The notes beneath the pieces were generated by a model. The model was not told where the DNA came from, did no database searches, and saw only the letters and a list, made by a program, of their open reading frames with translations. Made by a program: the position numbers and the translations under genes. From an uncultured archaeon (GTDB lineage Archaea; Thermoproteota; Bathyarchaeia; Bathyarchaeales; Bathycorpusculaceae): a stretch of DNA of 64,000 nucleotides. Location of the stretch: the NCBI GenBank assembly GCA_963782915.1, contig CAWALK010000018.1, positions 160,001-224,000 of the forward strand, in the 5' to 3' direction. Of this stretch, positions 1 through 64,000 are shown piece after piece. How positions within the stretch are numbered: the stretch's first letter is position 1; the number at the start of each line of letters is the position of its first letter.

Positions 1-65
1 AAAAAATAGTTTGCTATGTTTTAACAAGAAAAAAGAAAAGAAAGGAAATTATTTTTTTGTTGTTT

Positions 66-2671
66 TTATGGCTTTTTTCTAACCATCAACGCTATCATTA
101 AACCGACAACGATGATTGCTATGAATAGACCAGCGATTGCGGGTATGAAGTACAGATCAGCCATTGATGGAGCGGGTGTTGGTAGTGGTGTAGCGGTTGC
201 TGGTGCGTCGAGTACTGTGAAGGATGTTTCTTGGTTTGATGGCCAATATCCGTTGTTGCCTGCGAATGTTGCGATTACTGTGTATTTGCCTGTAATGTCT
301 GGGGACCATGCAATAGCTGTAGTAGCCGGTTGCGTCAGTGGTTGTTGTTCCGATTGTGCGGTAGTTTCCGTTTGCGTCGACGACGTTTATGGTTACTTCA
401 ACGCCGGTGAAGTTGGTTGGGCATGGCTGCTGTTGGTAGATGTATCCCATCCAGTCTTTCATGCTTGCGTCAGATGAGACTGGGACTCCGTTGGGGAAGC
501 GTGCTGCTTGCTCGTTTTGTTTTGTGCCTGCTGATATGTCGGTGACTGAGCCTTCAATGATGACTGCTTCGCCGAATGTGGATGATTTTGGTCCTGCTTG
601 TACGGTGGTTTGGCTTGGTCCTCTTCCTAGGCTGTAGATTTGTTGGTCATAGCTGTTGAAGAGTACTGAGTAGCCGTCTGCGATTGCGTAGCTTTCGCCT
701 GCTGAATTCGCCGGTGGCTGCTGAGAGTGTCCATAGTTCGGTTCCGTCGGTTGCGTTGACTGCTCGTGCGAGTGCGCCTTTGTAGATTGGTGTTTCGAAG
801 GTGTGTTCTGTTGTGACTAGGTAGACTATGCCGTTGCCGATGGCGTTGATGAATGTTGGGTATGGTCCAGGGACTTGGAAGCCACTGTTTGTGGTGTTGC
901 CTGCTCCGCCGTTGCCATATGTCCATAGGACTTTGCCTGTTGCCATGTCATAGCAGTGGAGTATGCCTGAGTATGCGCTGCTGTATATGCGGCCGTATGC
1001 TACAACGTTTGATAGTGTACCGGGTCCTGTGCTGCCATAGTAGTCAAGTGCTGGTTGTGGGTCACTTATCCATAGTCTTGCGCCTGTTCTTAGGTTGAAG
1101 CCTACGAATTGCTGTGTTTGTCTGTATGATTCACAGAAGTAGCCTGCTTGTGCGTCTGCCTCCTGCATATGAGATGGTGGTGATGTTGCCTGCTGGGGGT
1201 GTTACGGTATTCCACCATAGGACTTGACCGATTGCGCCTTTGGATGCGTTGAGGTTGACTCCGAAGTATGTGTATGGGGCGCCTGTGTCGCCTAATGCTG
1301 GGTATGAACCGTTTCTGCAGAGTAAGATGTCGTTGTAGAATGCTGCACGATGGTTGGTGATCCGGGTTGGTTATTGCGCCAAGATATTGAGGCGTTCTGT
1401 GTGTTTGCGTTGAGGGTAGTCGTAGAATTGGCTTTGGCTTGCGTTAAGGAAGGTTACGCCGTTGACAGTGGTGGTTTGTGGAGCCCATGCAGTGCTGTAT
1501 CCGTTCCACATTTTGCTTGCGTTCCATGAGGACAAGTACCAGTCAGGTTTTGCGGTTGTGCCGTTGTTGTAGAACATGTATCGGATTTGTTCGCCTAATG
1601 GGCCGATTACTGTTGTTCCTGAGGGTACGTTGGTGACGTTGAAGAGTGCTTTTCCTGTGTCTGCATCGTATACTTGTGCAAAGTTGGCTGTACATAGAAG
1701 TGCTGGGTAGACACCGTGGAAGTTAGGTGTTTCAAGGTCGTAAATCATTGCGAATGATAGTGCGGGTACGTCGCTTCGTCTCCAGACTTCTTGTCCGGTG
1801 CGTAAGTCAACGCAGACTGTGTCTCCGCCGTTAGCGCTAAACGACAATGGTTCTTTGTAGTAGATTCTTCCGTAGACAATTATTGGGTTAACGAATCTTT
1901 GAGCGTAAGCTGTTCCTTCGAAGTATGTGTTTGCTTGGATTGCAAAGTTGTCGTCTCCGACTACTCCGCCTGGTTGGACTTCTTTTGTCCACATTACGTG
2001 GCTTGTTTGGGAGCCAACTGCGCTGTCTGTGAATTGGCGTTGGTTTGGTCCTAACGATCCACCGTATCCTGGTGAACCACTGCCTAACCAGTTAGAAGCG
2101 ATTGAGTACCATGCTGTGTTTTCGCCGTATACTGGACGTGCCCAGTATTCGGTTGGAAGTGGTGCTATGGAGTACGTATGCGATTGGTTCTTCTTGTACA
2201 GTTAGAGTTGTTGAGGCTGAGCTTGGCAGGTAAGTGTCGTTTTTGAATATGTGAAGTTGAGAGGTATGGATAGTCGTTTACTTTCTGTCCGGGGTAATCG
2301 AAGGTTAAGTTGTATGTGCCAACTTGTGTTGGTGTGAATGAGTAGCCTTGGTTTGAGGTGGTGTCTTCTACTGTTTCAAAGGTTTTGGTTGTTACTTCGC
2401 CGTCTGGTGCTGTGATGGTGAGTTTGTAGTTGTGGAATCGGTAGTTGTTGGTCATTAATGTGTCAGCGTATGTTGGTGTTAGGAATAGGTAGATGTGGGT
2501 TGTTTGGCCGACGCCGATTGGGTTAATTGAGACGAATATGTGGGCAAAGGTTGGGATGTCCCATGCCGGTGTATGTGCGGTTGCGTTTGGTGTGAATGCT
2601 ATTGATGCTCCGATTGTTACGATTAAGAGAAGGGCTAAGATTGCTATCTTTTGGTTTCTTAATATGTGCAT
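66..2671 (-). CDS. Secreted/membrane-anchored PQQ-binding-like beta-propeller repeat protein (frameshifted into several ORFs)
   Basis: Consecutive minus-strand ORFs 2165-2671 (signal peptide), 1371-1994, 647-1168 and 157-462 carry PQQ-type repeats (CVDLRTGQEVW, CYDMATGKVLW, AVNATDGTELW). A C-terminal TM segment plus RKKP ends at TAA 66-68. Indels are probably sequencing errors. Confidence 0.8.
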
Positions 2672-3150
2672 TCAATTTTTCTCCTTTATTTATAAGGTAG
2701 TTGTAACAATCGGTAGCCTTTTAAAACTTGCTATATGTCCACAGGTTACCAAGCGCAGACAGAAACAGCAATAACCGCTTGGTTACAACTCAATAGCCCA
2801 ATACAAAGAAGACCTCAATGCGACATAAGCAGAAAACATCAAGCAAGACCAACTTAATTCATCCGCAAACGTAAATAGCTAGGATGATACGCTGTAAGCT
2901 TGGACGATGAGGTTATCGAGGTACGATGAAGCTTAAGGTGGGGATTAAACGCCGGCGGCTTGTGAATACTTTTTCCGCTACTGAGTCCATCTCTAGCCAG
3001 ATATTCTGTGCTCTTGCCAACATAATTTCGCTGTACGTGGTTCCATGCAGTTGCGGCTATTTGAAGCCTGCCTTTTATGGAGGGACTAAAAGCTCATTAG
3101 TACTGAACATTTTCAATTATGCATGCTCTGATAGGTCGACTTCTTTAGGT

Positions 3151-3195
3151 TCTATATATATAGGGGAGGGGGAGGTCGCTCGAGAGGTAGACAAG
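3151..3195 (+). repeat. Dispersed G-rich intergenic repeat, copy A (1 unit)
   Basis: TCTATATATATAGGGGAGGGGGAGGTCG matches units at 6761-6857, 25841-25880, 45365-45460 and 59842-59990. Confidence 0.7.
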
Positions 3196-3225
3196 TCTGC
3201 ACAAGCTTTCAGGAGTTATTCGGGT

Positions 3226-3759
3226 CTATGTTTTGGGGAGTTTTTGGTAGCTTCTCATGGCTTCTTCAACCACTCTGATTGCTTCTGCACGATTTTGCCA
3301 GCCCTTAATCTTCACCCAACTGCATGGTTGGAGCCGCTTGTAAGTGGAGAAAAATTCTTGGATTTCTGTTAGTTGATGCTTCTGCACGTCGGCGATGTCG
3401 TTGTATCCTTCAAAGCGTCTGTCGTTTGCGAGTACGGAGAGGATTTTGCTGTCTTGGCCTTCTTCGTCTTCCATTTCTAAAACGCCGATTACCCGCACTT
3501 TCGCCACTGAACCCACCACCAAAGGCGCAAACGAGAGCGCCATAATATCCAAGGGGTCGCCGTCAGCCCATATTGTCTGGGGCACAAAACCGTATTCAAC
3601 CGGAAACACCACCGACGATGGAATGATGCGGTCGAGCACAAACGCTTCCCAGTCGGGGTTATACTCGAATTTGCTGCTTGAGCCGCCGGTGACTTCGATA
3701 ACCATGTTGAGTTCGGCTGGTGGATTGGTGCCTGCCGGTATTTGCCGCCAAAAATTCAT
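3226..3759 (-). CDS. ppa: Inorganic pyrophosphatase (family I)
   Basis: KFEY, LDR, YGFVPQT, DGDPLD and DSKIL motifs. Confidence 0.95.
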   Translation of the reverse strand: MNFWRQIPAGTNPPAELNMVIEVTGGSSSKFEYNPDWEAFVLDRIIPSSVVFPVEYGFVPQTIWADGDPLDIMALSFAPLVVGSVAKVRVIGVLEMEDEEGQDSKILSVLANDRRFEGYNDIADVQKHQLTEIQEFFSTYKRLQPCSWVKIKGWQNRAEAIRVVEEAMRSYQKLPKT

Positions 3760-3814
3760 TCTGCCACACCAAAAGGGTGTGAGGGAAAGTGTGATTTAAG
3801 CGTAGTTGCAGGGG

Positions 3815-4594
3815 CTAATTCGAGAAATACTTTTCCAGTTTGGAGGTTCCGGATTTTTTGAGTACGGCAGCGCAGTCTTTGGGGTCAAGCGCCTTAAACT
3901 CCAAACCCATAGAAGCCAACAGCCCCTGTACATCCTTAGCTAAACTTGGCGCAACCAAGACGGCGCGGACTTCACGGTTTACTTTGGCTTTGATGGGTTC
4001 AATGTATTTGGAGAGTTGCAGCACGTTTTCTTTAGAAGCTGTTTTACGTTTGACTTCGATGATGACGAGTTTGCCGTCTTTGTCTTCGCCGTAAATATCC
4101 ACAAAACCTGGCTCAACATGTTTTTCCCAGCTGATCGGTTTAAATCCTGCTTCAAAGAGTTCAGGTTTGAGCAGTATGGCTCGGTGCATGTCGTCTTCGC
4201 TTGCATGCAATATAAATTCGCCTGAATCCAAGAGGTTAAGGGCGGATACCATGAAGACTGAGGCGAAAGTTACTTTGACGCTTTCATGTGGTTTTCGGCG
4301 AACCCCATGCACTTCTAATTTGTCGTCTTTGACTTCAACATGGAAAACGGATCCGGAGGGTTGCCAATTTACGGGTTCATATCCGGTTGGGCGATGCACA
4401 AGCAAGGAGCCATCGGATTTGATGATTAAGAGGCGTTCGCCGTTTTCGAGTGTGGAGTTGGCTCTGCCGGCATAGTGCACATGGCAGTCTCCTGCAACGA
4501 TGAGTGTTTTGCGTTGTGTGAAGGCTTTCTCGATTAGCACCGCTGCTTCCGCTAATGTGGGTTCTTTTAGGATTGAGAGTTTCTCAGACGCCAA
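3815..4594 (-). CDS. nucS: Mismatch-specific endonuclease NucS/EndoMS
   Basis: Y-GRA, IIKSDGSLLVH, PVNWQP, VDI..IEVKR and QLSKY motifs. Confidence 0.93.
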   Translation of the reverse strand: MASEKLSILKEPTLAEAAVLIEKAFTQRKTLIVAGDCHVHYAGRANSTLENGERLLIIKSDGSLLVHRPTGYEPVNWQPSGSVFHVEVKDDKLEVHGVRRKPHESVKVTFASVFMVSALNLLDSGEFILHASEDDMHRAILLKPELFEAGFKPISWEKHVEPGFVDIYGEDKDGKLVIIEVKRKTASKENVLQLSKYIEPIKAKVNREVRAVLVAPSLAKDVQGLLASMGLEFKALDPKDCAAVLKKSGTSKLEKYFSN

Positions 4595-4659
4595 ATTTTT
4601 CAGCCAACGTATTTTAGGTGGAGCTTGGGTACATAAGAATTCTCGAAGGAAACCAGAAG

Positions 4660-5205
4660 ATGGCTTGGAGAAGCAAGCGTAAAGTAATGCATGCTTACGA
4701 TGTCACAGCAGAAATGTATGATGAACGCTACTCAGGATGAGCAGCACCGCAAATACCAGAGGGCGCTGGAGAATGTGGATGTTTTGGGTGCGGCTGTGTT
4801 GGATGTGGGTTGCGGTTCAGGCTTATTCTTTGCTGAAATTGCCGAGAAAGCCAAATTCGTTGTCGGGCGTTGATGTTTCCAAGAAGCTTCTGCTAAAAGC
4901 CAAAGACCAATGCAGGCGGCAACGTTTTTGTTGTGCAGGCAGATGCAGATCATTTGCCCTTCCGCGATGGCTTCTTCGATGCAGTTTTCTCGTTTACTGT
5001 ACTGCAGAACATGCCCAAACCAGCTGTTACGTTACTGGAGCTGAAACGGGTTGCAGTTCAAGGCGGCAAAATTGCGGTTACCGGTTTAAAGAAAGCTTTT
5101 CCGCTCGAAAAATTCATGGATCTTGCGGAGGGCAGCGGCATGCAACTCGCAGCTTTCGTGGATGAAGAAGCCATAAACTGCTACATCGCGGTTTTAGCTG
5201 CTTAA
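4660..5205 (+). CDS. Class I SAM-dependent methyltransferase (frameshifted)
   Basis: ATG 4660 reads MAWRSKRKVMHAYD..AEMYD; later frames give VLDVGCGSG, GVDVS and ADADHLPFRDGFFDAV. Confidence 0.8.
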
Positions 5206-6482
5206 CAGTTGCACATCAGCTACTTCGCCGGTATCCGCATAGATGCCGACAGCGGCTTCGTTTATGCCGCCGGAATAGGTTTTGTCCAGTTGCATAACGA
5301 TGTACCAGTATGGGACAAGCGCGACAGAGTTGCTTCGTGGGTGAGGCAGCATTTGGGCGGATATGGTTTGTTGGCGTTGAAGTTGCTGGTTTGTGTTCCG
5401 TTGATGGTCCATGTGAGGGTTTTTAGGTGGTTTTGGGCGATTGTGGTTGCTTGGTTTTGGTTGATGTTTAGGTCTGCGTTGCCCACGGTGAAGAGGAAGT
5501 AGCCGTCTGTTAAGGCTGTTAAGACGTGGTTGTCAAAGGTCATGCGTAGGCTTTTGGCGCTGAAGTCGATGCCTTTTTCGGTGTACATCCAGAGGAACTC
5601 GGTGCTGCTGCCGTGTTTGGGTGATTTGGAGTTTCATGTTGCCGGATACCGCTGTGGTAACTGCGCCATCGGTTTGGTTGACGGTTGCGAGCAGTGTTGC
5701 TCATTTCTTGGAGGTAAGCATCACCCGAATAAGCTCTGTAGCGCTCGAGTGCGGCTTTGGCAGTTTCCAATATGCTGCTCGGCGGATTCTCGGTGAGAAT
5801 GGGTGCGCTTTCGGTGGAGGTGAGTTGGTAGCGGCTAAGATGATTTTCCCTGAAACGGTAACTTGCATCCAAATTGCTCGATGCACTGGTTAAGCTGTAT
5901 TTGAGGACTTCTTCCGCCACGCTAAAATCATCTCGGTACTCCAAAGTGTTGCTTAGCAGAGTGATTTTGTAGCGGTTAGTGTCGATTTGGACTACGTTGC
6001 GGGTGAGGTTGGCGACTTTGGTTGCGCCGATTCCCCATGAGAGCAACTGCTGATTTTCCGCTGTGAGGCTGCTTTGGTCTGCCGCAAGCTGATTTAGAAC
6101 CGTGTACTGGTAGATGCCAAAGCTCGAGAGAAACAGCACCGCAACCATCAAAACGGCGAAGGCTGCTTTCCATTTGCGCGCCAGCTTTTTTGGGACGCCG
6201 TCTGGTTTCAAGTTCAGGAGCTTCCTCCACACCTTTCATGGCGGATACGGTGGCTTTGCCGAAGCTCGAGAGCCTGGTATTGCCCATCATCCATTTTGGC
6301 AATCAGTTCGCCGAGGCTTTCGAGATGATAAGTTAAATGTGAGCTGGATACGCCAAGTGAGTTCGACCATCTCCATAAACGAGCATGGGTTTATCGTTTA
6401 GCATGCGCAGGATTTTGCGGCGTGCAGGATGCTTAAGCGATCGGAACATGATTGAGTAGATTTCTTCTTCGTTGCCGGACAT
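5194..6482 (-). CDS. ArsR-type winged-HTH protein fused to a TM helix and an extracytoplasmic domain (frameshifted)
   Basis: N-terminus MSGNEEEIYSIMFRSLKHPARRKILRML, then Y-LSSFGK, TM segment WKAAFAVLMVAVLFLSSFGIY and a polar C-terminal region spread over ORFs 5540-6232, 5262-5588 and 5194-5412. Confidence 0.7.
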
Positions 6483-6760
6483 GCCAAACCCACGGTTAGA
6501 TGCTAATTGGCGGTGTTGGCGTATAAGAGTTGCCGAAAACCGCAGTTTCAAGCGGAAAGCAGTATGAGAGATGATTTGCGGTCTCTTTGTGCGATTTTTT
6601 CTCTATCCCCCCTTATTTATAGGCTCAACAAGTGCAGACCCAGAATCAAATCGGCAAGGCATCCATTGAGAAAGCCATTGCGCCAAGTAGGCGTTTGTTG
6701 GTTAACCATCGGGTTAGTCTATGCATTTGCAATTCAAGCCTACCCAGCTTGCGTGCCCGA

Positions 6761-6857
6761 GCTTTTGTTGCTCTGCCAAGACCTCCCTATCCCCTATAAA
6801 AAGCACAAAAAGACTAGACACCTACCTCAGAGGTACCTACCCCTCCCTTATTTAAAG
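6761..6857 (-). repeat. Dispersed G-rich intergenic repeat, copy B (2 units; partial unit at 6601-6623)
   Basis: The reverse complement of 6820-6857 is identical over 38 bp to 59896-59933; the second unit reads ATAGGGGATAGGGAGGTCTTGGCAGAGCAACAAAAG. Confidence 0.85.
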
Positions 6858-6943
6858 GATAAAAATTAACAGCGTTTCCGTCGCGCTGCTTTTGGAAGCG
6901 CTCGGTTCCGCCGGCAGGAACCCTCCCTCTACAGGTTTCTGCA

Positions 6944-7536
6944 CTATGGATTCTTCAGTAGCGTCTGAGCCAGAAGCAGCCGCCAAGTCGTCAACTCGGA
7001 GAGGTTCGCCAGCCCCTCAGCGTTGAGGTAATTATTTGCGGTTTCGTCAAAGAGCACATTAGCAGACGGCGGCAAATCCTCATCCACCCACAGGATGTAA
7101 GTAATCGGGACCAAGTTGAATGCGGGAACCTCAACCGATGCCTGCCCAAACTCCAGCTTTTTGCCGCCCAACAAAACCGCAGCCTCAACAAGCAAATCAG
7201 GACAACCGCCAAAACCCTTAGCAATCGGATCAACCGCTTTGCGAACAAAAGCGTTCTCGTAAGCAACCCCACCAGAAAAATCCCTAAACTTCACCAACCT
7301 ACCACCCAGGGACTTTTTGGCAGCGGTGGAGTATTCGATGAGCAACTCGGTGATCTGGTGATGCATGGTCGGGTTACTAACCTCAACGGTACAATGCCTT
7401 TTTGCAGATCATCTTGGAATTCGCCTGTCACTAAATCAAGCGAAAAACCGAGAAACCAAAAAACGTTACTATCTCCAGCGTCAGTCAATTGCCGAAGCCG
7501 TAGCTGCTGCTCTAACGTAAGGTTTAAGGTGACCAC
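6944..7536 (-). CDS. DUF3786-like protein (frameshifted)
   Basis: LLIEY..LVKFRDFSGGVAY..F, PITYILW-DED-PP-AN-LFD pattern; the N-terminus lies in ORF 7291-7536. Confidence 0.7.
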
Positions 7537-7609
7537 TATTGAGCACTCCTTAATTATGAAAATGCAATCTTTGTTCTTCTACATTTTGGCAACAGCTAAT
7601 CAGTAGCAC

Positions 7610-8110
7610 TTACGCAGCTTTTTTTCTACGAACCACTAACACGAATACTGCGATAGCGACTAATCCCATTACAGACATACCAATGGGTGGCCCTTCCGGC
7701 AATACCTCGGCATTATTCACCACTTGAACTGTTACGACTGTGTATGCGCCGTCAACTCCTCCGCCGGTGCATAGCCAGCGGAACTGGTAGTATCCAACTT
7801 GGTTAATGGCTGACTAAAGGTTACGTGGTACTCCGCTTGTCAGTGAATTCCATGTGTGAATTTGGTTCCAGCTTGTAAATGGACCGCTCGATGCAGGGTA
7901 GGTCCACTCATCTCCAAGGTTCCTTGACCTTTGATGTTTCCTTGGGTGCTGGTGTAGGTGCATGTCAAAGTCACAGCTTGATTGACAATAATTATGGTTT
8001 TGTCTGTGGAAGGCTACCGGTTACTTCGTTATTGTTTTTACCGCTAACAGAGCCAAAAGCGAATAGAAAAACAAAAGCAAAAGCGTTACCGCTAAAATAC
8101 TTCTCCTCAA
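7610..8110 (-). pseudogene. Broken small secreted/membrane-anchored protein ORF
   Basis: C-terminus reads ..VLPEGPPIGMSVMGLVAIAVFVLVVRRKKAA* (TM plus basic tail); upstream frames are disrupted and the start is uncertain. Confidence 0.4.
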
Positions 8111-8470
8111 AAAACGCTAAACTCCTAAAACTCCTACCAAGCTAGCAGTTGCAGCATGCACTTAAGTATTGTGTAAAAACAAACAATAAGACACAATAAA
8201 GGGCTAACTTAACCGAGCGAAGCAAAAATTGTATCAATTAAATCATAAATAGAGATAAAGAGAAAAACTACCTTTCTTCTTTTTTTCCGCTTATTACTCT
8301 ACGGTTTGCTCTTTGCAGATTCTGATTTTTTCTTCCTAATATTTTTTAAATTAAGTCTGCGACCATTTCTCAGGCTATCGACTGAGGGCACCTTAGACAT
8401 TACCCGTTCGTAATTCAGCGCTTGATTAAAAGCAGTAAATTCTATAAATAACCAAATCTAGGCTAGGAGT

Positions 8471-8728
8471 ATGGGCGACGTTTTAGACAGAGAAAAAGTG
8501 CGTGAGCTATTCAAGGTTATTTTCGGCAGGTGCAAGCACATAGAGGGAAAATCGCTAAAGTTGATGCCTCCAAACGCGGACAGCGTACACTCAAACGGTT
8601 ACCAGATTCATATTTCGCCCAACAACGATGAAATGCTGGAAGGCTGCATTGAAAGAATCGCAAGGGAACATGAGTTGGCAGTGGCTAACGAGGGAAATAC
8701 GTTAGTTATTTTCAAGCCCGCAAACTAA
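8471..8728 (+). CDS. Small hypothetical protein (paralog of 13241-13489)
   Basis: AGGAG SD upstream; 85 aa; aligns by eye with the 13241-13489 product. Confidence 0.75.
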   Translation: MGDVLDREKVRELFKVIFGRCKHIEGKSLKLMPPNADSVHSNGYQIHISPNNDEMLEGCIERIAREHELAVANEGNTLVIFKPAN

Positions 8729-8753
8729 AAGATGGCAGTAAGAGTTTTGGCGG

Positions 8754-9371
8754 TTAGTCTTCCGCTTCAGGCTCTTCCCCAGCTTGTTCTGGCTGCTCTT
8801 GGGCTTCGGATTTCTGCTTCTCTGCGCTTAGCAGCATCTCGATGAGTTTTTTCTCGTCCACTTCTGCCCTTGTGCGCCAATCCAGATACAGTTGCCCTTT
8901 GTCGTCTTGCGTAAGGTAGCCGTAGCGTATGTAGCGGTCGAGGTTTAAGCCGATTTTCCAGTTAGGCATCTTCTCGCCTAGCAGTTTTTCGACGTCTTTG
9001 CGTGTTGCCTGCCCTTTTTTGCTGACGATGTAGCTGATTGTTATGGCTAAGCCTGCGAGGTCGTCAACTCTCCAACCCATCAACTTGTCCTTTGATGCAA
9101 CGTCGCGCAATGCTACGAAGAAGCGGGCTTTATCCAGCTCCTCAATGGTTGGTTTCTCAGGGGTCTTCTCTTCCTCAAAAACCGTTTTAACCTGCATATC
9201 AAGCGGTTTTAAGTAATCGTCCAAGACATCGAGCACTTTGGGGTACTCGCTGCCCAAGGCTTTGTGGAGTTCCCAGCCCTTCACGCCTGGTTTAGCGTGG
9301 CGTTTGTAGAATAGCATCTGGGTGGCTTTCTTGACTTTGCCTGCGTAGAGGCCTTTTCGTTTTTGACTCAT
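8754..9371 (-). CDS. Tandem winged-helix KITE subunit, Nse1/Nse3(MAGE)-like
   Basis: About 200 aa with two predicted WH domains; GLAITISYI..GQAT..GYL..LYLDWRTRAEV resembles the MAGE/Nse3 WH-B pattern (GLL..IL..I..GN..YL..W.GPRA.AE). Last gene of the SMC operon, ATGA overlap. Confidence 0.65.
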   Translation of the reverse strand: MSQKRKGLYAGKVKKATQMLFYKRHAKPGVKGWELHKALGSEYPKVLDVLDDYLKPLDMQVKTVFEEEKTPEKPTIEELDKARFFVALRDVASKDKLMGWRVDDLAGLAITISYIVSKKGQATRKDVEKLLGEKMPNWKIGLNLDRYIRYGYLTQDDKGQLYLDWRTRAEVDEKKLIEMLLSAEKQKSEAQEQPEQAGEEPEAED

Positions 9372-10200
9372 GGCTGTTTACCTGTTTTCCATTTTTGCCA
9401 GTCTTCTACGGATACGGCGATTGGAATCGACTGGGACTGCACCGTCAACGCCTCAACCCGCGGCTTATCGAAGGGCAGTATAAACATGGTTTCTTCTAAC
9501 CTGTCGATTTCCAAGGTGGCGTATCCGTATGTTATTAGGAAGCTTGTTAGGAATGCGCGTTGGACGGTTTCTTCGTAGGTGTCTGCGCCGATGAAGTCCC
9601 AGTAGGTGATTTTGCCGTTTGCGGCTTTTTGGCGACTTTAAGTTTAGCTTGCCAGTAGCATTCGAGTTCTTCCCCGAACTCTTTGTCGCTCAAAACGCGG
9701 GCTTTGACCATTTCTTCTCGGCTAACCGAACCCATCGCAACAGCGGAGACATCGATGTCTTTCCATCGGTCACCCAACGGAGCCAATGCATCCCAATACA
9801 GCAATCCCTGGGCTAAACTGTGCAGGCTGAGCTGCTCAGACTCCACAAGGGGCGTCCAAGCTGACACAAACACGTCGACCATGCCCTGTTTGCTGGTCTG
9901 GCGAATCTTCTCTTCGAGCAGAAAGGGGTCTGTGTAGAGTGAGGTTGAGCGCTGTTTCACCCATTCACTCTGAATCTTGATGACGGATGCAAGGTGGTGG
10001 AGGGCTTCAGCATCTAATCTTAGCTCTTCGGGCTGGTCCCAATGCGGAAAATACTGCCTCACAATCGCGATTATATCGTCCACGTTTAGTGTAAATGGGT
10101 CAACTTGGCGGCTTTCAATGGCAACACACATTTCAACAATGCGTTCCAATCGCTCTTTGCCCAGTTTCTTCTCATGCTTCTCTGTTTGGATGGTTGGCAT
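9368..10200 (-). CDS. Kleisin subunit (ScpA-like N-terminus, Nse4-like C-terminal WH; frameshift near 9650)
   Basis: N-terminal VDPFTLNVDDII resembles ScpA DPW-ID. After the indel the alternative frame reads KITYWDFIGADTYEETVQRAFLTSFLITYGYATLEID, matching the Nse4_C pattern. Overlaps both neighbouring genes. Confidence 0.7.
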
Positions 10201-12118
10201 TAGGCGACCTCACGGACTAAGCTTTTGCCTTCGAGGTTCTGGACGGTGATGACGTTGGCGTCTTGTGCTGCAAACGTGATTTGGCTGGGTGTGATGACGA
10301 CGTATTGGGCTGAGGCGTCTTTTATGAGGGCGACCAGGACTTTGGCGATCATTTCTCGGTTTTTGGGGTCCATGTGGATGTCGTATTCGTCGACTGCTCG
10401 GAATGGGCTGCGGACATGCTGCTGCAGTGCCAATAGGAAGCCCATGGTTGCGGTGGTTCTTTCTCCGCCGCTCTGCGTATAAGCATCCAATGCTACGGGT
10501 CTGCTGCCTTTGAAGCCCAACATAAATGTCCAATCCAGCAGATTCGATGTCTACGGCGTTTGAAAGCTTCACTTCACCCGTCGCTAAAGTCTGACCCATG
10601 ATACGCTGGTATTCAACGTTGACGCGGGTAAGGAGTTCCTCCATGACGGTGCGCCAAGCGGACATGCGGGTTTTGACTTCTTCGAGGGTTTTCTCTCGGT
10701 TCTCAGCGACTAGTTGCGCTTTTTCTTTGAGTTCTAAGTAGAGTTTTGAGTAGGATTCGTATTGGCGCTCGATTTCTTCTGAGACGGAGGTTAATGCGGC
10801 TAGGTGTCCGTCGGTTAAGCCCATTTCTTCTTGGATTTCGCCTGCAGCTTTTGAGGACTGCGATGCGTTCGCCTGATTCTTGGGCTTTTGCGAGGGCGGC
10901 GTTGAGTGTGTCTTGGGCTTCTTTGAGGGTTTTCTCGATTGTTTTTCCCTCGTTAACTGAGCGTTCACGCTTAAAATCCAAGAGTGCGAGGCTGACGCGT
11001 TTATCCAATGCGCCCGCAGAGGTTTTGTCTGTGGATTCTTCGAGTTTGCCGAGTTTTGTTTGGTTAGCTTTGATTTGGACGGAGGCTTTTTGGATTTGCT
11101 GCTGGGAGGTTTTGAGCAGTTCTTTGAGGTTGTCGGCGCGGAGAAGTTTGAATTGGTTCTTGTTAGCGGCTGTTTCTAACAGTTGCGCTTCGCCGAGTAA
11201 CTGCTCAATCAGCGATTGGGTGGATTCATTCTGGGCAATTTGCCGTTCAAGGCTTATGCGTTCGTCATAAGCGCCTTTGATTTCGCCCCGAAGCGTCCTC
11301 TGCTGAATTTCTTGCCCATCCAATTCGCCGATGATAGATTGGCGTTCGTCCTCGATTTTGCCCAGCGCCTGCTGGTTCTTGTTAAAATTAGCCTGCAAAC
11401 TCTTCACTATGGCTTCTTTGCGTTCAACTTCTGCCCAAACTAATTCGCGGTCCAAAAAACGCCTTTTAAGCTGCAATTGCTTTTTCTCTTGGAATTTCTC
11501 GTACTGTTCCCGCCAGTAATTGAGTGTCTGTTGGGCTTGTTCGAGGAGTTTGCCGACGGATTCTTCTTGGCTTAAAATGCGGGTTAGCTTGGTTTTGGCG
11601 CTCAGTACGTTTTCTCGGAAAGGCTCCAATCCCACGGCATCTTCGACCATTCGCAGCTTGTCGACGTTGCTCAAGACGCTGAATTGTTCCACCATGTTCT
11701 GGTGCATGATGATTAGCATGTTGTCTGGGTCTACGCCGAATTTGCCCAGCAATCGTTCTACGTCTTGTTTGGTGGCGTTGCGGTTTTCGAGTTCAAAGAA
11801 GTATTTGCCGTCCCGTCGCAACACGCGGGTTAGGAAGAGCTGGTCTTTGTTGTATTTTGGTTCGGGACGCCTGTTGCCTTGTTTGCTGTTATCTAAGATG
11901 AGGGTGACGCGTGCTTGGTCTTGTCCCCAGCGAATTAAATCGCTAAGTTTACGGGACCGTTCCGTAGATGTCTGACCCAAACCCACACTAATGGCGAGCA
12001 GTAGCGAAGATTTTCCTGCGCCGTTGGGTCCCCCAATTACGTTAACGCCCTTCTTGAAAGGTACACGGGCGTACTCGTAACTCATGAAGTTTTCAACGAT
12101 AAGTTCTTGAATTAACAC
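10200..12118 (-). CDS. Short SMC5/6-like ATPase (about 640 aa; two frameshifts)
   Basis: ENFMSY, Walker A GPNGAGKS, Q-loop IMHQ, coiled coil, signature QSGGER and Walker B SPFRAVDEYDIHMD, across ORFs 10703-12118, 10210-10968 and 10200-10523. Confidence 0.88.
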
Positions 12119-12283
12119 TAAATTTTTGCCTCTAACTAAGCGTCCAAACTATGGGAAGGGGGTCTTATTAAAACGATTTGACAGCTTTATGCAAAAACCA
12201 CCAGTACCGAAGAGAGATTGAATCATAAACGCAGAAGCTGTTTTGCTAAAACAAAAATATAGGGGTAACTTTATGTTACCAAC

Positions 12284-13072
12284 TTATTTTTCGCGTTTAA
12301 AAGAGCCGTGCCCGCCCTCTTTGGTGACGTTGGCAACGACGGTTTCGCTTACTTTATCAAGCACTTCTTCAGCGCGTTTCCAAGTATCCGCAGAAACCTC
12401 AACACTGTACTTTGGTGCAGCGATAACGGCGAATTCGACTTTGGCATCTTTTGCTTTCGTCGCAGCTTTGGCAGCACTAAAGGCTTCTTTGATGCAGCGC
12501 ACACCGTTTGGAGTCATGCAACGGACTTCAATGATGCCGCGGACCTGTACCAGCTTAATTTTTATGCGTTCCTCTGCAACCTGCACAATGACTTTGGTGA
12601 TGTCTTCGGGGATACCCATCTTGGTGAGAAACTCGGGGCCCTCTTTAACGGTCTTCTCGAAACCCTCGTATAAGCCGATTTTTTCTTCAAGAGGAGCACC
12701 AACGGTCTGGTACATTTGCTGTAGGGGCACACCCATCTTGTCAGCTACTGCTTTGAGTAAGGCGTCTCCTTTGCGGTCTTTCTTCCAAGACTTAATCTTC
12801 TCAATACGTTCACGTTTGGTGACACGGCGGAGGGATAGGTCGATGTGTCCTTTCTCGACATCCACACGCAGAACCTTTAGAACCATCTTTTGGTTTTCAC
12901 GAACAAAATCTCGCACGTTCCGTATGCGGGCGCTGGAGATTTCTGAAATATGCAAAAAGCCTCTTCGGTGATATTCATCGAGGTTTGCGTAGGCACCGTA
13001 ATCCATCACGGTTTCAATCGAAGCGATTACTAGATCGCCTGGTTCTGGCCATTGAGGTTTGTTTTCGGACAT
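12284..13072 (-). CDS. eif2a: Translation initiation factor 2 alpha subunit (aIF-2alpha)
   Basis: WPEPGDLV, S1 domain GFLHISEIS, KGHIDLSLRRV, AAPKY; likely start at MSENK (13072). Confidence 0.95.
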   Translation of the reverse strand: MSENKPQWPEPGDLVIASIETVMDYGAYANLDEYHRRGFLHISEISSARIRNVRDFVRENQKMVLKVLRVDVEKGHIDLSLRRVTKRERIEKIKSWKKDRKGDALLKAVADKMGVPLQQMYQTVGAPLEEKIGLYEGFEKTVKEGPEFLTKMGIPEDITKVIVQVAEERIKIKLVQVRGIIEVRCMTPNGVRCIKEAFSAAKAATKAKDAKVEFAVIAAPKYSVEVSADTWKRAEEVLDKVSETVVANVTKEGGHGSFKREK

Positions 13073-13240
13073 TATTTCACTCTTGTTACTCTGATTTCGT
13101 GAATTAGAACTAACAGGAAAAGACTTGTTCCGTTCAAGATAAGGATTTCCACTTGCAAAACCCCAAAAACCCAGAAGCGCATGAAAAATAAACAAGTTTA
13201 TACTACAACATTTTTATTTAGATACACACTTGGTACCATT

Positions 13241-13489
13241 ATGAAATTCGCTGAAGCAGCCATCCTACTAAGAGAAATCGTTGACAGATGCCCCGGCTTA
13301 GACGGAGCCACGATTACTTTGGTTCCACAGAAAGCCATGTTCCCACTCTATCAGGGATACCATATTAACATTAAAGCTAACCTCAGCAGGGAAAGCACAG
13401 GCGGCCTGCGCAAGATTGTTGAGGGACACGACTTGATGATGCAGATCAAAGCTGACGCCGTCATCGTGTACGAATCTAGACCAACCTAG
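13241..13489 (+). CDS. Small hypothetical protein (paralog of 8471-8728)
   Basis: 82 aa; shares the RC..I/L-EG/DG..L.L.P....GY.I.I pattern with 8471-8728. Confidence 0.7.
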   Translation: MKFAEAAILLREIVDRCPGLDGATITLVPQKAMFPLYQGYHINIKANLSRESTGGLRKIVEGHDLMMQIKADAVIVYESRPT

Positions 13490-13621
13490 ATCACCAACTA
13501 TTTGGCATCTATTAGAAACTCTACCTACCCATAGAAGGGTAAGTGACTTACTTTTAATAATGTAACTGCAAATGGGCACCCACAAACCCTTAAGAAAACC
13601 CCAAAAACCCCAATATATCTG

Positions 13622-13867
13622 GTGCAACAAAAATTGAGTGAACCAGACTATCCATACCCCAAAAAACCTCTTGAACCGGCCCAAGGCACAACAGCTCCAC
13701 CCCCCATGCCGCCACCGGAACCGCCTGTCCCGCCCAATCCGCCGCCGCTAAGCAACCCAACTCCTAACAAGTTCCGATGTCAAACATGCGGCAAAGTCTT
13801 CACCACAAAAGAAGAATTAACCATGCACATAGAAACAGTGCATATGAGCCCAAAAAAGAAAGTCTAA
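13622..13867 (+). CDS. Small Pro-rich C2H2 zinc-finger protein
   Basis: FRCQTCGKVFTTKEELTMHIETVH. Confidence 0.8.
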   Translation: MQQKLSEPDYPYPKKPLEPAQGTTAPPPMPPPEPPVPPNPPPLSNPTPNKFRCQTCGKVFTTKEELTMHIETVHMSPKKKV

Positions 13868-13877
13868 AAAAAGACTT

Positions 13878-15920
13878 TCAAATCTGAACATTGCCTTTTT
13901 TATAACCCACAAGCAATGATACCAACGCTATGGCAGCTACGGCTATAATCCCAGCGAGTATTAACCAGTTTATAGACAAATCTTGATCTACCGCCATGGG
14001 TTCGGGTGTTGATGTTTGGGTTTGAGCGTTTTGGTTTATGGCTTGGTTTTGGTTAGCTGGGGGAGTTGGCGGTGCTGTTGGCTTTGCTGTGGGAATTGGG
14101 GTTGATGTGGCTGCGGGTTGTGAGGTTGGGTTTGCAGTGGGTGAGGGCGTTGGCATTGCGGTTGGCTGAGGAGTCTGGGTTGGCACTGGAGTAACCTCAT
14201 TCGGGTTTCCTAGTGCATAGATTTTGCCGTCATAAGAGCCTATGTAGACGACGCCGTTTGCGATGGCCGGTGAAGAAAACAGAAAACCACCCGTACGATA
14301 AGCCCAAACTGCCGAACCAGAGGTGGCGTCTAATGCGAACAGGTAGCTATCGAATGAGCCGAAGTATACTGTGTTGCCAGCGACTGCTGGAGAAGAGTAC
14401 ACGTAGCCGGTCAGTTGGCGTTGTGAATAGGGTGAGGTGAAATACCAGATTTGTGAGCCATCGGATGCGTTGAAGGCGTAGTAGCCGTTGCGTGAACCAA
14501 CGAAGACTGCGCCATTAGCGACTGCGGGTGAATCGTCAGCGTGGTCGGTTTTGCCAAAGGCCGCTTGCCAAATTCGGGAGCCATCAAGCGCTTTTAGAGC
14601 GTAGATAGTGCCATTATCAGAGTTAACGTACACTACGTTGTTAACGACTGCTGGGGAAGCATAGACTTCACTACCAGTACGAAACGCCCAAATTATTGCT
14701 CCATTAGCGGCGTTTAAGGAATAAACGTAGCCGTTGCATGACCCAACATACACTACGCCGTCGACGACTGCTGGCGAAGAAAACACTGACCCTCCGATAA
14801 GCTTAGACCAAACCAAACTGCCACTGCCGGCATTTAATGCATAGACATAGCCCGAGTAGGAGCCAACGTAGACGACGCCATCAACCACTGTTGGTGATGA
14901 TTCGATGCCGCTGTTGGTTGTAAAACGCCAGATTAAGGAGCCTGTGGTAGCGTTCAAGGCATCCACATAGCCGTTATGACCATCCCACAAGATGCCAACG
15001 TAGACTATGCCGTTTGCTATTGCAGCAGAGGATTCTATTTGGCTGCCACTGTTGTATTGCCAGATTAGTTGTCCGGATGTGGCATTTAGGGCGTAGAGGT
15101 AACCGTTGTTTGAGCCTTCATAGACGACGCCGTTGGCTATTGTGGGTGATGAGCGTATTTTGTCGCCGGTGCTAAATTGCCAAAGTGGGGTTGCATCAGG
15201 AGCGTTGGAAGTTGATGTTCCAGTGTTCTGTGGGTCATGACGATACATTGACCAATCATCATTAGAGAAAGGACTTGGATTAGCGATACTATAGGTAACG
15301 CCGTTAAGAACCAGTTGATCAGCAAATAGGGGCTGGTTAAGTCCGCCTGCATCTTTAACAGCCCAATACTCCAAAGCTACACCAACCGAGCGGATTGTCG
15401 CGTTCCCATAAATCCCCTGCCAGTAACCCAGATTCTCCCAGGGATTACTGTAAGCCTCCAAAGTGTTACTTGTGTTAGTCCATCCCCACCGTTGCCCACC
15501 CTGACCAAGTTGCCAACTACTATTGCTACAAGTGAGGTAGTCACTCATCAAGGTAACTTCCGTTTGACCATCCCCATTGCTGTCTAGTAAAATAACAAAT
15601 CGTGGAAGGGCATCAGTATAGGATGTATAAACCTGAAAAGACTGCAAAGAACTCAACGGTTGATTGACAGGATACAGAACCATGCTGCATGAACCTTGTG
15701 ACGCATTTGATGGAAGAATCAACTCAGCGGCATAAGAGCTACCATGCGTTGAATTACCACTCAAGTATGCTTTTCCTTCACCATGCGTAAAGAATTGAAC
15801 GGTTAACGTGTTCGGGGAATTTTGATTTGAGGCTAAAGTACCTGAAACTAACAGGGATAATAATAACAGCGATAAAACAACAATCACAGGACCAGTATAT
15901 TTCATGCTTTGTTGCACCAA
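13878..15920 (-). CDS. Membrane-anchored PQQ-binding-like (BamB-type) beta-propeller protein
   Basis: Signal peptide, WSMYRHD, eight SSP-V-dG-VYvGS..G-vYALnA-tG-liW repeats, PT-rich linker and C-terminal TM. Confidence 0.9.
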   Translation of the reverse strand: MVQQSMKYTGPVIVVLSLLLLSLLVSGTLASNQNSPNTLTVQFFTHGEGKAYLSGNSTHGSSYAAELILPSNASQGSCSMVLYPVNQPLSSLQSFQVYTSYTDALPRFVILLDSNGDGQTEVTLMSDYLTCSNSSWQLGQGGQRWGWTNTSNTLEAYSNPWENLGYWQGIYGNATIRSVGVALEYWAVKDAGGLNQPLFADQLVLNGVTYSIANPSPFSNDDWSMYRHDPQNTGTSTSNAPDATPLWQFSTGDKIRSSPTIANGVVYEGSNNGYLYALNATSGQLIWQYNSGSQIESSAAIANGIVYVGILWDGHNGYVDALNATTGSLIWRFTTNSGIESSPTVVDGVVYVGSYSGYVYALNAGSGSLVWSKLIGGSVFSSPAVVDGVVYVGSCNGYVYSLNAANGAIIWAFRTGSEVYASPAVVNNVVYVNSDNGTIYALKALDGSRIWQAAFGKTDHADDSPAVANGAVFVGSRNGYYAFNASDGSQIWYFTSPYSQRQLTGYVYSSPAVAGNTVYFGSFDSYLFALDATSGSAVWAYRTGGFLFSSPAIANGVVYIGSYDGKIYALGNPNEVTPVPTQTPQPTAMPTPSPTANPTSQPAATSTPIPTAKPTAPPTPPANQNQAINQNAQTQTSTPEPMAVDQDLSINWLILAGIIAVAAIALVSLLVGYKKGNVQI

Positions 15921-16120
15921 TAATGCCGTTCACTGGATTTCAAATAAAAGCGTTCTTGTCAAGATTTATAGACAAAGCTAAGTCAAGGTTTATGAACTAA
16001 AACGTAAGCCAACAAAAAATGACTTAGCCCACTAATTCAAGCGAGTTGCCGTTCAGGTTTAACAGTACCCATTATTCAGCGACGTTTCATCGCCTAGTCA
16101 GCCGATTTCGCGGACTGAAC

Positions 16121-16594
16121 TTAGGTGATGCTTACGTTCTGAATGTCAAAGTATCGTTTAGCCAAAAAGCGCAAACGTTCAGCGTTCTTGCCGTTCTTAC
16201 CTATTGCGACGCCCTTGTCTTTAGGGTTAACAGTGATGACTGCCATCTTTTTGCCGTCAGTACGTTCGCTTACGCGGATTTCGCGTACTGCTGCAGGTTT
16301 CAGAGCGTTCTTCATGAAAGTGACTGGGTCTTCGCTGTATTCGATGATTTCGTGTTTCTTGCCTGTCATACGTTCAAGGGTGTGGATGTTTCTGCCGCCT
16401 TTACCGATGGCAACGCCCACTTGACCTTGGTTGACTATGAAGATTGCGCGTTCTTGTTCTTCGTCGATTATGCAGTCTTTCACGCTAGCGCCGCTGATAC
16501 TTTCAAAGAGAGCAATGTATCGCATTTCGTCGCAGGTGATCTTTATGCCAGTTGTCAGTTTTTTTCCTCCATTTTTTATTTTATTATTGGTCAA
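16121..16594 (-). CDS. nusA: Archaeal NusA (KH-domain transcription factor)
   Basis: Two GVAIGKxG KH motifs; conserved position after L30e. Confidence 0.95.
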   Translation of the reverse strand: MTNNKIKNGGKKLTTGIKITCDEMRYIALFESISGASVKDCIIDEEQERAIFIVNQGQVGVAIGKGGRNIHTLERMTGKKHEIIEYSEDPVTFMKNALKPAAVREIRVSERTDGKKMAVITVNPKDKGVAIGKNGKNAERLRFLAKRYFDIQNVSIT

Positions 16595-16882
16595 CTACTT
16601 TGAGAATTTCTGAATCCCCTGTTTCCCGAATGCTCATTGCTGAAATAATGAAGAGTTTGTTGCAGACTTCAGCGAGATCCATTGAGCCACCTTTGTATGT
16701 TATCACGGGGACCTTCGAGATTTCTCCATAGTATTCGATTTGTTCTTTTATGTCTTGTGGACAGTTTGAGGCTAAAACTATCATTTTAGCCTTGCCGGTT
16801 TTGGCGTTCTGCAATGCAGTATTGGATCCAAAGGAAACCTTACCTGTTTTCACTGCTGACGCTAATGCTTTATCAATGTCTA

Positions 16883-16886
<4 letters not shown>
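16584..16886 (-). CDS. rpl30e: 50S ribosomal protein L30e
   Basis: [15 protein letters not shown] and GDSEIL motifs. Confidence 0.95.
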
Positions 16887-20720
<3,834 letters not shown>

Positions 20721-20721
20721 G

Positions 20722-23700
20722 TTAAGCCTTCTCCTTTAGTCTTAGTTTGGGGGTGATGCATAGGCTTTGAAGCTCTTGGAGCAGTAGCTTGAAAGCGTAA
20801 GATACGATTACTGGTGCAATCTTTGCTTTTTCGTCGCAGATTTTGCAGACATAACGCCTTTGCTTCATGTCGAAGTAAGCGATTTGACCGCAGTTCTCGC
20901 AGATGTAGAGTGTGTACTTGTCGGATTCTTCTAGTAATCTGTCGCGTAGTAGCAGTGCTGCGCCGTGTCCGATGAGGCAGTCTCGTTCCATTTCTCCGAA
21001 TCTGAGACCACCACCGCGGGCGCGACCTTCAGTTGGTTGGCGAGTGAGCATTTGTACTTGACCGCGAGCACGAGCGTGAATCTTGTCAGCGACCATGTGG
21101 TGCAGTTTCTGGTAGTATACTAATCCGATGAAGACGTCGGCTACGAATTTTTCGCCGGAGGTGCCGTTGTAGAAGACTTCGCTTCCAGTGTGGCTGTATC
21201 CGAGTTTTATGAGGCTTTTGCGTATTTCATCTGGGCCTTCGTTTGCGAAAGGTGTACCGTCTGCTGGTCTGCCTCTTGCTGCGGCTGCTTTGCCTGCGAG
21301 TGATTCAATGAACTGGCCGATGGTCATTCTTGAGGGGATTGCGTGTGGGTTGATGATTAGGTCTGGAACCATGCCTTCTTCTGTGAAGGGCAGGTCTTCT
21401 TGTGGTACGATTAAGCCGATGACTCCTTTCTGTCCGTGGCGGCTTGCGAATTTGTCGCCGAGTTCTGGGACGCGTTGGTCGCGTACGCGGACTTTGACGA
21501 GTTGGCTTCCTTCGCCTGACATTGTTACGAATATGCCGTCTACGATGCCTGTTTCGCTTGGGCGCATGTCAACGGATGTGTCGCGCATGCTGGGTCCTTT
21601 GACTTCGAATTCTTTGTATTCTTCAAGGAACCTTGGAGGGCTGATTCTGCCGATTAAGACATCTCCGCCGACAACTTGTGATTCTAAGCCGATTATTCCG
21701 TCGGGTTCTAGGAGTCGGTAGTATTGTTCTCCGCGGTAGCCTCTTGTGCCTGCTTCTGGAACAGTGAATTTGTCTTTTAAGCCACCGAGGTATTGGCGAC
21801 ATTCTGCCTCATAGATACGGTAGAATGTGCTGCGTGCTAAGCCTCGCTCGATTGAGGCTTTGTTGAATATGATGGCGTCTTCCATGTTGTAGCCTTCGAA
21901 GCTCAAGACTGCTACGACGCAGTTTTGGCCTGTGGGGCGTTGTTTGTATCCCATGACGTCCATGTTTTCTGTTTGGACAAGTGGGACTTGTGGGTAGTGT
22001 AGTATGTGGCTGCGGCTGTCGACGCGGTGATGGAAGTTTGTGCCATAGACACCTAGTGCCTGTTTGGCCATGGCTGCTTGGTATGAGTTACGTGGTGACT
22101 GGTTGTGTTCTGGATATGGAATGGTTGATGCGCATATGCCAAGGATTGTGAATGTTGCGATTTCTGAGTGGGTTGTTTGTGGTACGATGGAGTCGTATGC
22201 TAGGGCGATGTAGGCGTTTTCTTCTTCTTCAGCGTCTAAGTATTCGATTAAGCCGTTTTTGATGACGTCTTCCCATGTCCATTCGCCGAGTCCGATTTTT
22301 TCGAAGTGTTTGCTTTGTAGTTTGGGTATGCCGTTTTCGACGATGATGAGTGGGCGTCTTACGCGTCCTTCGTCGCAGTTAGCGTGGACTTCTTCGGTTT
22401 CGGTTTGGGCTTTTGAGAAGTATGTTACGTTGACTTCTGTTGAGATTTCGCCTGCTCGTCTTTTTTGGCGGAAACTCTGGACCATTTCCTGTGGGTTGTT
22501 GCAGTAGCCGATTATGTTTCCGTCTACGAAGACTTTGGCGCCGTCAATTCTTAGTTCGCGTGATGCTTCGTATGCTGGGACTGTTCCCATTTCGAAGAGT
22601 AACTGGCGGATGCGATCGGGGTTTACGCCCACAGCGATGGAGGCAGATAACGCGAGGTTCTTAACAAGACCGCAGTTTGAGCCTTCAGGTGTTTCGTTGG
22701 GGCATAATCTTCCCCAGTGAGTGGGGTGTAAGTCTCTGGCTTCGAAGTTAGGTTGACTTCTGGATAGTGGAGACTGAAGTCTGCGTAGGTGGCTCAGTGT
22801 TGAGATGTAGTTGGTTCGGTCGAGGAGTTGTGTGATGCCGACTCTGCCTCTTCCCCAGTTGCCTGTTGCCAGAGCGTGTTGGAATCGCTCAGTGATGATG
22901 CCCGGGCGGACTGCGGCTGAGACAGTTATGATTGGGCCTTTAACGCCGATGCGTTCAAGTTGGTATTTGATGTCGCGTGTTAGGTTGCGGAAGGATACTC
23001 GGAAGAGGTCTGCTAGTAGTGGGCCACCGAGTCGTAGACGTTTGTTTTTGAAGTGGTCTTTGTCGTCTGGTTGGCGTCTTCCGGTTTTTAGTTGGATGAC
23101 GCGGTATGCCATTTCGCCTAGGAAAATGGCTTTTTCTTTGCGGTTTTTGTCGCTTCTGCCCAAGTGCGGTAGGAAGTTTTTGTCAAGGGCTGTTTCTGCT
23201 TTTTGAAGTCGGTATTCTTCGACTTGTCCGTGGGCAACGCGGTTGCCGATGAAAAGGATTGCGTCTTGGGGTGTGTCTACGCCGATTGCTTTTTCGAATG
23301 ATGCTGCGAGTTGTGTTTGTGTGTCGCTGTCTAGTGAGACTGCTTCGGCGATGTCTTTGTCTTTTTCCATGGTGAGTGCACGCATGATGACGACGAAGGG
23401 GATTTCTGTTGGCACTCCCGGCATGGTGACGTAGATTGCGTCGTCTGATTTGAGTTTAAGTTCGATTCTGGCTCTGAAGCCTACTGTTGTTGAGAAAATT
23501 TTTGCTTGATAAACTGGTGCGGTTCCTTTTTCGTCGATGTCGACGATTACGCGGTTAGGTGCCAAGTCTTCCATGGCGACGATGACGCGTTCGGAGCCGT
23601 TAACGACGAAGTATCCGCCTTGATCGTCTGGGTCTTCGCCGGCTGCGATTAATTCTTCTTTGCTGAGTTGGCTGAGGAAGCAAAGTTTGCTCTTCAGCAT

Positions 23701-24096
23701 AACTGGGATATTCCCGATGTAAACAAGTTCTGTATCTTGTTCTCTGCCATCGATAACTGGAGTCATTTCCAGCGCGATTGGCGCGGAATACGCCAAGTTT
23801 CTTAGGCGTGCTTCCATTGGGTAAATTTCATGTTTTGTTCCATCTACTTCGGTTGCGTATGGACCGGTGATGCGGCTTTGTGGGTCAATGACCCATATTT
23901 GGCCGAGTTTTACTTTGTATGGGCTTTCTGGCACTTCGATGGGGATTTCAGCTACTTCGTCGACTACTTCTTGGAGTCCGTGGTCGATGAATTCGTTGTA
24001 GCTGTCGAGGTGCTGTCGGACTAAGCCTTTATCGTTGTAGAATGTTTTTAGGAGGTTATGGATGTCGTCTTTCTGGATTTTTTGTGTGGTGGTCAA
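20722..24096 (-). CDS. rpo2: RNA polymerase subunit Rpo2 (B, unsplit)
   Basis: 1124 aa; GDKFASRHGQKG, GLRFGEMERD and a C-terminal Zn ribbon. Confidence 0.97.
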   Translation of the reverse strand: MTTTQKIQKDDIHNLLKTFYNDKGLVRQHLDSYNEFIDHGLQEVVDEVAEIPIEVPESPYKVKLGQIWVIDPQSRITGPYATEVDGTKHEIYPMEARLRNLAYSAPIALEMTPVIDGREQDTELVYIGNIPVMLKSKLCFLSQLSKEELIAAGEDPDDQGGYFVVNGSERVIVAMEDLAPNRVIVDIDEKGTAPVYQAKIFSTTVGFRARIELKLKSDDAIYVTMPGVPTEIPFVVIMRALTMEKDKDIAEAVSLDSDTQTQLAASFEKAIGVDTPQDAILFIGNRVAHGQVEEYRLQKAETALDKNFLPHLGRSDKNRKEKAIFLGEMAYRVIQLKTGRRQPDDKDHFKNKRLRLGGPLLADLFRVSFRNLTRDIKYQLERIGVKGPIITVSAAVRPGIITERFQHALATGNWGRGRVGITQLLDRTNYISTLSHLRRLQSPLSRSQPNFEARDLHPTHWGRLCPNETPEGSNCGLVKNLALSASIAVGVNPDRIRQLLFEMGTVPAYEASRELRIDGAKVFVDGNIIGYCNNPQEMVQSFRQKRRAGEISTEVNVTYFSKAQTETEEVHANCDEGRVRRPLIIVENGIPKLQSKHFEKIGLGEWTWEDVIKNGLIEYLDAEEEENAYIALAYDSIVPQTTHSEIATFTILGICASTIPYPEHNQSPRNSYQAAMAKQALGVYGTNFHHRVDSRSHILHYPQVPLVQTENMDVMGYKQRPTGQNCVVAVLSFEGYNMEDAIIFNKASIERGLARSTFYRIYEAECRQYLGGLKDKFTVPEAGTRGYRGEQYYRLLEPDGIIGLESQVVGGDVLIGRISPPRFLEEYKEFEVKGPSMRDTSVDMRPSETGIVDGIFVTMSGEGSQLVKVRVRDQRVPELGDKFASRHGQKGVIGLIVPQEDLPFTEEGMVPDLIINPHAIPSRMTIGQFIESLAGKAAAARGRPADGTPFANEGPDEIRKSLIKLGYSHTGSEVFYNGTSGEKFVADVFIGLVYYQKLHHMVADKIHARARGQVQMLTRQPTEGRARGGGLRFGEMERDCLIGHGAALLLRDRLLEESDKYTLYICENCGQIAYFDMKQRRYVCKICDEKAKIAPVIVSYAFKLLLQELQSLCITPKLRLKEKA

Positions 24097-24633
24097 GTTT
24101 TTTTAGTTCTCCCATAAGTTATTTCTAAAATTAATGTGAATGCTGTGATTTGTGAGTGATTGGGTTTTTTTCAAGTTTACATTTCCTCCGATGCTGGGTT
24201 GTCCAACTTCGAAAAAGGATTCTCTAAACTTTTCTAAGAGCACAAACAGATGCTGCATAGCTAACTAATAAACCTTGTTATTGATTATGGTTGATAAGGT
24301 AAGTACTGGTAAAGTTTGAGGAGGGGTTTGGATGGAGCAATCGATAGCCTGTGCGTTGCATCCACGTTTTTCTGTGTCTAATTATAGAGTGGGTCAGCCT
24401 CATAAACTTTGCAATTTAGATGCTTTGCTGCTTTTGTTTTTTGGTTTTTCTAGTAACAGAAGAAGGAATAGAGCCCCTATACCCTTCTTCTTCCTGCGGG
24501 CTTGGCTGTAGCATCTGTTTTGGTATGTACGTTTGGTTTGGGTTGCAGGCTGATTGTGGAGAGATTTCTACAAGCAGAATAGGTTTTTTGATCTATTAGT
24601 AACAAGTTAGTCAAATAAGCCCATGTAAAGGTG

Positions 24634-25764
24634 CTAATTACCCATCATAAACAAAGCCATTTCCACATCAGCCACGCTAAACGGGAAACCTTCCTCGTTG
24701 AGTTCATTACGAATAATCTCTAGAATCCACAGTAGTTTCTGGTAGTTCTCTGCCCAACCCATGGGAGACACATCCGCGTCTCCAAGGCGATTCACGCCGG
24801 GCGGGGACTTTATGATCCGCTCACCATTATAAATTAGGGTTTTTAAGGCTGAACCAACACGGCTGTCCAGCGTTGCCAAGTAATTTTGGTCGAATAATCC
24901 AATTATTTTTGAGGCGCGGGAGATGCCGACCCCTTCAATAGTCATGAGTTTGAGTATAGCGTCTGAAGGTTTACCTTGATCAAGCAAACCAAAAGCGTCA
25001 CGGGTTACATGCAGACATTTCTGTTCATCCCGTTCAGGAAACAACGGGTTAGGAAAACTCCAAGTCATAACCGCGTCTAATGTGGCTAAATCTACTCCAC
25101 CGACATTACGTATGCGTGAGAGAACAAGCTGCTTTTGAAGTCCATTACGTTTATCTAATGATTCGGGGAGGTTTTTGTCTTTCCAACGGTAGTTTCTTCT
25201 ACCTATAACCAGTGCGTTTCGGTTCTCTTTGGTCCAGATGATTATCGTTGCAGCGTATTTTTGGTTGAATTCAGCCTTAGTTTTTGGTCCAATAGGAGCT
25301 TCAAGTGGTTTTGGAGGCTTCGGTTTTGGCACTTCCACCACTGCACTTGACACTGGAGTGGCTGGCACGACTAGTACTGGAGCTAATTGTGGTGCTGGCT
25401 GTGGTTCGATTAGTTGTATTTGCGGAGGGGTTTGTACTGGTTCTGGAACTGGCACTGGAGAAGCTATCGGTGGTGCAGACACCTGAGGTGGAGGCGTTGG
25501 AACCTCGGCGGTTTTACTGATTAACCGGTAACTTTCATTCCCCAAGAAATCGAAGTAGGGATGTACTGAATCTCGCATAGAGGACATTGCCAACACGTAT
25601 GTGCGTATGGTTGTTGCTGGCATGTTTGGCAGGCTTTCGTGGACTTTGTAGATTACATCGTTGGCTGTGAAGATATCTTTTTCTAAGCTTTTGGCAGACT
25701 CTAAAACAACCTGCATAATCCTGTAGTTGAGGTTCTGGGAACTATGGCCTGCCATGCACACCAT
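24634..25764 (-). CDS. Hypothetical protein: N-terminal wHTH-like domain, Pro-rich linker, C-terminal HhH (glycosylase-like) domain
   Basis: LMTIEGVGISRASKI..ATLDSRV helix-hairpin-helix with a downstream Asp; C-terminal ADVEMALF. Confidence 0.6.
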   Translation of the reverse strand: MVCMAGHSSQNLNYRIMQVVLESAKSLEKDIFTANDVIYKVHESLPNMPATTIRTYVLAMSSMRDSVHPYFDFLGNESYRLISKTAEVPTPPPQVSAPPIASPVPVPEPVQTPPQIQLIEPQPAPQLAPVLVVPATPVSSAVVEVPKPKPPKPLEAPIGPKTKAEFNQKYAATIIIWTKENRNALVIGRRNYRWKDKNLPESLDKRNGLQKQLVLSRIRNVGGVDLATLDAVMTWSFPNPLFPERDEQKCLHVTRDAFGLLDQGKPSDAILKLMTIEGVGISRASKIIGLFDQNYLATLDSRVGSALKTLIYNGERIIKSPPGVNRLGDADVSPMGWAENYQKLLWILEIIRNELNEEGFPFSVADVEMALFMMGN

Positions 25765-25840
25765 TCAGGGGTTTGGGGATTTAAAACTTGCTTCGTGGCT
25801 GGAAGGCTTGCTTGGGGCTTTGGTTGACAGGTAGGTTGTG

Positions 25841-25880
25841 TTTGTTGCTCTGCACTGACCCCCCTCCCCTTATTTAAAGA
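25841..25880 (-). repeat. Dispersed G-rich intergenic repeat, copy C (1 unit)
   Basis: Reverse complement reads TCTTTAAATAAGGGGAGGGGGGTCAGTGCAGAGCAACAAA. Confidence 0.8.
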
Positions 25881-26014
25881 AGGGTTGTTTTGAATGCTCA
25901 CTATTCTGCATCCTTGTTTTGATGTCTTTTGTGGCAGGTGGCAATCCTTTACCTGTTTAGGAAGTGTTTAAAAGTATGCCACGTGTCATATATTAGTTAG
26001 GAGACAAACTCCAA

Positions 26015-26815
26015 ATGAAAAACAAATTCATCTTACTAATCGCAATCACCGCAACATTACTAATAGCCATCACACCCACAACAACCGCCGCTGGAACGCT
26101 AGAAATAACCAACCCATCACAAGACACCCAAAACTTCACCTATCAACAACTCACAGAAATGCCCCAAACCACCGTATACGCCGAACTCTACTGCTACGGC
26201 AGCCTAGTAACCATGGGCAACTGGAACGGAATACAACTTAGTTATCTACTAACACAAGCAAACGCCACCACTGAAGCCAAATCAATCCAATTTAGAGCCT
26301 CAGACGGCTACGTAGTGACCATACCAATCGAGGTAGCTATGGCACCAGAAACAATTATTGCCTATCAACTAGATGGGGCACCACTATCGGAAGGGCTTCG
26401 ATTAGTTCTGCCGGGAACTAACGGTGCATCATGGATTGCAAAAATCGTTTCCATAACTGCTAGCAATATGGGCGCTGAAACGCCTGCCCCAGCGGGAGCC
26501 AGTTTACCAAACGACGGTTTAATAAAAGGCACAAACGATAATACACAATCACTACCAACCCCAACCTTAACCCCCACCCCAACACAACCAACAACCAAAC
26601 CCACCCCTAACAATTCCACCCCAAATCCCAGTCCTTCTCCAGCAAACATAACTGAAGTTGAGCCAACAATCAAGCCACAGGATACCATAGACTCTCAATG
26701 GGGAACAATAGCTGCAATAATCGCTGTTTTAACGGTCAGTTTGGCAACAGTCACAACTTTTACTATCAAACGAAGAACAAAACCGAAGGATAGCCCGCTT
26801 ACTTCTTATCCGTAA
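26015..26815 (+). CDS. Surface-anchored sulfite-oxidase-family molybdopterin-binding domain protein
   Basis: Signal peptide, LYCYG..WNG, ASDGY, IIAY-LDG-PL, LRLVLPG..WIAK, PT linker and C-terminal TM. Confidence 0.75.
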   Translation: MKNKFILLIAITATLLIAITPTTTAAGTLEITNPSQDTQNFTYQQLTEMPQTTVYAELYCYGSLVTMGNWNGIQLSYLLTQANATTEAKSIQFRASDGYVVTIPIEVAMAPETIIAYQLDGAPLSEGLRLVLPGTNGASWIAKIVSITASNMGAETPAPAGASLPNDGLIKGTNDNTQSLPTPTLTPTPTQPTTKPTPNNSTPNPSPSPANITEVEPTIKPQDTIDSQWGTIAAIIAVLTVSLATVTTFTIKRRTKPKDSPLTSYP

Positions 26816-26877
26816 GCATTGGCTTTTTTATCTTTTTTTTATAACATTACTAGAATCAAATCAAGGAAAAGTGAGCA

Positions 26878-27183
26878 TTAGTATCTAGCTATCTTGTAGC
26901 GTCCCCGAAACTGACGCTTACGCTGCTCCTGAGCCTCAGTCAACTTGGAATTGGCGGTTTTAACCTCAAAAACAGTGGGCTCCCCAACTGTTCCGCCAAA
27001 AAAGTCTCTCTTCTGCACCACGAAGTCGCCGCCTTTGTGGATTTTTGTGCAGTCATGCCCTTCCATGGCTTGGTCGAAGGCGAAGCGGTCTTTGGCGATG
27101 CTGCCTTTTTGGCGTTTTGCATGGGGAAAACGGCGTGCAGTGTTGCCGAACCCGTAGGGTCTTTTGGGGTCTTGTTTAGCCAT
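26878..27183 (-). CDS. Small PD-(D/E)XK nuclease-fold protein
   Basis: GGDFVV..FEVKT..SKLTEAQ motif; 101 aa, basic. Confidence 0.6.
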   Translation of the reverse strand: MAKQDPKRPYGFGNTARRFPHAKRQKGSIAKDRFAFDQAMEGHDCTKIHKGGDFVVQKRDFFGGTVGEPTVFEVKTANSKLTEAQEQRKRQFRGRYKIARY

Positions 27184-27390
27184 GTTGCAGCTTCGCTGTT
27201 AAATGCCGAAATGTTATTATTAAATTAATTGTAAAATGGCTCAGTATTTTATACTATGTCTTTCTTTGTTTTTCTTGCAGTTCTTGTTTCAGATTTATTT
27301 TGGCACCGCATTGACTGGTATTTTAATGCATCTTGACGCCATAGTTCGTGAGTTAATCGGAATTGTTCACTTCAACACTCAAAATATTTG

Positions 27391-27684
27391 TCAAGTGTTG
27401 CTGCTGTCGGCTACTTCTTCAGCTAAAGACCGCTTCTTTTGGGTGCCCGTCGGAGGCAGAGCCATCGTTCTAAAGGCATCCAATGCAGCATGTGAATTCT
27501 TCAGAAGCTGCTGCGCTTGTCGGATGGCTTCTTGACGCCCCATATCATACGTCCAGCCACTATCTTTAACGGCATCAACTCGTGCACCAATGTTTTCTGC
27601 CATACAATCCTCAAACCCTGCCAGTTTTAAATCATCAACTAAAGCTGCTCTATCATAATCACTTGTAGGTTGTCTTGGCAACAA
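27391..27684 (-). CDS. Hypothetical protein, possibly a stand-alone ATP-cone-like domain
   Basis: YDRAALVDDLKLAG..AENIGARV..GWT weakly resembles ATP-cone helices; GGAGTGA SD upstream. Confidence 0.45.
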   Translation of the reverse strand: MLPRQPTSDYDRAALVDDLKLAGFEDCMAENIGARVDAVKDSGWTYDMGRQEAIRQAQQLLKNSHAALDAFRTMALPPTGTQKKRSLAEEVADSSNT

Positions 27685-27893
27685 AAATCACTCCAGAAGT
27701 AAAAATTAGCTCAACCAATCCGAAAGGGCATTATGAATTGGCTAATAAAGCTGCGTTGTTGCCCATCTGAAGCATCGAACTAATAAGTGCTGGAGTGTAC
27801 TGGTTACGTTTGGAAGCGTTTATTTTGCAAAATAGATCATCGACATTAACCGGAAATGAACCTGTAAAGCCGGAAGGAAACCAAACAACTGAA

Positions 27894-28043
27894 ATGCCGA
27901 AGCCAAAAATGGCAAACGGAAAATTTATGTGTCCACTGTGCAGTGCTGTATTTTCTTCGATGTATGCCTACAAGCGACACGCACACGACATCCATAAGTT
28001 TGGCTCTTCAACACCGACCGCAAATAGACTAAGAAGCAGTTGA
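27894..28043 (+). CDS. Small C2H2 zinc-finger protein
   Basis: GKFMCPLCSAVFSSMYAYKRHAHDIH; likely ATG at 27894. Confidence 0.65.
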   Translation: MPKPKMANGKFMCPLCSAVFSSMYAYKRHAHDIHKFGSSTPTANRLRSS

Positions 28044-28148
28044 TTACCATGGGAAAATCGGCGATTGGCTAAAGTTGTAGCAAAAAACCTACCCTAAAAG
28101 CCATAAATTGTTGCAGCGATAGGTATTGTATGGACTTTAGGGGTTACT

Positions 28149-28586
28149 TTACTGTTCAGCAGCCCATTTGCGTGCCGCAGCTAAATCACCCGCGTTTGGC
28201 CTGCCGCGTCGTGTAAAACCAAAGGTTTGTCCTAAACAGATGAAATAGTTCTCGCCCAACCGCTGACCTTTGGCTTCAAGCGTCTGTTTGACTCTTTCAT
28301 AGGCGAGTGTGTTGCTTGCGCCTCCGCCAGCCCACGTCATAAATAGTACAAACCGCTTGCCAATCCCCAAGTCAGCTGTGTTGAGGTAGTTTAGCAGCTC
28401 CACATAGGGTTCGCCGCCGCGGATGCCAGTGCCAAGGAAAACCAAGTCATAACCCTCAAGCGACAAAGTTGAGGCGTCAAAGGCTTCGGTTAATTTCACC
28501 GCTTTGCAGTTTACTTGGGCTGCGATTTCTTGGGCTACTTTTTCGGTGTTGCCGCGATGGGTTGAGTAAATAACAATAGCGTTCAT
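28149..28586 (-). CDS. Flavodoxin family protein
   Basis: YSTHRGNTEKVA FMN loop and YDLVFLGTG. Confidence 0.9.
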   Translation of the reverse strand: MNAIVIYSTHRGNTEKVAQEIAAQVNCKAVKLTEAFDASTLSLEGYDLVFLGTGIRGGEPYVELLNYLNTADLGIGKRFVLFMTWAGGGASNTLAYERVKQTLEAKGQRLGENYFICLGQTFGFTRRGRPNAGDLAAARKWAAEQ

Positions 28587-28594
28587 GAGACCAC

Positions 28595-29491
28595 TCAGGT
28601 TGGGCGTTCGGTTACGTTTACGTTGGCTGATGTTTCTATTTTTGCTTTCTCAATTTTTTGCATTATCGTTTGCAAAAGTTTAGCATCAGCCTCATAACCG
28701 ATGCTGTTACGTTCATTGGTTATCGCTACTTTTGCGGTTGTTCCCGAACCCAAAAATGGATCCAACACCGTTTCACCCCTAACACTAAACATCCGAATCA
28801 GCCGTTCCGCCACCTCATCGGGGTAAGCTGCAGTACGCCTCTCAAGTTCACTCGCGGTCTGCCTCGTACCCTTGAAATCCCAAATTTGGCTAAACCACAC
28901 ATCCCGCTGCACCTTCGTAAACTTGCTCTCATAACGGTCTTGCTGGTGGGGCTCGAATTTGCGCAGTTTCCCCTTCCTAAACAGTAAGATAAACTCGCAG
29001 TCCAATGTTACATAGGCGTTGGGGGGTAGGAAGCCTGAGCCTAAAAATGCGCCTTTACCCTTGTATTTTGGACGGTTCGTCGGTTTTTTCCATAGGATAT
29101 AGGGCAGGGTAGTGAAGCCGATTGTTTCGCAAACCTCAGTGATTCGGGAATGGTTGGGGAAGAGTTGGAATTTGCCGTTTATATTGCGTGTGGCGTCGCC
29201 GATGTTTATGGCTGCTATGCCGCCGTCTGCTAGGACGCGGTAGGTTTCTGCCCAGACTTTGGCGAGGTTTTCATGCATTAATTTGTATAGTTGCCGCACG
29301 GTGACGTCGCTGGCTGTTCGTTCAAGTTTGCGCCATAACGCCGCAATTTTGGGGTCAGCTTTACAGAAGAGTTCATCCCACATTGCTATCATGGGGTAAG
29401 GTGGTGAGGTTACCATTAGCTGGATAGAGCCGTCGGCGAGTTCGCTCATTTGTTGGCTGTTGCCGATTATGATTTGGTGCTGGGTGGGCAT
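28595..29491 (-). CDS. Site-specific DNA methyltransferase (N4-C/N6-A, beta class), orphan
   Basis: VTSPPY (motif IV) precedes VLDPFLGSGTT (motif I). Confidence 0.9.
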   Translation of the reverse strand: MPTQHQIIIGNSQQMSELADGSIQLMVTSPPYPMIAMWDELFCKADPKIAALWRKLERTASDVTVRQLYKLMHENLAKVWAETYRVLADGGIAAINIGDATRNINGKFQLFPNHSRITEVCETIGFTTLPYILWKKPTNRPKYKGKGAFLGSGFLPPNAYVTLDCEFILLFRKGKLRKFEPHQQDRYESKFTKVQRDVWFSQIWDFKGTRQTASELERRTAAYPDEVAERLIRMFSVRGETVLDPFLGSGTTAKVAITNERNSIGYEADAKLLQTIMQKIEKAKIETSANVNVTERPT

Positions 29492-29804
29492 GCGCTGGTA
29501 TGTATAGTTGAATGGGGCTTTTACTTTTGCGGTAAAAAATTTTGCAGATACTGACTGCTGTAAAGGGCAATATTGTCTTGTCTGCTATGTATGCATAAAG
29601 TTTCTTTTAGTAAACAATTTTCCCCACTTGCTTTAAGAAATCCGCCCCCATAATCAAAAAGAGGCTCGTTATGGTCATATTTAGGAAATATTTTAGGCTC
29701 TCACCCATGCATATTGACTTGTTGCTGACAAAACCCTACATCACAAGCTACGACGATAAACCTTTAAATTTGATCTTTCCCTTCAAGTCAGAGGCGACTG
29801 GCTG

Positions 29805-30632
29805 ATGGTATTAGCGTTCCAAGAAGAAGGTATCCGCCTTTTAATTAACATGGGATTCACTGAAACACAGGCCAAACTCTATCTGGCGCTGTTAAACATC
29901 GGAAAAACCGATGTGAAGACCCTGTCTAAGCAAGCAAATGTACCCCGACAGGCCGCTTACAGAACGCTGGGTGAATTGCAGGAAAAGGGCATTGTGGAAA
30001 AAATAATTTCTCTGCCCCAAGAGTACCAAGCCATTCCACTGCAAGACGGATTAACCGTAATGATCAGCTCAAAAGCCAACGAATACGCCAAAATCATCGA
30101 GAAAGCCAAAGAGTTCCTGCTAAAGTTTGAAGCTCAGAATCAAGCACAGGTTTCAGATAAACAATACAACATTAGCATCATCGAAGGAAAAGAAACCATC
30201 ATCAACAAAATCGGAACGCTAACAGATGGGCTTGAAGGCAACATTTGCGTTTGTCAAACTGTACAGCGTTGGATGCATGTTAACCATGAAATTATCGATA
30301 ACGTGAAAGAAGCCTTGGCAAGAGGGGTAAAGTACCGTGTGGTTTTGGAGAGACCCGATGGTGAGTTTAGTTTTCCGAAAGAATTCAAGTATTTGCTTTC
30401 GCATCCAAACTATGAGTTGCGGCTAATTAATGATCACCTGAAAATTAACGCGGCGATTTATGATGAGAAAGTTGCTTGTTTTAGTTTTTATCCCGCAAAG
30501 GCAGTAGCTGATACACCGGTTATTGTTACTAATCATCCGAGTTTGTTGGTGGGGTTTGTGGATCATTTTGAGAATCTGTGGCGTGAAAGCGAAAAACTCG
30601 AGGTTAAAGAGGAAAGCGTCATGGCTCAGTGA
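29805..30632 (+). CDS. TrmB family transcriptional regulator
   Basis: GFTETQAKLYLALL..VPRQAAYRTL-EL-EKG HTH plus a C-terminal PLD-like effector domain. Confidence 0.88.
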   Translation: MVLAFQEEGIRLLINMGFTETQAKLYLALLNIGKTDVKTLSKQANVPRQAAYRTLGELQEKGIVEKIISLPQEYQAIPLQDGLTVMISSKANEYAKIIEKAKEFLLKFEAQNQAQVSDKQYNISIIEGKETIINKIGTLTDGLEGNICVCQTVQRWMHVNHEIIDNVKEALARGVKYRVVLERPDGEFSFPKEFKYLLSHPNYELRLINDHLKINAAIYDEKVACFSFYPAKAVADTPVIVTNHPSLLVGFVDHFENLWRESEKLEVKEESVMAQ

Positions 30633-30721
30633 TTAACCGTTTTATCTCTTGGTAAAAACTGCTCTGTGCTGTGGGAAATGATTAATAAGACAGAAACCAA
30701 CCCTTCTGTACTGCATCACAT

Positions 30722-30849
30722 GCTACGGTAACCAAGCCAGGTCAAAGGTGAAGGACTCAAGATCAACGTTTGGCCGGCAGGTCTGGCCCCACGGATGGGA
30801 AATCCTTTCCCGCAGGGGTTCGCAGGTTCAAATCCTGCCCGTAGCACCA
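30722..30849 (+). tRNA. tRNA-Leu(CAA) with a 40-nt intron at position 37/38 (30762-30801) and encoded CCA
   Basis: Acceptor GCTACGG/CCGTAGC, anticodon arm AAGGA-CTCAAG..A-TCCTT, long variable arm, GCAGG-TTCAAAT-CCTGC. Confidence 0.92.
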
Positions 30850-30852
30850 GTC

Positions 30853-31260
30853 TTACTTTATAAAAATGGCTTCCCCAATGTTTCTAAAGTGTTCGTCTCC
30901 AGTTACCACTTTTCCTTTTAGGCTCCTTGCTGTGCATAAAACTATTGAGTCGGCTAAGCCCCAGTCTTTCTCTTGTTTTTTCATGGCACAATCTATTTTT
31001 CCAGCATCAATCGCAAGTTCAAAATATAAATCGACCACTTGAGTTGATGCGTTAATGAATTCTAGGCGTTTTAATCGGCCTTCAGGGGTTTCGTTTCCAA
31101 GCTCTATTTCTTTCTGGAGTTTTCTGCTTATTTCTGCAACGACTATGCTAGGAGTTACTGAATCAGCACTTTCTATATATTTTTTGGCAACTTCACCGTA
31201 TTTTGAGGCCCTAAAATATTCTATCCAAGCGTAAGAATCAATCACGAACTTAGAGTTCAT
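30853..31260 (-). CDS. vapC: PIN-domain toxin (VapC family)
   Basis: VIDSYAWIEY, AE, GLADS and TGD-HF acidic catalytic residues. Confidence 0.9.
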   Translation of the reverse strand: MNSKFVIDSYAWIEYFRASKYGEVAKKYIESADSVTPSIVVAEISRKLQKEIELGNETPEGRLKRLEFINASTQVVDLYFELAIDAGKIDCAMKKQEKDWGLADSIVLCTARSLKGKVVTGDEHFRNIGEAIFIK

Positions 31261-31459
31261 GCGATTCAGCCTCATCTTCTCGTGTGAAAGGCTTCAGTTT
31301 ACGGTTTGACCCAAACATGGAGCAGGAGATATTTTTGCGTTCGAGGATAAGGGATTTTATGACTTGATCGTGGCTACTAGCGTTCATTTCTTTTTTGATT
31401 TTATTTAGCATTTGGAGAGTTTTTTCATCGACTTGAACGGTTGTTGGCACTTTTATCAT
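31250..31459 (-). CDS. Putative VapB-type (RHH-like) antitoxin
   Basis: TTVQV..TL..L..IK..S-DQVI..SMFG; overlaps the toxin start. Confidence 0.8.
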   Translation of the reverse strand: MIKVPTTVQVDEKTLQMLNKIKKEMNASSHDQVIKSLILERKNISCSMFGSNRKLKPFTREDEAESHEL

Positions 31460-31591
31460 CGCTATAGCTATAGTTATAGCACCATAAGAAATTTGTGTTT
31501 TTAGGACCTTGACAGCGTTTCCATAATGTATACAGTGAAATTTTAATACAGCCTAACCCATCTAAAAGGGTATCTTCGCTTGGTGGCTTGA

Positions 31592-31828
31592 TTGGCAAAG
31601 ACAGTTTTGGCAGAGGAAGAAAGAAGAAGCCTCAAAGTCTTAGCTTTGGAACTCTATGAAATCCGCAAGCTTATCGATAAACTTGCTGAAACCCTATCAA
31701 ACCTCAGCGATAAGGAACTGTTGAAGGTTTTAGATGCGAGTCCAGCGGATTATAAAGAAAGTCAAGTGGATCGCTACAGGGAAAAACTGGAAAAGCAGTT
31801 GGATTTTGCCGAAAGGGAATTTCGATAG
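31592..31828 (+). CDS. Small helical hypothetical protein
   Basis: 78-aa ORF with a GGTGG SD-like sequence. Confidence 0.55.
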   Translation: MAKTVLAEEERRSLKVLALELYEIRKLIDKLAETLSNLSDKELLKVLDASPADYKESQVDRYREKLEKQLDFAEREFR

Positions 31829-32121
31829 TAATGCGAGGGTTTCGCCAGATAAGCGCTAAATATTTTGATCGGCAATTGACATAACCCTATCATAGTGTTG
31901 TATCCTTCTTAGTTTCAGTGTACAGCCGTTGGATAGTACAAACATTTGGAACATAGAAAGCATTAACAACTGCATTTTATCGCTGAAAACAATAGCAAAG
32001 TTAATTACCAAAGAAAACAATTGTATAGAAGTTACAAGTAAGCTGTTTCTATATAGTCCTCAAAAACTAATGCCAACTGCTTAATTGCCTACTAAAACCA
32101 AAACTGATAGGAGGAAAAACA

Positions 32122-32304
32122 ATGAAAAATCCAATCGTAGCATCGATACTGTTCACTTGCCCCCAATGCAACGCGAACTTTGAATTCGACGCAGTCGGAG
32201 CAAACGAGTTTGTTCCCTGCCCACTCTGCGGATCGCACTTCGTGACCGCTAAACATGGCAGCAGAATAATGCTTGAAGCCCTCGAAGAAGCCTTAATGTG
32301 CTAA
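32122..32304 (+). CDS. LysW-like zinc-ribbon small protein lacking the EDWGE tail
   Basis: CPQC..CPLCG pairs, AGGAGG SD, ends in EALMC. Confidence 0.75.
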   Translation: MKNPIVASILFTCPQCNANFEFDAVGANEFVPCPLCGSHFVTAKHGSRIMLEALEEALMC

Positions 32305-32408
32305 AACATGCAATTCGGAATTAAAAGCCGAATTCTTTTGGCTCTTCCATATTTTTTGTTTTTAATAACTCTTAATTTTAGCTAGATTTATAAAAAATAG
32401 CGGTTAGG

Positions 32409-33278
32409 CTACATACCAGCCGATATACAGCCCATAGTAGCTGATGGAGTATACAGTTGCACTTCCGAAGTACACACATCCTCGCAGTCACGGCGAATCT
32501 GCGCCAACTCCTCTGCACTCACCCCGCCTAAACCATTCGAACCCAAAGGCACAATATCCAACACATATGCCCCAAGACTCCGCACGATTCTAGCCACCTC
32601 AACCAGATGCTCTGAGTTCACACCTGGAATATAGGCAGCGTTGACTTTCACCATCAACCCAGCGTCAGCCGCGTTGCGTAAACCTTCCAACTGGTTTATG
32701 CTCAATACTTCAAAGGCTTCTCTGCCACGCAAAGTTTTGCCGTTTAAGCGGACGTAGCTGTAAATTTGCGAGCCAACTTCGGCGTCAACAGCGTTTACGT
32801 TGATGCTAACTGCGCTCACCCCAGTCTCTTCTAAGAGGGGCAGTGTTTTGGGAAGCAGCAAACCGTCGGTGGTTATGCATCGGGTGAAATGCGGAAATTC
32901 GTCTTGCACCATGCGGAGTGTTTCGAATGTTACTTCGCTGCCTAATGGGTCGCCTTCCCCAGAGATGCTAACGACGCGCAGTCGGGGGTCGCTTTTTGCT
33001 GCTAACCGAACAAGTTCAATGGCGTCTTGGGCGGTTTCGATTTTTGCTGTGTCTTTGGAGTTCTGTGTTTTTGTATCGCAATAGTTGCAGCCGACGTTGC
33101 TGCGTGATGCAACGGATAATTCTATCCTGTTGAATCGTAAGCGGGCGCCGCTGCTGGAGGCTGGGTGGTTTTGTAGCATGCGGGCGCAGCTTTTTTTGCG
33201 TGCTTCAGTCTTTGTTAGGCTGAGCGTTGAGCCGCTTTTTTCTATTGATTCTTTTTCTGCTACTGCGATTTGTTCCAT
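32409..33278 (-). CDS. Degenerate NifB-like radical SAM-fold protein
   Basis: NifB-like VVSISG-GDPL, VNAVD..IY, QLEGL, VKVN..IPGVN-EH; the cluster motif reads SxxxCxxC. Confidence 0.8.
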   Translation of the reverse strand: MEQIAVAEKESIEKSGSTLSLTKTEARKKSCARMLQNHPASSSGARLRFNRIELSVASRSNVGCNYCDTKTQNSKDTAKIETAQDAIELVRLAAKSDPRLRVVSISGEGDPLGSEVTFETLRMVQDEFPHFTRCITTDGLLLPKTLPLLEETGVSAVSINVNAVDAEVGSQIYSYVRLNGKTLRGREAFEVLSINQLEGLRNAADAGLMVKVNAAYIPGVNSEHLVEVARIVRSLGAYVLDIVPLGSNGLGGVSAEELAQIRRDCEDVCTSEVQLYTPSATMGCISAGM

Positions 33279-33522
33279 GTTCTTTTTCTCCTGTTAGTTT
33301 AGGGATGGGTGTTGATTGTTAAAAGGGTAGTTGTGAACTTTTCACAAGTGTGCATAATTATGCATAATCAACAGACAACAGCATAGAGAACATCCATAAT
33401 AACCAGTTAGTAGTCCAAAATATAGACAGTTAAACTAGCATCTGCCTCATGCAACAAACGTAATTGTATCCAACAAAACCCAAAATAACCCAGCCACCAA
33501 TACCCTAGAAGAGGCAACAACC

Positions 33523-35304
33523 TTGACAACTCAACAAATCACATGGAACCTAACAGAACTCTTCCCAAGCATAACTTCCCCAAAAATAGAGCAAGCCATC
33601 ACCCAAGCCACAGCGACCGCCGACGAATTTGAACAAAAATACCGCGGCAAAATCGGCACCCTAACCCCACAGGAACTGCTCGGGTGTTTCCATGAAGTTG
33701 AGGCGTTTGAAACAAAATTCAGCGACGTAACCCTCTACTCCAGCTTAACCTTCGCAGCAGACATGACTCAACCCCAAGCGCAGGCACTAAACGACCGCAT
33801 AGACAAACTAAACGCCAAAATCAGCAAACAACTCGCTTTCTACTCACTTGAACTGGGCAAACTCATCAAAACTAAACCCCAATTGATAGACGACCCAACC
33901 TTAGCTAACTATAGGCATATGCTGCAGCGCGTCTACCGCCGAGTTGAACATCAACTAAGCGAAGTCGAAGAACAACTAATCATCGAGAAAGACCAGTTTG
34001 GCGTGAACGCGTGGGAGGAGCTGCAGAGTAAATGGCTCAACACCCGCATGTTCGACGTCACCGTTTTGGGAGAAAAGAAGACGCTTAGCTATGGCGAAGC
34101 AAACGGACTGCTGCCAAACCCCGACCGTGCAACAAGAGAATCGGCGAACCGCTCAATCTATGGCTTACTCGGTAAGGACGGCGAAATTTTCTCCGCTGCT
34201 CTGCGAAGCATATGCAATGACTGGGTAAGTGTCGCCAAGCGCAGAAAATATGGCTCCCCAATGGAATCGAGCCTAATCAGCAACGATACCGAACAAACTA
34301 TAATCGAAAGTTTACTTAAAACAGTCGAGGAAGGCGCAGCAGCTTACAGGCGCTACCTTAAACTTAAGGCTAAACTGATGGATTTGCCTGTGCTGGGAAA
34401 CCATGACATAATCGCGCCCCTGCCTAACATGCCCGAACTCAAATACACTTACAAACAAGCCGAAGAATTCATCACTCAAGCATACGGACACTTCAGCCCA
34501 TCCTACGCCGACCCAGTGAGGGAAATGTTCCAGAAACAACACATCGATGCCTCACCTCGGTTTGGGAAACGCAACGGAGCCTTCTGTGCAAGCCACTACA
34601 ACGGCAAAACCGCCTACATCCTGCAGAGCTTCAACGGCACCCTAAGCGACGTCTTCACGTTGGCTCATGAATTGGGACATGCTACACATGACTATTACAT
34701 GTCAAGGAACCAAACACTGCTAAACACCAATGTTCCATCTGCCGTAGCAGAGACCGCTTCGATTTTCGGCGAACTCTTACTCACCGATATGATGCTTGGG
34801 GGAACCAAATCAGATGCGGAACAAAAAGCGTTGCTCTGCTTGATTCTAGATGAAGCAGGCATGACTACATTCCAGGTTACTGCACGGGTATGGTTTGAGC
34901 AAGCACTCTACCGCTCCATCGAGCAAGGGGAATTCCTCGATTACAGGACCATCTGCAGCCACTGGACCAAAGCACGCGACCGCATCTACGGCGACGCCGT
35001 CAGTTGGTTTCCCGAAATGGAAGCAGAATGGACCATGAAACCCCACTACTTTATGGCAAACTACCGCTTCTACAATTACCCCTACGTTTACGCTCAAATG
35101 TTCGTCTACAGCCTATACGAGAGGTATCTTGAAGAGGGCAAAGCGTTTGTGCCTAAACTAGTCGGTTTACTTTCTGCAGGCAGCAGCAAATCACCGCTAG
35201 AACTTGGCAGAACAGTAGGCTTGGATGTGGCAGACCCGAGCTTCTGGAGAGGCGGCATAAAGGTTTTTGAACGTTTCATCGCTGACTTAGAAAAAGTAGT
35301 TTAA
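33523..35304 (+). CDS. pepF: M3 family oligoendopeptidase F
   Basis: WNLTELF, GKRNGAFC, TLAHELGH, AETASIFGE and FYNYPY motifs. Confidence 0.93.
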   Translation: MTTQQITWNLTELFPSITSPKIEQAITQATATADEFEQKYRGKIGTLTPQELLGCFHEVEAFETKFSDVTLYSSLTFAADMTQPQAQALNDRIDKLNAKISKQLAFYSLELGKLIKTKPQLIDDPTLANYRHMLQRVYRRVEHQLSEVEEQLIIEKDQFGVNAWEELQSKWLNTRMFDVTVLGEKKTLSYGEANGLLPNPDRATRESANRSIYGLLGKDGEIFSAALRSICNDWVSVAKRRKYGSPMESSLISNDTEQTIIESLLKTVEEGAAAYRRYLKLKAKLMDLPVLGNHDIIAPLPNMPELKYTYKQAEEFITQAYGHFSPSYADPVREMFQKQHIDASPRFGKRNGAFCASHYNGKTAYILQSFNGTLSDVFTLAHELGHATHDYYMSRNQTLLNTNVPSAVAETASIFGELLLTDMMLGGTKSDAEQKALLCLILDEAGMTTFQVTARVWFEQALYRSIEQGEFLDYRTICSHWTKARDRIYGDAVSWFPEMEAEWTMKPHYFMANYRFYNYPYVYAQMFVYSLYERYLEEGKAFVPKLVGLLSAGSSKSPLELGRTVGLDVADPSFWRGGIKVFERFIADLEKVV

Positions 35305-35427
35305 TCAACCCCTCTATTCTTGTTCGAAATGCTAGGTAGTCTAGCTTCATAACCTTTTATTCTCGCCCAAACGGTAACAAATAAGCCCAAATCCGAAGGC
35401 AAAAAAAGCTATCGAGGAACAACAGCA

Positions 35428-35760
35428 ATGGACACAAGGATTGGAGAAAAGAAAACTTTCGACGAAAGTCTAATTGAATCCATCGACGAAGTCTTAACAG
35501 CCATAGGCAACTCAATCAAACACAAGATTTACCTTCATTTGAAAAACGACTGCGGAATCAGCAAAAACCAGATTCCCAATCGAATTCAGGATTTTATGAA
35601 TGTTTTGCAGGTCATCTTGGGGGTTGGCGCCAGACACATCGAGCTCCAATTGATCAAACAAATCCAAGTAAAAACAGGAATTTCCTGTCCGTTTTCCCCT
35701 CAAACAGGTACACTGCAGGAATGTGCAGTTTTCATAAGGCAAAAGCAAGAGAGAGTGTAG
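35428..35760 (+). CDS. DUF3227/NitrOD5-like small protein
   Basis: ESIDEVL..IG..IYLHL..I.K.QIP..F..L..ILG.GA..IE pattern typical of TACK archaea. Confidence 0.65.
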   Translation: MDTRIGEKKTFDESLIESIDEVLTAIGNSIKHKIYLHLKNDCGISKNQIPNRIQDFMNVLQVILGVGARHIELQLIKQIQVKTGISCPFSPQTGTLQECAVFIRQKQERV

Positions 35761-35998
35761 TTGAAAGTATCTGTAATGCCTTAAACAGCCGAATTATTTT
35801 ATGCTTTTAATAATCGTGTGAAACCCAGGTTCAAGGGGGTTTTTGGCTCAATTATTCAGGTTCGTAATCCGTAACTCAACGGCTAGTAATAGTGTTTCTC
35901 AATCGTACACTGTACTGCAGAATACTTTTATCACCGCCTCAAGCTAGACGATAACATAACTAAGCAACCAAGCAAGCAACACTCAGGGGAAAACGCAG

Positions 35999-36328
35999 AT
36001 GAGAGCAAACCGCAACGATGATTTGATGGCAAGGACAATCAAAACTTTTTCAGACGTCCTAATTCTGAAGTACCTAAAAACCAATCCGTTGAGCAGCGGC
36101 TACGAGATACTTGTGAGGTTTCATGAAAAATTCGAAATTAATTTTAGCCCAGGAACAATCTACCATGCACTCTATTTGCTTGAAAGAAAAAAAGCAATTA
36201 CAAGTCAAGGCGATGAAAGGAGCAGAATGTATAGCTTAACGGATGAAGGAGAAAAAATACTAGCCGCCATACTGCTATCTCGCGAACAAATCCGTCAATT
36301 GGTAGACAGTATATTCTCAGAAAACTAA
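35999..36328 (+). CDS. PadR family transcriptional regulator
   Basis: SGYEI..SPGTIY..L..LE..YSLTDEG. Confidence 0.88.
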   Translation: MRANRNDDLMARTIKTFSDVLILKYLKTNPLSSGYEILVRFHEKFEINFSPGTIYHALYLLERKKAITSQGDERSRMYSLTDEGEKILAAILLSREQIRQLVDSIFSEN

Positions 36329-36475
36329 GATACTTGCTTCTCAAGCCAGCCCTGTGGGGCTCAGCGTTTGAATGCCTCAATTATAGTTGGTTTATTGCAG
36401 TCACATACGTTTATGAACCGTGATCAGGCTAGTACGTTGGCTTTCTTTTTTCCGTAATTTAGGAGGTGACCAATT

Positions 36476-36616
36476 TTGGAGGAATCTAAAAAGAAAATTC
36501 CAGCACCAGAAATGACCTCAGACGGCAAATTCAGATGCAAAGCAGACAGGCAAGAATACGACAACAGAGAAGACTACGAATCCCACTGCATGGAAGAACA
36601 CCCAGGCGGAATGTAG
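36476..36616 (+). CDS. 46-aa variant C2H2-like zinc-finger microprotein (not in the ORF track)
   Basis: AGGAGGTGA SD then TTG; reads MEESKKKIPAPEMTSDGKFRCKADRQEYDNREDYESHCMEEHPGGM. Confidence 0.7.
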   Translation: MEESKKKIPAPEMTSDGKFRCKADRQEYDNREDYESHCMEEHPGGM

Positions 36617-36656
36617 AGGTACTAAAAAATTTTTGTTTGGGCTAAAAAAAGCCCAG

Positions 36657-37157
36657 TTACTGTTTCTCTTCTTTTTCTTGGAAGAGCTTCTTAATCGCGC
36701 TTATTCTTGCTTTCTGAGCCAGTACATCGCTTGTGACGACTGTTAAGGCTTCTTCGGGGCACCATTTGACACATTGGGGGCCTTCAGCTTTGTCCTTGCA
36801 TAAGTCGCAGACGTAGACAACTTTGGTTTCTGGATGCAGCATCATAGCGCCGTAGTCGCATGCTTCGATGCACCAGCCGCAGCCGTTGCATTTGTCTTTG
36901 TCTAAGACGATGTTGCCTGTATCTTCGGCTTGGCTTAGTGCATTACGTGGGCATGCTGCAACACAGGCTGGGTCTTCGCAGAGTCTGCAGGTAACAGCCA
37001 TGTTGGCAAGTTGGTTAACGCGGACTAAGCGTATGCGTGATTTTAGTGGGTTGAATGCTTTTTCTTTGTTGTATGAGCAGGCATATTCGCAGATTTGGCA
37101 GCCGACGCATTTCTCTGGGTCAGCGGAAATGAATTTTCTTTGGTGAATCTTTACCAT
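36657..37157 (-). CDS. 4Fe-4S dicluster electron-transfer subunit (AOR partner), copy 1
   Basis: Four Cys clusters: CVGCQIC, CRLC..CP, CNGCGWC, CDLC..CP. Confidence 0.92.
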   Translation of the reverse strand: MVKIHQRKFISADPEKCVGCQICEYACSYNKEKAFNPLKSRIRLVRVNQLANMAVTCRLCEDPACVAACPRNALSQAEDTGNIVLDKDKCNGCGWCIEACDYGAMMLHPETKVVYVCDLCKDKAEGPQCVKWCPEEALTVVTSDVLAQKARISAIKKLFQEKEEKQ

Positions 37158-37161
37158 TATT

Positions 37162-39018
37162 TTATGCCTCCTTTCCTTCAACTATATTTTTGAATTCAGC
37201 TAAACCTAACTCTTGGAGTTTAGAGGCGGATGGTATACCTTCAACAGTCCAACCACGCGCTTGATAGTAATCATCCAAAAGAAGGTCAAGCTCGTCTTGT
37301 GTTACTACGGCGCCTTTTGCAGGTCCATCGTCAGTGATGGGTTGATTCATAACTTTCCATGGAAGCGTATCATCGTTTCGGCCTAAGCCTTCGCGTACGT
37401 TGATTAGTTTTGCAAGTGTGCTTATGCGTTCAGCTGCAACTTCGAGTTCTTGAGGTGTCATTTCGAGGCCAGTGACTGCGCTATAGAGTTTTGCCATCTC
37501 AGCGAATTCCTTGTAGAAAGTGCCTTTTGCGTTCTTGCATACGATGAGTGAATCGATTACTGCGAGGATGTTTTCGTTGTCTTTAACGAGTGGGCCTCTG
37601 CCTCTTTCTGCTTTCATGCGGTCTACTTTGCCTTTGATGTCTAAAGCGTATACTCCGCTTCGGCTGTGATCTGCGCCTCTGAAAGAGACTGCTGCGCCGA
37701 GTGCTGCTGTTTTTAGGCAACGTAAATCGTAGCCTGTTACTTCTAAGCCTTTGATTTGCTGGGCGAGTTGGGCTGAGTTTTTGCCGATTTTTTCTGCAGC
37801 AACTTTAACGCCGTCTGCTAAAAGTTCGCCGATACCTTCGCGTTTGCCGATTTTCTCTACAAGCTGAACTACTGCGTCTCCGTTGCCAAAGTGGGCATCG
37901 ATTCCGCCAAGTTCTTCATGAGATAAGATGCCTTTTTCGTGGCAATCCATCAAGAAGCTAATGGCAACGCCAGTGCTCTGTGCATCTAAACCATAGTAGG
38001 TGCAGAGTTCAGCGGCTTTGATTATTGCGTCTAGTTTGTCTACGCCGCAGTTGGGACCAAGCGCCCAGAGGTTGTCGTATTCCATGCGTGCTAATGCGCC
38101 TTTGTATGGTCCTTCGCGTACGATTGCTTCGTGTTCACATCGCATAGCGCAGCTGTTGCAGGCTATGATTTTGGCGATGTAGCGTTCGTTTAGTTCTTCA
38201 GCGTTAATGTTTTCTGCTTTGTCAAAGTGGCTGCTGGCGTAGTTGCGTGTGGGCATGCAGTAGAGGTCATTTGTAATTTTGAGGTTCTCGGTTGTGCCAA
38301 GGGTGCGGTACCTTTGTGCTGCTGGGCCTTTCATGCGTTCATGGAATTCTTTAACCATATCCATGAATTCTTCATTTTTGGCTACGGTTATGTCGCGTGT
38401 TCCTCGGACTGCGATGGCTTTGAGGTTTTTGCTGCCCATAACTGCGCCTAAGCCTGTTCTGCCTGCAGCGCGGGTTTTCTCGTTAATAATGTTGGCGATT
38501 TTGGATTGTTTTTCGCCTGCTAAACCGATTGCTGCTACGCGTACGTAGTAGTCGCCGATTTCGTCTTTTATGGCGTCTTCGGTTTCGCCAGGTGATTTGC
38601 CCCATAGGTTTGAGGCGTCCATAACTTGGATTGCTTCATCATCTATCCAGATGTAGACTGGTTTTTCTGCTTTGCCAGTGAAGACTATTGCGTCGTAGCC
38701 TGCACGTTTTAGTTCTGCTCCGAATGTGCCGTGGCTTACTGCTTCACCGACGCCGCCAGTAGCAGGGGATTTAGTAATAAAGGCGTGTCCGTTGCCGCCG
38801 GTTGGGAACATCGTTCCTGAAACTGGCCCAAGGGATAGTACAAGTGGGTTTTCTGGGCTAAGCGGGTTTACACCTGCTTTTGAGTTAGATAACCAGAGTT
38901 TCATGCCTAAACCGATTCCGCCGACGTATTTCTTGGCGGTTTCTTCGGTGAGTTTTTCTGTGCGGGTTTTGCCGTTGGTCAGATCAACATATAATATTGT
39001 TCCTGCGTAACCGAGCAA
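37162..39018 (-). CDS. aor: Tungsten aldehyde:ferredoxin oxidoreductase family protein, copy 1
   Basis: KSPATG, AGRTGLGAVMGSKNLKAI, CxxCxxxC, EYD, DSLIVC and YYQARGW. Confidence 0.93.
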   Translation of the reverse strand: MLGYAGTILYVDLTNGKTRTEKLTEETAKKYVGGIGLGMKLWLSNSKAGVNPLSPENPLVLSLGPVSGTMFPTGGNGHAFITKSPATGGVGEAVSHGTFGAELKRAGYDAIVFTGKAEKPVYIWIDDEAIQVMDASNLWGKSPGETEDAIKDEIGDYYVRVAAIGLAGEKQSKIANIINEKTRAAGRTGLGAVMGSKNLKAIAVRGTRDITVAKNEEFMDMVKEFHERMKGPAAQRYRTLGTTENLKITNDLYCMPTRNYASSHFDKAENINAEELNERYIAKIIACNSCAMRCEHEAIVREGPYKGALARMEYDNLWALGPNCGVDKLDAIIKAAELCTYYGLDAQSTGVAISFLMDCHEKGILSHEELGGIDAHFGNGDAVVQLVEKIGKREGIGELLADGVKVAAEKIGKNSAQLAQQIKGLEVTGYDLRCLKTAALGAAVSFRGADHSRSGVYALDIKGKVDRMKAERGRGPLVKDNENILAVIDSLIVCKNAKGTFYKEFAEMAKLYSAVTGLEMTPQELEVAAERISTLAKLINVREGLGRNDDTLPWKVMNQPITDDGPAKGAVVTQDELDLLLDDYYQARGWTVEGIPSASKLQELGLAEFKNIVEGKEA

Positions 39019-39057
39019 CCTTGTCCCTCCAAGAGGTTAGGAGTACCTATTTCCTTT

Positions 39058-39101
39058 GAAAACTATATTAATCTAGTGGGTTCTCTGCATAAAAATTCAC
39101 G
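39058..39101 (-). promoter_or_regulatory. Promoter region of AOR operon 1, conserved with that of operon 2
   Basis: GAAAACTATATTAATCTAGTGGGTTCTCTGCATAAAAATTCACG aligns with 41644-41686. Confidence 0.55.
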
Positions 39102-39245
39102 GATTACCCATGTTTTCGGTTTGGCTAAGGCACTAGTTCGTCAATAAAAATGGCGCTAAACGGAAAATCGTTTGATTCATTTGCAAAAAGAAACATTATG
39201 AAATAGAGCAGGAAAGTCTTGGCGGCTTAGCCAAGATTTGATTGC

Positions 39246-39749
39246 TTATTTCTCGTTGTCTTCGTGGGTTTGGAAGAGTTTCCTGATTGCGTTAAGCCTT
39301 GCCTTCTGCGCCAACACATCGCTTGTAACAACTGTTAGGGCTTCTTCGGGGCACCATTTGACGCATTCGGGGCCTTCCGGTTTGAATTGGCACAGGTCAC
39401 AGACGTAAACGGTTTTGGTTTCGGGATGCATCATTATGGCGCCGTAGTCGCAGGCTTCTATGCACCAGCCGCAGCCGTTGCATTGGTCTTTATCGATGAT
39501 GATGTTGCCTGATTCTTGTGACTGTGAAAGTGCGTCTCTTGGGCATGCAGCGACACATGCGGGGTCTTGGCATTTTCTGCAAGTGACCGCTATGTTTCTG
39601 ACTTGGCCGCTTCTGACAACGCGGATGCGTGATTTGACTGCGTTGAAGACTTTTTCGTGACTAAAGGAGCATGCGTATTCGCAAACTTGGCAGCCGACAC
39701 ATTTGTCTGCATCAGCGGAAATGAATTTTCGGTCGTGAAGTGAAACCAA
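39246..39749 (-). CDS. 4Fe-4S dicluster subunit, copy 2
   Basis: Close paralog of 36657-37157. Confidence 0.92.
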   Translation of the reverse strand: MVSLHDRKFISADADKCVGCQVCEYACSFSHEKVFNAVKSRIRVVRSGQVRNIAVTCRKCQDPACVAACPRDALSQSQESGNIIIDKDQCNGCGWCIEACDYGAIMMHPETKTVYVCDLCQFKPEGPECVKWCPEEALTVVTSDVLAQKARLNAIRKLFQTHEDNEK

Positions 39750-39752
39750 TTT

Positions 39753-41618
39753 TTAGTCCTCCTTCAAATCAAGAGCATATTTTTCTAAGCCTAACTCTTT
39801 GAGTTTAGCTTTGGTAGGAACCCCTTTGTTAGTCCAGCCGCGTGCTTGATAGTAATCATCCAGCATCAGGTCGAGTTCTTCTTTGGTTACAACTGCACCT
39901 TTTGCTGCGCCATCGTCGGGGATGGGGTGATTCATTATTTTCCAGGGTAGGCTGTCGTCTTTGCGAGTTAAACCTTCGCGGGCGTTGATTAATTTGGCGA
40001 TTGTTTGGATTCTTTCGCCTGCTTCACGCATTTCTTGAGGTGTAACTTCAAAGCCGGTGACAACGCTGTAGATTTTTGCGAGGTCAACGAATTCTTCGTC
40101 AAATGTGCCTTTAGCGTTCTTGCAGACAATAAGTGAATCGATGACGTTGTACATGTCCTCGTGGTCTTTGACGAGTTTACCGCGGCCTTTTTCAGCTTTT
40201 AGGCGGTCAACAGTGCCTTTGATGTCTAATGCGTATACTCCGCTTCGGCTGTGATCTGCGCCTCTGAAGGAAACTGCCGCGCCTAAAGCGGTGGTTTTGA
40301 GGCATCTTAGGTCGTAGCCTGTGAGTTCTAAGCCTTTAATTTGGTTGGCGAGTTGAGAGGAGTTTTTGCCGATTTTTTCTGATGCTGCTTTAACGCCGTC
40401 TGCTAAAAGTTCGCCTATGCCTTCGCGTTTGCCCATCTTTTCGATGAGGTTGACGACGGCGTTTGCGTTGCCGAAGTGGGCGTCTACTCCGCCGAGTTCT
40501 TCGTGAGTTAGAATGCCTTTTTCGTGGCAGTCCATGAGAAAGCTGATGGTTACGCCTGCACTTGTTGCGTCGAGGCCATAGTAGTTGCAGCGTTCAGAAG
40601 CTTTTATGATAAAGTTGAGTTGGTCAACGCCGCAGTTGGGGCCCAATGCCCAGAGGTTGTCGTATTCCATGCGTGCCATGGTTCCTGTGTAGGAGCCTTC
40701 TTTGATTATGGCTTCGTGTTCACAGCGCATGGCGCAGCTGTTGCATGCGATGATTTTTGAGATGAAATGTTCGTTTAGGACTTCGGCGCTGATTTTTTCT
40801 GCGTTGAGGTAATGTGAGGCGTCAAAGTTGTTGGTTGGCAAGCAGGATAATTCGTTGTTTATCATTAAATTCTGTACTGTGCCAAGGGTGCGGTGTTTCT
40901 GTGCAGCGGGACCCTTCATGCGTTCATGGAAGTCTTCCACTAACTCCATAAATTCTGCGGGTTTTGCGACTGCAACATCGCATGTTCCTCGGACTGCGAT
41001 TGCTTTGAGGTTTTTACTGCCCATAACAGCGCCAAGTCCGGTTCTTCCGGCTGCGCGGGTTTTATCGTTAACTATACTTGCGATTTTGGATTGTTTCTCG
41101 CCAGCTAAACCGATAGAGGCAACGCGGATGTAGTAGTCGCCGATTTCGTCTCTGATGGCGTCTTCGGTTTCGCCCGGAGATTTACCCCAAACGTGACTGG
41201 CATCTTTGAGTTGGACAGTGTCATCGTCTATCCAGAGGTAAACCGGTTTTTTAGATTTACCAGTAATAATAACTGCGTCGTATCCGGCGCGTTTTAGTTC
41301 AGTGCCAAAGGTGCCGTGGCTAACTGCTTCGCCGACGCCGCCTGTGGCAGGTGATTTAGAAATGAAGGCATGACCGTTACCGCCTGATGGAAACATCGTT
41401 CCCGCGAGAGGTCCCAATGCGAGAACAAGCGGATTTTCTGGGCTAAATGGAGCTACATTTGCTTTAGAGTTAGTCAGCCAGAAATGCATACCTAAACCTA
41501 TGCCGCCGAGGGTTTTCTTTGCGGTTTCCTGCGTTAGTTTCTCGGTGCGTGTTTTGCCGGTGGTTAAATCGATATACAAGACTCTTCCTGCGTAGCCGAA
41601 CAAACGTTCAATCTCCAA
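39753..41618 (-). CDS. aor: Tungsten aldehyde:ferredoxin oxidoreductase family protein, copy 2
   Basis: Close paralog of 37162-39018 with the same motifs. Confidence 0.93.
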   Translation of the reverse strand: MEIERLFGYAGRVLYIDLTTGKTRTEKLTQETAKKTLGGIGLGMHFWLTNSKANVAPFSPENPLVLALGPLAGTMFPSGGNGHAFISKSPATGGVGEAVSHGTFGTELKRAGYDAVIITGKSKKPVYLWIDDDTVQLKDASHVWGKSPGETEDAIRDEIGDYYIRVASIGLAGEKQSKIASIVNDKTRAAGRTGLGAVMGSKNLKAIAVRGTCDVAVAKPAEFMELVEDFHERMKGPAAQKHRTLGTVQNLMINNELSCLPTNNFDASHYLNAEKISAEVLNEHFISKIIACNSCAMRCEHEAIIKEGSYTGTMARMEYDNLWALGPNCGVDQLNFIIKASERCNYYGLDATSAGVTISFLMDCHEKGILTHEELGGVDAHFGNANAVVNLIEKMGKREGIGELLADGVKAASEKIGKNSSQLANQIKGLELTGYDLRCLKTTALGAAVSFRGADHSRSGVYALDIKGTVDRLKAEKGRGKLVKDHEDMYNVIDSLIVCKNAKGTFDEEFVDLAKIYSVVTGFEVTPQEMREAGERIQTIAKLINAREGLTRKDDSLPWKIMNHPIPDDGAAKGAVVTKEELDLMLDDYYQARGWTNKGVPTKAKLKELGLEKYALDLKED

Positions 41619-41643
41619 GAGTTTAGAAGTATGGAACCAATTG

Positions 41644-41686
41644 GAAAGTATAAAAAGCTAATGGGTTCTATCGATAAAATTTCATG
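41644..41686 (-). promoter_or_regulatory. Promoter region of AOR operon 2, conserved with that of operon 1
   Basis: GAAAGTATAAAAAGCTAATGGGTTCTATCGATAAAATTTCATG. Confidence 0.55.
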
Positions 41687-41833
41687 ACCTTACATGCATT
41701 TGCTATGAATAGCTGAAACTTTTTATGGTTGCTTATACGGTTCAGTTTGTGTGTTTGGTCACCAATTTTTTAAGGGAAGAAAAGCAAAGACTTTAACCAA
41801 CCTTATAACTCTTCCCATCTGCAGGCGAACGCT

Positions 41834-42893
41834 ATGTTGATACGAACCGAAAAACTCAGAGAAGCCGCAGCTAAAGACAATAAACCAGGAACCTTTGCAG
41901 TCTTTAACCAAGCAAACATAACCTACTTCACCAATTTCTCAGGAGCAACAGCGCTACTAATCCCCGAGCAGGGAGAGGGCATACTTTTTGTGTCAGGCAC
42001 TAACTATCAGCAAGCAAAAACAGAAGTTCAAGGTTTCGATGTGCAGCTTCTAAAACGGGGCGAGAGCATGATGGAGAAAATCGCATCACATGCCCAAAAG
42101 GGAAAACTCTCCGTTGACAGCTTACCCATTGAGAGTTGGCGAGTACTTGCTAGAGCAGTTAGGCGGCGAAGAAAAACTGGAGCCAGCAAACTATTTGATT
42201 CGTCAACTGCGTGAAGTAAAGGATGAGGGGGAAATCAAGCTTATTCGTGAAGCCTGCAGAATGGCTGACGAGGGCATGAAAGCCGCAGCCCAAACCATAG
42301 CGGTGGGCGTAAAGGAGAAGGAAGTTGCGGCGGAAGCAGAGTATGCCATGCGTAAAGCAGGCTCAGATGGGGTTGCTTTTGAAACCATCGTGTCCTCGGG
42401 TGTTTGCTGTGCTTTTCCTCATGGAACCCTCATGGAAAAAACAATCCAAGACGGCGATTTTATAACTGTGGATTTAGGTGCAACCTATCGATTCTACAAG
42501 TCAGATATAACAAGGACTTTCATCGCTGGCAAATCCACTGAGAAACAGAAAGTCATCTATGAAGCGGTGCGGTTGGCGCATCAGAGGGCATTTGAAAAAA
42601 TAGCGCCCAATGTTTTAGCGAGTAAGGTGGATTTTGCGGGATGGCGTGTTATCGATAAAGCTGGGTTTGGCGACTATTTTGTGCATAACTTGGGTCATGG
42701 TGTTGGTGTAGAGATTCATGAAGCACCCGTTTTGGGTCCTGAAAGCAGAGACATACTCCAAGCCGGCAATGTGGTAACCGATGAACCAGGAATCTACATC
42801 CCCGAATACGGCGGCGTTCGCATCGAAGACACAGTTTTAGTTACAGGGAAAGGCGCAGAAAAACTAACCACCTCACCAATCATGGTACCATAA
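41834..42893 (+). CDS. pepQ: Xaa-Pro aminopeptidase/prolidase, M24B (frameshift near 42160)
   Basis: Creatinase-like N-domain; PHG, VDLGA..Y-SDITRT, HNLGHGVG-EIHE, EPGIY and GVRIED. Confidence 0.9.
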
Positions 42894-42921
42894 CGCAGAA
42901 AAGGCTCCCGCCACTAATTTT

Positions 42922-43506
42922 ATGGTGGAGCAGATTCTTTTGATTAGTAATCCAGCAGTCATCCTCATCGATGTACAGAACGATTTTTTCTCAGGGGTCC
43001 TAAAAATTAAGAGAGCCACAAACATAATTGAGCCCCTGCAGCGGCTTGTTGTTGCGGCACGGAAGAATCAAGTGCCAGTGATCTATAGCATCGACGCCCA
43101 CTACCCGCAAGATGTTGAGATTACTCGGAAATGGGGCAGCCACGCCATCAAAGGCACAGAAGGAGCAGAAGTTATCCCCGAATTAGCCCCAGACAAAACC
43201 CTCGACTACATTGTGGAGAAGCGTACTTACAGTGGCTTCTACGAGACAGGCTTGGAGCCCCTGTTGCGTAGCCTCTACAAGGGCGACGGCGTAAAAACCG
43301 TGATTTTAGGGGGCTTACATACCAACATGTGCATACGCCACACTTCAGCGGACGCGTTTTTCCGCGGTTACCACATTGTAATCCCCGAGGATGGCGTTGA
43401 AGCCTTCAATGAAGAGGATCACAGGCAGGGTTTGAAGTATCTTGATTATGTTTATAATGCTAAGGTTATGTTGACGAATGATATTATTCGGGAAATCGTA
43501 AAATAA
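42922..43506 (+). CDS. Isochorismatase/nicotinamidase-family cysteine hydrolase
   Basis: IDVQNDF, D-H, WG-HA, EKRTYSGF and TNMC. Confidence 0.92.
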   Translation: MVEQILLISNPAVILIDVQNDFFSGVLKIKRATNIIEPLQRLVVAARKNQVPVIYSIDAHYPQDVEITRKWGSHAIKGTEGAEVIPELAPDKTLDYIVEKRTYSGFYETGLEPLLRSLYKGDGVKTVILGGLHTNMCIRHTSADAFFRGYHIVIPEDGVEAFNEEDHRQGLKYLDYVYNAKVMLTNDIIREIVK

Positions 43507-43525
43507 TAAAAAGATGCTCACGAGT

Positions 43526-43729
43526 TCAAAACTTTTTGTTGCATTTAGTAATCGCTGACCCTATCAGCACCCCCAACGCTACCGCTACCGAAGCTATGGC
43601 GAAGGTTTCATGATGCAAATCGCCTATTTGGAACCATAACCCAAACGTAACTTTCTGTTGGAACAAAATCAGAAACGCAATAACAACAAAAACCGCGGCA
43701 ATTAGCACCGCTACCCAACGATTACTCAA
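43526..43729 (-). CDS. Small two-TM membrane protein
   Basis: Two hydrophobic segments flanking WFQ..DLHHE. Confidence 0.65.
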   Translation of the reverse strand: MSNRWVAVLIAAVFVVIAFLILFQQKVTFGLWFQIGDLHHETFAIASVAVALGVLIGSAITKCNKKF

Positions 43730-43872
43730 AAAAGCACCACTAAATAGGTATCCAATGGAGGGTTTAAATTTACTTACAACTTGGCGCTACCTGTTCTCTG
43801 CGAGAACGGTTTTGTTCCGTAGGGAGCATTATATCAAGCCTTCACTGCATAGTTGAGCGGTGAAAAACCGAA

Positions 43873-44643
43873 ATGCAAATCGAAAAAAAACTAATCCTAT
43901 GCAGCATCCTAGCCATATCAATCGGAATCGCAACAATAGCACCCTTAACATACCTAATGAACACGGAGGGAGCGTCGGCTTTGCCAGATGTTGAGCCCTG
44001 GTTCAACGTGAACGTACCATACGCCTACTGTGACCCCTACCAAAGCGGCGGAAACGGAACAACCGCCTGGGACGGAGCCGCAATTAATGCAGTCGCAAAC
44101 TTTAGCTTAACACCTGGCGCTATGGAGTCAGATGTAGATGCACAGATTGAATACTACAAGTTCGCTGTTTCTTCTGAGCAGGGACCAATTGTTGACATGG
44201 GCTATTATATCGCTGAAAGCAACAAAATTGTCGATGTAATGATGTCAAGCGGCGGGTTAAACGACACAATCACCTTCGCAAACGGCTTAACCTACAGCCC
44301 ACCAGCAATTAGCGGCTCCCAAGCCGCAAGTTGGTCGGGCCAAGTCATAGGTTGGACGGGAGATAAACCCATCAGCAGCGTATATGGAGCACCATACTAT
44401 ATCATGTCGACATACAACGGTGAATTACCCCAAGCAGCCACTCAACTCAGAAACGCACAGACACTAAGCATCGATGTTAGCAAAGTCAGCACTGTCACAG
44501 TCAAAGGAAACGTCGTCGTCACCACACCAGCAGAACCCACAATCCTACAGCACATAGAGCTAACAAAAACCGACAACGGATTCGTCTACGGAACAAATAC
44601 TGAGTGCCCATCACCTTATAACTTCACTAAACCGCAGCCATAA
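43873..44643 (+). CDS. Secreted/membrane-anchored hypothetical protein
   Basis: N-terminal KKLILCSILAISIGIATIAPL anchor followed by a beta-rich polar body. Confidence 0.75.
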   Translation: MQIEKKLILCSILAISIGIATIAPLTYLMNTEGASALPDVEPWFNVNVPYAYCDPYQSGGNGTTAWDGAAINAVANFSLTPGAMESDVDAQIEYYKFAVSSEQGPIVDMGYYIAESNKIVDVMMSSGGLNDTITFANGLTYSPPAISGSQAASWSGQVIGWTGDKPISSVYGAPYYIMSTYNGELPQAATQLRNAQTLSIDVSKVSTVTVKGNVVVTTPAEPTILQHIELTKTDNGFVYGTNTECPSPYNFTKPQP

Positions 44644-44657
44644 CAACCGTAGGAACC

Positions 44658-45134
44658 GTGAACGCTTTGACTAATGAGGAACTCGAAGGCAACACATTAA
44701 CAGTCTACGCATACATTGTCCACGAAGCCAAACCAGTGGGAACAAGAGACGTCACCAGAGGCGCAGAACTTAGCAGCACCAGCGTCGCACACCGCCATCT
44801 GCAAAAACTGGAAGCATTAGGGTTAATTGAGAAAAACAGCTACGGCGATTTTATCCTAAAGGAAAAAGCAAGCATCAACGGGCACGTGTGGGTCGGCAAA
44901 AACCTTGTGCCGCGGTTGATGTTTTACTCCTTCTTTTTTTTGGGCGCATTCGCCGCAGAAGTAAGTATAGTATTGCTCAGTTTGGTAATTAAGGATTTAG
45001 TGATTCAAGTTAGCTTTTTGTTCTTGACGGGGATGACTGCGGTTACTATGGTATTGTTTTTAGTCGAGGGCATATTGTTGTACCGAAAAGTCAGCCCAAA
45101 ACATATGTCTAAAGGTGAGGTTGTTGGGGAATAG
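44658..45134 (+). CDS. Winged-HTH protein with two C-terminal TM helices
   Basis: PVGTRDV..LSSTSVAHRHLQKL..LGLI-K..G-F followed by two hydrophobic helices. Confidence 0.8.
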   Translation: MNALTNEELEGNTLTVYAYIVHEAKPVGTRDVTRGAELSSTSVAHRHLQKLEALGLIEKNSYGDFILKEKASINGHVWVGKNLVPRLMFYSFFFLGAFAAEVSIVLLSLVIKDLVIQVSFLFLTGMTAVTMVLFLVEGILLYRKVSPKHMSKGEVVGE

Positions 45135-45364
45135 GGAGGTTCTTGCAGCCTTAGAGTTGATCCTCAGCGCAGAGACTGATTACGGGTTCTCTGTTGACTA
45201 TGACGCGGAAGCTAACCCGATTATTGTGGTTGCGCCGAAAATAAAAGTTAACCAGGCAACCAGCAATCCATTGATAGGCACTTAGGCTGTGGTCAGCGCT
45301 AAATCGTTTTTTTAAAGATTGCGCTTACCAAGAGAAGCAAAAAGAATAGCTGTTTACGGAGTTT

Positions 45365-45460
45365 TCTATATTTAGGGGAGGGGGTAGGTCGGCAGAGCAA
45401 CAAAAGCTGAACCTATGTTACTTTATAAAAGGGAGGGGGAGGTCACTTTGAGCTATCGAC
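45365..45460 (+). repeat. Dispersed G-rich intergenic repeat, copy D (2 units)
   Basis: TCTATATTTAGGGGAGGGGGTAGGTCGGCAGAGCAACAAAAG, then CTTTATAAAAGGGAGGGGGAGGTCAC. Confidence 0.85.
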
Positions 45461-45531
45461 AGGGCTTCCAACATAACGTTAATAGCAAATTTTTTAGGCA
45501 TAAAACACCTTAGTGGGATTAGGCGATAAAT

Positions 45532-46173
45532 TTGACCGCTGATTTATTGCAGCAACTCAGCAACAAAGAAATCAGCAAAGCACAGCTTTTTGGGTTAGTT
45601 GCAGCTGATTTTGGTTTGCTGCCCATATTATTCGAGGGCACTCAATCAGTCAAAGCCACCATACGTTATGGTTGCGGCAGTGTCCTGATGGATCTAAGCG
45701 CCAAACATCCAGACAAGTTGTATCCCTACATGGACAATTTTGTTGCGCTGCTCGACAGCAAGCATAGGATTTTGACTTGGAATGCATTGGGAGCCATCGC
45801 CAACCTCACCGCAGCCGATGCGGACTGCAAATTTGATGCCTTATTCGAGCGGTATTATGGTTTTTTAGGCAGCGAATACATGGTTACAATAGCGAATGTA
45901 GTTGGGTTTTCAGCATCGATTATTCCCAACAAACCCTACTTAGCCAACAGAATACAGGCGGAACTGCTAAAAGTGCAGAATCTCCAGACAACACCGCACT
46001 TAACAGAAGAATGCAAACTCGTCATAGCACAACAAGCCATCGAAACCTTCAACACCCTAATCCAATACACCCAAAACAAAGCCCCGCTAATCGAATTTGC
46101 GCAGAAACACCAAAATAGCCCAAGAAATGCACTAAGAAAGGAAGCATTAAAATTTATTAAAAAATGGCAATAA
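45532..46173 (+). CDS. HEAT/ARM-like all-alpha hypothetical protein
   Basis: 213-aa helical ORF (P-KLYPY-D-F..LL-S..IL-WNA). Confidence 0.7.
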   Translation: MTADLLQQLSNKEISKAQLFGLVAADFGLLPILFEGTQSVKATIRYGCGSVLMDLSAKHPDKLYPYMDNFVALLDSKHRILTWNALGAIANLTAADADCKFDALFERYYGFLGSEYMVTIANVVGFSASIIPNKPYLANRIQAELLKVQNLQTTPHLTEECKLVIAQQAIETFNTLIQYTQNKAPLIEFAQKHQNSPRNALRKEALKFIKKWQ

Positions 46174-46195
46174 ACGTGGGGTAGCCACGTTTTTT
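46172..46195. terminator. Hairpin between convergent genes (putative bidirectional terminator)
   Basis: AAACGTGG-GGTAG-CCACGTTT followed by a T run. Confidence 0.55.
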
Positions 46196-46433
46196 ATTGC
46201 GCTAATTCAGCATCTGCGGAACCGCTGACTAACGCGGTTATCCTTATTTTCACGTGCTCGTTAAGTTTGGCGCCTTTAATGAATACAGGGAAACCCTTGA
46301 TTTTTGCGACGCCTTCTCCGTTTGGAGCAACATCAAAAATATCCACTTCGAATTCTTCTCCAACATCCATTGGATAAGCTACGCCTCTGCCTCTGTTTTT
46401 GGCGTTTCTAGGAGCTCTTTTTTTGGGACTTAA
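46194..46433 (-). CDS. Single TRAM-domain RNA-binding protein (not in the ORF track; start uncertain)
   Basis: Manual translation gives ..RGRGVAYPMDVGEEFEVDIFDVAPNGEGVAKIKGFPVFIKGAKLNEHVKIRI..AEL. Confidence 0.8.
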   Translation of the reverse strand, partial: LSPKKRAPRNAKNRGRGVAYPMDVGEEFEVDIFDVAPNGEGVAKIKGFPVFIKGAKLNEHVKIRITALVSGSADAELAQ

Positions 46434-46510
46434 AGCATATCATCCTCGGTTGATTAATAATGATTAATTGTGTGGAATAAGGGTTTTGCTTTTTTGGATA
46501 GAAGTTGTTG

Positions 46511-46554
46511 GCTTGAGGTGATTTGAAATCCTGACCAACAGATTATAAGCTTGG
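46511..46554 (-). repeat. Degenerate duplicate of the 3' half of tRNA(CAT) (att-like)
   Basis: GAGGTGATTTGAAATCCTGACCAACAGATTATAAG versus the tRNA's GAGGTGATTTGAACACCTGACCAACAGATTATGAG. Confidence 0.8.
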
Positions 46555-46583
46555 CTAAAGGTCGTTCCTATAGCATTAGGATT

Positions 46584-46936
46584 CTATTTTGCCCGTGTGA
46601 CTTTAATGCGGTCTTCTCTAACAGTTACAACCATATTATCCATAACTACTTTTGTTGATAACACTGTTGAATTCGTTTAGCTATCTGTTGGGGTGACTTA
46701 GGAACAAACATCAGCAGTATGATACCTTTAGTCTGGCGTTTCTCTTTAAAGACAAGTTGTGCAAAATCATGGTCAAAAGTCACGAGAAATCTGCTCGCTG
46801 CATTAGCTTCTTCTAAAACAGCCCTATCCTTTAATCCCTGTAGCGTCTCAGAAATGGAGATAATATCTACGCCTCGGCTTTTTAATAAATCAATAGCTTC
46901 TAAGGGGATGTTCTCGTCAGCGATTAGTTTAGTCAA
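46584..46936 (-). CDS. DUF5615 (VapC45-like) PIN toxin (frameshift near the 3' end)
   Basis: LIADENIP, G-KD..VL..A..R-LVTFD-DF. Confidence 0.85.
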
Positions 46937-47166
46937 GGAAGCGCATAGACCTTCTCTTCCTTCATAACCTCTGTAGCGTATTTGAGAACCGCTGTGATGT
47001 CCTGCTGCTTTAGCTGTGGATAATTCTTCAAAATTTTTGCGCAAGTCCAACCGTTTGCCAGCAACTCCATGATAAATTCAACCGCTAATCTAGTTCCCTT
47101 AATGACTGGTTTGCCAGCTAAAATTTCTGGGTCGACGCTTATTCGGTTTCTCCACGCTTCAGCCAT
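46933..47166 (-). CDS. DUF433 antitoxin (VapB45-like)
   Basis: ISVDPEILAGKPVIKGTR..I.ELLA.G..IL..YP.L..DI.A.L.YA. Confidence 0.92.
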   Translation of the reverse strand: MAEAWRNRISVDPEILAGKPVIKGTRLAVEFIMELLANGWTCAKILKNYPQLKQQDITAVLKYATEVMKEEKVYALP

Positions 47167-47233
47167 ACGGGCACCATGCAAATATTGAATTAAAGATAAT
47201 ATAAATTCGCTGGATAAGTCGGTTGAAATTGAA

Positions 47234-47310
47234 TGGTGGGCCCGAGGTGATTTGAACACCTGACCAACAGATTATGAGTCTGGCGCTCTACCTAACTGAG
47301 CTACGGGCCC
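47234..47310 (-). tRNA. tRNA with CAT anticodon, probably tRNA-Ile2 (agmatidine) rather than Met
   Basis: GGGCCCG/CGGGCCC acceptor, CTCATAA loop, TTCAAAT, encoded CCA. It lacks the initiator A1-U72 pair and the three G-C pairs. Confidence 0.9.
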
Positions 47311-47582
47311 AAACCGCTGTACTCTTAATATTGCTGTTCCAAACAAGATTTAAACATTTTCTGCCTAAGAGCGAAGTAACCAAGCGATTCATATATTTGC
47401 CATCCAAACCGTCTCAAAAAAGATTCAGCCAGCATATCCAATTACGAGTTAGACATTCGCAGGTCATGCACTCGAACCAAACTGTAGGAACCTAAAAACG
47501 GGTTGTTGATGTGCATAAGGACTTTTCTGCAACAACAACTATACTGGAAAACAGACATTAAACCAACAAAACAAAAAGAAAG

Positions 47583-47834
47583 CTATGGTTTGCCAAACCA
47601 TTTCTCGTACCAAGCAACATACATGCTCAGGCACTCTTTCTGGTAGGACTCATCACTTTCTTCTTTTAGGCAACTGGCGAGTTCTAGGTTATGTGTGAGT
47701 TCATCTTTTGCTTCCTGCATCAACGTTTCAACGTCGTCGAGCATGTCGTTGCCTCCTGAGGCATAATCCTTTTTTGTTTGCTTCAAGAATATGCGTTTGT
47801 CGTTGATTAATTGGTTAATTTTGCCCTCACTCAT
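47583..47834 (-). CDS. Small hypothetical protein
   Basis: Likely start MSEGK; helical, ends WYEKWFG. Confidence 0.55.
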   Translation of the reverse strand: MSEGKINQLINDKRIFLKQTKKDYASGGNDMLDDVETLMQEAKDELTHNLELASCLKEESDESYQKECLSMYVAWYEKWFGKP

Positions 47835-47871
47835 AGGATGCACCAGTAAGCAAATGCTTGGCGACGGCATT

Positions 47872-48733
47872 TTAACGTTGTGTTCGCTCGTAATGGTAGA
47901 GGTATTCTTGTGCGTAGCCGGCGTAGCATCCAAAGTAGGTTCGGGCGAAGTCACCGATTTTTATGTACTCGCCATTAGTTAAGGAGTCATGGCTTTGCAT
48001 CTTCTTCACCAGAGCCTCGGGAAATTGGCTGCTGTAATGGTTCAATATAACACGTTTAACCCAGACATCCACTGGAAAAGCCTCGGATTTCTCCAGCGAA
48101 AACAGCATTACACAATCAGCCACTTTTAAACCGACCCCGGAAAACTCCAGGAGCTTTTTTCTTGCTTCCAAATAAGGCATTGTTTTCAAAGCTTCAAGGT
48201 CAATTTGTTCCTCATGAATCTTTTTTGCTGTTGCCAGTAAATACTTTGCGCGGTAACCCAATCCGCATTCACGCAAACCATTCTCACTTGCACAAGCCAA
48301 CCGCTCAACAGACGGTAAAGTATAGAAGTCTATACCGTCAACAACTTTCTTTTCGCCGTATTTTGCGGAGATTTTGCGCAGCATGACTTCGATGGCGGCG
48401 ATGCTCTTGTAGGTGGCGCAGATGAAGCTGATTAGGCATTCCCATGGAACTTGGCGTACAATGCGTAAGCCTTCGAACCTTTGAAGTGCTATTCGGATGT
48501 AATCGTCTTTGGCGATGCAGTTGCTGATTTGGGCTAAATCGTCGTTTAAGCCGAAATATTGCCGCACAAAAGCTTCGCTCTCACCCCAAAACTCAAGTTC
48601 AGATCGCAGTCTGACGGATTTTGATGATGTTTTCGCCGACAACCCCATACCACCAACCATCCACCTTTTTCCAGCGAAACACCTGCCCACAACAGAGCGA
48701 AAAATCCAAGTCAAACGCAACATCAAGCCGCAT
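47872..48733 (-). CDS. ogg: 8-oxoguanine DNA glycosylase/AP lyase, OGG1-type (frameshift near the 5' end)
   Basis: N-terminal SLCCGQVFRW in an alternative frame; Q-PWECLISFI, GLGYRAKY, GVGLKVADC, FPVDVW and AGYAQEYL. Confidence 0.9.
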
Positions 48734-48738
48734 ACACT

Positions 48739-50856
48739 CTACTCCATGAACTTTTCAGCCTTCGGCACTTCCAAGGCAAGGCCTTTGCGTTTGCGCATAC
48801 CACCAATAACTTCCATAGCAAGTTTCTGGGGCATCTTTTCCCAATGATCAAAGAATGACTGCCAAACTGCCCTGCCTGAAGTCGTCGAACGCAGCTCCAT
48901 CGAGAACCCAAAAGTTTCAGCGACCGGAATATAACCGGTAATTTGGGCTAAGAGCCCCTTCTGTTCAAACAGTATAACTTTGCCACGTTTAGTGGTGAGA
49001 ATGCGTGAGCATTCGCCGGAGAGTTCTGAGGCTACGGTTATTATGATTTTGTAGATGGGTTCTTGGAGTGTTGGGTTTGCGGTTAAGAAACTGGCGAATA
49101 TTGCTTTACCGACTGCACGCATGATTTCGGAATCAGCTGTTGCGGTTGCACCGAGCTCCAAATCGATGAGGTTCACTTGAAGATGGCGCATTGGTTCACC
49201 GCATAATGGTCCGGCTTTGCAAGCGTATTCGAACCCAGCGATTATCGCCGCCAACACCTCTTCGGGTAACTGCCCTGTTTTGTCGTTGTAATCCAATAGT
49301 ACGTTGCGGTGTTCATCGATTGATAGAACGGTGCCTCGGTTTTCATCAGTTTGTGCGCCATGTTCCTGTTCGGGTTCAACCTGCATCCAAAAGCTACTCT
49401 GCTTATCGGGACTCTTCGCTAATGTAACCGCGCCGTCTTTTTGTGCGCTTTCCATATAAACAACCCGCGGCTCCGAAACCCCAAGTTTGGCTCCGCCCGC
49501 TTTTAATTCGTTGAGTGCGACTTCCAGATGCAATTCACCCATGCCGCTGAGCAGGTACTCGCCTGTTTCTTTATCGATGGTTGCTTTGAGGTTGGGGTCT
49601 TCTGAAGCAAGCTTCTGCAGTCCTTGCATAAGCGTTTCTATGTCTTGGGGATTTTTGGGTTCCACAGCCAACGTTACCACAGGTTCAGACACATAATTGA
49701 TGCATTCGAAAGGCACCATACCGTCCTTATGGGAAAAATCAACAAGGGTTTCCCCAGCAGCAACAGTACCACTCAAAGTTAACGTTGCCAAGTTGCCTGC
49801 TAAAGTTTCAGGCACCTCTTCACGCAGTGCCCCCATATCAACATAAACGGCTTTAACTTCGCATTCACCCAAAGTATCGACTAAATGCAGTTTATCGCCT
49901 TTCTTGATTTTGCCGGAAAAAAGCCGTCCAGTCGCAAAAGTATCACCGTTCTTGTCGGCGTGTACGTTAGTGACAAACAGCACTCCTGGTCCGTCGTCAC
50001 TGCAGTTGGAGAGTGCTTCGCCGACTTTTGAGTCAACGTTTCCATCCCAGATACTGCCAATGCGGTAGCCTTGAGCTTGTCGCGGATTGGGAATGCTGCA
50101 AATTGCCATTTCAGTTATTGCAGTATAAACAGGCAGGGATTTCTTGAGGTTGGATGCAGTGCCGTCTTTGTGGGCTTTTATTATATCTGAGAATTTAATT
50201 CCCTGCTGCTTTGCCATGTTAAAGGTGAATCCCCAGCCGTAAAGGGCTGCTCCGAAAGCCACGTTACCCATAGCGGGGCTGATTCGCCATTGGCTCTTGA
50301 ATTGGGATTCAGCGTTGAGTTCTATTAAGTCGTTGAAGGTGCCGATTATGTGGTCAAGTTTCTTTTGGATTTGTTCTTCGCTGAGTTGAAGTTCAGTGAT
50401 TAATCGGTCTATTTTGTTAATGAAAAGTACTGGGCGCACGCGTTCTTGGAGTGCTTGGCGGGTGAGGATTTCGGTTTGCGCCATAATCTCCTCCACCGCA
50501 TCGACGACGACTACTGCGCCATCGATAACGCGCAATGCCCTTGTGACTTTGCCTGTAAAATCGACGTGCCCAGGTGTATCAACCAAGTTGATGATGTAGG
50601 GTTCAGCGGCGTAGTTGTAGAGTAATGTTATGTTGGCGGTTTTTATGGTGATTTTTCGTTTCTGCTCTTCCGCAAGGTAATCCAGCACCCGTGCCATGCC
50701 AGCCATCTGCGTGGAGAGCAACCCTGCCCCAGCCAAAAGCGAATCCGCCAATGTAGTTTTGCCATGGTCAATATGGGCGATTATCCCAATATTGCGAATG
50801 TGCTCTTTGTCGCCCATTAACTGCTGAATCTGTGGAATTTGTTTAAACCGCGGCAT
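48739..50856 (-). CDS. Elongation factor 2 paralog (aEF-2p), lacking the diphthamide His loop
   Basis: AHIDHGKTT, DTPGHVDF, NKID, GMGELHLE and GPLCGEP are present; the HEDxxHRG loop is absent and G2 reads RKITI. Confidence 0.85.
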   Translation of the reverse strand: MPRFKQIPQIQQLMGDKEHIRNIGIIAHIDHGKTTLADSLLAGAGLLSTQMAGMARVLDYLAEEQKRKITIKTANITLLYNYAAEPYIINLVDTPGHVDFTGKVTRALRVIDGAVVVVDAVEEIMAQTEILTRQALQERVRPVLFINKIDRLITELQLSEEQIQKKLDHIIGTFNDLIELNAESQFKSQWRISPAMGNVAFGAALYGWGFTFNMAKQQGIKFSDIIKAHKDGTASNLKKSLPVYTAITEMAICSIPNPRQAQGYRIGSIWDGNVDSKVGEALSNCSDDGPGVLFVTNVHADKNGDTFATGRLFSGKIKKGDKLHLVDTLGECEVKAVYVDMGALREEVPETLAGNLATLTLSGTVAAGETLVDFSHKDGMVPFECINYVSEPVVTLAVEPKNPQDIETLMQGLQKLASEDPNLKATIDKETGEYLLSGMGELHLEVALNELKAGGAKLGVSEPRVVYMESAQKDGAVTLAKSPDKQSSFWMQVEPEQEHGAQTDENRGTVLSIDEHRNVLLDYNDKTGQLPEEVLAAIIAGFEYACKAGPLCGEPMRHLQVNLIDLELGATATADSEIMRAVGKAIFASFLTANPTLQEPIYKIIITVASELSGECSRILTTKRGKVILFEQKGLLAQITGYIPVAETFGFSMELRSTTSGRAVWQSFFDHWEKMPQKLAMEVIGGMRKRKGLALEVPKAEKFME

Positions 50857-50919
50857 AACTTAACCCGTTAAGATAGGCATAGTTGGAATGGATGTGCCTA
50901 TTAACTTTTTAACTTAAAT

Positions 50920-51623
50920 TCAGCGGGCGTTGCTTGGGTTCTCTGAAGCAACAGCGCCAATTAGTGCGGGTGGACGCAGTTTAGTGGCATGGTACTTTTG
51001 AACCAACGTAACCGTTTGAGACACATACGCTAACCCCGCAAAAACTACAGTTACAGCGAAAGGTGCATACAGAGTAGACAGCATCAATCCATCAGCTAAA
51101 CCGTTGCCCCCAATTACAACACCAGAAAAATAGGGCAAATATGCCAAATCAACCAATAACAAGGACACGGGAACGCATGCAAGGGCTAACATAAGCGATG
51201 ATACGAAGACTTTTTCGTAAACCGCTGAAGGGTTTAGGGTAAACATTCACTACCGCGGCAATTATGCCCACGGCTAGTGCAAAGGGCAGTGGATAACCTG
51301 ATATTCCCTCGGGGGTTTGTCGGCAGAGCAAAAACGCTACTGATGATGGATGCAGAGAATGCGATTGCAGCTTTCTTTAGCGGATACCTCGCAGATTTAA
51401 TGAATACAGCCATAAAGACCAGCGCCGCCGCAAGGGGAACAACAGCACCCAACAGGTCGATACCCAAAGAATCGGTAAGCAGTATGGGTGAGTAGCAAGG
51501 GTTTACTTCGAAGTTGTCTCTGAAGATGCCAACGGCGGATATTCCCCAAGCTGCCACCAAGATACCTAACAGGGCAACTAGGATGCCTTTACAGTACAAC
51601 TTGACATCTGCGCTAACGGGCAT
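50920..51623 (-). CDS. Multi-pass membrane protein, DUF1614-like (frameshifted)
   Basis: GID-LGAVVP and IGGNG-ADG motifs across ORFs 51234-51623, 51149-51331 and 50920-51246. Confidence 0.55.
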
Positions 51624-51768
51624 GGCTCTTCACGTTTACTGATGTGAGAAGCTTGGAGGTTATAATTGGGTGCATACGTTATTTTTGGACACACGCCCAT
51701 TAATGCCAAATTCTGGGGTCAGGGCGAAAAGGCTTTGTTCTTTCCCGTTACTGTTAGGTGCGAATGCT

Positions 51769-52530
51769 ATGCCCAAAACAGCCAATGTACCCACCGCTCA
51801 ACTTGGCGAGGAACCGTATGCTTCGGTCGTGTGCTATCCAAGGGCAAACCCTGCTGAAATGCAGATTCGCATAGAAGAACTCCAAAAGCTCGGTGTGGAA
51901 TCCATAGAGTTCTGTGGTAAAACCTCAGCTTTCCAATTGTCGGTTCTGGGCAAAGGCTATGTCGGCGTAGTCGTAGCGGCGCATGTAGGCTGCGAAACTT
52001 ATGCGTTGAAGATGAAGAGGGTGGATGCGGACAGGGAAAGCTTGGAACGCGAAGCAGAACTCCTTACTAAAGCGAATAGTGTGGGTGTGGGGGCGAAATT
52101 TTTGGCTGTAACCAAACATTTTTTGCTGATGCAGCTCATCGACGGCGACTTGCTTGAGGTTTGGCTCCGAACCCACAAAACCAAAGAAGCCATCCGCAAG
52201 GTTTTAGCGGACATTTTGGAGCAGTGCTGGCGCCTAGACACAATCAGCTTAGACCATGGTGAACTCAGCAAAGCACCCAAACACCTCCTCCTCAACAGCT
52301 CGGACAAGCCATATATCGTTGATTTTGAAACCGCCAGCACGCAACGCAACGCCTCAAACGTCACCTCCGTTTGCCAGTACCTCTATCAAGGCAACAGCGA
52401 TGTAGGCAAAGCAATCGCCCAAATCATAGGCGAAAGAAACAGAACTGAACTGGTTGCGGCTCTGAGGAAATATAGGAAAGAGAGAAACCGTGGAAGCTTT
52501 GAGGAGTTACTAAAGCGCTGCCTTGAATAG
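51769..52530 (+). CDS. RIO-like/atypical Ser/Thr protein kinase
   Basis: LGKGYVGVV, ALK, HGELS and IVDFE. Confidence 0.85.
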   Translation: MPKTANVPTAQLGEEPYASVVCYPRANPAEMQIRIEELQKLGVESIEFCGKTSAFQLSVLGKGYVGVVVAAHVGCETYALKMKRVDADRESLEREAELLTKANSVGVGAKFLAVTKHFLLMQLIDGDLLEVWLRTHKTKEAIRKVLADILEQCWRLDTISLDHGELSKAPKHLLLNSSDKPYIVDFETASTQRNASNVTSVCQYLYQGNSDVGKAIAQIIGERNRTELVAALRKYRKERNRGSFEELLKRCLE

Positions 52531-52570
52531 GTATTAGCTTAAATATTTAGAGCGCTCAAATTGGGTTTTT

Positions 52571-52879
52571 ATGAGCGCTGTAGCTTTCGACGGAAAGAAG
52601 GTTGTACTGAGACAGGAGCGTTGGCGACATATCATTTTAAGGCACCCTGAGCTGAAGAACGCCGCTGAATCGATTCTAGAGGTGGTTGCCCATCCTGACG
52701 AAGTCTACGTTGACCCAACGGGGGCTTTTCATGCGTTAAAACATGTTACGGGTGTTTCAGATTTTCTAGTTGTCATCTACAGCGTCGAAGATGAAGGTTA
52801 TATAAGAACCGCATACTATACGAGTACGATAAGGAAAACGAGGAGGTATAGGGCATTCAGAAAGTTAAAACCATCTTAG
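52571..52879 (+). CDS. RelE/barnase-fold (PBECR2-like) putative RNase toxin
   Basis: ERW-HI..RHPE..V..PD..LVVIY..GYI-TAY. Confidence 0.7.
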   Translation: MSAVAFDGKKVVLRQERWRHIILRHPELKNAAESILEVVAHPDEVYVDPTGAFHALKHVTGVSDFLVVIYSVEDEGYIRTAYYTSTIRKTRRYRAFRKLKPS

Positions 52880-52896
52880 ACATTGATGTTCGAAGA

Positions 52897-53109
52897 GTGC
52901 TCGAGCAACTGGAAGCCAAGTATGGTTTAAAGTTACCTCGTACAGTAATTACCATAGACTACGACGAAGATGTCGGCGACCTCTACATACGATTCAAAAA
53001 CGCAGATACCACAGAAGGCGAGCCGACAAGCGATGGAAAAGCAATAGTTCATTATGATAAAAAGGGCAAAATCGCCGCGATAGAAATCACGGATTTAGCT
53101 GAGTTTTAA
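52897..53109 (+). CDS. DUF2283 putative antitoxin
   Basis: DYDEDVGDLYIRF..IVHYDKKG-I-AIEI. Confidence 0.8.
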   Translation: MLEQLEAKYGLKLPRTVITIDYDEDVGDLYIRFKNADTTEGEPTSDGKAIVHYDKKGKIAAIEITDLAEF

Positions 53110-54193
53110 GCGACGACTTCGTGTAGCCGCTTCTGTTTCACTGCTTCTTTAAGTTCCAATGCGATGCGTCTGCCCATGTACATGTTCTCGCCATATCTTA
53201 AGGTAAGCGTATGGTGATGTGCCGATGCCGACGTTTGTGCCTGCGACGATGCGAGCTGAGATTTCGAAGGTGTAGATTTTGAGGTCGTCGGTGATGACTG
53301 TTTCGAGGCAGAAGGGTCCGATGATTCCTGGCGGCGCTAATTCGCGGGCTTTTTTGTGGACGTTTTCGCCCATGCGCATGATTTCGGGCAGGAGTGATTC
53401 GCGTAGGACTATGGGGAAGTTGCCTACGACTGTGTATGTTGGGATGACGTCGATTTCGAGTTGTTCTTGGGCGGGGATTTTGCCGATGCTGTCTACGGCG
53501 GATTCGTATCGGCGGTCCATGGCGAGCAGTTCTACGTCGTTGTTTAGGATGCTGCTGAAGTAGCTTGGGTAAACGTTAACGCCTAATGCGTATTCTTGCA
53601 GGTGGATTTTGTCGATGTCTTCTTTGGTTAGCATGCCGCGTTTTATCATTTCTTCGGCTTTTTTGTAGAAGCCTTTTGGCGAGTTTGCGAGGAAGTAGCC
53701 TCTGCCGCCTTTGGCGCCTTGGAGTTTTGCGATGACTAAGCGGTCGATGTCATCGGGGGTTTTGAATGTGGCTGGGAGGCGCAGTCCTGCTTGGCGTAGC
53801 CATTCTTCTTGGGATTTGCGGTTGGCTTCCCAGTTGAGTAGTTGGCGGTTACCCATCATGGGCACGTTGAGGCTGTCGGTTAGTTGTTCGGTGCTTAGGT
53901 AAGCTGTGAAGGAGCCGTGCGGAATCAAAACCACGTTAAGTTTGCGCAAGCCGCTCCTGCATGCTCTCACTGAGCAATTCAGTGAAATCTTTAACGATAA
54001 TTAATTCGTCAACCAGCGGATACTTCTGGTACATGATTGCGTCTTTTTCTTTACAGATGCAGACGGTACGGAAACCCTCTTCTTTGGCGCCCTTGAAAAT
54101 GTTAAGTGAGCTATGGGAGCCCAAAGTGCCGATTGCCAGCTTTGAGTGGTCATATTTCTCGATTATTTTTCCGACGGCTGCACTGTCAATCAT
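53106..54193 (-). CDS. purP: Formate-AICAR ligase PurP-family protein (frameshifted)
   Basis: TLGSHS, IPHGSF, GAKGGRGYF, RYES, GPFCLE and FEISARIVAGTN. Confidence 0.9.
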
Positions 54194-54194
54194 A

Positions 54195-55296
54195 CTAAGT
54201 TACCACGTCAAGCAGTTTCCGTTTCCGTATTGCCCGTTTAATTTCCATAGCGACACGCTTGCCTGGGCCAACTTCCACGCCGTACTTGTATTTCATGTAG
54301 GGCGAGGTTGGTTCGACACAGGGGCAGCCTGGAACACGTGGGCTAACATCGAAAACACGGAACTCTAAGTCTTTGGTTACTGCGCCTTGCAGGGCGAATA
54401 AGCCGATCATGCCTGGCGCGAACTCTTTTTTGCAGATGTGTACCCAGCGTTCTGCGGCTTCAAAGATTTTTTCCAGCTGGCTTTCCCGCATGGTTACGCC
54501 CATGTGGCCGATTTCGATGTTCTGGGTTGCAACGTTAAGTTCAAGTTGTTCCCGTGCTGGCAAGTCGAGGACGCCGTCGAGGTCTGTTTGGATGCGGCGA
54601 TCAAAGCCCAAGAGGTCGATGTCGTCGTTTAGGGGTGAGTAGAAGTAGTTTGCGTTGAATTTCGCGCCTAAAACGTATTCTTCGATGACTGAGGTTTCGA
54701 GTGCTTCGCGGGTGATGATGCCTGCTTTGATGCGTTTTTCTGCTTCCCGCTCATACTCTTCAGGAGCTGGAGGCGTAGAAGAAGGCGCGCTCGATTGTTC
54801 TGCCTTTTTCGGGTACTTTGACGATTACTGGGCAGTTGATTTCTTTGGGTGATTTGAAGGCTTTGGGAATTGCTATGCCTGCTTCTTTGAGGAGCCAGAG
54901 TTGGTTTTTGGGTGTGTTGCGTTCTTCGGTTCTTAGGAGGTTGCGGCTGCCCATTAGGGGTACAGTGAAGTTTTGTTCGATGGCATCGTAGCCTGCGTAG
55001 ACGCTGAAAGATCGGTTGGGCACAAAAACCGTGTTTAGGTCGGTTAGTTGCTTGACGGTTTCGGGTTTTGTGATGTCTGAGAATTGGTCGAGGAAGATGA
55101 ATTCGTCGAATATGTTGCGGTAGTATCTTGCGTAGGTTTTTTCTCTGCCGTTTTGGCATACCACGACGGTTTTGAAGCCTTCCTGTTTAGCGCCTGACGC
55201 AATCTCCAACGCGGAATGTGACCCTAAAACGCCAATGTGGATTTTTTCGGGGTCATAACTCATTAGGACTTGTTTGATTTTATCTTGCATATTCAT
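54195..55296 (-). CDS. PurP-like ATP-grasp paralog (frameshifted)
   Basis: VLGSHSAL, VPNRSF, ERAFF, RIQT-LDG, GLFALQ and DVSPRVPG. Confidence 0.88.
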
Positions 55297-55326
55297 GCTT
55301 TTTCACCCATAAACTCTTTGTAATCA

Positions 55327-56354
55327 TCAATAACTTGCGGCAGCTTCGGTGTGTCGAAGAGTTGTCTTGCCGCTCATTTCGTTGGCTACTGCCATGTACA
55401 TTTGGCTGATGACTGTTTTAAGTTTAGGATCCAATTTCGGTGGCTTGGATTTGCACAGGGCCTTCCAGTCTTGGATGCCTTTGGCTTCAGCTTCTTTCTT
55501 AGCTTGTTCCAAGTCAGTGTACCAACTGGTTTTTTTGTAGTATTGGCGGGCAACTTCTTTGCTCACGTGCACTCCGCCGAATGTGAAGCGGCATTCATCC
55601 AAGTGTGCCTAAGACGTCGACGAGCATGAGTTTTCTTTTGTCGTCGAAGGCTAATTCGATTTTGCCGTCTTCATTTTTTAAGCCTGCGTTTGAGGCGGCT
55701 TTGGTGATTGTTTGGTCTGCTTTTAGCAGGACCGCTTTGACATCGACTAATTCGGCGTCGGTTAAACCTGCGATTTTTTGAGCTTCAGTCCATGTGACGT
55801 AGCGGTCGGTTTCTTCAAGCTTTGTGCTGACGTCAAAGATGGGTTTGGATAGGGTTTCGCCTGGTTGTGGCTGGTGATCTAAACCGAGGTCTGCTAAGGT
55901 AACTTTGCCTTGTGCTAAGCGTTTGAATACGGAGGAGCCTTCGGGTAGGCCGTTGCGGTAGATGATTTCGAGTGGGATGAGGCAGTTTTTGAGTGAGGGT
56001 GTATATTGGCTGTAGTCGTGGATTATTTTGTTGTTGACTACGCTTGTGTTTGGCTTGTAAACGTTGACTAATGAGACTTCCATGATGCTGGAGGGTTCCT
56101 TGAGTTCAGCAACTCGGAGGGCTTTGCCTTTATGCATCGACTAAGCCGCGGTAGTGGGTTTTAACGCCCAGCTTCTCAAGTTGCTCAAAGCAGTATGCAC
56201 CCATCAAACACAGGGCGGCGCCTTTGCCTTCAATGTGATCGGGCATTTCTCCCCAATCAAAAACGCTGTAACGATCAGAAAACAGGAATCGCCCTGTTCC
56301 CATAGCATTCTGGGTTGGTTTCTGGATTACTTGTAAATCTTTTACGCTGCCCAT
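55327..56354 (-). CDS. purC: SAICAR synthetase (frameshifted into three ORFs)
   Basis: [40 protein letters not shown] and SKE. Confidence 0.92.
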
Positions 56355-56482
56355 CGTGATTGCCTCAGTTGCCTGTGAATATTTGTTTTTGTACTTATAT
56401 CGCTTTATCCTGCTAAAAAAGCGAATTCCCTCACAACAAAAGAGTTGCTAGTAGCAAAAGTTATTTATCCATAACAAAGCGG

Positions 56483-57694
56483 ATGGGCTACTATAATCAT
56501 GAGCCAATTTGGGGCGGGGAAAACATGGTGGCGCAAGAACAACTGCAAACTGCACAAACAAGATTCGTTAACTCACCAGTGACTTCGTTGGAACTAGCGC
56601 CTAAGCGATGGTTCTGCACTGGCTTAGAAGTTTCGGGGCGCACTATTAGACAAGAATCTGAATCGCCCACCAATTTTATGGAAATACTAAATCGTTCAGT
56701 GATCACTTGGATTGACTATATCACTGATGATCCCGTAAAGGATCTGCCGGTTGTAGCTGCACAGATGGGTTTTAGCGAATCATTTATCTCGAATTTATCT
56801 TGTTGTGATCAGCTAAATTATTCAGATTTTGATAATGAAATGTGGTTGACTTTTCCCACCATTCAAATCAGGGGAACCGATGTAAAAGCGTACTCAATGA
56901 TCGTTTTGATTAGAAAAAACCTCATTGTTACATTTCATATTCGTTTGGTTGATAAAAGATTTCTGAGGCTTAGAAGATACTCGGAGACAATTCTACGAAA
57001 AATCCCCACCGACATTAAACCGGAAGATAGACTCACGATTCTACTTTCCCGCATTTTGGAAGCTAACAATGACAGCAACTTTAGGCACTTACGGATAATC
57101 GAAGAATTTGGAGACGAACTGAACAAGGACTTGATGGATAAAGACTGCGATAAATCCGTTTTGGGTCCAAAAATCTATGAAATGAAGCATGCACTCATCA
57201 TCTACCTTAATGCACTTTGGGAAAGTGTAGATGTACTACAAGCAATCCGCAATGGCGATGCCGAACTTCTTACAGATGACCCTAAACTTGTGAACATGGT
57301 CGGCGCTATGGTGGAACAGGTCAAGAATCAAATTGGATTGTCCGAGCACATGTCCGAGGTGTTAGCGTCAGGAATAGAAGCCACCCAAGCAATCTATAAC
57401 AACCAATTGACCATAGCAAACAATCAGTTGACTATTTCAAACAATCGACTAACAGTGCTAAACAACAGGTTTGCGAAACTAGTTGCTTACCTAACATTGA
57501 TTGGGACAGTGCTATTAATACCCAACACTATGGCCACCATGCTTGGTAACTCTGTTTGGGTTTTTGGGCCAGAATCTATGGGTGTATACTTAACGCTTTT
57601 TATTGGAGCTACGGTGGTTGGCACAATAGTGATGTGGTATTGGATGAAGAAATCTGGTTTGCTAGATGAAACCCCAACACAAGAGAGCAAATAG
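56483..57694 (+). CDS. CorA-family divalent cation transporter (atypical)
   Basis: WIDY funnel domain, long stalk helix and two C-terminal TMs with IPNT; the GMN position reads LGN. Confidence 0.8.
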   Translation: MGYYNHEPIWGGENMVAQEQLQTAQTRFVNSPVTSLELAPKRWFCTGLEVSGRTIRQESESPTNFMEILNRSVITWIDYITDDPVKDLPVVAAQMGFSESFISNLSCCDQLNYSDFDNEMWLTFPTIQIRGTDVKAYSMIVLIRKNLIVTFHIRLVDKRFLRLRRYSETILRKIPTDIKPEDRLTILLSRILEANNDSNFRHLRIIEEFGDELNKDLMDKDCDKSVLGPKIYEMKHALIIYLNALWESVDVLQAIRNGDAELLTDDPKLVNMVGAMVEQVKNQIGLSEHMSEVLASGIEATQAIYNNQLTIANNQLTISNNRLTVLNNRFAKLVAYLTLIGTVLLIPNTMATMLGNSVWVFGPESMGVYLTLFIGATVVGTIVMWYWMKKSGLLDETPTQESK

Positions 57695-57749
57695 GGCGAG
57701 GGTTCTGGAAATTACAAATTAATTATACGCCAAGGGAATACTAGGAAGG

Positions 57750-58366
57750 TGTGCCTTAGCGTTTTTTTTGTCTATCCTTGTTAGCGGTTGCTTTAGTTTT
57801 CGCTTCTCCAACTACCAAAGCAACAGAAGCAAGTGGCATAATCAAGTTTAATACTGCTTGGAGCTGGTGACGTTTTAACCGAATTGTATATGACATCGGG
57901 TTAGTGGCCTACCTTAGTGAGTATATAAAGAAAGCCCTCTCCGTTTTCCTCATACCAAGCATGGGTTTACCAGATACTTTTCAGTCTTAGTGCAATTTCT
58001 ATTTCAGCACAGACCAAAAACGCCAGTCAACTAAGTAAGCAGCCAAGACACCATATACACCAAGACAGACAGTCCCCACACGTTTACTGGCGCAGTCGGC
58101 GTCGCTGAGAGTGTTATTTTAAGGATTGAAACAAGAGACCGTAGACCTTGGCACTTATTATTTGGAAGTAAGGGCAACCTAAATGCGGAGGGCAAAGCCA
58201 ATGCGACACTTACACCCTTAGCCATAGACTCTATAACTGCCAATCAGGCGGCCAAACAATCAGGATATCGCTCAATGGAACCGGTGTATTTACTACGGTG
58301 GGAGGCATTGGGGTTTTGTTGGTTGGCATTCTTGTGAGGATGAATAGAAAAAACCAAAGACCCTGA
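57750..58366 (+). pseudogene. Remnant of a secreted/membrane-anchored protein gene
   Basis: Signal-peptide-like LLAVALVFASPTTKATEASGII near 57780 and a TM-plus-basic tail (GIGVLLVGILVRMNRKNQRP*) near 58300-58366, with stops between. Confidence 0.35.
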
Positions 58367-58434
58367 GATATCATCTTTTAAAGTGACTCTTAAAAGGGAA
58401 ATCACATATTCTATAACAGGTAGGACTGTTTTTT

Positions 58435-58926
58435 ATGGCTGATACAAAAACCATGCCACAGGAAGTACTAGAAGATTACATAGCGGAATTTCTCTTACAA
58501 AACAATATGTGTGTGTTGGCGACTTGTAGTGAAGATATTCCTCGTGCGACACCGATTGAATACCGCAGCAAAGGGACCGCTCTATATTTTGTTGGCGAAC
58601 AAGGCATAAAACTCAAGAATATAGCAAACAATCCCAACGTCAGCATAGGCATCTATTTTCCCTACACGGGAATGGCCAGCGCCAAAGGAGCACAAATCAC
58701 AGGAAAAGCCACAATAATACAAAGAGACACTGGAGAATTCAAAGATGGCTTGGAGGCTTACCAGTGGGAAAAAACCGCCAAAGAATTTGATTTGCAAGAG
58801 TTTCCCAAATCTTTGGAGCTAATTCGTGTTGACCCATCAAAAGTGGAATTAACGGATATGTCTCTAAAGAAAAAAGGTTACAGTCCACGCCAAATATGGA
58901 GTTTAGACAGGTCAAAAGATGATTAA
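58435..58926 (+). CDS. Pyridoxamine 5'-phosphate oxidase-like (split-barrel flavin-binding) protein
   Basis: VLAT..PRATP..K..NI..NP-VS..GAQITG-A. Confidence 0.85.
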   Translation: MADTKTMPQEVLEDYIAEFLLQNNMCVLATCSEDIPRATPIEYRSKGTALYFVGEQGIKLKNIANNPNVSIGIYFPYTGMASAKGAQITGKATIIQRDTGEFKDGLEAYQWEKTAKEFDLQEFPKSLELIRVDPSKVELTDMSLKKKGYSPRQIWSLDRSKDD

Positions 58927-58969
58927 ATGGTTATAAGATAGGCTGAGATTTAGTTCTAAGCGAGGTTTT

Positions 58970-59176
58970 TTGATGAAAGTTAAGATACGTGAGAATGGCC
59001 CTATTATGCTTGAAACAAAAGGGGAAGCAAAACTCACACAGAATGGAGAGGAAAAAACAGTCTCAGCTCCGATGGTGGCGCTGTGTCGCTGTGGGCAGAG
59101 CAAGAACATGCCCTTCTGTGATGGTGCACATGCTAAAGCCAACTTTAAGGCGCCCGCAGCCGAATTAGATCTCTAA
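58970..59176 (+). CDS. CDGSH iron-sulfur domain protein
   Basis: NGP..ALCRCGQSKNMPFCDGAH. Confidence 0.92.
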   Translation: MMKVKIRENGPIMLETKGEAKLTQNGEEKTVSAPMVALCRCGQSKNMPFCDGAHAKANFKAPAAELDL

Positions 59177-59364
59177 TCCGACTAAGGTTGCACTTTTTAT
59201 TTTCGGGCTAGAACAGCGAGATCATAAGGCGTCTGCGAAATATTCGGAAAACCGAAAACTGCTTATATACTACTGCCTCAGATGAAAGGTTAGTGGAAAC
59301 AATGTTTCCATGTCCGAAAGTAATCACATTCTTCGAATCAAAAGAACTTTAGAGGTAGAAAGAA

Positions 59365-59532
59365 ATGACAAGTAAAAAATCAAAAAGCCCTGAATTAACT
59401 CACAAAACAGACTATACCAAATTTAAACCCAAAGAAGCAGCCAAAAAGAAATATCAAAACACCAAAAGAGTTGACACATTTTCCCCCGTTTCAAATGAAG
59501 AGGAAACCCAAAAACCAGCTAAGCACAGCTAA
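59365..59532 (+). CDS. 55-aa Lys-rich microprotein (not in the ORF track)
   Basis: GAGGT SD upstream; MTSKKSKSPELTHKTDYTKFKPKEAAKKKYQNTKRVDTFSPVSNEEETQKPAKHS. Confidence 0.5.
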   Translation: MTSKKSKSPELTHKTDYTKFKPKEAAKKKYQNTKRVDTFSPVSNEEETQKPAKHS

Positions 59533-59841
59533 TAGTTGATGTATCCTTTTCTTTGAATTTACTGATAAGATGTGGCTAACTGGGCGGTAATCCTCCCCCA
59601 AAACAAGATGCAGACGAGGGTTTACTTGAACCTGTTAACAGTCGTAGACTTTCAGAACAGTTTTTAGCCTAACTACTTGCAGTTCCGAAAACTTTTCATT
59701 TCCTAATTCGGACAATCAAGCTCATTGTTCAGAATTCCGATAGCCAACTTCAGTGCTAATTCCAGATTGTATTGTGCTATCATTTGATTGATTTGTCGTT
59801 CAATGCAAGTTTAGCAATTGCTAGTTCAACCGCTGATTTAA

Positions 59842-59990
59842 TCTATATATAAGGGAGGGGGTCGTTGGCAGAGCAACAGAAGTTGCCTATTTATTCTTTA
59901 AATAAGGGAGGGGTAGGTACCTCTGAGGTAGGTAGATCCTGTCTTTTTCCTTTTTCATAGGGGATAGGGAGTCACTTCAAAGCAACAAAC
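59842..59990 (+). repeat. Dispersed G-rich intergenic repeat, copy E (3 units)
   Basis: Three units about 52-56 bp apart; units 2-3 are colinear with the reverse complement of copy B. Confidence 0.85.
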
Positions 59991-60002
59991 CCCAAACAGC
60001 AA

Positions 60003-60482
60003 CTATTTGAGTTTCTTAATGGATTCGTTGGCTTTCTCTAAGTCTTTACGCTTAGAATCCTGATAAGCCTTAACATTAGCCAATAACTCTGCGTTTTCAA
60101 GCGCCAATATTTTTGCGGTTGCAATCGCTGCCCCTTCAGGCTCAATCGTCACAACACTGCCAATCCCGCTTGGGACACGCAATGAAGAGTAAATGTCTGC
60201 TCCGCCAAATTTATCGCTGTAAGGTGGACAAGCAATAACGGGCTTCGCCGTGTTTCCGTCCATAAACGCGCTTAACGCATTTGAGCGACCAGCAATAGTG
60301 ACATAAACAACTTTTTGGTCTTCGAATTCTTTGAGGATTTCCAGCACAGCCAAAGGCGTCTTATGCGCAGAAGCCACCCGAAACTCATAGTCAACACCCA
60401 AAAGTTTGAGGTACTTTGCGATTTCCCGCGAAAAATCCAAATCCCGCTCGGAACCCATAACAATGATTGCCTTGCCAGCCAT
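60003..60482 (-). CDS. purE: N5-CAIR mutase / AIR carboxylase
   Basis: MGS-RD, SAHKTP, AGRSNAL and PVIACP. Confidence 0.93.
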   Translation of the reverse strand: MAGKAIIVMGSERDLDFSREIAKYLKLLGVDYEFRVASAHKTPLAVLEILKEFEDQKVVYVTIAGRSNALSAFMDGNTAKPVIACPPYSDKFGGADIYSSLRVPSGIGSVVTIEPEGAAIATAKILALENAELLANVKAYQDSKRKDLEKANESIKKLK

Positions 60483-60612
60483 AACTATCACAGCTTAAGC
60501 TAACTGATAAGTGGCTAATTAATTTTTAATCCTAACTATTCTGTTGCTGCAGCGTTACAGTCACACTTGCTTATCAGCTTACACGCCACAAAAGTACTGG
60601 TAGGGAAACGTT

Positions 60613-61098
60613 ATGGCTCAGGAAAGTTTCAAGCAACCAAAAGAAGCACAATTACTAAAACAACTCATCGGCGAATGGCTAGTCGGCATCGCCATGAAAA
60701 CCCCCGACGAAAAAGTGGTGGCTGGCTGCGGCGAAATGACAGCAGTCGAAACCGAATCGGGCATAAACTCGGAAATCAACACAGAAATCGAAGACTATGA
60801 AGACTACTATGAAAACGACCTCTGGAGCTTTGACCCAACCAAAAACGAAGTGCACCTATTCAGAACGACATCAGAAGGCCAAATCCATGACCATGTTGGA
60901 AAATGGAAAGACGAAACCACACTCGAATTGAAATGGCAGGGAACCTTTGAGGATCAAGAACAAGAAAAACACATCATCGCCAAATGGGTAACCAAAGACC
61001 AGATTGAACTAAGAGAAACCAACTATTCACACGGCAAACAAATACTCGAAACCGACTACGTGTTCAAAAGAAAAGAAGAAGCTAACCAAGCAGATTAA
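60613..61098 (+). CDS. DUF1579-like beta-barrel hypothetical protein
   Basis: L..LIGEW motif, SFDP, beta-rich. Confidence 0.6.
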   Translation: MAQESFKQPKEAQLLKQLIGEWLVGIAMKTPDEKVVAGCGEMTAVETESGINSEINTEIEDYEDYYENDLWSFDPTKNEVHLFRTTSEGQIHDHVGKWKDETTLELKWQGTFEDQEQEKHIIAKWVTKDQIELRETNYSHGKQILETDYVFKRKEEANQAD

Positions 61099-61567
61099 GC
61101 AAAATATTAGTCAAATTCTTTGCAGCCACCTGCAATTCAGGGCTCAACTCCTCCCCGAACCCCATAATTTTAGGCTCAACCAGAAGCAACCTGATTTTTG
61201 CGCCAGTAGACTTCTCCACATATTCACAGAACAACCGCAGCGGCAGCATGTGCGAAGAGATTGCGGAAAACGCTGCAACCTCATTCAACTTTACAAGGCT
61301 AGCTTCCCCAGGTTTACATCCCAAAACTGCAGCATCAATCAGAAGCACATGAGAAGGCTTGAACTCCTCAATATCAAGCAGGTAACCTTCAGGAACCATC
61401 TCACACTCCAAAAGACAAACACTATCAGGAACTTTACCATGCATGCCCTCAAGGATTTTTAAACCGACATTGTCATCTTGGCGAATTGGGTTCCCAACGC
61501 CAACTACTACAACCCGTTTTTTGCCTTGGAACCAATCGTTTAGGTCCTTCTCAATGCTGCTATTCAT
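61082..61567 (-). CDS. hycI: Hydrogenase maturation endopeptidase (HycI-like)
   Basis: GVGNPIRQDD-VG, PE, LIDAA and SSH-LPL. Confidence 0.92.
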   Translation of the reverse strand: MNSSIEKDLNDWFQGKKRVVVVGVGNPIRQDDNVGLKILEGMHGKVPDSVCLLECEMVPEGYLLDIEEFKPSHVLLIDAAVLGCKPGEASLVKLNEVAAFSAISSHMLPLRLFCEYVEKSTGAKIRLLLVEPKIMGFGEELSPELQVAAKNLTNILLNLLG

Positions 61568-61709
61568 TTTATAACCAATGAAAAGGTCGTTTGAAGCTAG
61601 AAAAAGCTTACCATACAAAAAGGTTCTACTCTTTTACCGCAATAACTAAAAGCACAATACCGTGTAATTGTGATTGACCAATAAAGATAGGTGATTTATC
61701 CTGACGAAA

Positions 61710-61922
61710 GTGGTAACAGTTCGAGTCCCAGAATTCTTATCAGAAAAAGATGTAAGAATAGCTGCAGCAGTGGAAGCCTTCAGGAAGGGTTCAATAAGTG
61801 TTGGGAAAGCAGCTGAAATCGCTGAAGTTCCAATCCAAGAGTTTCTAGTCGAGCTAAAGACAAGAGGCGTAAAAGCGTATTCTTACTCAGACAAGGAAGC
61901 TCTCAAGGAGCTCATGTTTTGA
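61710..61922 (+). CDS. UPF0175 family antitoxin
   Basis: A-E-FR-G-ISVGKAAEIA..EF..L..RGV. Confidence 0.88.
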   Translation: MVTVRVPEFLSEKDVRIAAAVEAFRKGSISVGKAAEIAEVPIQEFLVELKTRGVKAYSYSDKEALKELMF

Positions 61923-62415
61923 GCAAAGCCGTTCTTAACTCATCTGTTATAATAGCATTAAGCAACACTGGTTACCTCAAAAACATCAAAAAGCATTATT
62001 TGCAGAAACCCTGATAGCTAAAGCTGTCTACCAGGAAATCTGCCTTGCAGGAAAAGGACTTGCTGGCTCAAACGAACTCGAAGAAGCAGTCAACAAACAC
62101 AGCATAGAAGTAAAGGAACCAAAAAACACCGTTCTCGTTACCGCTCTACTGGATCCATTAGCTATAGGGGAAGCAGAAACAATTACTTTAGCCATAGAAA
62201 TGCATGCAGACGTGATAGTGCTCGATGATAAAGCTGCTCGACGGAAAGCCAAAGCATTAAAGTTAAACATGATTGGAACCTTGAGAATCTTGCGAATGCT
62301 CTATGATGCTAAAATTATTGACAAAACAGAACTTATAAAATCGTTAACCGTATTGCGAGAAACCGGTTTTAGAATAAGCGATGAAGTCATAAACAGAGTA
62401 ACAAAAGAACTCTAA
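61919..62415 (+). CDS. DUF3368 PIN-domain toxin (frameshifted)
   Basis: TTG start MSKAVLNSSVIIALS, AVYQE, GEAETI-LA, LDD-AAR, GTL-IL and GFRIS. Confidence 0.85.
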
Positions 62416-62448
62416 AACAAAAAAGAAAAAACCCAAAAAAGGGTTTAG

Positions 62449-63910
62449 TTAGCGACTAAGCTTTTGGATTACTTGCTTGTCTGCGTTGACGACTTCAACA
62501 GTTAACGGCATCTGCCCAACCGCGCTGTGGGTTGCACAGCCAAAGCATGGGTCATATGCGCGGAAAGCCATCTCAACCATGTTGAGGATGCCTTGGTCGA
62601 CTTTGCCGTTGTGTATTAAGCCTTTTGCTGCGTCGCGGATGCTCATGCAGATTGCGGGGTAATTGTTGGTGGTTGCAACGACTAAGTTTACGTCTGTAAC
62701 TAGGGCCTCTTTGTCGAGTGTGTAGTGGTGGATTAGTGTGCCGCGTGCTGCTTCAACGATGCCGACTCCTTCGGTGGGTTCGCCGGGTTTGTTGCGTATG
62801 TTGGTGCTTGTGATTTCTGGGTCTTTGACAAGTTCCATTGCACGTTCAGTGGCGTATAGTAACTCGATGAGTCTTGCCCAATGGAACGCGAGTGTGCTGT
62901 GGACTGGTTTGCCGCCGAAGGTCTTGTACATTTGCTCGTATTCTGCCTGTGCCAAGGGTGTTGCCATACCATTTGAAGCATTAAGCCTGCCTAATGGGCC
63001 AACACGGTAAACGCCGCTGTCCATGCCTGCAGTTTGTCCTTTCCAGCCGACTGCTTTGAGGTATGGGAATTTGCTGTATGTCCATTCTTCAACGTGTTCG
63101 CCGATGTGCTTGAGGTAATCTTGGCTGTTGAATTTGAGGAATTCTTGGCCTTTCGGGTCAACTACGCGGATTTTGCCGTCGTAGAAGTTGACTTTGTTGT
63201 TCTCGTCAACCATGCCCATGTAGTAGGTTGGCATTGTGTAGGCTTGGCTTTTGATTAAGCCGACATATTTGGCGTTGCCCAAGACGATGTCATGGAAGAG
63301 TTTGAGTGTGAACTGGGCGAAGTCTTTGCATGAAGCAGCCATCCGCTCGATTTCTTGGCGGTTAGCTTCGCTTAGAGCCTTGGACATTCCGCCGGGTAAG
63401 CCGCAGACTGGATGAGTGGATTTGCCGCCGATTATCTCAGTGATTTTCTGTCCATATGCACGGTGTTTTATGACGTCTTTGGCTACGTCCATGCCTGCTT
63501 TTTCGATGACGCCTAGGATGTTGCGTTTTTCTGGCGGTGCATCGATGCCAACGATGAAGTCTGGGCCGCCGAGGTAGTAGAAGTGGAGTGTGTGGTCGTA
63601 GATGAAGTAGGCCATGTACATGAGTTCTCTGAGTTTCTTTGCTGGGTGCGGTTGGTTCAACGTTGAATGCTTGGTCGAGTGCTTTTGTTGCTGCAAAGTG
63701 GTGTGCGACTGGGCAGACACCGCAGATGCGGCTGGTGAGTTGGGGCATGAGTTCTGCTTTTCTTCCGATACAGAATTTCTCGAATCCACGGAGCTCGGGG
63801 ATTTTGAGGTAGGCGTTTTCTACTTCGCCTTTATCGTTGAGGAAGATGGATACGTTTCCGTGTCCTTCAAGCCTTGTTATTGGGTCAATAATAATTTCTT
63901 TCGCGGTCAT
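62449..63910 (-). CDS. mvhA: Group 3 (MvhA-like) [NiFe] hydrogenase large subunit (frameshift near 63650)
   Basis: DPITRLEGH, RGFE, RICGVC, EAARG-L-H and DPCFGCATH followed by a cleavable C-terminal tail. Confidence 0.9.
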
Positions 63911-64000
63911 TTCTTAATCACCTTACGTTTAAGGATAGATGCTGGTAGACTGTACATGTAGAATGTGCCAGTTGGGTCTTTGATTTGGCCGATTAATTCT
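63907..64000 (-). CDS. 3' end of the hydrogenase small subunit (MvhG-like), partial
   Basis: ELIGQIKDPTGTFYMYSLPASILKRKVIKK* overlaps the large-subunit ATG. Confidence 0.75.
   Translation of the reverse strand, partial: ELIGQIKDPTGTFYMYSLPASILKRKVIKK

Follow-up and report, generated by a model that had tools for sequence, protein, structure and literature searches.

The 64,000-nucleotide stretch of archaeal DNA analyzed here (the window) very probably contains a Bathyarchaeia copy of the archaeal ‘SMC5/6-related’ complex operon, with three frameshifts that are most likely assembly errors. On the minus strand, from 12118 to 8754, three overlapping genes encode an SMC ATPase of about 638 residues, a kleisin of about 277 residues and a tandem winged-helix protein of 205 residues, a KITE. 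The system is already known. An archaeal SMC5/6-related SMC (aSMC) was described by Yoshinaga and Inagaki, 2021 (PMC8665677), and operons of SMC, Nse4-related kleisin and Nse1/3-like kite by van Hooff, Raas, Tromer and Eme (bioRxiv 10.1101/2024.01.07.573240), as given in the available portions of both papers.

Gene order and coupling

The first-pass annotation described three translationally coupled genes. The TAATG and ATGA overlaps between them are present in the sequence, as are all the other features it quoted, on the minus strand (Table 1). Homologues of each protein number in the thousands, with 4347, 2212 and 3544 matches at E≤0.001 for the ATPase, the kleisin and the KITE, respectively. 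A synteny survey covered 20 loci from 20 families of the phylum. The kleisin and KITE genes are adjacent in all 20. A single ATPase homologue is adjacent to them in 19, as in the window, and the three-gene order is kept. The abundance of homologues and the recurring order indicate that the three-gene unit is more than a chance arrangement.

Table 1. Positions of the genes, their overlaps and the frameshifts in the window
Feature	Position	Strand	Description
SMC5/6-related ATPase gene (gene 1)	10200..12118	-	~638 aa read through; split over three frames
Nse4-type kleisin gene (gene 2)	9368..10200	-	~277 aa read through; split over two frames
KITE gene (gene 3)	8754..9371	-	intact, 205 aa
TAATG overlap	10198..10202	-	ATPase stop codon and kleisin start codon share one base; context gcc TAATG cca
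ATGA overlap	9368..9371	-	KITE start codon overlaps kleisin stop codon; context cc ATGA gtc
Frameshift 1, ATPase, ~residue 431	10846..10848	-	window has one base more than relatives
Frameshift 2, ATPase, ~residue 535	10515..10516	-	window has one base more than relatives
Kleisin frameshift, ~residue 195	9624..9630	-	variable linker before C-terminal winged helix; relatives have net one base more

The SMC ATPase

The N-terminus of the ATPase contains a Walker A motif (GPNGAGKS) and a Q-loop. The C-terminal head contains the signature motif QSGGER, a Walker B motif (FRAVDEYD) and an H-loop, and near the C-terminus the protein reads YTQSGGERTTATMGFLLALQQHVRSPFRAVDEYDIHMDPKNRE. Walker A, the Q of the Q-loop, SGGER, the D-E of Walker B and the H of the H-loop are invariant in an alignment of 23 family members (A2). 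Pfam SMC_N matches both the N-terminal (E=2.9e-21) and the C-terminal piece (E=1.3e-11), and neither SMC_hinge nor SMC_ScpA matches any piece of the operon genes at E≤1.

Among PDB sequences, the A2 profile matches Smc6 (242 and 233 bits) and Smc5 (222, 219 and 202 bits) best, well above prokaryotic Smc (173), Smc2 (146), Smc3 (131), Smc1 (121), Smc4 (113) and Rad50 (45 bits). The Smc5/6 likeness proposed in the first-pass annotation is thus borne out by the profile. Together with published trees, these scores support a placement of the ATPase next to Smc5/6 at the sequence level. One caveat is that a structure search with the ATPase model ranks an archaeal Smc head first and Smc6 second, and does not separate Smc5/6 from other SMCs. 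Some homologues carry the JGI label ‘structural maintenance of chromosomes protein 5’.

It is scarcely credible that the ATPase is instead an SMC-related protein of the Rad50, ASRP (ClsN/Sph) or arcadin-4 type with unrelated neighbors. These proteins have a similar length, near 600 residues, and NCBIfam models for Rad50, ASRP and arcadin-4 match the N-terminal piece with 63, 39 and 37.6 bits. However, the cut-offs are far higher (700-1087, 300 and 860, respectively), and Rad50 reaches only the 45 bits given above with the family profile. The CxxC motif of the zinc hook is found in none of the middle regions of the 23 family members, and the coupled partners are a kleisin and a KITE, not Mre11.

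The kleisin and the KITE

In the kleisin, an N-terminal helical domain is joined by a linker to a C-terminal winged helix (ITYWDFI...FLTSFLITYGYA). The frameshift-repaired C-terminus quoted in the first-pass annotation is present after the frame change near 9624-9630, where the protein reads KITYWDFIGADTYEETVQRAFLTSFLITYGYATLEIDR. Intact homologues are 272-278 residues long. Pfam Nse4_C matches the window’s own piece (9368-9604, minus strand) with E=1.7e-5 and 25.4 bits, just missing the gathering score of 26, and the intact homologue P0241 with 22.3 bits. At E≤0.01 it is found in 14 of the 23 kleisin family members, with a best value of 3.4e-7; the ScpA family is found in none of the 23 at this threshold. 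The closest solved relatives in the family profile search are EID3 (9.5e-5) and yeast Nse4 (1.6e-4), and the N-domain of ScpA has an E value of 0.28. The Nse4_C match and these relatives agree with the Nse4-type assignment of the first reading.

The KITE consists of two winged-helix domains, a C-terminal helix and an acidic tail, and ends in ...LDWRTRAEVDEKK.... Its 205-residue translation contains no cysteine and no RING. Profile matches were found to MAGE/Nse3 (1.1e-4), MAGE-G1 (1.1e-3), Nse1 (2.2e-3) and Nse3, over a range of E values from 1e-4 to 5e-3. An AF2 model (pLDDT 86.1) contains two winged helices plus a helix only. Nse3 (1.5e-5), Nse1 (5.7e-5), MAGE-G1 and NSE1 are its top four Foldseek matches, followed by JetB (4.3e-4), MAGE-A4, ScpB (2.6e-3) and MukE. 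With VIA-align, Nse3 superimposes with a Z score of 13.1 and an rmsd of 3.9 Å over 171 residues, compared to Z scores of 9.4 for JetB and 9.1 for ScpB. A tandem winged-helix KITE resembling MAGE proteins had been predicted for this gene, and Nse3 and Nse1 are indeed its best structural matches. For both the kleisin and the KITE, the profile matches to solved proteins are modest, with E values of 1e-4 to 5e-3.

The first-pass annotation also expected automated annotation to leave both partners hypothetical. This holds for the KITE, which stays ‘hypothetical’, but one NCBI homologue of the kleisin carries the name ‘non-structural maintenance of chromosomes element 4’.

A second condensin-type Smc-ScpAB paralogue, its Smc5/6-like features convergent or retained from an ancestor, would likewise combine a single SMC with one kleisin and one KITE. 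The weak matches of the KITE to ScpB and of the kleisin to the ScpA N-domain, and the archaeal Smc head at the top of the ATPase structure search, point in this direction. Against it, the ATPase profile prefers Smc5/6 (202-242 bits against 173 for prokaryotic Smc), the Pfam match of the kleisin is Nse4_C and not SMC_ScpA, and Nse3 and Nse1 rank above ScpB for the KITE. In addition, the genome already has a canonical, hinge-bearing SMC with ScpB in a separate operon on contig C12, and published trees, in the portions of the papers available, group archaeal paralogues of this kind with Smc5/6, Nse4 and Nse1/3. We consider a Smc-ScpAB paralogue highly improbable.

Predicted assembly

The homology of all three proteins agrees with the minimal complex of one SMC, one kleisin and one KITE, related to Smc5/6, that the first reading proposed. 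Prediction of a complex of two KITE and one kleisin molecules gave a score of 0.56, compared to 0.00 for the best control. At least 71% of contacts agree between runs, and the pLDDT of the partner is at least 63. Of 157 solved complexes, 116 reached the mark used, as did two of 215 mismatched pairs; scores up to 0.60 include 18 of the 157 solved complexes that reach it and both mismatches that pass. The model thus weakly suggests that the KITE may bind the kleisin, and the pass may reflect likeness only, because similar complexes (Nse1/3/4 and ScpAB) have already been solved.

The solved Smc5/6 and Smc-ScpAB complexes suggest how the machine would be assembled. The SMC ATPase would form a homodimer, in which the two heads sandwich ATP. 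The kleisin would contact both heads, binding the first at its coiled-coil neck through the N-domain and the second at its cap through the Nse4_C winged helix, with a KITE dimer seated on the kleisin linker. Together, ATPase, kleisin and KITE would clamp DNA on the engaged heads.

Frameshifts

The ATPase open reading frame is in three pieces (10703-12118, 10210-10968 and 10200-10523). A tblastn search with an intact 638-residue homologue (P0123) recovered all three, 94-99% identical. Contigs of relatives omit the extra letters of the window. At frameshift 1, contigs of runs X2, X3 and X4 omit one letter at 10846/10848; at frameshift 2, those of X2 and X3 omit one letter at 10515/10516. At the kleisin frameshift, the X2 contig drops one letter and inserts two, and the X3 contig inserts one. 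The first-pass annotation spoke only of ‘the indels’; the ATPase gene by itself contains two frameshifts.

The relatives’ contigs, which are without all three indels, and the genome-wide rate of frame changes favor assembly error. In a comparison with a genome of the same genus, 14 of 65 orthologues contain frame changes, 19 in total or 0.30 per coding kb. The broken orthologues are distributed over five contigs, a load that would be intolerable for a living genome (the assembly is 93.5% complete). The canonical SMC of this genome is split too, with its N- and C-terminal matches in different open frames. Within its first 12 kb, the window contains other fragmented genes, namely one with PQQ repeats, one for a methyltransferase and one for DUF3786.

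It is also conceivable that this copy, although the same type of operon, is truly decaying, with real frameshifts and production of the complex lost. The density of frameshifts, three in 3.4 kb or about 0.9 per kb, is about three times the genome mean, and the window’s RNA polymerase genes, 7.4 kb in all, are unbroken. However, each frame segment is 94-99% identical to intact homologues. Differences from relatives are at three-base spacing, corresponding to third codon positions, and a 160-base contig from another run (X4) is identical to the window except for the one-base gap at frameshift 1. Decay is therefore unlikely, and the three frameshifts most likely arose as errors in an assembly rich in indels. 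Broken genes in this assembly should not be read as pseudogenes.

Distribution and genomic context

Across the phylum, 153 of 301 genomes encode the KITE, in 63 of 122 genera; mostly, either all or none of the members of a family have it. The operon family is single-copy across the 301 genomes. The distribution across the phylum looks vertical.

The neighbors of the operon are aIF2-alpha, a small ORF and DUF3786. No nuclease, of the JetD/MksG type or other, is found among the neighboring genes, as the first-pass annotation had stated for JetD/MksG, and the partner proteins match no defense model. This bears on whether the operon would serve in defense against plasmids or phages, like the SMC-based Wadjet and Lamassu systems, rather than in chromosome maintenance. 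Short hinge-less SMC-like ATPases occur in defense systems, and an intact ATPase homologue matches the PADLOC models mad3 (78.7 bits), LmuB (57.2 bits) and JetC (29.1 bits). The KITE also resembles JetB in structure, as described above. Eukaryotic Smc5/6 also restricts extrachromosomal DNA, which is a further point in favor of defense. However, the PADLOC scores are far below those for Smc6 and Smc5 (202-242 bits), and no PADLOC model matches the kleisin, the KITE or the neighboring genes, among which a nuclease is missing. No further gene is common to all 20 loci. The single-copy, all-or-none distribution per family in the 301 genomes is unlike that of patchy defense islands. A defense system is very unlikely, and we infer that the task of the complex would be chromosome maintenance or repair.

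Half-length arms without a hinge

According to its sequence and the model of a close homologue, the operon ATPase is half-length, with neither a hinge domain nor a zinc hook. In the predicted model of an intact, 96% identical homologue (P0122; pLDDT 84.9), the N-terminal head is followed by an antiparallel coiled coil of about 150 residues with a bare hairpin tip. The coiled coil is formed by helices 165-317 and 323-415, and the arms end in a five-residue loop (318-322). Family members are 563-681 residues long, with homologues listed at 638-640 residues, and the middle region of the 23 aligned members measures 114-234 residues. In the A2 alignment, the region of the tip shows no conservation and many indels. 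Across the genome, Pfam SMC_hinge matches only the canonical SMC (E 1.1e-21), leaving the operon ATPase unmatched. The conclusion on the hinge is based on a monomer model and sequence, and is silent on dimerization at the arm tips. The two arms may be held together by pairing along their length or by contact at the tips, or they may make no contact.

The first reading made no remark on the half-length arms or the missing hinge, the feature furthest from Smc5/6. In the available portions of the literature searched on archaeal SMC5/6-related complexes, no mention of either was found; a published figure legend has dimerization drawn through hinges (PMC8665677; bioRxiv 10.1101/2024.01.07.573240). 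Tentatively, and at slightly less than an even chance, the whole TACK branch of these complexes may use a natural ‘mini-SMC’ of about 560-680 residues, with arms of about half the usual length, a bare hairpin of unconserved sequence at their end, and neither a hinge nor a zinc hook.

Discussion

The operon agrees with the published archaeal SMC5/6-related complex, as described in the available portions of the two papers, in its three components in one operon, in its taxa (TACK archaea, with Bathyarchaeota listed; PMC8665677; bioRxiv 10.1101/2024.01.07.573240) and in the co-occurrence of a canonical SMC operon in the genome. The identity is drawn from components, operon and taxa rather than from accession numbers. 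There is no difference in kind from the published complex; the present copy has three frameshifts.

For each of the three proteins, the solved relatives with the highest scores come from the eukaryotic Smc5/6-Nse1-Nse3-Nse4 complex, which likewise uses a kleisin with KITE, not HAWK, partners. It contains a Smc5-Smc6 heterodimer, whereas a single SMC gene is found here and a homodimer is presumed. Nse1, which has a RING finger, and Nse3 are represented here by a single KITE without cysteines. Compared to the long eukaryotic SMCs (about 1100 residues) with a hinge, the operon ATPase has no hinge, and its arms are about half as long. None of Nse2, Nse5 and Nse6 is among the conserved neighbors of the operon in the 20 loci.

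Smc-ScpAB likewise combines a single SMC with one kleisin and one KITE, and shares the operon coupling. However, its canonical Smc, found elsewhere in this genome, has about 1170 residues and a hinge, its ScpB is the weaker structural match to the KITE, and the kleisin here contains Nse4_C and not SMC_ScpA. The SMC, kleisin and KITE architecture is also shared by Wadjet JetABC(D) and MukBEF, with JetB and MukE matching the KITE structurally. Their ATPases are long and contain a hinge. The operon here is without a JetD/MksG nuclease, and JetC is matched with only 29 bits. Lamassu LmuB, RecN and Rad50/ASRP have a short coiled coil and no canonical SMC hinge, like the operon ATPase. They are far less similar to it than Smc5/6 (57 bits for LmuB, a weak match), their partners are a nuclease effector or Mre11 instead of a kleisin-KITE pair, and the zinc hook of Rad50/ASRP is missing here.

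The operon belongs to a prokaryotic lineage thought to be ancestral to eukaryotic Smc5/6, and it bears on the origin of chromosome-maintenance machines, a connection already in print. The present copy does not represent a new kind of system, but the build of its ATPase could still matter. If the tips do not dimerize, the complex could not close into the hinge-bearing ring that is assumed for all SMC-kleisin machines. It would have to work as an ATP-driven DNA clamp close to the heads, with nothing but the heads, the kleisin and the KITE dimer to hold it together. A conserved and widespread hinge-less SMC-kleisin-KITE complex would be a natural test of the roles of the hinge and long arms, in topological entrapment and loop extrusion as opposed to mere clamping, and a small target for reconstitution and cryo-EM. 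If the mini-SMC reading is true, the hinge would either have been lost in the closest prokaryotic relatives of Smc5/6 or, together with the long arms, have been gained later in Smc5/6.

Gene organization and identity of the three proteins

The operon consists of three overlapping minus-strand genes (see table), which the first-pass annotation described as encoding an SMC5/6-like holocomplex. Both overlaps, TAATG and ATGA, are present in the sequence, and every peptide string quoted in that annotation was found at the locus. The gene for aIF2-alpha (12284-13195) is located upstream, and a small ORF and a DUF3786 gene are located downstream. Promoter and terminator sites in a scan of the sequence were no more numerous than in shuffles.

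Features of the operon, of the ATPase model and of the canonical SMC operon. P0122 is an intact homologue 96% identical to the ATPase in the window; G000:C12 is contig C12 of the genome that contains the window.
Feature	Position	Strand	Remarks
Gene 1, SMC-type ATPase	12118 to 10200	-	three reading frames, ORFs 10703-12118, 10210-10968 and 10200-10523
Gene 2, kleisin	10200 to 9368	-	spread over two frames
Gene 3, KITE	9371-8754	-	205 aa, intact
TAATG	one base common to gene 1 stop and gene 2 start	-	sequence
ATGA	gene 2 stop overlapped by gene 3 start	-	sequence
Head	P0122 1-164 and 510-638		AF2 model
Long helix, single	P0122 165-317		AF2 model
Five-residue loop, low confidence	P0122 318-322		AF2 model
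Returning helix	P0122 323-415		AF2 model
Joint-like break	P0122 416-448		AF2 model
Last helix	P0122 449-509		AF2 model
Canonical SMC operon	G000:C12:269435-274262		SMC_N matches in two open frames, 426 and 809 aa
Hinge of canonical SMC	G000:C12:271020-271343		
ScpB after canonical SMC	G000:C12:273822-274262		

Gene 1 carries the Walker A motif GPNGAGKS, a Q-loop, the signature QSGGER, the Walker B motif FRAVDEYD and an H-loop. Homologues are abundant: of 8000 candidates that were scored, 4347 lie at E<=0.001. Among the 120 matches listed, most are 638-640 aa long, and some carry the JGI name 'structural maintenance of chromosomes protein 5'. Matches over the full length, of 565-645 codons, are also found under the record titles Methanomethylicia, Thermofilales and Thaumarchaeota. 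A profile was built from the 23-sequence alignment A2, which combines four database homologues with 19 sequences obtained by translating loci of other families. In a search of all PDB sequences, its highest scores were with Smc6 (242 and 233 bits) and Smc5 (222, 219 and 202 bits), above prokaryotic Smc (173), Smc2 (146), Smc3 (131), Smc1 (121), Smc4 (113) and Rad50 (45), in agreement with the proposed SMC5/6-like ATPase. The NCBIfam models for Rad50, ASRP and arcadin-4 gave scores far under their cut-offs. The whole ATPase model in Foldseek matched SMCs in general, without distinguishing subfamilies.

The second protein had been proposed to be an Nse4-like kleisin, and its matches bear this out. 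The C-terminal piece of the window kleisin matches Pfam Nse4_C (E=1.7e-5, 25.4 bits, cut-off 26), as do 14 of 23 diverse members at E<=0.01. The top solved relatives of the family profile are EID3 (9.5e-5) and yeast Nse4 (1.6e-4). Its N-terminal part gives only a faint match, to the ScpA N-domain (E 0.28). Intact homologues are 272-278 aa long. Of the 120 listed, 37 have a precomputed Nse4_C domain; one NCBI homologue among the matches listed bears the name 'non-structural maintenance of chromosomes element 4'.

Gene 3 has 3544 homologues. Among the 120 listed, none has a Pfam domain, and all that are named are 'hypothetical protein' except for two JGI entries, whose label is unrelated. A profile made from 38 diverse members matches MAGE/Nse3 (1.1e-4), MAGE-G1 (1.1e-3), Nse1 (2.2e-3 and 2.6e-3) and Nse3 (5.1e-3); a designed repeat protein outscores all of these in this search via four weak repeats. 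The AF2 model (pLDDT 86.1) contains two winged-helix domains and a C-terminal helix. Foldseek, a check suggested in the first-pass annotation, ranked Nse3, Nse1, MAGE-G1 and NSE1 first, followed by JetB, MAGE-A4, ScpB and MukE. VIA-align gave a Z of 13.1 for Nse3 (rmsd 3.9 Å over 171 residues) and 11.1-11.6 for the yeast chains of Smc5/6 entries, compared to 9.4 for JetB and 9.1 for ScpB. Profile, model and both structural comparisons are consistent with the tandem winged-helix KITE of Nse1/3 (MAGE) type that had been proposed. The protein sequence contains no cysteine, and therefore no RING.

Conservation of the gene cluster and predicted assembly

The kleisin and KITE genes are adjacent in all 20 loci surveyed, from 20 families. 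The ATPase gene is adjacent to them in 19. The exception is G039, another genome of the phylum, where the kleisin-KITE pair is on contig C7 (L047) and an ATPase homologue of 599 aa is on contig C17 (L066/L071). In G023, from the same genus, all three are adjacent. Across the phylum, a match to the KITE profile occurs in 153 of 301 genomes; among those of good quality the count is 122 of 263, and at genus level it is 63 of 122. Its presence across the 301 genomes is largely all-or-none per family.

We predicted a complex of two KITE copies and one kleisin. It scored 0.56, against 0.00 for the best control, with contact agreement between runs of at least 71% and partner pLDDT of at least 63. Of 157 solved complexes, 116 attain the pass mark, as do 2 of 215 mismatches. 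Among scores of no more than 0.60, the passes come down to just 18 of the 157 and both of those mismatches. Because like complexes are already solved, the passing score may reflect likeness only. The prediction points weakly to this assembly.

In eight of the 20 loci, all from other families, a gene for an Lhr-type helicase (~950 aa; DEAD, Helicase_C, WH_Lhr, DEAD_assoc) is convergent to the KITE gene. It is directly beside it in L047, L048, L050, L051, L053, L056 and L058, and further off in L042. No such gene is found beside the operon in the window. This neighborhood is a possible hint of a link to DNA repair.

The ATPase has short arms and a predicted hinge-less tip

The intact homologue P0122 was modeled in place of the frameshifted ATPase (pLDDT 84.9), and no globular hinge is seen in the AF2 model. 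The Pfam SMC_hinge domain has no match in the window ATPase; the genome's own canonical SMC, used as the positive control, was matched with an E of 1.1e-21. A precomputed SMC_hinge domain is found in none of the 120 homologues listed. In the A2 alignment, the coiled-coil tip is the least conserved and most indel-rich part. The conserved arm bases are only 114-234 residues apart in the 23 sequences, none of which has a CxxC between them. The monomer model, the domain search with its control and the alignment together indicate that the ATPase is half-length and hinge-less.

An extra ~40 residues are found at the coiled-coil tip in L041, L042 and L043, from three families of one order (proteins of 679-681 aa; A2 columns ~330-375). 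In five other families, with proteins of 563-583 aa, the tips are 60-80 residues shorter. The length of the arms can vary freely at the tip.

Our literature search found no description of the missing hinge, with one query form of 'SMC5/6' that may have missed papers. Short arms or a missing hinge are not mentioned in the accessible parts of Yoshinaga and Inagaki (PMC8665677), van Hooff et al. (bioRxiv 10.1101/2024.01.07.573240) or the ASRP paper (PMC9389158).

Frameshifts in the window copy

In tblastn searches with intact homologues as queries, the ATPase is broken at about residues 431 and 535, and the kleisin at residue ~195. We compared the window to contigs from four public sequencing runs, all of relatives and none of the source sample; at most 0.16 of the sampled words were recovered in any one run, and no RNA run was listed. 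At 10846/10848, contigs from three of them (X2, X3 and X4) are one letter shorter than the window. The X2 and X3 contigs are also one letter shorter at 10515/10516, and net one letter longer at 9624-9630. The relatives' contigs are without all three indels of the window, and in one X4 contig of 160 bases a one-base gap is the sole difference. Differences from the relatives have a three-base spacing, the pattern expected from purifying selection.

Frame changes were also surveyed with the ORFs of 150 aa or longer, 95 in all, in 120 kb of sequence from a genome of the same genus. A usable counterpart in the genome of the window was present for 65; the other 30, with best matches below 60% identity or 60% coverage, were left out. 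Frame changes affect 14 of the 65 orthologues, on five contigs; the total is 19, a rate of 0.30 per coding kb. Contig C12 shows the same for the canonical SMC, which is divided between two open frames. We read the three breaks in the operon as assembly errors. The local frame-change rate is about three times the genome mean, and real decay of this copy retains a small probability because of it.

The whole assembly is rich in single-base indels. Fragmented genes in the first 12,200 bases of the window include a PQQ-repeat gene (157-2671), a methyltransferase gene (4725-5205), an unnamed gene (5194-6235) and the DUF3786 gene (6944-7536). The RNA polymerase genes (16886-24102, 7.4 kb), in contrast, are unbroken. 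Good and bad stretches were not separable by an ORF-coverage profile of the contig.

Relation to other SMC systems

No JetD/MksG-type nuclease is found among the neighbors of the operon (aIF2-alpha, the small ORF and DUF3786), as the first-pass annotation had stated. PADLOC models have no match for the kleisin, KITE or neighbor genes, and match the ATPase through generic or distant models only (mad3 78.7 bits, LmuB 57.2, JetC 29.1). A canonical SMC and ScpB are encoded on contig C12, and the genome therefore has two SMC systems, as in the literature. Pfam SMC_ScpA has no match anywhere in the genome; the kleisin of the C12 operon should lie in the ~880-base gap between SMC and ScpB.

Other genes in the window were noted. 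A NucS endonuclease gene (NucS_N and NucS_C; 3818-4702, minus strand) is ~4 kb downstream of the operon and adjoins an inorganic pyrophosphatase gene (3229-3795). A small protein of 81 aa (13622-13867, plus strand) combines one C2H2 zinc finger (zf-C2H2, E 4e-7), a domain uncommon in archaea, with a proline-rich stretch. An N6/N4 DNA methylase gene (28598-29584) adjoins a flavodoxin-like gene (28152-28649), both on the minus strand.

Discussion

The three proteins are homologous to Smc5/6, Nse4 and Nse1/3, with intact catalytic motifs, coupled genes and a conserved arrangement. The original reading of the operon was right, but it is already published. In their accessible parts, Yoshinaga and Inagaki (PMC8665677) place a clade of TACK archaeal SMCs, including Bathyarchaeota, at the base of Smc5 and Smc6, and van Hooff et al. 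(bioRxiv 10.1101/2024.01.07.573240) describe one archaeal system with an Nse4-related kleisin and an Nse1/3-like kite.

By comparison to solved relatives, the ATP-engaged heads would dimerize, with the kleisin as an asymmetric bridge between them. The kleisin linker would carry a KITE dimer, and DNA would be clamped on the heads.

The operon is a real and ordinary member of the published family, in an error-prone assembly. Some novelty value lies only in the predicted hinge-less, half-length ATPase, a build that would be a property of the family and not peculiar to the window.
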